Source: Rubricoccaceae bacterium (GTDB lineage: Bacteria > Bacteroidota > Rhodothermia > Rhodothermales > Rubricoccaceae). Taken from it: DNA of 30,349 bases. Where the stretch lies: contig JANPJI010000734.1 of assembly GCA_031425425.1 (NCBI GenBank), positions 1 through 30,349 on the forward strand, given 5' to 3'. Under the pieces are notes generated by a model. It had not been told where the DNA came from. It worked only from the letters and a program-made list of their open reading frames with translations, and ran no database searches. The translations under genes were made by a program, and so were the position numbers. The stretch's first letter is position 1; each line of letters begins with the position of its first letter. This document shows positions 1 through 30,349 of this stretch, piece by piece.

Positions 1-2997
1 GCCCGCGCCGAGGCCGCCGCCGAGGCCGCCGAGCGCGCCGCCCTGCTCGACCTGCTCGACCGCCGCGCCGACGCCCACGCGCACGCCGTCGAAGCTGCCC
101 GACACGCCGATGCCTTCCCGGCCCCGATGGCGAACGTCGCCCGGGACACGCTCTCGCGGTACGAAGCCCTCGCCGCCGATGCACGCGCGGCGGCCGACGC
201 CGCCGAGGCGTCCGGCCAGACGGCTGCCGAGGCCGCCGCTGCCCTCCTCGCCCACCCGTGGGCGACGTCCGACGCTCCGTCTCCGACCGAACTTGCCGCC
301 CGCGTCCGGGCGCTCGACGAGGCGGCGCGGGCCGTGACGGACGCCGAGCGCGACCGCGCGAGCGCGCAGGCGCAGGCCGACCACGCCGCCGAAGCGCTCC
401 GCGATGCGGGCGCGCCGGACGGCCTCGCGCTCGCGCCGGACGCCCTCGAACGGGTCGCCGACCTCGCCGCCGAGGCCGGCCGCACCCGCGCCGCTGCCGA
501 TGAGATGGCCGCCCGCGTCCAGGTCCTCAAGGCCCACCACAACCGCATCCAGCCCGTCGACGCCGACGCGCTCCGCCGCGGCGTCGAGGCGCTCCGGACG
601 TGGCTCGCCTACACCACGGACGCCGCGCCGGCTGCGCCGCGCCTCGCGCCGGGTCCGGTGTGGATCGTCGCGGCCGTGCTTGCGGTCGTCGCCCTCGCCG
701 TTGGCGTGCTCGCCAGTCCGTGGGCGCTGCTGTTGCTGCTCGGCAGCGCCGGGCTGGCGTGGGTCGCATACACGCTCGCGCAGCCGCTCCCGGCCCGCGA
801 GAACCCCGCCGAGCGTGCCCGCGAAGCGTACGGCATCCTCCGGCTGGACCTGCCCGCCGAGTGGACGCCCGCGCACGTCGAGCAGACGCTCCAGACGCTC
901 GACCGACAGGCGGCCAGCCAGGACGTCCGCCGCCTGTGGCGCGAGCGGATCGACGAGGTCGAGCGCACCATCGGGGACCTTGCGGACGCCGTGGCGGACG
1001 TCGAGGCGCGCGAGAAAGAACTCTCGGTGGGGCTCGGGCTGCGCGTCCCGCGCGGGGCTGAGGGGCTCCTCGTGCTCACGCACCAGGTCGTCGCCTGGCA
1101 CGCCGCAGATGGTGCCCGAGCCGCGTCCGAGGGCACGCTTGCCGCGGCGCGCACGGCGCGAGACGCCGCCCTCGCTGCTGTCAACGCGCTCCTCGGGGGC
1201 GTCCCGCTCGCGCCGGCCCGCGACGCCGCCGAAGCCGCTGCGGCCGTGACGGCCGTCGCTCAGGGCGTCGCGGCGCGCGACGGGCTCCGCCGCGCCTCCG
1301 CCGTCGCCAACGCGGACGCCGACGGAGCGTCGGCCGCCCACCGCACGGCGGAGGCGGCCCGCGATGCTCTGCTGGCGCGGCTCGGACTTGACAACCCCGA
1401 CGTCGCGGCCGTCGCCCACCTCTGCAGCGCGTTCGACGCCTACCACGACGCCCGGACGGCCGCCGCCGCCGCCGCCGCTCTCGCCGACGTGGCGGACCGC
1501 AGCGCCCGCGCGCACCCTGTCTTCCGCGAGGCGCTGCTCGCCCTCGCGCCGTCCGAGATCGCGCTCCGTCGTGACGAGGCGCGGCTCGTAGCGGCGGGCC
1601 GCGACGCCCACCTCGACGCCGCCGCCCGCACGCGCGAACGCGTGGACCAGGCCCGCGCCTCGGACGCGCTCGCCGCCGCCACGGCCCGCCACGGGGCCGC
1701 CCTCGACGCCCTCGGCACCGACTACGACGCTACGGCCGACGCGCTCGTCGGCGACGCGCTCGCCGGGTTCGTCGAGGACGACACGCGCGATCAGCACCTC
1801 CCGCGCGTCTTCCAGCGCGCCCGCGACCTCCTCGCCGCGATCACTGCGGACCGCTACCGGCTCGACTTCGACGCCGCGACGGGCGCGTTCCGCGCCTTCG
1901 ACACGGCGCAGGACCGCAGCCTCGCCCTCGACGCGCTCTCCGGCGGGACGCGCCTCCAGTTGCTGCTCGCCGTCCGCCTCGCCTTCGCCGAGGTCCAGGA
2001 GGTCGGCTTCCGCCTACCAATCCTTATCGACGAGGCGCTCGCGACGAGCGACGACGAGCGCGCCGGGTCCATCGTGGACGCCGTCCTGGGCGTCTGCCGC
2101 GGCGCGGGCGGTGAGAGCGGACGCCAGGTCGTCGTGTTCACGTCGCAGGCCGAGGAGGCCGCCCGGTGGGTCCGCCACGCCGACGCCCACGCCGGCCTCG
2201 ACTGCCGCGTGGTCGCCCTTCCGGGCGTCCCCGCGATCGCAGACCTCGGTGCCGCCCCGTCCGAGCGGACCACCCGGACGGTCCCGGCCCCGGCCGGACA
2301 CACGTCCGAGACCTACGCGCGGGCGACGAACGCCGCAGCGTGGACCGCCCGCGACCCGCTGGCCGCCCTTCCGGTGGCGCTTCTTCTGGAGCCCGAGGCG
2401 GCCCACGCCTGCCTCCGCGCGGGCGTCGACACGTGGGGGCCGCTCCGTGCGGCGATCCGCCGGGGCGCGGCCGGCGGCGGCACGTCGGTCCCGCTTTCCG
2501 AGCCCGAGACGCGCCGCCTGCTCGCCCGCGTCGGTGCCATCGACGCATGGCAGCAGGCGTGGCTCGTCGGCCGCGGCCGGCCTGTCGGCCGCGACGTGCT
2601 CGCCGCCTCAGGTGCCGTCGGGCCGACGTTCCTCGCCGAGATCGGTGCCCTGTGCGACATCGCCGACGGCGACGCACGGGCCGTCCTCGATGCCCTGCGG
2701 GAGTCGCCGCCGGCCCACTTCCGCCGCGCCCGCGTCGACGAACTGGAGGCGTACGTCGTCGCCCACGGCTACCTCGCGTCCGAGGCCCCGCTTCCCCCGG
2801 CCGACCTCCGCGCCGCCGTCGCCGCGGTGACGTCCCCGGACGCGCTCGACGACGTCCTCGCGACGCTGGCTCGCCTCCGGACGTACGCTGAATCGCTCGC
2901 CGCGGAGCACGCCGCCGAGCATGAGGCGGAGCACGCGGAGCACGTCGCCTCGGGCGACGGCCACGCCGCCCCCGCCGGCCTGTTCGGCGAGGCGTAG
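1..2997 (+). CDS. YhaN/SbcC-like AAA/ABC-type ATPase with long coiled coil; 5' end lies outside the window
   Basis: The frame is open from base 1. The middle is Ala-rich coiled coil with a hydrophobic hairpin (PVWIVAAVLAVVALAVGVLASPWALLLLLG). The C-terminal ABC half has signature LSGGTRLQLLLAVRLA, Walker B LPILIDEAL and D-loop SDDER. Walker A is presumed upstream of the window. Confidence 0.8.
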   Translation, partial: ARAEAAAEAAERAALLDLLDRRADAHAHAVEAARHADAFPAPMANVARDTLSRYEALAADARAAADAAEASGQTAAEAAAALLAHPWATSDAPSPTELAARVRALDEAARAVTDAERDRASAQAQADHAAEALRDAGAPDGLALAPDALERVADLAAEAGRTRAAADEMAARVQVLKAHHNRIQPVDADALRRGVEALRTWLAYTTDAAPAAPRLAPGPVWIVAAVLAVVALAVGVLASPWALLLLLGSAGLAWVAYTLAQPLPARENPAERAREAYGILRLDLPAEWTPAHVEQTLQTLDRQAASQDVRRLWRERIDEVERTIGDLADAVADVEAREKELSVGLGLRVPRGAEGLLVLTHQVVAWHAADGARAASEGTLAAARTARDAALAAVNALLGGVPLAPARDAAEAAAAVTAVAQGVAARDGLRRASAVANADADGASAAHRTAEAARDALLARLGLDNPDVAAVAHLCSAFDAYHDARTAAAAAAALADVADRSARAHPVFREALLALAPSEIALRRDEARLVAAGRDAHLDAAARTRERVDQARASDALAAATARHGAALDALGTDYDATADALVGDALAGFVEDDTRDQHLPRVFQRARDLLAAITADRYRLDFDAATGAFRAFDTAQDRSLALDALSGGTRLQLLLAVRLAFAEVQEVGFRLPILIDEALATSDDERAGSIVDAVLGVCRGAGGESGRQVVVFTSQAEEAARWVRHADAHAGLDCRVVALPGVPAIADLGAAPSERTTRTVPAPAGHTSETYARATNAAAWTARDPLAALPVALLLEPEAAHACLRAGVDTWGPLRAAIRRGAAGGGTSVPLSEPETRRLLARVGAIDAWQQAWLVGRGRPVGRDVLAASGAVGPTFLAEIGALCDIADGDARAVLDALRESPPAHFRRARVDELEAYVVAHGYLASEAPLPPADLRAAVAAVTSPDALDDVLATLARLRTYAESLAAEHAAEHEAEHAEHVASGDGHAAPAGLFGEA

Positions 2998-3089
2998 CAG
3001 GAGCACCTGCACCCTTGGCACCTGTGCCTCGGCGTCTGCGCCTCTTTGTTCGAGGCGCGACGTTCCAGACCTGCGCACTCCGCTGAATA

Positions 3090-3186
3090 TGTCATCCTGA
3101 ACTCGATTCAGGATCTGTCTTTTCGCGTTTCCTTGCCGAGGCGTAGAAAGGCAAAAGGCAGATCCTGAATCGAGTTCAGGATGACA
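3090..3186. repeat. REP-type doublet (TGTC/CGTC-tagged class): perfect 28-bp inverted repeat whose arms are each palindromic
   Basis: TGTCATCCTGAACTCGATTCAGGATCTG at 3090-3117 has its exact reverse complement at 3159-3186. Each arm contains ATCCTGAA-CTCGA-TTCAGGAT. It is visibly more AT-rich than the flanking DNA and lies between convergent genes. Confidence 0.85.
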
Positions 3187-3256
3187 AGGAGGTTATGTTT
3201 ACGTGGTACACGATGTCTGCGCCTCGGCGGCCGCGCCTCAGCGGCGTCCTGAAACG

Positions 3257-5158
<1,902 letters not shown>

Positions 5159-5224
5159 CGGGAGAGACGTCGGAGGGGAGACCCAAAGATGCCCCCGCCG
5201 CCCACCGCCGAACCACGAAGAAGC

Positions 5225-5406
5225 ACCCGTAGGGGCACAGCACGTCGTGCCCCTGCCGAGCACAGCCCCACCCCGACGCTCCCCGTCCTCCGCGCCCTGC
5301 CGTCCGCGACGTCCCCCGGCCGCAGCGTGTGCCGACATTGGGGCGGCCCGGCTACCGCCGGGGCATCCCGATCGCGAGGGCACACCAGCGGTGTGCCCTT
5401 ACGGGT
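5225..5406. repeat. GTAG-type REP doublet (two hairpins in inverted orientation)
   Basis: Hairpin 1 is AGGGGCAC-N8-GTGCCCCT (5231-5254), preceded by ACCCGT. Hairpin 2 is AGGGCACACC-AGC-GGTGTGCCCT (5377-5399). The outer ends ACCCGTAGGGGCAC (+, 5225-5238) and ACCCGTAAGGGCAC (-, 5406-5393) match at 13 of 14 positions. Confidence 0.7.
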
Positions 5407-5435
5407 TCCGTCTGACCGACCTGTCTCCGTCTCCC

Positions 5436-7672
5436 ATGCGCCTCGTTCTGGTCCTGCTCCTCGCCGCGCCCCTCGCCCGGGCGCAGACGTTCGTCCGCGA
5501 GGCGACGCCGTTCCCGGTCCGCGCCAGGGCCGGCGCGCCGGTCCCGTTTCCCTTCACAGGCGGCTTCTTCGAGCCGCGGCCGTCCTTCGCCGACCTCGAC
5601 GGCGACGGCGACGGCGACCTCGTGCTGAACGTCGGCGGGGCGGGCCTGCAGCTCTTCGAGCGCGTCGGAGCCGGCGCAGGCGGGCAGTACGAGTGGCGCA
5701 CTGACCGCGTGGGCGACATCGAGCCCGGCGGGTGGTCCGCCTTCGGCGACCTCGACCGCGACGGCGACCTCGACCTCGTCACGCGCGGCGAGCCCGGCCG
5801 CGTGCGCTACTACCGCAACGCCGGGACGCGCCAGACGCCCCGGTTCGAACTCGCATCCGCCCTCCTGCCCGCGGCCAACGGCGAGCCCGTCGCCATCGAG
5901 GACTCGTCCATCCCGGACCTCGCCGACGCCGACGGCGACGGCGACCTCGACCTGCTCGCGGGCAAGGCGGACCTCGGCACGATCACGCTCTACCGCAACG
6001 ACGGCACGGACGCGGCCGGCCTGCCGCGCTTCACGTTCGTCACGAGCACCTTCGAGGACATCCAGGTCTACGAGAACAACCCGCAGTGTGGCGGCAACGC
6101 GGGCCCCGGCCTGTTCCCCGGTGCGATGCCCGGCGGGGCGATTCCCGGCAGCGGACCTGCCGCAGCGGCTCCCGCCGAGACCACGCGCCGCCACGGGGCA
6201 ACGCGCTCCGCCTCGCCGACGTCGACGCCGACGGGCGCCCGGAGCTGTTCTGGGGCGACTTCTTCGCGCCGAGCCTCTACTACTTCGGCAACACCGGCAC
6301 GCCCGCCGACCCGGCCTTCACGCTCGTCTCGGACCGTTACCCGGTCGGCCAGCCGCTCACGTCCGGTGGCTACAACGCGTCCGACTTCGGCGATGCGGAC
6401 GGCGACGGTGACCTCGACCTCGTCGTCGGCGTCCAGCGCGGGCTCTGCTTCGACATCCGCAGCGCCGTCGACAACCTGATCTACTTCGACAACACCGGCA
6501 CGGCCGCTGCCCCGGCCTTCCAGCAGCGGACGAACCGCCTCATCGAGTCCGTCGACGTCGGCTCGCGCGCGACCGTCGCTGCGGCGGACCTCGACGGCGA
6601 CGGCGACCTCGACCTGCTCGTCGGCAGCGAGACGGGCCCGGACGCCTCGGGCCGCGCCCGCCTCGCCCTGTACCGCAACACGGGCACCGCCGCGGCACCG
6701 GAGTTCGACCTCATCGACCCGGACTACCTCGGCCTCGCGTACGACTACGGCGGCTACGGGCCGGTCCCCGGCGACCTCGACGGCGACGGCGACCTCGACC
6801 TGCTCGTCGGCGGCTTCAACGGCCGCTTCGCGCTCCTCCGCAACGCCGGCACGCCGACGGCACCGGCCCTCACGCTCGACGCCTCCACGACCGGAAACCC
6901 CGGCTACGAGGGCGTCGACGCGGGCCAGTACGCGCGCGGCGCGCTCGGCGACCTCGACGGCGACGGCGACCTCGACCTGGTCACAGGCGCCTCGAACGGG
7001 CGCGTGCGGCTGTACCGCAATGCCGGCACGGCGCAGACCGCGGACTTCCTCGTCGAGCCCAACGGCGCGCCACAGGCGGCGGACACGGCGTACGCCCGCC
7101 AGATCGGCCTGCCCGACGACGTCGGTGAGGACAGCGCGCCGGCCCTCGCGGACCTCGACGGCGACGGCGACCTCGACTTGCTCGTCGGCACCGCGGCCGG
7201 CGCGATCCACGTCTTCCGCAACACCGGCACGCCCGCCGCACCCGCCTTCGCGGCCGAGACGCCGCTCGTCGTCGGCCGCCGCCGCACGGCCCCGGCCGTG
7301 GCCGACATCGACGGCGACGGCGACGCGGACCTGTTCGCCGGGGCCGACTCGGGCGGACTCCTCTTCTGGCGCGCGTCCGGCGGGACGTCCGGCACCCCCG
7401 GCCCGCCGCGCGGCGAGAGCGGCCTGCGCCTCGATGTCGTCCCGAACCCGTCGTCCGGCTCGGCTCGGCTCGTCGCCAGCGAGGCCGTCCGCGGCGAGGC
7501 TGTCGTGTTCGACGTGCGCGGTCGAGAAGTCCGCCGGGTGCGCCTCGACGGCCGCGAGGCCGAGTGGGACGGGCGCGACGCCACCGGCCGGGTGCTCCCC
7601 GCCGGCGTCTACGTTGTCCGACTCACCGTCGGCACGCAGACCGCGACGGCCCGCTTCACGAGGGTGGGGTAG
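5436..7672 (+). pseudogene. FG-GAP/VCBS-repeat secreted protein with T9SS-type C-terminal (FlgD-Ig-like) domain, split by a 1-nt frameshift near 6192-6201 (or a sequencing error)
   Basis: Signal peptide MRLVLVLLLAAPLARAQ at ATG 5436. There are ten DxDGDGDxD-type motifs: three in the first frame and seven in the second. The join reads ...RRHGA / NALRLADVDADG. The C-terminus is VVPNPSSG...WDGRDATGRVLPAGVYVVRL. Confidence 0.8.
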
Positions 7673-7763
7673 GGAAGAAGGGGCAACGGCCAACGGGCAT
7701 CAGGCATCGGGGGCACACATGCAGCCCGTTCTCCCGATGGCCGTTCCCCGACCCCCGTTGCCC
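7673..7763. repeat. Imperfect inverted repeat built from degenerate ~7-nt units between convergent genes (possible bidirectional terminator)
   Basis: The left half has GGGCAACGG-CCAACGGG-CATCAGG-CATCGGG. The right half has CCCGATG-GCCGTTC-CCCGACC-CCCGTTGCCC, which approximates its reverse complement. Confidence 0.5.
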
Positions 7764-9236
7764 TCAGCGCAGGCGCGCCGTGTAGCGGACGGTCGTCGTC
7801 TCGCCCGCGCCCATCCGGACGCTCCACTTCGCCGTCCGCGCGTCGAGGCGGTCCGGCTGAGCCGGCTGGCCATCCACGGTCGCCGCGGTGATGCGCCAGT
7901 CGCCCCAGAAGGCCCGCTCGACGACGTCGACGTCCGCCGCGGTCTCCTTTCGGTTGCGGACGACGATCTCGACCGTCACCTCGCGCTCGCGGTTCGAGAC
8001 CTGCCGCGCCGAGACCTCCGTGCGCGTCCCGACGACGTCGAACGCGTCGCCGACGTAGAGGCGGAGCGTCTCGCCGCGGGGCGTGTGCTCGATGCGGTCC
8101 TCGCCCAGAAACTGGAGGTTGCCCCGCGCGTCGGCTTTGTACACGCGCACGGTGCCCTCGGGGAGCGGCATGCCCATCCGGTTGGCGTCCGTGTTGTCCA
8201 CCGTCATCACGACGGCCGCCGAGCGCTCCTCGCCCGCCTCGCCCGGCCGGACGGGCCGGTAGAACGGGAAGTAGCTCCCCGAGGCGTCGATGACGAGGCG
8301 CCGGCTCGTGCCGACGGCCTGCGCCGAGAGCAGCTCCATCTGCTTCGTCTCGCGCTCGGCGATGTCGGTCGGGTTCGGAAACGTGTAGAGGTGGTACTCG
8401 AAGAAGGCCTCCTCCTGAGGGGCTGCCTGCGTTGCGACGGCGTCGTACATCGCGCGCTCCGCAGTGGGGGCGTACATCGGCGGCTCGGGCTGGACCCGGC
8501 GGACGTCGCCGGCGATGAGCTGGAGCGCGGCGTTCTGGTAGGACGCGCCGGACTGGTTGTTGAGCGTCACCCAGCCCGTGAGGTCAAGCGCCGTCTCGGC
8601 CTCGTTCACCACGGCCACGTAGTCCGCCTTCCACGAGATGCCCTCGGTGAGGTAGCGCGCCTCGAGGCGCTGCGGGCCTGCCACGTCGGACTGGAGTTGC
8701 CACAGCAGGCTCGGCCGCGACAGGAGTCCCTCGGGGAGCGTCGTCAACTCGATCGTGCCGTCGGGGTCCACGAGCACGCGGCCGTCGTCCAGGCGCACGA
8801 TGCGGCCCTGGCCCGGCTGCGAGATCAGCACACCCTCCTCAGCCACGACGCGGTCGCCGATCTGGCGCACGAGCCGGATCCGCTGGCCGACCGACGCGTC
8901 GAGCACGGACTGCGTCGAGATGAGGTTGTACTGGTAGTTCTGCTCGCGGACGGACACCGAGCCGGGGGCCGAGAGCGACGCCAGCGAGAGGCTCGTCGGG
9001 TCGATCTGCGACGGGACGCCCTCGAAGCGGACCGACACGAGCCCGCGCTGGAGCGGGATCGTGCGGACCTCGCGCACGACCGCAAAGCCTCCGTTGTAAA
9101 CGGTTAGGGAGGTGGATTCCCGGCTCTCGGGCGTCGACACGACGGGTTGGGCACGCGCGGACATGGCGGTGAGGGCGAGGGCAGCGAGAATCGCGGAGCG
9201 CCTCGCGAGACGCACGGCGGAACGGGTGGTGGGCAC
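7764..9236 (-). CDS. DUF4139 (with N-terminal DUF4140-like region) exported protein
   Basis: Signal peptide with an RR pair. Motifs LTVYNGGFAVVRE, EQNYQYNL, YLTEGISWKADY, LDLTGWVTLNNQSGASY, FFEYHLY and LPEGTVRVY are typical of this family. The exact start is uncertain. Confidence 0.8.
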   Translation of the reverse strand: MPTTRSAVRLARRSAILAALALTAMSARAQPVVSTPESRESTSLTVYNGGFAVVREVRTIPLQRGLVSVRFEGVPSQIDPTSLSLASLSAPGSVSVREQNYQYNLISTQSVLDASVGQRIRLVRQIGDRVVAEEGVLISQPGQGRIVRLDDGRVLVDPDGTIELTTLPEGLLSRPSLLWQLQSDVAGPQRLEARYLTEGISWKADYVAVVNEAETALDLTGWVTLNNQSGASYQNAALQLIAGDVRRVQPEPPMYAPTAERAMYDAVATQAAPQEEAFFEYHLYTFPNPTDIAERETKQMELLSAQAVGTSRRLVIDASGSYFPFYRPVRPGEAGEERSAAVVMTVDNTDANRMGMPLPEGTVRVYKADARGNLQFLGEDRIEHTPRGETLRLYVGDAFDVVGTRTEVSARQVSNREREVTVEIVVRNRKETAADVDVVERAFWGDWRITAATVDGQPAQPDRLDARTAKWSVRMGAGETTTVRYTARLR

Positions 9237-9429
9237 AGACAGGGGGGCTGGAGACGCCGGTGAGACGCTCCGGATGGTCCGGTTCGTACGTCCGGTTGCA
9301 ACCGGCTCCGCATCGCTCGCGTTCGTAGATTCGCCGGTACGCTCGTGCCACTCAACTCGATGTTGTCCGGCCAGAACGCGCGCTGTGGAACTTGCGTCCG
9401 AGAAGTGGACTAGGAGTTCACAGAGGCGG

Positions 9430-9461
9430 TTGACCCATTCCGCTCCCGTTCTCTACCTTTG
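9430..9461 (+). promoter_or_regulatory. Bacteroidota-type housekeeping promoter (TTG-N21-TACCTTTG)
   Basis: TTG at 9430-9432 and TACCTTTG at 9454-9461 fit the TTTG-N19-21-TAnnTTTG consensus, 44 nt before ATG 9506. Confidence 0.6.
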
Positions 9462-9505
9462 CGCGGTATCGTCCCCTCCCCCCGTTTCTCCTTTCAGGAC
9501 CCCTC

Positions 9506-10591
9506 ATGCTCAATGTGGCACTCGTAGGCCTGCTCGCCGGCTCGCTGGCGATCGGCGGCGGTGACAACAAGAATCCGCAGTCTGGCGACAAGCCCACTGC
9601 GGACGTCTCTGTCCCCGGCATCTTCACCCAGTCCGTCCTGGCTCCCCCGGCGGTCTCCCCCGAGACGATCCAGGACACCTACGCGTTCGGCATCGCGGCC
9701 CGTCAGTCCCCCATCCGTTTCTGGGCGAACTACGCGCAGGGTGAGGCCGAGTCCTACTGGAACACGGCTGGCGAGACGCCCAGCCCCCAGACTGACATCA
9801 CGATTGCGGGTTCGCAGGGCGTTCTCGTCGCACGCCGCGCCAACTTCGGTGCCGAGCTCGGCCTCCCGGTCGGCCTCTTCGGGTTCGGCCTCGGCGTCGG
9901 CGGCCAGCTCACGCTCGCCCAGAACAAGTTCGACGTCCAGACGGTCGGCCCGGCCGGTCTGCAGAGCATCCGGAGCGATTTCGGCCTCCAGGGCGCGAAG
10001 GTGTACGGCTCGGCCAGCGCCGGCCCGATCAGCCTCCACGGCGGCTACCTGTTCGACCTCGGCACCGAGCGCGAGTTCACGGAGCCGATCCCGGCCCTCG
10101 GCGGTGCTCGTCTGCCCACCACGCTGTCGACCTCTGACGGCCGCGACGCCATTTTCTTCGGTGCGGACTTCGACTACCCGTCGCCGCGCATCCGCCTCTT
10201 CGGCGGCCTGGACTACTACATGCTCCAGGGCATCGAGGACAACACGAACACGGCCTTCAACGAGTCGACAGAGGACGGCGACGACATCATGAACGCCATC
10301 CTCGGCGCGGGTGTCCGCCTGAGCATCTTCGAGATCGGCGCGGCGCTGCAGATCCAGACGCGCCTCAGCAACCCCATCGTCGCTGACATCGGCACGGTGC
10401 GCGGCGTCGGCAGCCACGCCGCGACGGTCGCCCCGTACCTCCGCATTTCGCCCCCGCAGATCCCGGCCTCGATCTTCGTCAAGGGCGCGGTTCAGGAGGA
10501 GTACACCGAGTTCGGCTACGCCCTCGGCGGTGCCAACTCGCCGAAGCCGGCCATTGGCTTCACGGCCGGCCTCACGGTCGGGTTCGAGTAA
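9506..10591 (+). CDS. Hypothetical exported protein, probable outer-membrane beta-barrel
   Basis: Hydrophobic N-terminal signal, many amphipathic Gly/aromatic strands (ISLHGGYLFDLG, IFFGADFDY, IRLFGGLDYY, ILGAGVRLSIFEIGAALQIQ) and a C-terminal strand ending TVGFE. It has its own promoter and terminator. Confidence 0.65.
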   Translation: MLNVALVGLLAGSLAIGGGDNKNPQSGDKPTADVSVPGIFTQSVLAPPAVSPETIQDTYAFGIAARQSPIRFWANYAQGEAESYWNTAGETPSPQTDITIAGSQGVLVARRANFGAELGLPVGLFGFGLGVGGQLTLAQNKFDVQTVGPAGLQSIRSDFGLQGAKVYGSASAGPISLHGGYLFDLGTEREFTEPIPALGGARLPTTLSTSDGRDAIFFGADFDYPSPRIRLFGGLDYYMLQGIEDNTNTAFNESTEDGDDIMNAILGAGVRLSIFEIGAALQIQTRLSNPIVADIGTVRGVGSHAATVAPYLRISPPQIPASIFVKGAVQEEYTEFGYALGGANSPKPAIGFTAGLTVGFE

Positions 10592-10616
10592 GCAGCCGGT
10601 CGTCTGACCGTCTCTG

Positions 10617-10656
10617 AGGGACCGCCCGGCACGTGTCGGGCGGTCCCTTTCGTTTT
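10617..10656 (+). terminator. Rho-independent terminator
   Basis: GGGACCGCCCG (10618-10628) pairs with CGGGCGGTCCC (10637-10647), followed by TTTCGTTTT. Confidence 0.85.
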
Positions 10657-10674
10657 CCACGCTCCCACACGCCC

Positions 10675-11322
10675 GTGCGCTCGGTCTGTCTCGCGGTCTC
10701 CCTCGGCCTGGCCGCGGCGTGTTTCGCCGGGTGCGCCCTGTCTCGGCAGCCCACGGCAGACAGCCGGATCGAAGCGGGGACGAGGCACCTCGCCGAGGCT
10801 CCGTCCGACAGCGCCCGCCGCGCCGTCACGCGGCACCTCCTCGCGTCCGCCGGCCTGACGCCTCTGGCCGGCGAGCGGTTCACGTTCGGCAGCCCCGAGG
10901 TCGTCGCCGGCTTCGTCCCCGGTCGGGTGCCGGTCGAGCGGGACACGCTCGTCGTCGTGGCCGCTGGCGGCGCGTCCGCGGCCGTCGTGGCCGAGGCGGC
11001 GCGGGCGCTCGTAGAGGCGGCGGCGCGGAACGAGGGCCCGGAGCGGAGCGTGCTCGTCGCGCTGTGGGAGCCGGGGCGGACCGCCGAGCAGGGCCTCGCG
11101 GACGTTCTGGCCTTCGGGCTCTGGCCGTCCGATGCCATCCGCGGCGTGCTCGTCGTGAACGCCGCGCTCGCGCCCGACGAACCGCCCGTCGCGTCGTTCG
11201 CGACCGGGACGCCCGATGGGGCCTCGGCGGCGGCGCTCGCTGCCCGGATCCGAGAGTTGGCCGCCCGGCCGGTGCGCTCCGACACGTCCGCCGCAGATCC
11301 AGCCTCTGTGCTTCTCAACTGA
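10675..11322 (+). CDS. Lipoprotein with a degenerate M28 peptidase-like fold
   Basis: Lipobox-like FAGC after a hydrophobic stretch. Segments VAGFVPGR...TLVVVAA and PERSVLVALWE resemble the M28 scaffold, but the HYD, DD and EE ligand motifs are absent. Start moved to GTG 10675 because 10633 lies inside the terminator. Confidence 0.55.
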   Translation: MRSVCLAVSLGLAAACFAGCALSRQPTADSRIEAGTRHLAEAPSDSARRAVTRHLLASAGLTPLAGERFTFGSPEVVAGFVPGRVPVERDTLVVVAAGGASAAVVAEAARALVEAAARNEGPERSVLVALWEPGRTAEQGLADVLAFGLWPSDAIRGVLVVNAALAPDEPPVASFATGTPDGASAAALAARIRELAARPVRSDTSAADPASVLLN

Positions 11323-12155
11323 TGCTCCCCGTTCTCGCCACCGACACCGTCACCGGAGACCTCGCCCGCGCGGTCGGGTACGCGCTCCTGTGGGGCCTCG
11401 AAGGCGTCGCGCTGCGGACGGTCGGCGGCGAGCGCGTGCCGTTCGTGAACGAGGCCGTCCTCCGGCGTCGCCTCGCGGACGACGAGCTTCCCCTCGCTGC
11501 CGTCGACCCGGGCTTGTTCGAGGGCTCCGCGGCGGACCGGGCCGTGTGGCTCAACGACGTCGCCGCGTTCGACGACACCGCGGCGTTCTGCCGGCGCCTC
11601 GGGTGCGGGATCGTCCGTGTCGGCGCGCTCGGCGGCGGGGGTGAGCCTGCCGACCGCGTCGCGGCGCTGCGCGCGCTCGGAGACTCCGCGGCCCGGCACG
11701 GGCTGCGCCTCGCCGTACGCAACGAGTCCGGGACGGCCGTGGCGACGGGTGCCGGCCTCGCCGGCCTCCTCGCGGAGGTCGCACACCCGGCCGTCGGGGC
11801 CGACTGGCAGCCTCTGGAGGCATTCCGCACGGGCGAAGCCGTGCTCGACGGGCTCGACGCGCTCCTCGCCCTCGGCGGTGGTGCCGTCGCCTGCGTCGCC
11901 GTCGTGGATGAGGTCCCGGCCGACGACGGTGTGCTCGTGGACGCGGTCGTCGGGGAGGGCGTGCTCGCGTGGGCGGACCAGCTCGCGCGCCTCGCCGCAG
12001 CTGGCTATACCGGTCCGCTCGTGCTCGCCATTCCCGGCCGGCCGACGGGCGCAGCGGGCCTGTCGTCGGCGAGCGCGCTCGTCCGGCTGGCCCGCGCCGC
12101 CGTCCGAGCCGCGCGTGCGCCGAGTGGTGCGGGTCGGACAGGGGCGGCTCCGTGA
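11322..12155 (+). CDS. Xylose isomerase-like/AP endonuclease 2 TIM-barrel protein (sugar phosphate isomerase/epimerase family), metal ligands apparently lost
   Basis: ATG 11322 overlaps the upstream TGA. The pattern GLEGVALR...FCRRLGCGIVRV...LGDSAARHGLRLAVRNE...HPAVGADW...LAAAGYTGPLVL follows this family. Confidence 0.65.
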   Translation: MLPVLATDTVTGDLARAVGYALLWGLEGVALRTVGGERVPFVNEAVLRRRLADDELPLAAVDPGLFEGSAADRAVWLNDVAAFDDTAAFCRRLGCGIVRVGALGGGGEPADRVAALRALGDSAARHGLRLAVRNESGTAVATGAGLAGLLAEVAHPAVGADWQPLEAFRTGEAVLDGLDALLALGGGAVACVAVVDEVPADDGVLVDAVVGEGVLAWADQLARLAAAGYTGPLVLAIPGRPTGAAGLSSASALVRLARAAVRAARAPSGAGRTGAAP

Positions 12156-12931
12156 CAGACACCGCCGCCTCCACGCCTGCGGACCCGGCGGTCCGGGCCG
12201 AGCCGCCGCGGCCGACGTGGGCGGCGCACCTGTGGTTCGTGTGGGTCGCGTTCTGGGCGGTCGTCGGTTGCCTCGTGTTCAGCCCTGGCCTGGTGCTTCA
12301 CTCGGCGTTCCGGCCGACGGCCCGGACGTTCGTGACGTGGATGCGCCCGTGGAGCCGGTCTGTTCTCTTCATGATCGGCGTGCGCGCGCGCGTCGAGATC
12401 CGCGCGCCGCTGCCGGCGGGGCCGGTCGTGTTCGTCGCCAACCACCAGAACTCTGCGGACATCCTCGCGACGTCTGCGTGCCTGCCGCGGCCATTCGTGT
12501 ACGTCGCCCGGCACGAGCTGCGGTCGTGGCCCATCGTCGGGTGGGTGCTCGAGAAGTCGGCGTGCCTGTTCATCGACCGCTCGACCCCGCGTCGTGCGAT
12601 CGAGAGCCTCCGCGAGGCCGGCGTGCGGATCCGCGGCGGTGAATCTGTCCTGCTGTTCCCCGAGGGCGGGCGGAGCTACCGGCACCACACCGAGCCGTTC
12701 ATGCGCGGGTCGTTCATGCTCGCCGTCGAAGCCGGCGTCCCCGTCGTGCCGGTGACGCTCGTGGGCCACGTCGGCGTGATCGACGAGAAGGCGCGCACGG
12801 CGCGGCGGGGCGAGACGCGGGTCATCCTCGGCGTGCCCGTCGAGACGGCGGGAATGAGCCGGAGCGACGCCGCCGCGCTGAGCGACCACGTCCGAGCGAC
12901 GATCGAGGCCGAGCTGTCGCGGTTCGGGTAA
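12152..12931 (+). CDS. plsC: 1-acyl-sn-glycerol-3-phosphate acyltransferase
   Basis: Catalytic NHQNSAD (NHx4D), LFIDR and LLFPEGGRS motifs, plus an N-terminal TM helix. GTG 12152 overlaps the upstream stop (GTGA). Confidence 0.88.
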   Translation: MTDTAASTPADPAVRAEPPRPTWAAHLWFVWVAFWAVVGCLVFSPGLVLHSAFRPTARTFVTWMRPWSRSVLFMIGVRARVEIRAPLPAGPVVFVANHQNSADILATSACLPRPFVYVARHELRSWPIVGWVLEKSACLFIDRSTPRRAIESLREAGVRIRGGESVLLFPEGGRSYRHHTEPFMRGSFMLAVEAGVPVVPVTLVGHVGVIDEKARTARRGETRVILGVPVETAGMSRSDAAALSDHVRATIEAELSRFG

Positions 12932-13003
12932 GGGAACCGGGGATCCGCGTCGGGGCCGGTCGGGTGCCGTCGGTATCTTTTGCGTCCCGCCCGACACCCC
13001 GAA

Positions 13004-15604
13004 ATGGCAAAGCCACCGAAGAGCCGTCCCACCCCCGCACGGCCCGCGCCGCTCGCCGGCAACGACGGCTGGAAGCGCCGGAGCCGCGTCCGCGCGACTG
13101 GCCCCGTCCTCCGCGGCGAGGCGTCCGTGTGGGACCGGCTGCCGGACTGGGCGCAGCACGCCGTCTGCATCGGGTTCCTGCTCGTCGTCGCCGTCGGCTT
13201 CTTCTGGCCGACGACGTTCGGCGGCAAGGCGTTCGCCGGCGGCGACACGGTCCAGTGGCGCGCGACGGCCCAGGCGATGCAGGCGTACGAGGCCGAGACC
13301 GGCGACGCGGCGCTGTGGGCACCCAACGTGTTCGGTGGGATGCCCGGCTACCTCGTCTCGTACCCCACGCGCGTGCCCGGCGCGGACACCGTGGTCACGG
13401 CGCTGCGCGGGCTCGGGCTGTGGCCCGTCGCGCACTTCTTCGTGCTGTTGCTCGGGACGTACCTGCTGTCCGTCTTCCTCACGCGGTCCAAGTTGCCGGG
13501 CGTCGTCGCGGCGGTCGGCTTCGGGCTCTCGGCGTACCTCCCGATCATCCTCACCGCCGGCCACAACACCAAGTACGTCGCCCTCGCGTACGCGCCGTGG
13601 CTGCTGCTTGCCTTCGCCGGCGTGATCCGGCGCGAGCCCGGCACGAAGCGGATGAAGAGCATCTTCCTGACGCTCCTCTTCGCCATCGCCGCGGCGACGA
13701 ACCTGCGGGCGGGGCACGTCCAGATCACGTACTACGTCGTGGTGATCGCGGGCGTGTGGTGGATCGCCGAGGGCGTCTCCGCCTTCCGCGGCAAGACGCT
13801 CAGGACGTTCGCGTTCTCGACGGGCCTTCTCGTGGCCGGGGCCGTGCTGGGCCTCGCCCTCGTGGCGCAGCCGTACCTCGCGCAGTGGGAGTTCAAGCCG
13901 TTCACGACGCGCGGCGCGAGCGAGGGCGGCGGCCTCGCGTGGGACTACGCGATGCAGTGGAGCCAGGGCTGGGGCGAGCTGCTCACGCTCGTCATCCCGA
14001 ACGCGTACGGCGGCGGCGGACCGCTCTACTGGGGTCCTAAGGTGTTCACCGCCGGTCCCCACTACCTCGGTCCGGTGATCCTGCTGCTGGCCCTCATCGG
14101 GGCCGTCGGCGTGGCGCGGCGCTCGGTGTTCGCCTTCTGGCTGTCCGCGTTGCTGATGTCGGCGTTCGCGCTCGGCGAGCACTTCGAGCTGCTCAACCGG
14201 CCCGCCTTCGCGGCCCTGCCGCTGTTCAGCACGTTCCGCGTGCCCGAGACGTGGCTCGCCGCCGTCGCGCTGGTCGTGGCGCTTCTGGCGGGGTGGGGCG
14301 CGTACTACCTCCAGCGCCGCGAGGCGACGCCCGAGGCCGAGGCGCGCAAGACGCGCGTCGCCGGCGGGGCCGCCGCCGCGTTCGTGTTGCTCGTCGGTGG
14401 GCTGTGGATCACCGGCGGGGCAGGGCTCTCGTTCGAGAAGCCCGGCGAGGCGGAGCAGGTCGCCCAGGCCGTGGCCGCGCAGGCGGCCGAGGCGGGGCTC
14501 CCGCCCACGGACCCGCAGGTCGCGCAGGCCGCCACCCAGTACCTCGGCCAGATCCGGGCGGACCGCGTCGCCGCATTCTCATCCGACGCCGGCCGGTCGA
14601 TGCTCTTCCTCGCGCTCGCGTGTGCCTGCGTGGCGCTGCTCGTGACGCGCCGCGCGCCGGCGTTCGTCGCCCTCGGGGCGCTCGCGCTCCTCGCCACGGC
14701 CGACCTGTGGGGCGTCGGCCGGCGGTTCGTCTCCGACGACTCGCCGTCGCTCGTGCGCCGCCGCGCCGCCACGGCTGCGCCGCTGAGCGGGGCCGACACG
14801 TTCCTCGCCGAGCGCGCGCGCGCCGCCGGGCCGGGCACCTTCCGCGTGCTCCCCCAGAACCCGCTCTCGACGGCGGGTCCGTCTGCCTACGCCGAGTCCG
14901 TCGGCGGCTACAACGGGGTCCGCCTCGCCGCCTTCGAGGACTACCTCACCGAGACGCTCCCGGACTCGGCGACGGGCTACAACCGCAACGCGCTCCGCCT
15001 GCTGGCCGTCCGCTACGTCGTCGCGCAGGGTGTGGTGCCGGGGCTCGCGCCGGTGTACCAGGACCCGCAGACGGGCCAGGTCGTCTCCGAAGACGCGTCG
15101 GCCGCACCGCGGGCGTACCTCGTCGACCGCGTCGAGGTGGTGCCGGACGCGGCGGCGATGCGCGCGCGCGTCCGGAGCCTGCAGACCGACCTCGAGCGGG
15201 TCGCGTTCGTCTCGGCCGAGGTGCCGGGCGTCTCGGCCGCCGCCCTCTCCGGAGCTGCGCCCGACTCCGCCGGGACGTCCGTCGAACTCGACCGCTACCG
15301 GCCCGACGAGATCGTGTGGCGGGTCCGCTCGGACCGGCCGCGCCTGTTCGTCGCCTCGGAGGTGTACTACCCGGCCGGGTGGACGGCCCGCGTCGGCGAG
15401 GCGGACGCGCCGATCGTGGCGGTGGACGGGCTCGTCCGCGGCGTGCCCGTCCCGCGGGGCGAGAGCCTCGTCACGATGACGTTCCGCCCCGAGACGCACC
15501 GCACGAGCGTCATCGTCTCGTGGATCGCGTTCGTGCTCGCCTACGGCGGCGCGCTCGGGCTCGGCGGGCTGCTCTGGCTCCGCCGCGGCAAGCACCCGGC
15601 GTGA
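13004..15604 (+). CDS. YfhO-family multi-pass membrane protein (GT-C type glycosyltransferase)
   Basis: ALWAPNVFGGMPGYL, GHNTK, HVQITYY, WDYAMQWSQG, YWGPKVFTAGPHYLG, FSTFRVPETW, SVGGYNG and SEVYYPAGW, with many TM helices. Start at ATG 13004. Confidence 0.82.
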   Translation: MAKPPKSRPTPARPAPLAGNDGWKRRSRVRATGPVLRGEASVWDRLPDWAQHAVCIGFLLVVAVGFFWPTTFGGKAFAGGDTVQWRATAQAMQAYEAETGDAALWAPNVFGGMPGYLVSYPTRVPGADTVVTALRGLGLWPVAHFFVLLLGTYLLSVFLTRSKLPGVVAAVGFGLSAYLPIILTAGHNTKYVALAYAPWLLLAFAGVIRREPGTKRMKSIFLTLLFAIAAATNLRAGHVQITYYVVVIAGVWWIAEGVSAFRGKTLRTFAFSTGLLVAGAVLGLALVAQPYLAQWEFKPFTTRGASEGGGLAWDYAMQWSQGWGELLTLVIPNAYGGGGPLYWGPKVFTAGPHYLGPVILLLALIGAVGVARRSVFAFWLSALLMSAFALGEHFELLNRPAFAALPLFSTFRVPETWLAAVALVVALLAGWGAYYLQRREATPEAEARKTRVAGGAAAAFVLLVGGLWITGGAGLSFEKPGEAEQVAQAVAAQAAEAGLPPTDPQVAQAATQYLGQIRADRVAAFSSDAGRSMLFLALACACVALLVTRRAPAFVALGALALLATADLWGVGRRFVSDDSPSLVRRRAATAAPLSGADTFLAERARAAGPGTFRVLPQNPLSTAGPSAYAESVGGYNGVRLAAFEDYLTETLPDSATGYNRNALRLLAVRYVVAQGVVPGLAPVYQDPQTGQVVSEDASAAPRAYLVDRVEVVPDAAAMRARVRSLQTDLERVAFVSAEVPGVSAAALSGAAPDSAGTSVELDRYRPDEIVWRVRSDRPRLFVASEVYYPAGWTARVGEADAPIVAVDGLVRGVPVPRGESLVTMTFRPETHRTSVIVSWIAFVLAYGGALGLGGLLWLRRGKHPA

Positions 15605-16959
15605 GGGAACTGGGAACTGGGAACTGGCACGACGTCTCCCCGAAGGCTAGTCGCCCGACTCGCCTGCTCGTCGTGACGTACTACTTCCCGCCGTCGGGCG
15701 GGGCGGGCGTGCAGCGGCCGCTGAAGTGGGTGCGCTACTTCCGTGAGACCGGCATTGAGCCCGTCGTGCTGACGGTCCGCGCCGGGGCCTACCCCGCGCT
15801 CGACGCGAGCCTCCAAGCCGACGTGCCCGTCGGCACGACGGTCGTGCGGACGCGCGCGCCGGACCCGTTCGGCCTCTACGGCCGCCTCACGGGCCGTTCG
15901 CGCGGCGAGGCCGTCGCGGCCCGCACCGGGACCGTCGGCCAGAGCCGGTCTCTCCCGGAGCGCGCCTCGCGGTGGGCGCGGGCCAACCTGTTCGTGCCCG
16001 ACGCGCGCGTCGGGTGGGTGCCGTTCGCCGTCCGCGCCGCGCACCGGCTCTACCGCGAGACTCCCGTCGACGCCGTGCTCACGACGGGTCCGCCGCACTC
16101 GGCACACCTCGTCGGCCGCGCGCTCGCGCGGCGCCTCGGCCTGCCGTGGATCGCCGACCTCCGCGACCCGTGGACGGACATCCACTACACCGGCGCGCTC
16201 GGGCGGAGCGCGTGGGCGCAGCGCCTCGACGCGCGCCTCGAAGCGTCGGTCCTGCGCGAGGCGTCGGCCCTCATCACCGTCACGGCTCCGCTCCAAGACG
16301 CGTTTGCGCAAAAGGCCGGGCGGCCCGTCGCGCTCGTCCGAAACGGGTTCGACCCGGCGGACTTCCCGGCGGTCGGCCCTGCGCCGGCGCGCGGCCCGTT
16401 CGAGGTGCTCTACACCGGGACGCTCTACGATGTCCCGCACGGCCTTCTGGAGGCGCTCGCGTGGCTCCGCGGAGAGGGCGTGGACGTCCCGCTCCGCATC
16501 GTCGGGGCCGCCCCCGAGGCGCTCGTCGAGGCGGCCGCACGGCGCGGGATCGCCGACCTCGTCCGCTTCGGGCCGCCTGTTCCGCACGACGAGGCTGTCG
16601 CGCTCATGCGCGCTGCGGCGCTGCTGCTGATCACGGTCGAGGCGTGGAGCTACGCCGCAGGCGTCGTGCCGGGCAAGACGTACGAGTACCTCGCCTCCGG
16701 CCGCCCCGCCCTCGGGCTCGGGCCTGCAGACGGCGACGCCGCAGCCGTGCTCCGCGACACGGGCGGCGGCACGTTTCGTGCTCCCGGCGACGTGGACAGC
16801 ATCGCGGCCGTGCTCCGGGAGCACGCTGCGGCGTGGGCGGCGGGCACGCCGCGCGCCGGAGCGCCCGCCGAGGCGCTCGCTCCGTACAGCCGCCGCGTGC
16901 AGACGGCCGCCGTCGCGCGGATCGTCCAGGACGCAGTAGCCGCCGCGCGCGGCGCGTAG
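15601..16959 (+). CDS. Glycosyltransferase family 4 (GT-B)
   Basis: LLVVTYYFPPSGGAGVQR, TTGPPHSAH, WIADLRDPW, RNGFDPAD and PGKTYEYLASGRP. The only in-frame ATG/GTG/TTG before the first conserved strand is GTG 15601, overlapping the yfhO-like stop. Confidence 0.88.
   Translation: MRELGTGNWHDVSPKASRPTRLLVVTYYFPPSGGAGVQRPLKWVRYFRETGIEPVVLTVRAGAYPALDASLQADVPVGTTVVRTRAPDPFGLYGRLTGRSRGEAVAARTGTVGQSRSLPERASRWARANLFVPDARVGWVPFAVRAAHRLYRETPVDAVLTTGPPHSAHLVGRALARRLGLPWIADLRDPWTDIHYTGALGRSAWAQRLDARLEASVLREASALITVTAPLQDAFAQKAGRPVALVRNGFDPADFPAVGPAPARGPFEVLYTGTLYDVPHGLLEALAWLRGEGVDVPLRIVGAAPEALVEAAARRGIADLVRFGPPVPHDEAVALMRAAALLLITVEAWSYAAGVVPGKTYEYLASGRPALGLGPADGDAAAVLRDTGGGTFRAPGDVDSIAAVLREHAAAWAAGTPRAGAPAEALAPYSRRVQTAAVARIVQDAVAAARGA
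15605..15627 (+). repeat. Tandem heptamer (GGGAACT)x3 plus GG
   Basis: Perfect copies at 15605-15611, 15612-15618 and 15619-15625. Confidence 0.9.
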
Positions 16960-16987
16960 GGCTACTTTCGGCCACTCCCCGACGCCG

Positions 16988-17521
16988 ATGCCCCAGTTCA
17001 CGCCGCCCAACGCCGCGCACGCGCGCCGCTTCGCGCTCACGCGCCGCTTTCTCGGCGAAGCGCTCGCGCCGCCGGCTCACCTGCTGGACCTCGGCGGCGA
17101 CAACGTCTTCGCCGGGACGCTCCGCGAGGCCGGCTACACCGTCACCAACACCGACGCGGACTTGGACGACACGCCGGAGGCCGCCGCCGTCCAGGCGGAT
17201 GCGGTGACGGCGTTCGAGATCCTGGAGCACCTCGTCAACCCGCTCGGCGTGCTCCGCGCCGCGCAGGCCCCGCGCCTGTTCGCGACTGTCCCGATGCGCC
17301 TCTGGTTTTCGAGCGCCTACCGCAACCCCAGCGACCCGTGGGACCGCCACTACCACGAGTTCGAGGACTGGCAGTTCGACTGGCTCCTCGACAAGGCCGG
17401 CTGGACGGTCGTGCGCCGCGAGCGCTGGACGAGCCCGCCGACGGGTGTCCCGCTCGGCCTCCGGCCGCTGCTGCGGACCGTCACGCCGCGGTGGTACGCC
17501 GTCGAGGCCGCTCGGCGTTAG
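16988..17521 (+). CDS. Class I SAM-dependent methyltransferase-like protein
   Basis: Motif I-like LLDLGG, then DAVTAFEILEHLVNP and WDRHYHEF; it lies inside the glycan locus. Confidence 0.7.
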   Translation: MPQFTPPNAAHARRFALTRRFLGEALAPPAHLLDLGGDNVFAGTLREAGYTVTNTDADLDDTPEAAAVQADAVTAFEILEHLVNPLGVLRAAQAPRLFATVPMRLWFSSAYRNPSDPWDRHYHEFEDWQFDWLLDKAGWTVVRRERWTSPPTGVPLGLRPLLRTVTPRWYAVEAARR

Positions 17522-17524
17522 CCG

Positions 17525-18664
17525 ATGGCGCTCCAGATCCTCCACCTCGCCTCGGCACACGCTGCAACCGACCCGCGCATCGCCGAGAAGGAGTGCCGGA
17601 CGCTCGCCGGGGCGGGCCACGACGTCGCCTTCGTGGTTCCGCACGACCGAGACGAGATGCTGAACGGCGTTCGCATCCTCGCCGTGTCTCGCCCCCGCGA
17701 CGGAAAAGACCGGCTGCTCCACACGACGCGCGCCGTCGTCCGCCGCGCCGTCGCCGCGGCGCGCGGGCCGGAGACCGTCTTCCACGTCCACGAGGCAGAC
17801 CTGCTGCCGTTCGTGCTGCCGCTCGCCGCGCGCGGGCGCCGCGTCGTGTACGACGCCCACGAGGACACGCCGCGGCAGACGGCCCACCAGGCCTGGATCC
17901 CGGGCCTGCTCAAGCGCCCCGCCTCGGCGGTGTATGCCGGCCTCGAAGCGCTCGCCGGGCGATTCTGCGCCGGCGTCGTCGCCGCGACGCCGACGATCGC
18001 GGACCGCTACCCCGAGGCGAAGACCGCGCTCGTCCGCAACTTCCCCGTCCTGACAGACGCGCCTGTGCCGGCGTTCGAGACGCGCGAGGCGCTCGTGGCC
18101 TACGTCGGGGCCGTGACCGCGGCGCGCGGGGCGGCCGAGATGGTCCGCGCGGCGTCCTTTCTCCCCGAGAGCGCGCGCCTCGCCATCGCCGGGACGCCGT
18201 TCCCCGCCACTCTCCCCGAGCGCCTCGCCGGCCTGCCCGGGTCCGACCGGACCGACCTGCTCGGCTCGCTCGCCCGCCCCGACGTGGCGGCCCTCCTGGC
18301 GCGTGCGCGCGTCGGACTCGTCGCCCTCCACGCGACGCCGCAGTACGTGGACGCGTACCCGACCAAGCTCTTCGAGTACATGGCCGCCGGCCTGCCCGTC
18401 GTGGCTACCGACGTGCCGCTGTGGCGGAGCGTCGTCGACGGCGCGGGCTGCGGGCTCCTTGTGGACCCGCTGGACCCGGCCGCCATCGCTGCGGCATGTA
18501 CGCGCCTGCTCACGGACGACGCGCTCGCGGCGCGGATGGGCGAGGCGGGGCGCGTGGCGGCGCTCGACCGGTTCGCGTGGCGCGGGGAAGGGGAGAGGCT
18601 CGTCGCGTTCTACGACGCCCTCGCCGCGGGCCGTCCGCCCGGCCAGCCCCGCCCCGTGCTCTGA
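17525..18664 (+). CDS. Glycosyltransferase family 4 (GT-B)
   Basis: [30 protein letters not shown] and [19 protein letters not shown]. Confidence 0.88.
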
Positions 18665-20166
18665 TGCTCAAGCGCCTCTTCCAGCAGAGCGGCATCTACA
18701 CGCTCGCGAGCGTCGTCGGCAAGGCCAGCGGCTTCGTCGTGACGCTGTATTACGTGGACCCGGCGTACCTCTCGAAGGCCGACTTCGGGACGTTCGACTA
18801 CCTCCTGTCCGTCCTGATGATCGCGCTCCTCGTCGCCGGGGCGGGCCTGCCGCTGGGGATCCTGCGGTTCGCGACGTCGCGTGAGGTCCCCGAGGCGGAG
18901 CGCGCGGCGGTCCCGGCGACGGCCCTGCTCATCGCGTTCGTCGCCTCGGCAGCCGTCGCGTGCGCGGCGTGGATCGGGGCACCGGCCCTCGCCGAGGTTC
19001 TGCTCCGCGACGCCTCGCGGGCCGGGCTCGTCCGCACGCTCGCGCTCTACATCGTCTGCAAGACCGTTGCCGACGTAGCCTACCAGGAGCTGCGCCGCCG
19101 CGAGCGGCCGGGCTTGTACGTCGCCATGACCGCGGCCGAGATGCTGCTCCAGACGGCGGCCGTGGTCGTGTTCCTCGTCGTGTTCCGGCTCGGGCTCGCC
19201 GGGATCCTCTACGGCTACCTCGCCGCAGCGGCGGTCCTGGCGACGGTCTCGACGGGCGTGCTGCTGGCGCGGGTCGAGCGGCGCGTGAGCTGGGCGCTCG
19301 TGCGCCCGATGATCGTGTTCGGGCTGCCGCTCGTCGTGTCCGGCATGGCCGGGCGGTTCCTGTACGCCGGCGACCGGTTCGTCATCCTGCACTTTCTGAC
19401 GCCCGACGACAACGCGGTCTACGCGTGGGCGTCGCGGTTCGGCGGGCTCGTCAACGCGTTCCTGGTGCAGAGCTTCCAGCTGGCGTTCACCGTCCTCGGC
19501 CTCCAGGCGCTCGGCGACGGTGGCGCGCCGGCCCTCCACCGGCGCGCGTTCCGGCACTTCTCCGTCGTCGCCGGCTTCGCCGTGCTCGGGCTGGCCCTGT
19601 TCGTGGACGACGTGAGCCGGGTCGTGACGCCGGACCCCGACTACGCGCGCGTCTCGGGGCTCGTGCTGCTCATCGCCGGCGGATTCGGGTGGTACGGGCT
19701 GTACTTCGTGACCGTCAACGTGCTCTTCGCCGCGGGGCGGACGCGCGCGGTCGCCGTGGCCGTCGGCGCGGCGGCGGCGCTCAACGCCGGGCTCAACTGG
19801 GTGCTCGTGCCGCGCTACGGCATCGCCGGGTCCGCCTTTTCGACGCTCGTCGCCTACGTCGCGCTGTCGGTCTGGACGGGCGTCTCGGCGGAGCGCATCA
19901 GCCGGGCGAACTACCCGTGGCGCGTGCCCGTGCTGCTGTCCGCCCTCGTCGGCGGGCTGTGGGCGGTGGGCGTCCCGACGGCCGCGTGGCCACTCGCCGA
20001 GCGCCTCGCGGCGCGGGCGGCCCTGCTGGCGCTGTACGTGCCCGCCCTGCTGGCCCTCGGCGTGTATGGCCGGGCGGACGTCGACGCGGGGCGGGGGGCC
20101 GTCCGGGCGTTCCAGGCGCGCCGCGCGGGCGTCAACGCGCCTCCCGAGGACGCCGAGGCGCGTTGA
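18664..20166 (+). CDS. Wzx-like oligosaccharide flippase (MOP superfamily)
   Basis: ATG 18664 overlaps the upstream TGA. About 12-14 TM segments; [37 protein letters not shown] and [19 protein letters not shown]. Confidence 0.85.
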
Positions 20167-20190
20167 CGCCTCGGGCCCCGGTGCTAGATT
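20163..20190 (+). promoter_or_regulatory. Sigma70-like promoter for the BMC operon
   Basis: TTGACG (20163-20168), a 16-nt spacer, then TAGATT (20185-20190) with an extended TG at 20182-20183, 84 nt before ATG 20275. Confidence 0.5.
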
Positions 20191-20274
20191 GCCCGCCCGG
20201 CCCCCGCCGACGTGCGGACCCCGCACGGCGCGACCCGCGCGCGCGGCGGCCTCCACCTCTCTAGAGCAGTTCCC

Positions 20275-20559
20275 ATGGCAACAGGAGATTCCGGTTCCGC
20301 CCTCGGCATGGTCGAGACGAAGGGCCTCATCGGCGCGATCGAGGCGGCGGACGCGATGGTCAAGGCGGCCCGCGTGACGCTCATCGGCAAGGAGCAGATC
20401 GGCGGCGGCTACGTCACCGTGATGGTCCGCGGCGACGTCGGCGCGGTCAAGGCGTCCACGGACGCGGGCGCGGCGGCGGCCGAGCGCGTCGGCGAACTCG
20501 TCTCGGTGCACGTCATCCCGCGGCCGCACGCCGAAGTCGAGCACATCCTCCCGGGCTGA
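20275..20559 (+). CDS. Bacterial microcompartment hexameric shell protein (BMC-H, EutM/PduA/CcmK type)
   Basis: [43 protein letters not shown] and [10 protein letters not shown]; 94 aa from ATG 20275. Confidence 0.95.
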
Positions 20560-20562
20560 CCC

Positions 20563-21156
20563 ATGGCCGACCGCCTGCCCGGCCTCGGCGGGGCCCCCAT
20601 CCCGCCCGGCTCCGCGCTCGGCCTCGTCGAGACGTTCGGGCTCGTTGCCGCCATCGAGGCGGCGGACGCAATGCTGAAGGCGGCCGACGTCCGGCTCGTC
20701 CGCAAGCACCGCGTCGACCCGGGCATGATCTCGCACATCGTCGTCGGCGAGACGGCGGCCGTGCAGGCGGCCGTCGATGCGGGCGTAGCCGCGGCGCAGC
20801 GCGTGGGCAAGGTCTTCGGCTCGCTCGTGATCCCGCGCCCGGCCGACGACGTGTGGCAGAAGATGCTGGGCGTCCCGCTCGCGTCCGACACCGCTCCCGA
20901 CGCCTCGGGGGCGGACAGCCCGGCTCTGCTGCGGCTCGCCTCGTCGCCGGCTCCCCGCGCCGCGGCACCCCGCGCCGCGGCACCCCGCGCCGTGGACGCG
21001 TCGGCCCCGCCGGACCGCGACTACGACGCGATGACGGTCCGCGACCTCCGGGCGCTGGCCCGCGAGCGCGCGGACATCGCCCTCCAGGGCCGGGCCGTCG
21101 CCGCGGCCTCGAAAGACGACCTCGTCGCCGAGCTGCGCGCCGCGGACGCCCGATGA
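20563..21156 (+). CDS. BMC-H shell protein with low-complexity linker and C-terminal helical domain (PduK/EutK-like architecture)
   Basis: [35 protein letters not shown] and LVIPRP, followed by a (PRAAA)n linker and [16 protein letters not shown]...[10 protein letters not shown]. Confidence 0.9.
20953..20992 (+). repeat. In-frame 15-bp tandem repeat (about 2.7 copies) encoding PRAAA
   Basis: CCCCGCGCCGCGGCA at 20953 and 20968, with a partial copy at 20983. Confidence 0.85.
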
Positions 21157-22139
21157 GCCCGTTCGCCACGGGCAGCGCCGCTTCCGGCGGTGCGGCCCCC
21201 GGGGCGCGGTCGCGGCCGAACCCGACCGCGATGGCGCTCTCGCTCGTCGTCGCCGTGGGCCTGTGGTTCTCGTTCAGCATGCGCGAGACGTACACGGTCG
21301 CCGTGCCGGTGACGCTCCGCGTGGCCGGCGTGCCGGAGGGGCAGGCCCTGAGCGCCCGCCCGCCCGCGACGGCGAGCGCGACGTTCCGCGGCGAGGGCTG
21401 GAAGCTGCTGCTCCTCTCCCGGTCGGCCCCCGTCGTCCCACTCTACGCCGACGCGGCGTCCGTCGACCTCGAACGCGCCGTCGCGGCGTCGGGCCTCCCG
21501 CCGGGCGTGGACGTCCAGAGCGTCCGCCCCCGGACGGCCCGGCTCGCGCTCGACCGCCAGGTCCGCCGCCGCGTCCCGATCCGGCTCGTCAGCGACATCC
21601 GGCCCGTGCCGTCGTTCGGGCTGCTCCGCCCGCCGCGCCTGCTGCCGGACTCGGTGACGGTGACGGGTGCCGCCCGCCTCGTCGCCGCGCTCGACGCGTG
21701 GCCGACCGAGCGCCTCGACGCCGCAGACGTCCGCGATCCGCTGACGATGACCGTCGCGCTCCGGGACACGCTGGCGGGCCTCGTCACAGTGTCCGCCCGC
21801 ACCACGACGGTCCAGATCCCCATCGCCGAGTTCACCGAGGGCGTCCGGACGCTCCGCGTCCGCGTCGTCAACGTCCCCCGCGGGATCGCCGGAGTTCGGA
21901 CCGAGCCTGCGCGCGTCCGCGCGACGTACCGGGTCCCGCTGACCGCGGACGACCTCTACGGGCAGGCCCAGACGGCAGCGGGCTTCGTCGCCGTGGTCGA
22001 CTACCGCGACATCGCCCGCGACACCACGTCGGGCACGGTCGCGGTCGCTGCGCGCGTCCCCGCCGGCCTCGACGTCCGCGACGTGGCGCTCGCGCCCTCG
22101 CGCGTCGAGTACTTCCTGGTCCGCCGCGCGGCCCCCTGA
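21153..22139 (+). CDS. YbbR/CdaR-like domain protein with N-terminal membrane anchor
   Basis: ATG 21153 overlaps the BMC stop (ATGA). A TM segment ([14 protein letters not shown]) is followed by beta-rich repeats: [41 protein letters not shown] and EFTEG. Confidence 0.75.
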
Positions 22140-22164
22140 CTCCTCACCGCCGCCGCGACCTCGC

Positions 22165-23097
22165 ATGGGATTTCTGTTTCTCGCCGTGGCGTGCAGCCTC
22201 GGCATCGCGACCGTCTTCAAGCTCGCCGAGCGGCGGGACTTGGACCGGACGGCGCTGCTGGCCGTCAACTACGCCGCGGCGGCCGTGCTCGCGCTCGTCC
22301 TCCAGGGGGCCGACGTGGCCGCTCTCTCCGGCGTCGCACCGGGGGCGGTCGCGCTCGGGGTGCTGCAGGGCGTGCTGTTCATCGGCGGCTTCTGGCTGTT
22401 CTCGCTCGCGATCCGCAGGGCCGGGATCGGGCTCGCCGCGGGTGCGATGCGCCTCTCGGTCGTCGTCCCGGTCGTCGCGTCGTGGGCGATCTGGGCCGAG
22501 GTGCCGACGGTCGCGCAGGGCCTCGGGCTGGCCCTCGCCGGCGTCGCGTTCGTGCTCGTCGCCCGGCCGTCCGGTGCGCACGCGCCAGGCGGGACCGTCG
22601 CCGGTGAGATGCCCGCCGCGACGGCCGCGGCCGACGGCCTCCCGGGAAGCCCCACGCCGCGGCGCGCGGGCAACCTCGTGCTCCTGCTCGGGCTCCTCTT
22701 CGTCTCCGGCGGGCTCGTCGACGTGGTGATGAAGGCGTTCCAGAAGGGCTACGCCGCCACCGTCCCCACTCCGACGTTCCTGCTGGTCGTCTTCGCGGTC
22801 GCGTTTACGGTGGGCACGGCCGCCGTGGTCGCAACGGGCGTCCGGACCGGCCGCTGGCCCGGCGTGGCCGTCGTCGGCTGGGGCGTCGGGCTGGGGATCA
22901 TCAACTACGGCTCGGCCGAGTTCTTTCTGCGCGCGGTCGGCGCGCTTCCGGCCCCCGTCGCGTTCCCGTTGAACAGCGTCTCGATCGTTCTCGGCGCGGC
23001 CCTGCTCGGGCGCCTCGTGTGGGGCGAGACGCTCTCGCGGGCCAACCTGGCAGGGCTCGCGCTCGCCGCCGTCGCCGTCGCCCTGCTTGCCGGCTAA
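22165..23097 (+). CDS. EamA/DMT family transporter
   Basis: About ten TM helices in two repeats; LLAVNYA, RAGIGLA, INYGSAEFFLRAV, FPLNSVSIVLGA and WGETLSRAN. Confidence 0.88.
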   Translation: MGFLFLAVACSLGIATVFKLAERRDLDRTALLAVNYAAAAVLALVLQGADVAALSGVAPGAVALGVLQGVLFIGGFWLFSLAIRRAGIGLAAGAMRLSVVVPVVASWAIWAEVPTVAQGLGLALAGVAFVLVARPSGAHAPGGTVAGEMPAATAAADGLPGSPTPRRAGNLVLLLGLLFVSGGLVDVVMKAFQKGYAATVPTPTFLLVVFAVAFTVGTAAVVATGVRTGRWPGVAVVGWGVGLGIINYGSAEFFLRAVGALPAPVAFPLNSVSIVLGAALLGRLVWGETLSRANLAGLALAAVAVALLAG

Positions 23098-23119
23098 CCT
23101 CCGCCTGTCCCTCGGACCC

Positions 23120-23845
23120 GTGCCCGACTCGTCTCCCGCCCCTCCGCCCGCGGCACCCGCCCGCCGCTCGAATCCGCTCGGCGCGGTCGTCGGCTTTGTG
23201 CTGGCGGTCGCGCTCGTGCTGGCCGCCGTCGGCTCGTTCGTGTGGTCGCTGGTGCCGCGGATCACCGAAGAGACGGTTCAAACGGCCGTCTGGACGGCTA
23301 TCCAGCGCGAGGTGCCGGACGAGTTCCTCGTCGTCGGCACGCTCGACATGACGACGGTGACGCGTACCGACCGCGTGACGCGCCTCCTTCCCGGCCTCCT
23401 GGATCTGGAGACGGGCCGGACCACGACCCGGATGCGCGTTCCGGGCCGGGTGAGCTACGGGTTCAACCTTCGGGCGCTCCAGCCGCGGGACATCCGCTAC
23501 CTGCCCGAAGGAGTGGTCGTGGTGACGCTCCCGCCCCTGGCGGTCTCCTCGGTGGAGCCGGTCCTCGAAGACATTCAGGTCGAGATCGACCGCGACCGGT
23601 GGCAGTCTCTGATGCCCGGCTTCGACGAGGGGACGTTCCGGTCCGCCCTGGCGCCGGTCCGCCCCGCTCTCCGCGCGAGGGCCGAGGCGTACGTCGCCAG
23701 CAACGCGCAGCCGAAGCGCAACGCCGCTCGGGCCGTCGAGCGGATGATTGCGACGCCGCTCGCGGCGGCCGGCGTACGCGACGCTCGGTTCCGCTTCGTC
23801 GTCGCCCCCGGCGACACGCTGGAGGGCAGCCGCGGAGACCGGTAG
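23120..23845 (+). CDS. DUF4230-like membrane-anchored protein
   Basis: Single N-terminal TM, then RVPGRVSYGFNL and VVVTLPPLAVSS, which fit this family. Start placed at GTG 23120. Confidence 0.65.
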   Translation: MPDSSPAPPPAAPARRSNPLGAVVGFVLAVALVLAAVGSFVWSLVPRITEETVQTAVWTAIQREVPDEFLVVGTLDMTTVTRTDRVTRLLPGLLDLETGRTTTRMRVPGRVSYGFNLRALQPRDIRYLPEGVVVVTLPPLAVSSVEPVLEDIQVEIDRDRWQSLMPGFDEGTFRSALAPVRPALRARAEAYVASNAQPKRNAARAVERMIATPLAAAGVRDARFRFVVAPGDTLEGSRGDR

Positions 23846-24021
23846 GTGTAGAGCGCAGCGGTCTCATCCGCCGCTGCTGCGGAGACGGTGACTGGGGGTT
23901 CCGTTCTTCACCCCGGCTCCGCCGCCTGCCGGGGCGCGCTCGGTAGCTTTCGGGTTCGCCCTGCCCGCGGCCGTTCGGCCGCGCGCATACGTTCCATCCA
24001 CGTATCCCACAGGGTTTTCCC

Positions 24022-24405
24022 ATGGCAGATACCCCCGGGGCCACCGCGACAGCGGCCCCCATGTACGAGTTGATGTACATCATCAACCCGGTCCTCTCCG
24101 AGGAGCAGACCAAGGACATCGTCCAGCGCGTGACGGCCTACCTCTCGGACAACGGTGCCGACGTGGTGCAGGTCAGCGAGACCGGCAGCCAGCGCCTCGC
24201 CTACCCCATCGAGAAGAAGCGCAACGGCTACTACGTCATCGTCAACTTCCGCCTGAGCAACCCCGTCGCGCTGCCGAAGCTCGAGCGCGCGCTCCGGATC
24301 AACGACGACGTCATGCGCCACCTCGTGCTCCGCTACGACGCGAAGATGGAGCGCCACTACACCCAGCAGAAGGCCGACTCGGCGTCTGCCAAAGCCGCCG
24401 CCTAG
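24022..24405 (+). CDS. rpsF: 30S ribosomal protein S6
   Basis: [26 protein letters not shown] and [15 protein letters not shown]. An alternative start exists at ATG 24061. Confidence 0.95.
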
Positions 24406-24407
24406 CC

Positions 24408-24836
24408 ATGGAGACCAACGACACACGCGACGGAGACGCCGCGGAGGAGACCGGCTTCGGGGCCGGCACGCCCGCGCCGCAGAACGCCGCCGACCCGACG
24501 CAGGTCGAGCAGATCCAGAACGAGCCGCCGCCGCGCGCCGTGAGCCCCGAGATGGCGGCCACGCTCAAGGCCGCCTCGAACCCGGACGACCTCCAGCGCA
24601 TCGCCGCGCCGGGCGCGGACCACATCAAGCTCAAGGACCCCTTCAAGGCCGCGGGCATCGAGTACATCGACTACAAGGATGTCGACACGCTCAAGCGCTA
24701 CGTGAACGAGCAGGGCAAGATCCTGCCGGGCCGCATGTCCGGCGTCTCGGCCAAGTTCCAGCGCCAGCTCACGACGGCGATCAAGCGGGCCCGCCACGTG
24801 GCGCTGCTCCCGTACGTCGCCGACAACGTCAAGTAG
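24408..24836 (+). CDS. rpsR: 30S ribosomal protein S18 (Cys-free, zinc-independent type) with long N-terminal extension
   Basis: [27 protein letters not shown] and [20 protein letters not shown]; position between rpsF and rplI. Confidence 0.95.
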
Positions 24837-24882
24837 CCCGCGCGGGTGCCTCCACGGCACCCGGCGACTCTCCCGCACCCCC

Positions 24883-25407
24883 ATGAAGGTCATCCTCACA
24901 GAGGACCACGACACGCTCGGCGCCAAGGGCGACGCGGTCGAGGTCAAGAACGGCTACGGCCAGAACTTCCTCATCCCGCGCCGCCTCGCCGTGCCCGCCA
25001 CGACGAGCGCGCTCAAGCGCTACGCCGAGGAGACGCGCCAGGCCGCGCACAAGATCGAGGCCCAGCTCGCCAACCTCCAGACGCTCGCGTCGAAGCTCGA
25101 CGGCACCGCGGTCACCATCGCCACCCGCACGGGCGACGGCGGGCGCCTCTTCGGCACCATCACGACGCAGCAGGTCGCCGAGGCCCTCGCGGCAGCAGGC
25201 ACGGACGTTGACCGTCGCAAGATCTCGCTCGATGCCGACATCCGCGAGATCGGCGACTACCCCGCCACGGTCCGCTTCGGGGCGGACGCGACGGCGACCG
25301 TCACGGTCCACGTCGTGTCGGAGAGCGCCCCGGCGGCTCCGGCCGCCTCCTCGGACGAGGACCCGCTCGACGACGAGATCTCGGGCTACGAGGGCGACGA
25401 GGACTAG
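24883..25407 (+). CDS. rplI: 50S ribosomal protein L9 with acidic tail
   Basis: MKVILTED, VEVKNGYGQNFLIPR, GRLFGTIT, DRRKI and IREIGDY. Confidence 0.95.
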   Translation: MKVILTEDHDTLGAKGDAVEVKNGYGQNFLIPRRLAVPATTSALKRYAEETRQAAHKIEAQLANLQTLASKLDGTAVTIATRTGDGGRLFGTITTQQVAEALAAAGTDVDRRKISLDADIREIGDYPATVRFGADATATVTVHVVSESAPAAPAASSDEDPLDDEISGYEGDED

Positions 25408-25454
25408 GCACTCGCTGCCGCTCGTGCGCGAGCAGGCACTGGCGAGCAGCCAGC

Positions 25455-25487
25455 GGGGCACCTTCTTTCGGGAGGGTGCCCCGTTTG
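25455..25487 (+). terminator. Probable terminator after rplI
   Basis: GGGGCACCTTCT-TTCG-GGAGGGTGCCCC: a 12-bp stem including two G-U pairs, a UUCG loop and a short GTTT tail. Confidence 0.6.
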
Positions 25488-25560
25488 CATAGGTCTGGCC
25501 CGGCACGAGTCCGATCTTGCGGCCCGTTGACCTGCCCTATCCCTCTCTCACCGGGTTCTG

Positions 25561-26025
25561 ATGCGTCGTCTCCTCGCTCTCTCGCTTCTCGCCGCCGCGA
25601 CGGCTGCGCAAGCCCAGCCGCGCCCGGCCGAGGTCGTCACGTGGACGGTCCGGGCCGAGAGTGCCGCGCGCGGGGCCGAGGCGCGCGTCGTGTTCGAGGC
25701 GGCACTCGCGCCGGGGTGGAAGATGTACGCGCTCGACTCGGCCGTCGGCCGCCCGCTCACGGTGAGCCTGGACGCGCTCCCTTCCGGCATCACGGCCGGG
25801 GCACCGCGTCAGGGCACGCCGCAGCGCGCCCACGACGACGTGTTCGACGCCGAGGCGGCGACGTTCTCGGGCTCGGCGCGCATCGAGCAGCCGCTCCGCG
25901 TATCGCGCGGCACACGGCGCGGGCGCCACGCCGTGAGCGGGGCAGTCCGGTACGCCGTCTGCGACGCCGAGATCTGCCTGCCGCCGGCCGCGGCCCCGTT
26001 CCGCGTCGCGCTCGCCGTGCGGTAG
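25561..26025 (+). CDS. Stand-alone DsbD N-terminal (Ig-like) domain protein
   Basis: Signal peptide, LAPGWKMYA, DDVFD and VRYAVCDAEICLPP (Cx4C); no TM or thioredoxin domain. Confidence 0.78.
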   Translation: MRRLLALSLLAAATAAQAQPRPAEVVTWTVRAESAARGAEARVVFEAALAPGWKMYALDSAVGRPLTVSLDALPSGITAGAPRQGTPQRAHDDVFDAEAATFSGSARIEQPLRVSRGTRRGRHAVSGAVRYAVCDAEICLPPAAAPFRVALAVR

Positions 26026-26154
26026 AGCGGAGGACGGGAGCGGGCGAGCGCAACGCGGATGAGACAATCGGAGCGGGTGTTCCAGTTACTTCGCCCATCG
26101 GCTGAAGCGGCTGAGGACTGCGTCCATCTTCGGGCGTCCCCGTCTCCACCTCCG

Positions 26155-26640
26155 ATGCGCCTTCCACTGCTTGCCCTGTCTCTGCTGTGCCTCACCGGGT
26201 GCGACTCGGTCGGCTCCGATACCGTCGTGGTCGACGCCTCGTCGCAGCCCTGGCCGGCGATGCTCGACGCCGTCAACGCGGCGCGGGCGCAGGGGCAGAC
26301 GTGCGGGAACCAGGTCTACCCGCCTGCGCCACCGCTCGTCTGGAACGATCGCCTCACGGCCGCCGCTGAAGCCCACTCGGCGGACATGGCCCGCAACGAC
26401 TACTTCGACCACACCGGCCGCGACGGCAGCCAGCCCGGCGACCGCGTGACGCGCGCGGGCTACTCGTGGCGCATCGTCGGCGAGAACATCGCCCGGTACC
26501 AGTCCTCGGTCGGCGAGGTCGTCGATGCCTGGGTAGAGAGCCCGAGCCACTGCCGCAACCTGATGGACTCCCGCTACGCCGAACTGGGCGCGTCGGAGCG
26601 CGACACGTACTGGACGCAGGTCTTCGGCCTCGCGCGGTAG
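26155..26640 (+). CDS. CAP (SCP/CRISP) domain lipoprotein
   Basis: Lipobox LTGC, VNAARAQG.TCG, LVWNDRL..AAEAHS.DMA, FDHTG, GENIA and SPSHCRNLM. Start at ATG 26155. Confidence 0.9.
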   Translation: MRLPLLALSLLCLTGCDSVGSDTVVVDASSQPWPAMLDAVNAARAQGQTCGNQVYPPAPPLVWNDRLTAAAEAHSADMARNDYFDHTGRDGSQPGDRVTRAGYSWRIVGENIARYQSSVGEVVDAWVESPSHCRNLMDSRYAELGASERDTYWTQVFGLAR

Positions 26641-26655
26641 CCGCCCTCTAGCGGC

Positions 26656-27024
26656 CTACTCCGTCGGTGCGCCGGCCGCGGCGAGGTCCCGGAACCCGCC
26701 CGCGTTGACGACGCGCGTGAAGCCCATCTCCTCCAGCGTCCGCTGAGCCTCACCGCTCCGGCGGCCGGTCCGGCAGTACACGTACACAGGCCGCTCTCGG
26801 TCCACGGCCTCCATCTGCGCCGCGAAGTCGCCATTGACGTCGACGTTGCGGGCACCGACGACGTGTCCGCTCGCAAACTCGGCCGGCGTCCGCACGTCGA
26901 CCACGAGGGCGTCCGGCTCGCGGTCCAGGAACGCGGCCGCGGTGTCGCTCCCGCCCGAGCGGAGGAAGAAGAAGGCCCCGGCGATTGCGAGGACGAGGAC
27001 GGCGAGCAGGACGAGGCGGGTCAT
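26656..27024 (-). CDS. Rhodanese-like domain protein with N-terminal membrane anchor
   Basis: VVDVRTPAEFASGHVVGA and active-site loop YCRTGRRS. ATG 27024 overlaps the upstream stop. Confidence 0.9.
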   Translation of the reverse strand: MTRLVLLAVLVLAIAGAFFFLRSGGSDTAAAFLDREPDALVVDVRTPAEFASGHVVGARNVDVNGDFAAQMEAVDRERPVYVYCRTGRRSGEAQRTLEEMGFTRVVNAGGFRDLAAAGAPTE

Positions 27025-27779
27025 ATCCAGAGGGAGCGGGCGACGGCGACGGTCTGGCCGTCGCGGGTGACGTGGTGCGCCAACGTCCCGGCCTGCGCGT
27101 CGGGTCCGCACGCCGACGTGACGGCCTGCCCGACCGTCGCCTCGGAGTGGAACGCGGCGTCGAGCCCGACGAGGCGCGCCGCGGCGCGGACGGTCTCGGG
27201 GACGGCTTAGAGCGCCCACTCGGCGATCCGGGCGTGGTTGGCGTGCCCGACCCGGTCGAGGTCGGCATGGCGGACGGCGAACCGTTCGATCCGGGACGCC
27301 TCGGCTGGCGCGGCCGGTGCGGCTTCGCCGTGGAGCGTGAGGCCGCGCGGGACGTCCGGTGGGGGCAGGAACGCGTCCATCGCCGGCGGGAGCCGGACCG
27401 GCCGGCGTCGCCCGACATCCAGCAGGAACCACACGGACGTTGCGCGGACAAGCGCCTCGCCCCCCGCGTCCCGGAGCACGAAGTCGCGGTGCGCGCGGAG
27501 CCCGTCGCGGTCGCTCGGCCACGTGTCCACGGCGACGGCGTCGCGGAGGCGCGGCAGCGGGCCACAGACGACGAGGCGCAGGCGCTGGAGGACCCACGTC
27601 GCCGGCCCTGCGGGCAGGTCGAACACGTCGAGGTCGTGCGCGCGGGCCTGCTCGCCGGCCGCCTCCTGGAACAGGTTGAGCACGGCCAGGACGGACGCGC
27701 GCTCGTCCGGCCCGGCCTCGTAGGCACGGATGCGGAACGGCTCCGTCCAGACGGTCGCGTAGGGGGAAGCGAGGGGCAC
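27021..27779 (-). pseudogene. Acyl-ACP thioesterase (double hot-dog) interrupted by in-frame TAA at 27209-27207
   Basis: FRIRAYE, LNLFQEAA, WVL.RL, TWPS, ATSVWFLLD...RRP and ADLD.VGHANHA are upstream of the stop. The frame continues for 61 plausible codons after it and ends at TGA overlapping the rhodanese ATG. Confidence 0.8.
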
Positions 27780-27853
27780 GGAGGGAGGCGGTCGGGTGAG
27801 GGCGAGAGTACGCCCGCCCCGTGTGACCGTACGGAAGCGCTTTGCACACACCC

Positions 27854-27878
27854 GGAACCTGAGCCCGAGGCTTCGGTA
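27854..27878 (+). promoter_or_regulatory. Possible ECF-sigma promoter
   Basis: GGAAC-N16-GGTA, 40 nt upstream of the stress-type gene. Confidence 0.3.
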
Positions 27879-27918
27879 AGGATTGTCCCTTTCCAACTCG
27901 CCCTTTCGGGCTCCTCTC

Positions 27919-28455
27919 ATGGCCGATCGCCCTCTCATCACCGGTTCCTTCTCCGACCCGGACTCTGCCGACAAGACCTACTCGTCGTTCCGCGACCGCG
28001 GCTACACCGACGACGACATCCACGTCATGATGTCGGACGACACGAAAGAGAAGTACCACGCCCGGCCCGACGCCGAGATCGAGGAAGGCTCGAAGGCCCT
28101 CGAAGGCGCGGGTGCCGGCGCGGCCGTCGGCGGCTCCATCGGCGGCATCCTCGGGGCCATCGCGGCCGTCGGGACGGCCGTCGCACTGCCGGGCATCGGC
28201 CTCGTGGCCGGCCCGCTCGTCGGCGCACTCGCCGGCGCGGGCGCGGGCGGCGCGGCGGGCAGCCTCGTCGGCGCGCTCATGGGCGCGGGCATCCCCGAGG
28301 AGCACGCCAAGACGTACCAGGACGACGTCAAGAACGGCCACATCGTGATGGGCGTCCACCCCCGCGACGAGGACCAGGACTACTTCCAGGATCAGTACTC
28401 GCAGAACGGCGCGACGAACGTGTACAACAGCGGCGCGACGACGCGGCCGATGTAA
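27919..28455 (+). CDS. Glycine-zipper general stress protein-like membrane protein
   Basis: GSFSDPDSA...GYTDDDIHVMM, a long GAGAGAAVGG...GALAGAGAGGAAGSLVGAL zipper and GIPEEHAKTY..DVKNG.IVMGVH. Start at ATG 27919. Confidence 0.7.
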   Translation: MADRPLITGSFSDPDSADKTYSSFRDRGYTDDDIHVMMSDDTKEKYHARPDAEIEEGSKALEGAGAGAAVGGSIGGILGAIAAVGTAVALPGIGLVAGPLVGALAGAGAGGAAGSLVGALMGAGIPEEHAKTYQDDVKNGHIVMGVHPRDEDQDYFQDQYSQNGATNVYNSGATTRPM

Positions 28456-28481
28456 GCGCACGCCGCCTTTGGGCACACGCC

Positions 28482-28511
28482 GCGGGGCGGAGGTTTCGGC
28501 CTCCGCCCCGC
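28482..28511. terminator. Bidirectional terminator-like hairpin between convergent genes
   Basis: Perfect 12-bp stem GCGGGGCGGAGG / CCTCCGCCCCGC with loop TTTCGG. Confidence 0.7.
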
Positions 28512-28533
28512 TCGTCGTTTCAGGCCTCTCGCC

Positions 28534-28962
28534 TCAGACGAGGCGCGCCGTCAGGCGGATGTCGGCCGCCTTGAGCACTTTGGAGAGCGGGCAGTTCTCC
28601 TTCGCGTGCGCCGCGATCGTCTGAAACTCGGCGTCCTCCATGCCCGGCACGGACGCCTCGAAGTCCAGCTCAATCGTCGGGATCTCGAACCCGCCGCCGA
28701 CCTGCTCCACGTGGACCCGGGCGACGGTGTGGGCGCGCTCGGGCGGGTGGCCGGCGCTAGCGAGCTCGTTCGAGACAGCCATGGTGAAGCAGCCCGCGTG
28801 GGCCGCCGCGAGGAGCTCTTCCGGGTTCGTCTTGGTCTGGTCGGACCCGAAGCGGGAGTCGAACGAGTACGCGCTGTCGAGCGCGCCGCTCTCGGTGCGG
28901 ACGGTTCCGGAGCCGTCGCGGAGAGCGCCGCGCCACTCGGCGTCGGCTGTGCGGATGGGCAT
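28534..28962 (-). CDS. osmC: OsmC family peroxiredoxin
   Basis: RTADAEWRG, YSFDSRF, TNPEELLAAAHAGCFTMA and AKENCPLSK. Start at ATG 28962. Confidence 0.93.
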   Translation of the reverse strand: MPIRTADAEWRGALRDGSGTVRTESGALDSAYSFDSRFGSDQTKTNPEELLAAAHAGCFTMAVSNELASAGHPPERAHTVARVHVEQVGGGFEIPTIELDFEASVPGMEDAEFQTIAAHAKENCPLSKVLKAADIRLTARLV

Positions 28963-29104
28963 GGGGAGGGAAGGAAAGGAGCCGTCCCAACCCGACACCG
29001 CGCGTTCGAGTTTCGAGCCGCGCCGCCGCACACGTGAAGACACCGTGGGGCACGAACCACGCGCCGCCTCGTCCGTGGGAAGCCGTCACCCTCCGATTTC
29101 GGCC

Positions 29105-29530
29105 ATGGCCCCGGCGACCGCAGGCGACACCGTCCACATCCACTACACCGGCACGCTCGCCGACGGGACCGAGTTCGACTCGTCGCGCGGCCGCGAGCCG
29201 CTCCGGTTCACGCTCGGCGCAGGCCAGGTCGTGCCCGGCTTTGACGCGGCCGTGGACGGGATGGAGGCGGAGCAGACGAAGACCGTCACGATCCCCGCCG
29301 CCGAGGCCTACGGCGCGCACGACCCCGAGAACACGCTCGTCGTGCCGGCGGCGGACCTGCCCGAGGGCGTCGCCGTGGGCGACCGCCTCGCGCTCGGCAC
29401 GCCCGACGGCGGGCAGGTGCCCGTCACGGTGACGGCGCTCGACGTCGACGGGGCGACGCTGGACGCCAACCACGAACTGGCGGGCCAGGCGCTGACGTTC
29501 GAGATCACGCTGGTGCGAGTCGGGGAGTAG
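29105..29530 (+). CDS. FKBP-type peptidyl-prolyl isomerase (SlyD/FkpB-like, no His-rich tail)
   Basis: GDTVHIHYTGTLADGTEFDSS, GQVVPGFD, AEAYG and LDANHELAGQALTFEI. Confidence 0.92.
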   Translation: MAPATAGDTVHIHYTGTLADGTEFDSSRGREPLRFTLGAGQVVPGFDAAVDGMEAEQTKTVTIPAAEAYGAHDPENTLVVPAADLPEGVAVGDRLALGTPDGGQVPVTVTALDVDGATLDANHELAGQALTFEITLVRVGE

Positions 29531-29628
29531 GAGAGGGGAACTGGCAGAAACGAGGAAAGAGGGTGGGATGGACGAAAATGCCCCCTCCGCCCTCTCCATC
29601 CCGTCCACACCTGCCTCTTCCAGTCCCG
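29531..29628. repeat. Purine-rich/pyrimidine-rich imperfect inverted repeat between convergent genes
   Basis: The left half has GGGAACTGG...GAGG...GGGATGGACG. The right half has CCATCCCGTCCA...CCTC...CCAGTCCC. Confidence 0.4.
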
Positions 29629-30348
29629 TCACACCGCGTTCCGCACCGCTTCGACGGCGGACTCGCTCTCCAGCGCCACCACGTTGCCGATGTCCTCGCC
29701 GAGGTGAGCGGCCCGCGCGACGCGGCGCATGATCTTGCCGTTGCGCGTCTTCGGGAGGGCCGTCGTGAACAGGACGGCCTTCGGGGCGAGCGCCTTGCCG
29801 AGCGCCCGCGCGAGCGCCGCGTGGAGGTCGGCGCGGAGCGCCTCGGTGGGGCTCAGGCCCGGCGCTAGGACGGCGAACGCCACGACGGCCTCGCCCTTGA
29901 CCACGTCCGGCACGCCCACGGCCGCGCTCTCGGCGACGGCCGGGTGCCCGTTCAGGACCGCCTCGACCTCGGCCGGCCCGAGGCGCTTGCCGGCCACCTT
30001 GATCGTGTCGTCGCTCCGGCCGAGGATGAACCACTGCCCGTCGGCGTCGACCGCCGCGAAGTCGCCGTGGGTCCACAGGCCCGCGCGCTGGCTCCAGTAG
30101 GCGTCGTGGTAGCGCGCCTCGCCCGAGCCCGGCGCGCCGTCCGCCCCGTCATGGAAGCCGCGCGTCATGCCGATCCACGGCTGCCGGACGACCAGCTCGC
30201 CGACCGCGCCGCGGACGCTCGCGCCAGCCACGTCGAGCACGTCGGCGTCCATCCCGACGACCGGGCCCGGGAAACCGCACGGCTTGACCGCCTCGACGAC
30301 GGTGCCGCAGACGATCCCGCCCGAGATCTCGGTTCCGCCCGAATAGTT
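29629..30348 (-). CDS. Acyl-CoA synthetase/AMP-binding enzyme (acetate-CoA ligase-like); 5' end lies outside the window
   Basis: NYSGGTEISGG, WTHGDFA, ILGRSDDTIKVAGKRLGPAEVE and LPKTRNGKIMRR. Confidence 0.9.
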   Translation of the reverse strand, partial: NYSGGTEISGGIVCGTVVEAVKPCGFPGPVVGMDADVLDVAGASVRGAVGELVVRQPWIGMTRGFHDGADGAPGSGEARYHDAYWSQRAGLWTHGDFAAVDADGQWFILGRSDDTIKVAGKRLGPAEVEAVLNGHPAVAESAAVGVPDVVKGEAVVAFAVLAPGLSPTEALRADLHAALARALGKALAPKAVLFTTALPKTRNGKIMRRVARAAHLGEDIGNVVALESESAVEAVRNAV

Positions 30349-30349
30349 G

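Follow-up and report, generated by a model that had tools for sequence, protein, structure and literature searches.

BMC-H genes beside ybbR in a Rubricoccaceae genome as the likely facet genes of a dispersed, SPU-like metabolosome

The window analysed here is a 30,349-nucleotide stretch of contig C734 of a Rubricoccaceae metagenome-assembled genome (MAG), and it contains a locus of five genes, tightly packed on a single strand (+), which encode two BMC-H shell proteins, a YbbR-domain protein, an EamA transporter and a DUF4230 protein. The upstream border of the BMC-H slot is a polysaccharide flippase gene of the Polysacc_synt type (18751..20166, + strand; PF13440/PF01943), and the ribosomal genes rpsF-rpsR-rplI follow downstream of the DUF4230 end of the locus. 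A sigma-70-like promoter candidate (20163..20190, + strand), recognised by consensus match only, is made up of TTGACG, 16 nt and TAGATT, with a TG; it overlaps the flippase stop codon, lies 85 nt 5' of the BMC-H1 start, and is the sole match of its kind within 20000-24200, with 0.0 matches expected from shuffled sequences. The first shell gene, BMC-H1 (20275..20559; 94 aa; PF00936, E=1.8e-29), is separated by 3 nt from the second, BMC-H2 (20563..21156; 197 aa; PF00936, E=4.7e-25), which ends in a 4-nt ATGA overlap (21153-21156) with the start of ybbR (21153..22139; 328 aa). The YbbR protein has a single N-terminal hydrophobic span followed by YbbR-domain repeats, scores 23.0 bits against PF07949 (cut-off 22.3), and returned no NCBIfam match. 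The EamA/DMT-family transporter gene (22165..23097; 310 aa; PF00892) begins 25 nt past ybbR, and the DUF4230 gene (23120..23845; PF14014) a further 22 nt on, with a GTG start at 23120 and an alternative TTG start at 23087. The promoter-like site, the spacing and overlap of the genes, and the setting between the flippase and the ribosomal genes all agree with the first-pass annotation.

BMC-H1, the standard hexamer and probably the main facet protein, shares 80-98% identity with its counterpart at the head of the corresponding pair across genomes of 29% to 77% GC. The second protein is built differently: its BMC domain, which has a divergent loop, is followed by a Pro/Ala linker that is disordered (residues ~105-150) and by a C-terminal domain of three helices that is ordered (residues 151-197; 21013-21153), and the AlphaFold model gives pLDDT values above 90, below 50 and of 94-98 to these three parts, respectively. 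The C-terminal domain is conserved across 32 sequences and faintly resembles the Rho_N/SAP (HeH) fold, given that Pfam matches to Rho_N/SAP, all of them sub-threshold, were obtained in 5/5 of the domains searched, and that a Foldseek search of the PDB returned only two Rho entries (42-44 residues, TMq 0.57-0.60, not significant), the aligned region of which we read as the Rho N-terminal domain. BMC-H1 would be the bulk tile of the shell, and BMC-H2 a minor tile, with a flexible tail that bears a Rho_N/HeH-like domain. A BMC-H protein that ends in an additional small, helical domain, attached through a linker, recalls EutK, an analogy already drawn for the FRAG1 type by Sutter et al. (PMC8217296), although EutK carries a helix-turn-helix domain in this position, whereas the domain of BMC-H2 appears to be nearer, if weakly, to Rho_N/SAP.

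The locus had been read initially as a minimal shell operon with neither pentamer nor enzyme, coupled to three membrane proteins. The profile search found zero matches to PF03319, PF00171 and PF06130 on the window's own contig, so the absence holds for the window, but not for the genome, where three BMC-P genes and BMC-type enzymes are found on other contigs. The genome-wide search with PF00936 and PF03319 that had been proposed was run on this MAG (83% complete, 783 contigs), and returned only two PF00936 genes, BMC-H1 and BMC-H2, which leaves the source genome without a BMC-T, together with three PF03319 genes, arranged as a tandem pair on contig C627 and a third gene on C75. These five genes are the set required for a closed shell, and the shell is not a minimal one. 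Of the 41 Rhodothermales genomes compared, 30 carry shell genes and 11 do not; BMC-H is present in 28/41 and BMC-P in 29/41, and the two sets agree except in three incomplete MAGs. All seven loci of the system lie on one chromosome in a complete, single-contig genome (G013).

The possibility that BMC-H1 and BMC-H2 form sheets or tubes that act with EamA and DUF4230 in a membrane-associated, non-metabolosome module, with neither pentamers nor enclosed enzymes, has to be weighed against this distribution. BMC-H proteins are able to assemble into sheets and tubes on their own, and both the close packing of the five genes on one strand and the 30-kb window free of pentamer and enzyme genes would fit such a module. 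The three BMC-P genes co-occur with the BMC-H pair among the relatives, however, EamA and DUF4230 persist in genomes that have no shell genes and are unlinked outside the order, and a deoxyribose-phosphate aldolase (DERA), an RpiB-family protein (RPI) and an acylating aldehyde dehydrogenase (AldDh) with extensions of the targeting type co-occur with the shell. This module, which the first-pass annotation had offered as one of two readings, is already disfavoured by these observations, and we consider it extremely unlikely.

Its other reading, a satellite of a dispersed, unclassified BMC of the Rhodothermota, stands in the first part, given that BMC-P genes are found elsewhere and co-occur with BMC-H, but not in the second, as the locus is of a known kind. 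It matches FRAG1, a fragmented type of BMC (Sutter, Melnicki, Schulz, Woyke and Kerfeld 2021, Nat Commun 12:3809; PMC8217296, Supplementary Data 2) with members in the Ignavibacteria, Kryptonia, Bacteroidetes and Chlorobi and in a few Rhodothermaeota, including Rubricoccus SG-29. The features shared with FRAG1 are shell genes spread over several loci, a BMC-P triplet, no enzyme gene beside the shell genes, and a standard hexamer accompanied by a second hexamer whose C-terminal domain is ordered and, in the present case, Rho_N/HeH-like. The source genome differs in that it lacks the PduS/PduT pair and has two PF00936 genes only. In the portion of the catalogue text consulted, the YbbR and deoB neighbours go unmentioned (PMC8217296).

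The most probable reading by a wide measure, then, is that the pair in the window encodes the hexamers, and so the facets, of an SPU-like metabolosome for deoxyribose phosphate, fully dispersed in the FRAG1 layout, with the membrane genes as bystanders, and with the corner proteins and, as we infer, the enzymes of the organelle encoded at six or more other sites in the genome.

The membrane genes are read as conserved housekeeping neighbours rather than components of the BMC. A single-copy ybbR ortholog is present in 38/41 of the relatives, including 10/11 of those without a shell, and the flippase-H-H-YbbR order of most shell-bearing Rhodothermales is replaced in the shell-less ones by ybbR directly after the flippase, with the YbbR-EamA-DUF4230 order unchanged, which removes the support for the proposed coupling of the shell genes to three membrane proteins. 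The three genes are probably co-transcribed with the shell pair, since the latter is placed after the promoter region and ahead of ybbR. Comparison of the gene order with other groups, as had been suggested, upheld the link to YbbR, with H-H-YbbR also found in named Ignavibacteria MAGs and in families f30, f31, f34, f40, f44, f53 and f59 (GC 29% to 77%), but not that to EamA and DUF4230, which are linked to the pair within the Rhodothermales only.

On the other hand, the long-lived adjacency would be explained if the pair and YbbR formed a functional unit, in which the synthesis or placement of the shell is coupled to a YbbR/CdaR-type membrane protein through envelope or c-di-AMP signalling, or through the tethering of the organelle at the membrane. 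Gene order kept over large distances often reflects operons of interacting products, and here the 4-nt overlap between BMC-H2 and ybbR is accompanied by a YbbR gene directly 3' on the same strand in all the assessable Rhodothermales loci, in the seven other families and in the Ignavibacteria MAGs, while the gene upstream is variable. The adjacency is old, yet YbbR survives without the shell, in the same place after the flippase, and outside the order it follows the pair in only about half of the other Bacteroidota loci, being missing downstream in f32, f36, f37, f50, f52 and f65. Adjacency without co-dependence does not demonstrate a partnership, and a neutral reading also fits: with the pair lodged between ybbR and its promoter, no loss would be tolerated other than one that excises the pair precisely, as is seen. 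The protein resembles CdaR/YbbR of the Firmicutes, the regulator of the CdaA diadenylate cyclase, in its N-terminal membrane span and YbbR-domain repeats, but cdaA is unlinked here, on contig C148 with folP and pcm. In those CdaR proteins that have been characterised, the YbbR domains lie outside the cytoplasmic membrane, and the N-terminal tail of this YbbR, ahead of its membrane span, is short and lacks conservation, so that little is left to contact a cytoplasmic shell. Overall, a functional unit of this kind is unlikely.

The reading as a dispersed metabolosome is supported by three enzymes encoded at unlinked loci, which follow the shell in the Rhodothermales; this cargo lead is the new part of the present analysis. 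They are DeoC/DERA (contig C655; PF01791, deoC equivalog), with an N-terminal extension of ~61 aa, an RpiB-family protein (C79; PF02502), with an N-terminal domain of ~65 aa and a catalytic Cys that is replaced by Asp (the canonical 'CGTG' of the alignment is 'DGVG' here), and a CoA-acylating AldDh (C287), with two helices in its C-terminal tail that 9 genomes from 6 families have in common. The extended DeoC and the RpiB are each present in 29/30 of the shell-bearing genomes (the sole DeoC miss is cut by a contig end) and in 0/11 of the shell-less ones, and the tailed AldDh in 28/30 and 0/11, with softer absences for the AldDh, the search for which used a stricter first look; these relatives are not independent, and document only about three clearly separate lineages of loss (genus g5, G020 within g7, and the families outside f1). 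By contrast, the controls have no shell pattern: the AAA ATPase whose gene adjoins the third BMC-P is present in 40/41 genomes, and the class I FBP aldolase, like YbbR, in 38/41. Within a single genus, G012 has the shell and a 68-aa DeoC extension, whereas G020 has no shell and a stop codon 18 aa before the DeoC core. In the other FRAG1 families, the Rhodothermales DeoC-extension profile found no match, and DeoC also has 65-75 extra residues. The FRAG1 catalogue records 'shell protein only', with no encapsulation-peptide hits (PMC8217296), while here three unlinked, extension-bearing enzymes track the shell.

The same features mark the sugar phosphate utilization (SPU) BMCs (Axen 2014; Sutter 2021; characterised in Commun Biol 2024, 7:1562, PMC11585597), in which all the DERAs have an N-terminal extension of ~70 aa that is missing from other DERAs, all the RPIs have a Cys66 to Asp replacement and an encapsulation peptide, and the AldDh of SPU6 carries an encapsulation peptide at its C-terminus (PMC11585597). 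The three BMC-P genes, two adjoining and the third elsewhere, are a further likeness. We infer the identity of the cargo and its encapsulation from these published sequence features together with the co-occurrence with the shell, and the cargo would be an SPU-type set drawn from further unlinked loci. The SPU type is, however, defined by enzyme genes clustered with shell genes, whereas each part is at a separate locus here, with neither BMC-T nor phosphotransacylase (PTAC), and the tail domain of BMC-H2 is a FRAG1 trait.

A different pathway, such as PVM-like fucose or rhamnose catabolism, or some unrecognised cargo, might instead be served by the shell, with the DERA/RPI/AldDh pattern reflecting shared ecology or ancestry rather than encapsulation, and co-occurrence among related genomes can indeed arise with no physical association. 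In genomes of f34, a family from this phylum, the homologue of the pair, H-H(CTD)-YbbR, is a satellite of a PVM-like main locus that combines a BMC-P triplet with PTAC, AldDh, BMC-H, a class II aldolase and an acetate kinase. The HMM label of one FRAG1 BMC-H is 'PVMlike' (PMC8217296). Against this, a PduL-type PTAC was found in 0/41 of the Rhodothermales genomes, a tblastn search of the source genome with the class II aldolase and the PTAC of f34 returned nothing, and it is the extensions, rather than the genes alone, that co-vary with the shell, down to the DeoC extension within one genus. Among BMCs, moreover, DERA and RPI are reported from SPU loci only, where they have these features (PMC11585597). 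A different pathway is very unlikely.

In the SPU-like metabolosome, the scattered enzymes point to the degradation of DNA-derived deoxyribose phosphate, a lead on the cargo that can be tested. DERA would cleave deoxyribose 5-phosphate within the shell, yielding glyceraldehyde 3-phosphate along with acetaldehyde, and the co-packaged AldDh would convert the latter to acetyl-CoA, in a pathway that would do without a PduL-type phosphotransacylase. It counts against this proposal that PTAC and BMC-T are both absent here, though the SPU loci that lack PTAC typically encode a BMC-T(dp) through which acetyl-CoA can leave (PMC11585597). The deoxyribose 5-phosphate itself would be supplied by DeoB, a further putative member of the SPU-type set, from the breakdown of nucleosides. 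The deoB (phosphopentomutase) gene is present in 29/30 of the shell-bearing genomes vs 5/11 of the shell-less ones. In the Rhodothermales it shares a strand with the BMC-P pair and lies upstream of it; in other families it is directly upstream of that pair in 5/5 genomes of f40 and f53 and in 1/2 of f44, and ~770 nt upstream in the other f44 genome.

In the stretch 20163-23845 of the window, five + strand genes follow one another closely, headed by a promoter-like site (TTGACG-16-TAGATT, 20163-20190) that is the sole such match in the region. The first two genes encode hexamers of a bacterial microcompartment (BMC) shell, BMC-H1 (20275-20559, 94 aa, PF00936 E=1.8e-29) and BMC-H2 (20563-21156, 197 aa, PF00936 E=4.7e-25), and these are followed by a YbbR-domain protein (21153-22139), an EamA transporter (22165-23097) and a DUF4230 protein, which starts at 23120 or 23087 and ends at 23845. 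The coordinates confirm the promoter-like site and the five-gene order reported in the first-pass annotation, as well as its spacings of 3 nt, an ATGA overlap, 25 nt and 22 nt. The GC content is ~75%, and the stretch is flanked by a polysaccharide flippase gene upstream and by rpsF-rpsR-rplI downstream, where the product of rpsR (24408-24836) is a 142-aa S18 whose N-terminus is extended by a long segment, acidic and Pro-rich; this long form shows 86% identity across all 142 residues in a congener.

The window belongs to a MAG of 783 contigs, 83% complete, in which a PF00936 search returns H1 and H2, both on the window's contig (C734), as the only BMC-domain genes. The same genome carries three EutN/CcmL pentamer (BMC-P) genes, two of them in tandem on C627 and the third alone on C75, each a PF03319 match above the cut-off, while no BMC-T forms part of the system, given that PF00936 finds two genes only. 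This whole-genome search bears out the dispersed compartment considered in the first-pass annotation, with shell genes on C734, C627 and C75, and it overturns the description of the shell as minimal, as the missing pentamers are encoded elsewhere.

Among 41 genomes of the order Rhodothermales, the window's genome included, the H pair is present in 28 and BMC-P in 29, the two sets coinciding save for three incomplete MAGs, and exactly three BMC-P genes occur in 26 of the 29 genomes that have any. Genomes that have H, P or both (30) are referred to here as shell-bearing and the other 11, in which H genes were looked for by tblastn at E<1e-4, as shell-less, on the understanding that related genomes are not independent and that some three clearly separate loss lineages are documented.

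This organization fits FRAG1, a type already catalogued by Sutter et al. (2021; PMC8217296, Supplementary Data 2), so that the term "unclassified" used in the first-pass annotation no longer applies, on a match to the written description of the type. FRAG1 is defined there as fragmented, with shell proteins alone, and its hosts are Ignavibacteria, Kryptonia, Bacteroidetes, Chlorobi and a few Rhodothermaeota (PMC8217296). As in that description, the shell genes lie here at several genomic sites with no signature enzyme alongside, and the genes beside them are housekeeping genes found in 38-40 of the 41 relatives irrespective of the shell. A BMC-P triplet is also shared, by count of PF03319 matches, as is the combination of a standard hexamer (H1, 94 aa) with a hexamer bearing an ordered C-terminal domain (H2, 197 aa). 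One Bacteroidota genome carries a different shell locus (L195, G387:C1:3214500-3222500), in which two standard BMC-H genes are followed by BMC-P, and which is probably another BMC type.

In the structural model of H2, a BMC domain predicted with confidence is joined through a disordered linker (residues ~105-150) to a C-terminal domain of three helices (pLDDT 94-98), which is conserved among 32 homologues. Rho_N/SAP Pfam matches to this domain were obtained in 5/5 cases, all of them sub-threshold, and Foldseek returned two Rho entries only, both non-significant (TMq 0.57-0.60 over 42-44 residues), the aligned part of which we take to be the Rho N-terminal domain. An HeH fold may tentatively be proposed for the modelled domain.

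The locus is one more member of FRAG1, and what is added here is a specific cargo assignment for the Rhodothermales. The FRAG types have been termed enigmatic, and since their shell genes are scattered, with no enzymes nearby and no encapsulation peptides found, their function has stood open since 2021; no later papers mentioning FRAG1 were found in a literature search.

The first cargo candidate is DeoC (DERA), which in the window's genome is a 279-aa protein on C655 (deoC equivalog, 272 bits) with a 61-aa N-terminal extension. An extension of ~61 aa is present in all ten shell-bearing genomes inspected, and in shell-less genomes DeoC either begins at the core or belongs to another DeoC subfamily. 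A profile built on the extension alone matches next to the DeoC core in 29/30 shell-bearing genomes, the sole miss being a gene cut by a contig end, vs 0/11 shell-less ones. The contrast also holds within one genus, where a 68-aa extension accompanies the shell in G012, whereas G020 lacks the shell and carries a stop codon 18 aa ahead of its DeoC core.

The Rhodothermales extension profile had no match in five FRAG1-like genomes belonging to other families, and for this reason the DeoC genes outside the order were examined directly. The orthologs of four other FRAG1 families proved to carry 65-75 extra residues, starting with a classic amphipathic helix, after which comes a Cys-rich stretch. 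No Pfam family was found for the DeoC extension. Its conserved motif MV..GA.RFG (extension at L213:2062-2247 in G029 and L216:1698-1880 in the window's genome) resembles the C-terminal strand-helix segment of DeoC itself, MI..GA.RLGAS, a likeness that hints at an origin by partial internal duplication or from a swapped barrel element. Downstream of the extended DeoC, a gene for a ~180-aa lipoprotein-like product (signal peptide and Cys lipobox, by eye) is a conserved neighbour in the Rhodothermales as well as in families f44 and f59 (L210-L216, L225-L228, L232).

A similar distribution is obtained for two other enzymes. RpiB of the PF02502 family, whose copy in the window's genome lies on C79, occurs in 29/30 shell-bearing vs 0/11 shell-less genomes; it has a conserved N-terminal domain of ~65 aa, with weak matches to eut_hyp (TIGR02536), the EutQ N-terminus and PDU_like, and its alignment reads 'DGVG' at the site of the canonical 'CGTG'. 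The CoA-acylating aldehyde dehydrogenase (AldDh, PSTNPT motif) occurs in 28/30 vs 0/11, under stricter search filters than those of the other profiles, and ends in a tail of two helices conserved across nine genomes of six families, which may act as an encapsulation peptide. The 5' end of the window genome's own AldDh (G000:C287:3-1622) runs off contig C287, and the end of contig C335 (G000:C335:1-213) shows 100% identity to its first 71 residues, so that the two contigs probably join there.

The closest known counterpart of this enzyme set is the sugar phosphate utilization (SPU) compartment, which was biochemically characterised in 2024 in a study that left out fragmented loci (PMC11585597). 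Among BMCs, DERA and RPI are confined to SPU loci; all SPU DERAs have a ~70-residue N-terminal extension that is absent from other DERAs, in all SPU RPIs Asp takes the place of Cys66 and an encapsulation peptide is present, and the AldDh of SPU6 has an encapsulation peptide at its C-terminus (PMC11585597). The Rhodothermales system shares the PF01791 DERA with an N-terminal extension, the PF02502 RPI with Asp and an N-terminal domain, and the AldDh carrying a C-terminal tail, taken here as a putative encapsulation peptide. The pentamers agree as well, given that the definition of SPU calls for three or more BMC-P, of which two are always neighbours and a third is elsewhere (PMC8217296), and an adjacent pair plus a distant third is found here. 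On the other hand, the enzyme genes cluster with the shell genes in SPU loci, whereas here DeoC, RpiB and AldDh are on C655, C79 and C287, and the Rhodothermales system is without any BMC-T and has the FRAG1-type H2 tail. It differs from the canonical metabolosome core in the PduL-type phosphotransacylase (PTAC, PF06130), which was found in 0/41 Rhodothermales genomes and in 0/4 complete FRAG1-like genomes of other families; PTAC is also missing from several SPU subtypes (PMC11585597). In the accessible portions of PMC8217296 and PMC11585597, neither makes the connection between FRAG1 and SPU cargo.

The pentamer genes have neighbours of their own. In every Rhodothermales locus with enough sequence, deoB (phosphopentomutase, equivalog-level match) lies upstream of the tandem BMC-P pair on the same strand, adjoining it in G028 and separated from it by 167 nt in G034, and the gene is directly upstream in 5/5 genomes of families f40 and f53 and in 1/2 of family f44 (~770 nt in the other). 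It is present in 29/30 shell-bearing vs 5/11 shell-less genomes. The third BMC-P (C75 of the window's genome, L087 2438-2734) is directly downstream of a gene for a ~600-aa AAA ATPase (PF00004, with no NCBIfam name; L087 3109-5139) in 9/9 Rhodothermales loci (L087; relatives L071-L085), and genes for a class I FBP aldolase and for a DAO oxidoreductase are often close to it. All three neighbours were considered as cargo. The ATPase is found in 40/41 genomes and the aldolase in 38/41, in both cases regardless of the shell, and these two were rejected as near-universal and shell-independent. The dispersal can be followed along the chromosome of the complete genome G013, where, in approximate positions, deoB lies at 0.032 Mb, the tandem BMC-P pair at 0.036, the H pair at 0.396, DeoC at 1.02, the third BMC-P at 1.376, AldDh at 2.95 and RpiB at 2.99 Mb.

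In the pathway proposed, DeoB would make deoxyribose 5-phosphate from nucleoside breakdown, and this product would enter the shell, where its cleavage by DERA would yield glyceraldehyde 3-phosphate and acetaldehyde, the latter being trapped by AldDh as acetyl-CoA. The Asp-type RpiB would be above all a partner in the packaging of DERA, a role already proposed for SPU, and the terminal extensions would direct the enzymes to the shell.

A cargo of another kind is suggested by family f34, in which three tandem BMC-P genes belong to a PVM-like locus (L176, G265:C4, 8875-14209; L183, G091:C45) that also encodes PTAC, AldDh, a class II aldolase and acetate kinase as well as a third BMC-H. A homologous hexamer pair, with the C-terminal domain on H2 and ybbR next to it, is present elsewhere in f34 genomes as a satellite of that locus, which implies that the hexamer cassette serves shells with different enzyme sets across lineages; it is for this reason that a slim chance is still allowed to a non-SPU cargo, which is considered very unlikely. 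In PVM-like BMCs the shell genes are accompanied by a class II aldolase (PF00596), PTAC and AldDh; in the window's genome this arrangement was not found by tblastn with the f34 class II aldolase and PTAC, neither of which gave a match, or by a search for PF06130, which found nothing.

Under the SPU-type assignment, the joint presence or absence of the Rhodothermales shell with the extended DERA, the Asp-type RpiB and the tailed AldDh provides a testable function. If this is correct, FRAG1 would be a fully dispersed form of the DNA-sugar-recycling SPU compartment, and a bacterial organelle could be maintained as a scattered regulon instead of an operon. The co-loss of terminal extensions could, in the same way, assign cargo to other fragmented BMC types.

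The membrane genes adjoining the H pair are bystanders and not parts of the organelle, which removes a false lead. The first-pass annotation had coupled the shell to all three of them, and this coupling fails, as the order is kept in genomes that have no shell. The YbbR ortholog is single-copy in 38/41 genomes, 10/11 shell-less ones among them, and in nine shell-less genomes the order of flippase, YbbR, EamA and/or DUF4230 is intact, with no H pair in the gap between flippase and YbbR. As for synteny across the phylum, the adjacency of the H pair to YbbR stands in both Rhodothermales and Ignavibacteria, but EamA, like DUF4230, follows YbbR within Rhodothermales only. The adjacency to YbbR is old, being found at every assessable Rhodothermales locus and at 22 of ~45 assessable loci elsewhere in the phylum, with GC from 29% to 62% (families f30, f31, f34, f40, f44, f53 and f59 and Ignavibacteria MAGs). 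In other families the gene after the pair is, by eye, Sua5-like (f52 and f37) or pdxJ-like (f50), and in f36 a bactofilin-like gene (by eye) lies downstream in convergent orientation.

This pattern fits a neutral "lock-in", in which the pair sits between ybbR and its promoter, so that only a precise deletion would be tolerated. A functional link between the H pair and YbbR, which the old adjacency might suggest, is regarded as improbable. There is likewise little expectation that co-transcription with ybbR and a functional H2 tail would together dock the organelle to nucleic acid or a membrane-proximal partner and tie shell synthesis to the YbbR envelope pathway, making FRAG1 a spatially positioned, regulon-encoded compartment and not a free-floating metabolosome. 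YbbR is absent from the accessible portions of the text and supplements of Sutter et al. 2021 (PMC8217296), and no paper tying the YbbR family to bacterial microcompartments was found in a literature search.

A link to c-di-AMP through a split cdaA-ybbR context was also considered, as suggested by the positions of the tandem BMC-P pair near cdaA and of the H pair beside ybbR. In the CdaA-CdaR (YbbR) module, ybbR lies beside cdaA and is transcribed together with it, whereas here it follows the BMC-H pair or the flippase gene, and cdaA is on C148 beside folP and pcm (a relative's copy has the DAC and CdaA_N domains). The link was rejected because no cdaA is near the tandem BMC-P pair in other families and cdaA is unlinked here. 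The cdaR-like ybbR is separate from cdaA in this lineage, and folP-cdaA-pcm forms a conserved trio that is convergent to the tandem BMC-P pair in several Rhodothermales families (L074, L076, L080, L082).

Follow-up and report, generated by a model that had tools for sequence, protein, structure and literature searches.

Background

The closest described system is FRAG1, a shell-protein-only type that was catalogued by Sutter 2021 in Ignavibacteria, Kryptonia, Bacteroidetes, Chlorobi and Rhodothermaeota (PMC8217296, Suppl. Data 2). [quoted passage not shown] FRAG1 genomes harbor no recognisable encapsulation peptides or cargo enzymes (PMC8217296, Suppl. Data 2). The catalogue entry gives neither the fold nor the function of the C-terminal domain, and our literature searches returned no FRAG1 follow-up and no paper linking SAP domains to microcompartment shells.

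Other BMC-H proteins with additions at the C-terminus offer further points of comparison. EutK carries a C-terminal folded domain that is suspected of nucleotide binding and whose role is unknown (PMC5821096). PduK and the GRM6 'H_pumpkin' are likewise specialised non-basal BMC-H paralogs with a C-terminal extension, and their tails contain a four-cysteine motif. Here we describe the second of two adjacent BMC-H genes, whose C-terminal extension ends in a small folded domain, and compare it with these systems.

Results and discussion

Organisation of the locus and identity of the shell

The window, that is the whole stretch of 30,349 nucleotides that was analysed, has a G+C content of about 75%, and third-position G+C picks out one long gene array on the + strand (Table 1). 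The ORF of the second BMC-H is the true frame, with a GC3 of 0.94. Its sole in-frame start is the ATG at 20563, 3 nt past the stop of the first BMC-H gene, and its own stop overlaps the start of a YbbR-like gene (ATGA). The first, 'basal' BMC-H has a canonical GGG pore loop (IGGGYV), the KAA edge motif and the PRPH motif. It scores 132.5 bits against the NCBIfam EutM model, slightly short of the cut-off of 133, and clusters in a small tree in a tight clade with EutM and GRM BMC-H proteins. To judge from the sequence, its start is most likely the ATG at 20275 rather than the GTG at 20212, because the resulting length of 94 aa matches that of the Rubrivirga marina ortholog (95 aa). The GTG start (20212-20274) would give the protein 21 residues that are absent from orthologs; with the ATG start, 108 nt from the flippase stop remain as promoter space.

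Table 1. Position of the shell genes, their neighbours and the parts of the second BMC-H
Feature	Location	Positions	Strand	Remarks
YfhO-like membrane protein	window	12980-15604	+	
GT4 glycosyltransferase	window	15601-16959	+	
Methyltransferase	window	16988-17521	+	
GT1 glycosyltransferase	window	17525-18664	+	
Wzx-type flippase	window	18664-20166	+	
First BMC-H ('basal' hexamer)	window	20275-20559	+	94 aa from ATG 20275; PF00936 101.3 bits
Second BMC-H with C-terminal extension	window	20563-21156	+	197 aa + stop
BMC domain of the second BMC-H, residues 18-93	window	20614-20841	+	PF00936 87.8 bits against a cut-off of 24.5; model pLDDT 88-98
Pore loop VDPGMI, residues 51-56	window	20713-20730	+	replaces canonical G-S/G-G
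Disordered Pro/Ala/Arg linker, about residues 104-151	window	20872-21015	+	model pLDDT about 48-55
Folded SAP/HeH/Rho_N-like domain (by model), residues 152-197	window	21016-21153	+	model pLDDT 93-98
YbbR-like bitopic membrane protein	window	21153-22139	+	PF07949 23.0 bits, cut-off 22.3; N-terminal membrane helix
EamA transporter	window	22165-23097	+	
DUF4230 protein	window	23087-23845	+	
BMC-P pair	contig C627 (L007)	295-851	-	adjoins WecA-type GT4 transferase and carbamoyltransferase
Single BMC-P	contig C75 (L008)	2438-2734	-	adjoins dihydrolipoyl dehydrogenase (Lpd) and AAA ATPase
Distant homolog P0128	L010	8479-8943	+	BMC-H with canonical SGG pore and the same SAP-like tail
YfhO, GT4, Wzx and YbbR-like array of BMC-free relative G003	L064	8345-10926		

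The genome assembly (3.5 Mb in 783 contigs, 83% complete) contains exactly two BMC-domain genes, which are adjacent and both in the window. Three BMC-P genes (PF03319 above cut-off) lie outside it, two of them adjacent on contig C627 and one on C75. The seemingly pentamer-less shell operon of the window is one fragment of a dispersed shell gene set, and a pentamer-less 'minimal shell' was rejected on account of the three BMC-P genes elsewhere in the genome. No BMC core enzyme was found beside the shell genes on the three contigs of this 83% complete genome; their neighbours code for glycosyltransferases, a flippase, a carbamoyltransferase, Lpd, an AAA ATPase and a class I FBP aldolase. A DeoC/LacD-family gene near the single BMC-P was considered as a DeoC of the SPU type and rejected, being a class I fructose-bisphosphate aldolase.

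The same shell set and the same scattering of genes are thus found here as in FRAG1, and nothing essential differs. It is near-certain, as regards both identity and architecture, that the second BMC-H is the specialised extension-bearing hexamer ('H-ext') of a FRAG1-type fragmented shell. Its close orthologs carry the names Rubricoccaceae or Rubrivirga. As a type the protein has been catalogued before, and this gene is a further member; what is added here to its annotation is the predicted SAP/HeH/Rho_N-like fold of the tail, the EutK-like pore loop combined with a tail unrelated to that of EutK, the spread of linker lengths and the YbbR-like gene as a conserved neighbour.

The BMC domain and its pore loop

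Several features of the BMC domain that an earlier note had read from the DNA sequence were recovered in the comparison with orthologs. About 15 extra N-terminal residues precede strand 1; they are variable among orthologs and poorly modelled. The edge-lysine motif (AMLKAA) is retained and its lysine, K39, is invariant. The pore loop is altered, reading VDPGMI as against IGGGYV in the upstream BMC-H. P91 and P93 are conserved, and the H of the (P/A)RPH motif is replaced by A, S or D (here PRPADD). In an alignment to solved BMC-H proteins, D52-P53-G54 stand where the pore-lining G-S/G-G lies, and P53 is kept in at least 90% of 34 orthologs.

The D-P-G loop is not unique to the second BMC-H and may be called EutK-like by sequence, E. 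coli EutK having LDPGRL at the same position. Of 21 tail-bearing homologs examined, not one has a canonical GSG/GGG pore motif. The loop takes several forms across the phylum (DPG, DAGL, DPAM, TAAL and others), which points to a relaxed or different pore function and not to one new selectivity. The pore of the second BMC-H is probably narrow or closed, as would be expected because its loop is devoid of the small Gly/Ser residues of conducting hexamers.

The likeness to EutK includes the general plan, a BMC-H with a folded C-terminal domain, and within the BMC domain an RP-DD-W motif in addition to the D-P-G loop. This domain is 55% identical to that of E. coli EutK and 52% identical to the upstream BMC-H. 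Among NCBIfam models, that of EutK scores best on the whole protein, with 83.8 bits, far under the cut-off of 218, and it aligns over positions 4-91 of 166 only. In a small tree of 85 alignment columns, in which EutK has a long branch, EutK groups with the tail-bearing proteins of Rhodothermales with a support of 95/88, a grouping that is suggestive only. Tail-bearing BMC-H evolve much faster than basal BMC-H in a small tree. The two proteins differ in their tails, that of EutK being a helix-turn-helix to which the tail of the second BMC-H is unrelated: the hhalign probability between the tail profile and residues 105-166 of E. coli EutK was 3.4%, and no entry titled EutK was present in the top 50 structural neighbours of the tail. 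They differ also in their surroundings, as no eut genes were found in the window or in 22 homologous loci examined. A tail of the PduK type, with its four cysteines, is ruled out, there being 0 cysteines in the 197 residues of the second BMC-H.

A folded C-terminal domain on a variable linker

The linker rich in Pro, Ala and Arg and the end of about 45 aa that the earlier note had delimited are clearly separated in an AlphaFold2 model built with 34 orthologs (51-91% identity), where the linker has a pLDDT of about 50 and the tail one of 93-98. Modelled by itself, the tail has a pLDDT of 88.5. Its predicted helices span residues 159-168, followed by a loop, 177-181 and 184-196. Ten tail positions are invariant in the 34 orthologs (V159, L162, R163, R167, G176, R177, A182, K184, L187 and L191), whereas the linker is unalignable among them, so that the tail is not a product of chance. 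The tail is ordered, conserved and cysteine-free; disorder, lack of conservation or a PduK-type tail had been named beforehand as findings that would speak against a domain.

Across the phylum the linker ranges from 9 to 345 aa. High-GC genomes have linkers rich in Pro and Ala, low-GC genomes strongly acidic ones. Low-GC linkers (L030, L033, L034, L036, L042, L069, L070) start with a short patch of Lys and Arg, after which comes a small aromatic motif, for example FSLF, TLF, FF or LFS. Patch and motif together could be a conserved short linear motif, which is not evident in the Pro/Ala linker of the window.

The resemblance to Rho-N/HeH folds proposed in the earlier note finds its counterpart in the structural neighbours of the tail, which are Rho N-terminal, SAP and LEM/HeH domains, and in Pfam matches that stay sub-threshold. 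An exhaustive VIA-align comparison over 48,161 PDB chains returned the Rho N-terminal domain (Z 5.8, rmsd 2.0 A over 44 residues), the SAP domains of SLX4 (Z 5.5), hnRNPUL1 (Z 4.8) and FAN1 (Z 4.7), the LEM domain of emerin (Z 4.5), and the SAP domains of Hcc-1, PIAS1 and MKL1 (Z 4.3-4.4) and of Ku70 and SF3B2 (Z 3.9); a Z below 8, and these matches are at 4-6, can reflect a common arrangement of small helical domains. Neighbours in the ESM Atlas, with a TM of 0.70-0.83, belong to clusters annotated as Rho_N or SAP (Rho itself, bL21 with Rho_N, and others). Foldseek matches were all weak: E-values were 1 or worse against both the PDB and Swiss-Prot models, with Rho, MRTF-A, Ku and AIM34 among the matches, and those from Swiss-Prot models were MRTF-A, bacterial Ku, AIM34 and Ish1.

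Sequence profiles point the same way at lower scores. On the second BMC-H, Pfam SAP (PF02037) gives 17.5 bits against a gathering score of 23.9 and Rho_N (PF07498) 14.7 bits against 24.9, neither of which is reached; weak matches recur among the orthologs, to SAP in 25 of 34 and to Rho_N in 14 of 34. Pfam and NCBIfam searches with the isolated tail gave nothing above threshold, only sub-threshold SAP and Rho_N. No similarity to E. coli Rho residues 1-50 was found by hhalign, the profile search of PDB sequences with the tail yielded one spurious match, to a charged helix of MFAP1, and the ESM Atlas feature search with the tail no usable match.

With the SAP, Rho_N and HeH-LEM families the modelled tail shares the layout of helix, extended loop and helix, the signature hydrophobics, an 'ELR' motif, the loop glycine and the lysine before the last helix. 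It has an additional short helix between the glycine and the lysine, which places it nearer Rho_N than canonical SAP, and the descriptions of the three families include no fusion to a BMC domain. We therefore describe the tail as SAP/HeH/Rho_N-like in its predicted fold and not as a demonstrated family member, because all SAP and Rho_N Pfam matches are sub-threshold.

Among the 34 orthologs R160 is nearly invariant and forms a basic stripe with R163, R167, R177 and K184. The tail domain has a pI of 8-11.6 in 16 of the 21 relatives examined, and the Rubricoccaceae tail is net acidic or neutral, with a median pI of 5.2.

Distribution of the tail and of BMC-P genes

We surveyed 301 genomes of the phylum, representing 144 genera. 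The tail profile matches 54 of the genomes, in 43 genera, and always as a single copy. BMC-P genes are present in 57 genomes, nearly always in three copies arranged as a pair and a single gene, and 52 genomes have both; of the five with BMC-P and no tail match, two carry a diverged tail on direct reading. The tail thus co-occurs almost perfectly with BMC-P triplets. Moreover, the tail gene always lies directly 3' of a highly conserved basal BMC-H, as seen in 20 loci of 30-70% G+C. FRAG1 shells, which have no known cargo or function, were seen in about a fifth of the genomes surveyed.

In searches of 1.8 and 5.8 billion proteins with the tail only, all complete matches carry a BMC domain. Several short matches resemble cut gene ends, and one match of 98 aa without BMC sequence (P0127) may be a fragment or a stand-alone copy of the tail. 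A distant homolog, P0128, combines the same tail with a canonical pore (Table 1). Its locus is a complete glycyl-radical-enzyme microcompartment, with the GRE, its activase, BMC-P, EutQ and two further BMC-H as well as AldDh, PTAC, a TRAP transporter and an Fe-ADH. A region-restricted search with the tail of P0128 returned P0128 alone. A cluster of BMC-plus-tail proteins in the ESM Atlas consists, as far as its members have a known phylum, mostly of Bacillota. From this cluster and the P0128 locus it follows that the tail domain is not confined to FRAG1.

The surroundings of the BMC-P genes were read in 11 relatives. The phosphopentomutase gene deoB (above the NCBIfam cut-off) lies directly upstream of the BMC-P pair in five of them (L054, L058-L061), a sigma-70 factor follows the pair in seven, and dprA directly follows the single BMC-P in six (L044-L047, L051, L052). 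Many neighbours of shell genes are thus nucleotide- or DNA-related, if RuvX, Tmk and Upp around the BMC-H pair are counted, and may reflect a nucleoside/deoxyribose role like that of the SPU types or plain housekeeping synteny.

Possible role of the C-terminal domain

Shell incorporation, outward display and the ligand of the tail are what we infer here. BMC-H proteins have their termini at the concave face (PMC5534457), which is turned towards the cytosol in solved shells (PMC6787980); by analogy with these shells, display of the tail on the outside is probable. The reading that we favour, and to which we would give an even chance, is that the tail of this FRAG1 H-ext is an outward tether to an anionic partner, nucleic acid being the leading candidate. 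The second BMC-H would tile into facets that are made mainly of the co-encoded basal BMC-H and closed by the three BMC-P encoded elsewhere, such tiling being expected because the edge lysine and the PRP motif are kept. Its flexible linker would display up to six SAP/HeH/Rho_N-like domains per hexamer outside the organelle. These domains would tether the compartment to an anionic partner, in the first place the nucleic acid of the nucleoid, and the tether might serve in positioning or partitioning the compartment, or bring it close to its substrate.

An anionic ligand is suggested by the invariance of R163, R167, R177 and K184 and by the basic pI of the tail in most relatives examined, and a tether that reaches out by the variable linker, often long and acidic. 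A parallel is offered by EutK, where a different, putative nucleotide-binding domain is carried by a BMC-H with the same D-P-G loop. The net acidic or neutral tail of Rubricoccaceae argues against nucleic acid. The genes beside the second BMC-H do not consistently include one for a positioning ATPase or for a DNA-related partner. We consider nucleic acid a candidate ligand with somewhat less than, or at best, an even prospect, and a protein partner its main rival.

In the more specific and more tentative form of this tether, FRAG1 compartments would carry their own attachment to the nucleoid, each hexamer offering as many as six SAP-like domains that bind DNA, on linkers that reach about 345 residues at most; we regard it as possible and a good deal less assured than the general reading. 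If true, it would represent a built-in alternative to ParA/McdAB-type systems for positioning and inheritance, and the HTH of EutK would be an independent solution to the same problem. Instead of hitching to the nucleoid, the organelle might be held at DNA as a source of substrate, which fits the presence of deoB beside the BMC-P pair in relatives.

SAP, LEM and HeH domains also mediate protein-protein contacts. The tail could accordingly be an outward adaptor that recruits a cytosolic protein, such as a feeding enzyme, a regulator or a positioning factor, instead of nucleic acid. The same architecture and the same arguments for outward display hold for an adaptor, the fold is used in this way by the SAP domain of SLX4 with MUS81, by the LEM domain of emerin with BAF and by PIAS1, described as p53-binding, and the tail of Rubricoccaceae is net acidic. 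However, no conserved candidate partner adjoins the gene, its sole conserved neighbour, the YbbR-like protein, being periplasmic, and four basic residues are found among the invariant tail positions. We regard an adaptor as a possible but clearly second choice.

It is rather unlikely that the second BMC-H is not a shell tile at all but works in solution or at the periphery, for instance as a regulator that binds nucleic acid or as an assembly factor for the shell genes. EutK was reportedly found to be monomeric in solution by Tanaka et al. in 2010, and the BMC domain resembles that of EutK in its identity, its D-P-G loop and its place in the tree; moreover, the PRPH interface motif has changed to PRPA or PRPD, and tail-bearing proteins evolve faster than their basal partners. 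Nevertheless, the edge lysine never varies and the PRP motif hardly does. The gene comes in every case with a basal BMC-H, from which 3 nt separate it here, and it co-occurs with triplets of BMC-P; the placement of EutK relies on a long branch and 85 columns.

A tail that faces the lumen and scaffolds cargo, as a built-in counterpart of an encapsulation peptide receptor, is improbable. An unusual way of loading is conceivable in FRAG1, given that neither encapsulation peptides nor cargo enzymes are recognisable (PMC8217296), but the termini lie on the concave face that is outward in solved shells, and the space of a small lumen would be taken up by a linker that can reach 345 acidic residues.

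Within the shell set, the extension-bearing hexamer is the sole component with an extra domain and therefore the most direct experimental handle on the contacts of the organelle with the cell. A SAP/Rho_N-like domain, its possible use as an outward tether and a EutK-like BMC domain with an unrelated tail turn a vague catalogue remark into hypotheses that can be tested: the domain may bind DNA or RNA, it may serve in positioning, and the hexamer may be a closed-pore "display" tile. In shell engineering, the protein would stand as a natural case of a hexamer to which very long C-terminal fusions are tolerable.

Neighbouring genes and the YbbR-like protein

Roughly 40 of the sampled genomes have both the tail gene and the YbbR-like gene, and in 32 of them the latter lies directly 3' of the former. 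The other surroundings differ between groups. In Rhodothermales, YfhO, glycosyltransferases and Wzx are found upstream of the BMC-H pair, and the polysaccharide gene context is limited to this order. In the low-GC group the pair is preceded by Der, a CoA-disulfide-reductase-like protein, Upp, RelA/SpoT and RuvX, and followed by Tmk, CtpA and TauE.

The earlier note had counted the co-encoded membrane protein among the possible ligands of the tail, a suggestion that found no support. The YbbR-like protein of the low-GC group begins with 'MKKK' and continues directly into the membrane helix, so that its cytoplasmic part amounts to about 4 residues. The gene is present in 179 of the 301 genomes, many of them without BMC genes and including 49 of 49 genomes of one BMC-free family. 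As a housekeeping gene product with almost nothing exposed to the cytoplasm, it is unlikely to be the partner of the tail. Two families have the tail gene and no YbbR-like gene, and in six genomes the two genes are unlinked. In a BMC-free relative of the same order (G003), the array of YfhO, GT4, Wzx and YbbR-like genes is kept (Table 1) with the YbbR-like gene directly after Wzx, the two BMC-H being absent exactly at that junction, which is consistent with the clean loss or gain of the BMC-H pair as a cassette. Other BMC-free relatives retain the YbbR-EamA-DUF4230 array. The YbbR-like, EamA, DUF4230 and polysaccharide genes were all rejected as partners, given that the array exists without BMC genes and that the low-GC flanks differ entirely. 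We thus consider the BMC-H pair a cassette upstream of a housekeeping gene, and the adjacency as ancient and not as a physical partnership.

Anchoring of the compartment, or of BMC-H sheets, to the inner membrane through the YbbR-like protein or anionic lipids would link the shell to the surrounding envelope-polysaccharide genes, and it could draw on the recurrent adjacency amid otherwise differing neighbours, the ATGA overlap of the two genes here and the conserved basic stripe of the tail, but it is the least credible role for the tail in view of the short cytoplasmic part of the YbbR-like protein in low-GC relatives, the wide occurrence of its gene without BMC genes, its position directly after Wzx in the BMC-free relative, its absence or separate location in some tail-bearing genomes and the restriction of the polysaccharide context to Rhodothermales.

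Finally, about a dozen YbbR-like matches in other families contain one in-frame stop (TAA, TAG or TGA), for example in G161, G289, G061, G233, G016 and G113; these stops probably arise from the profile running past the end of the gene.
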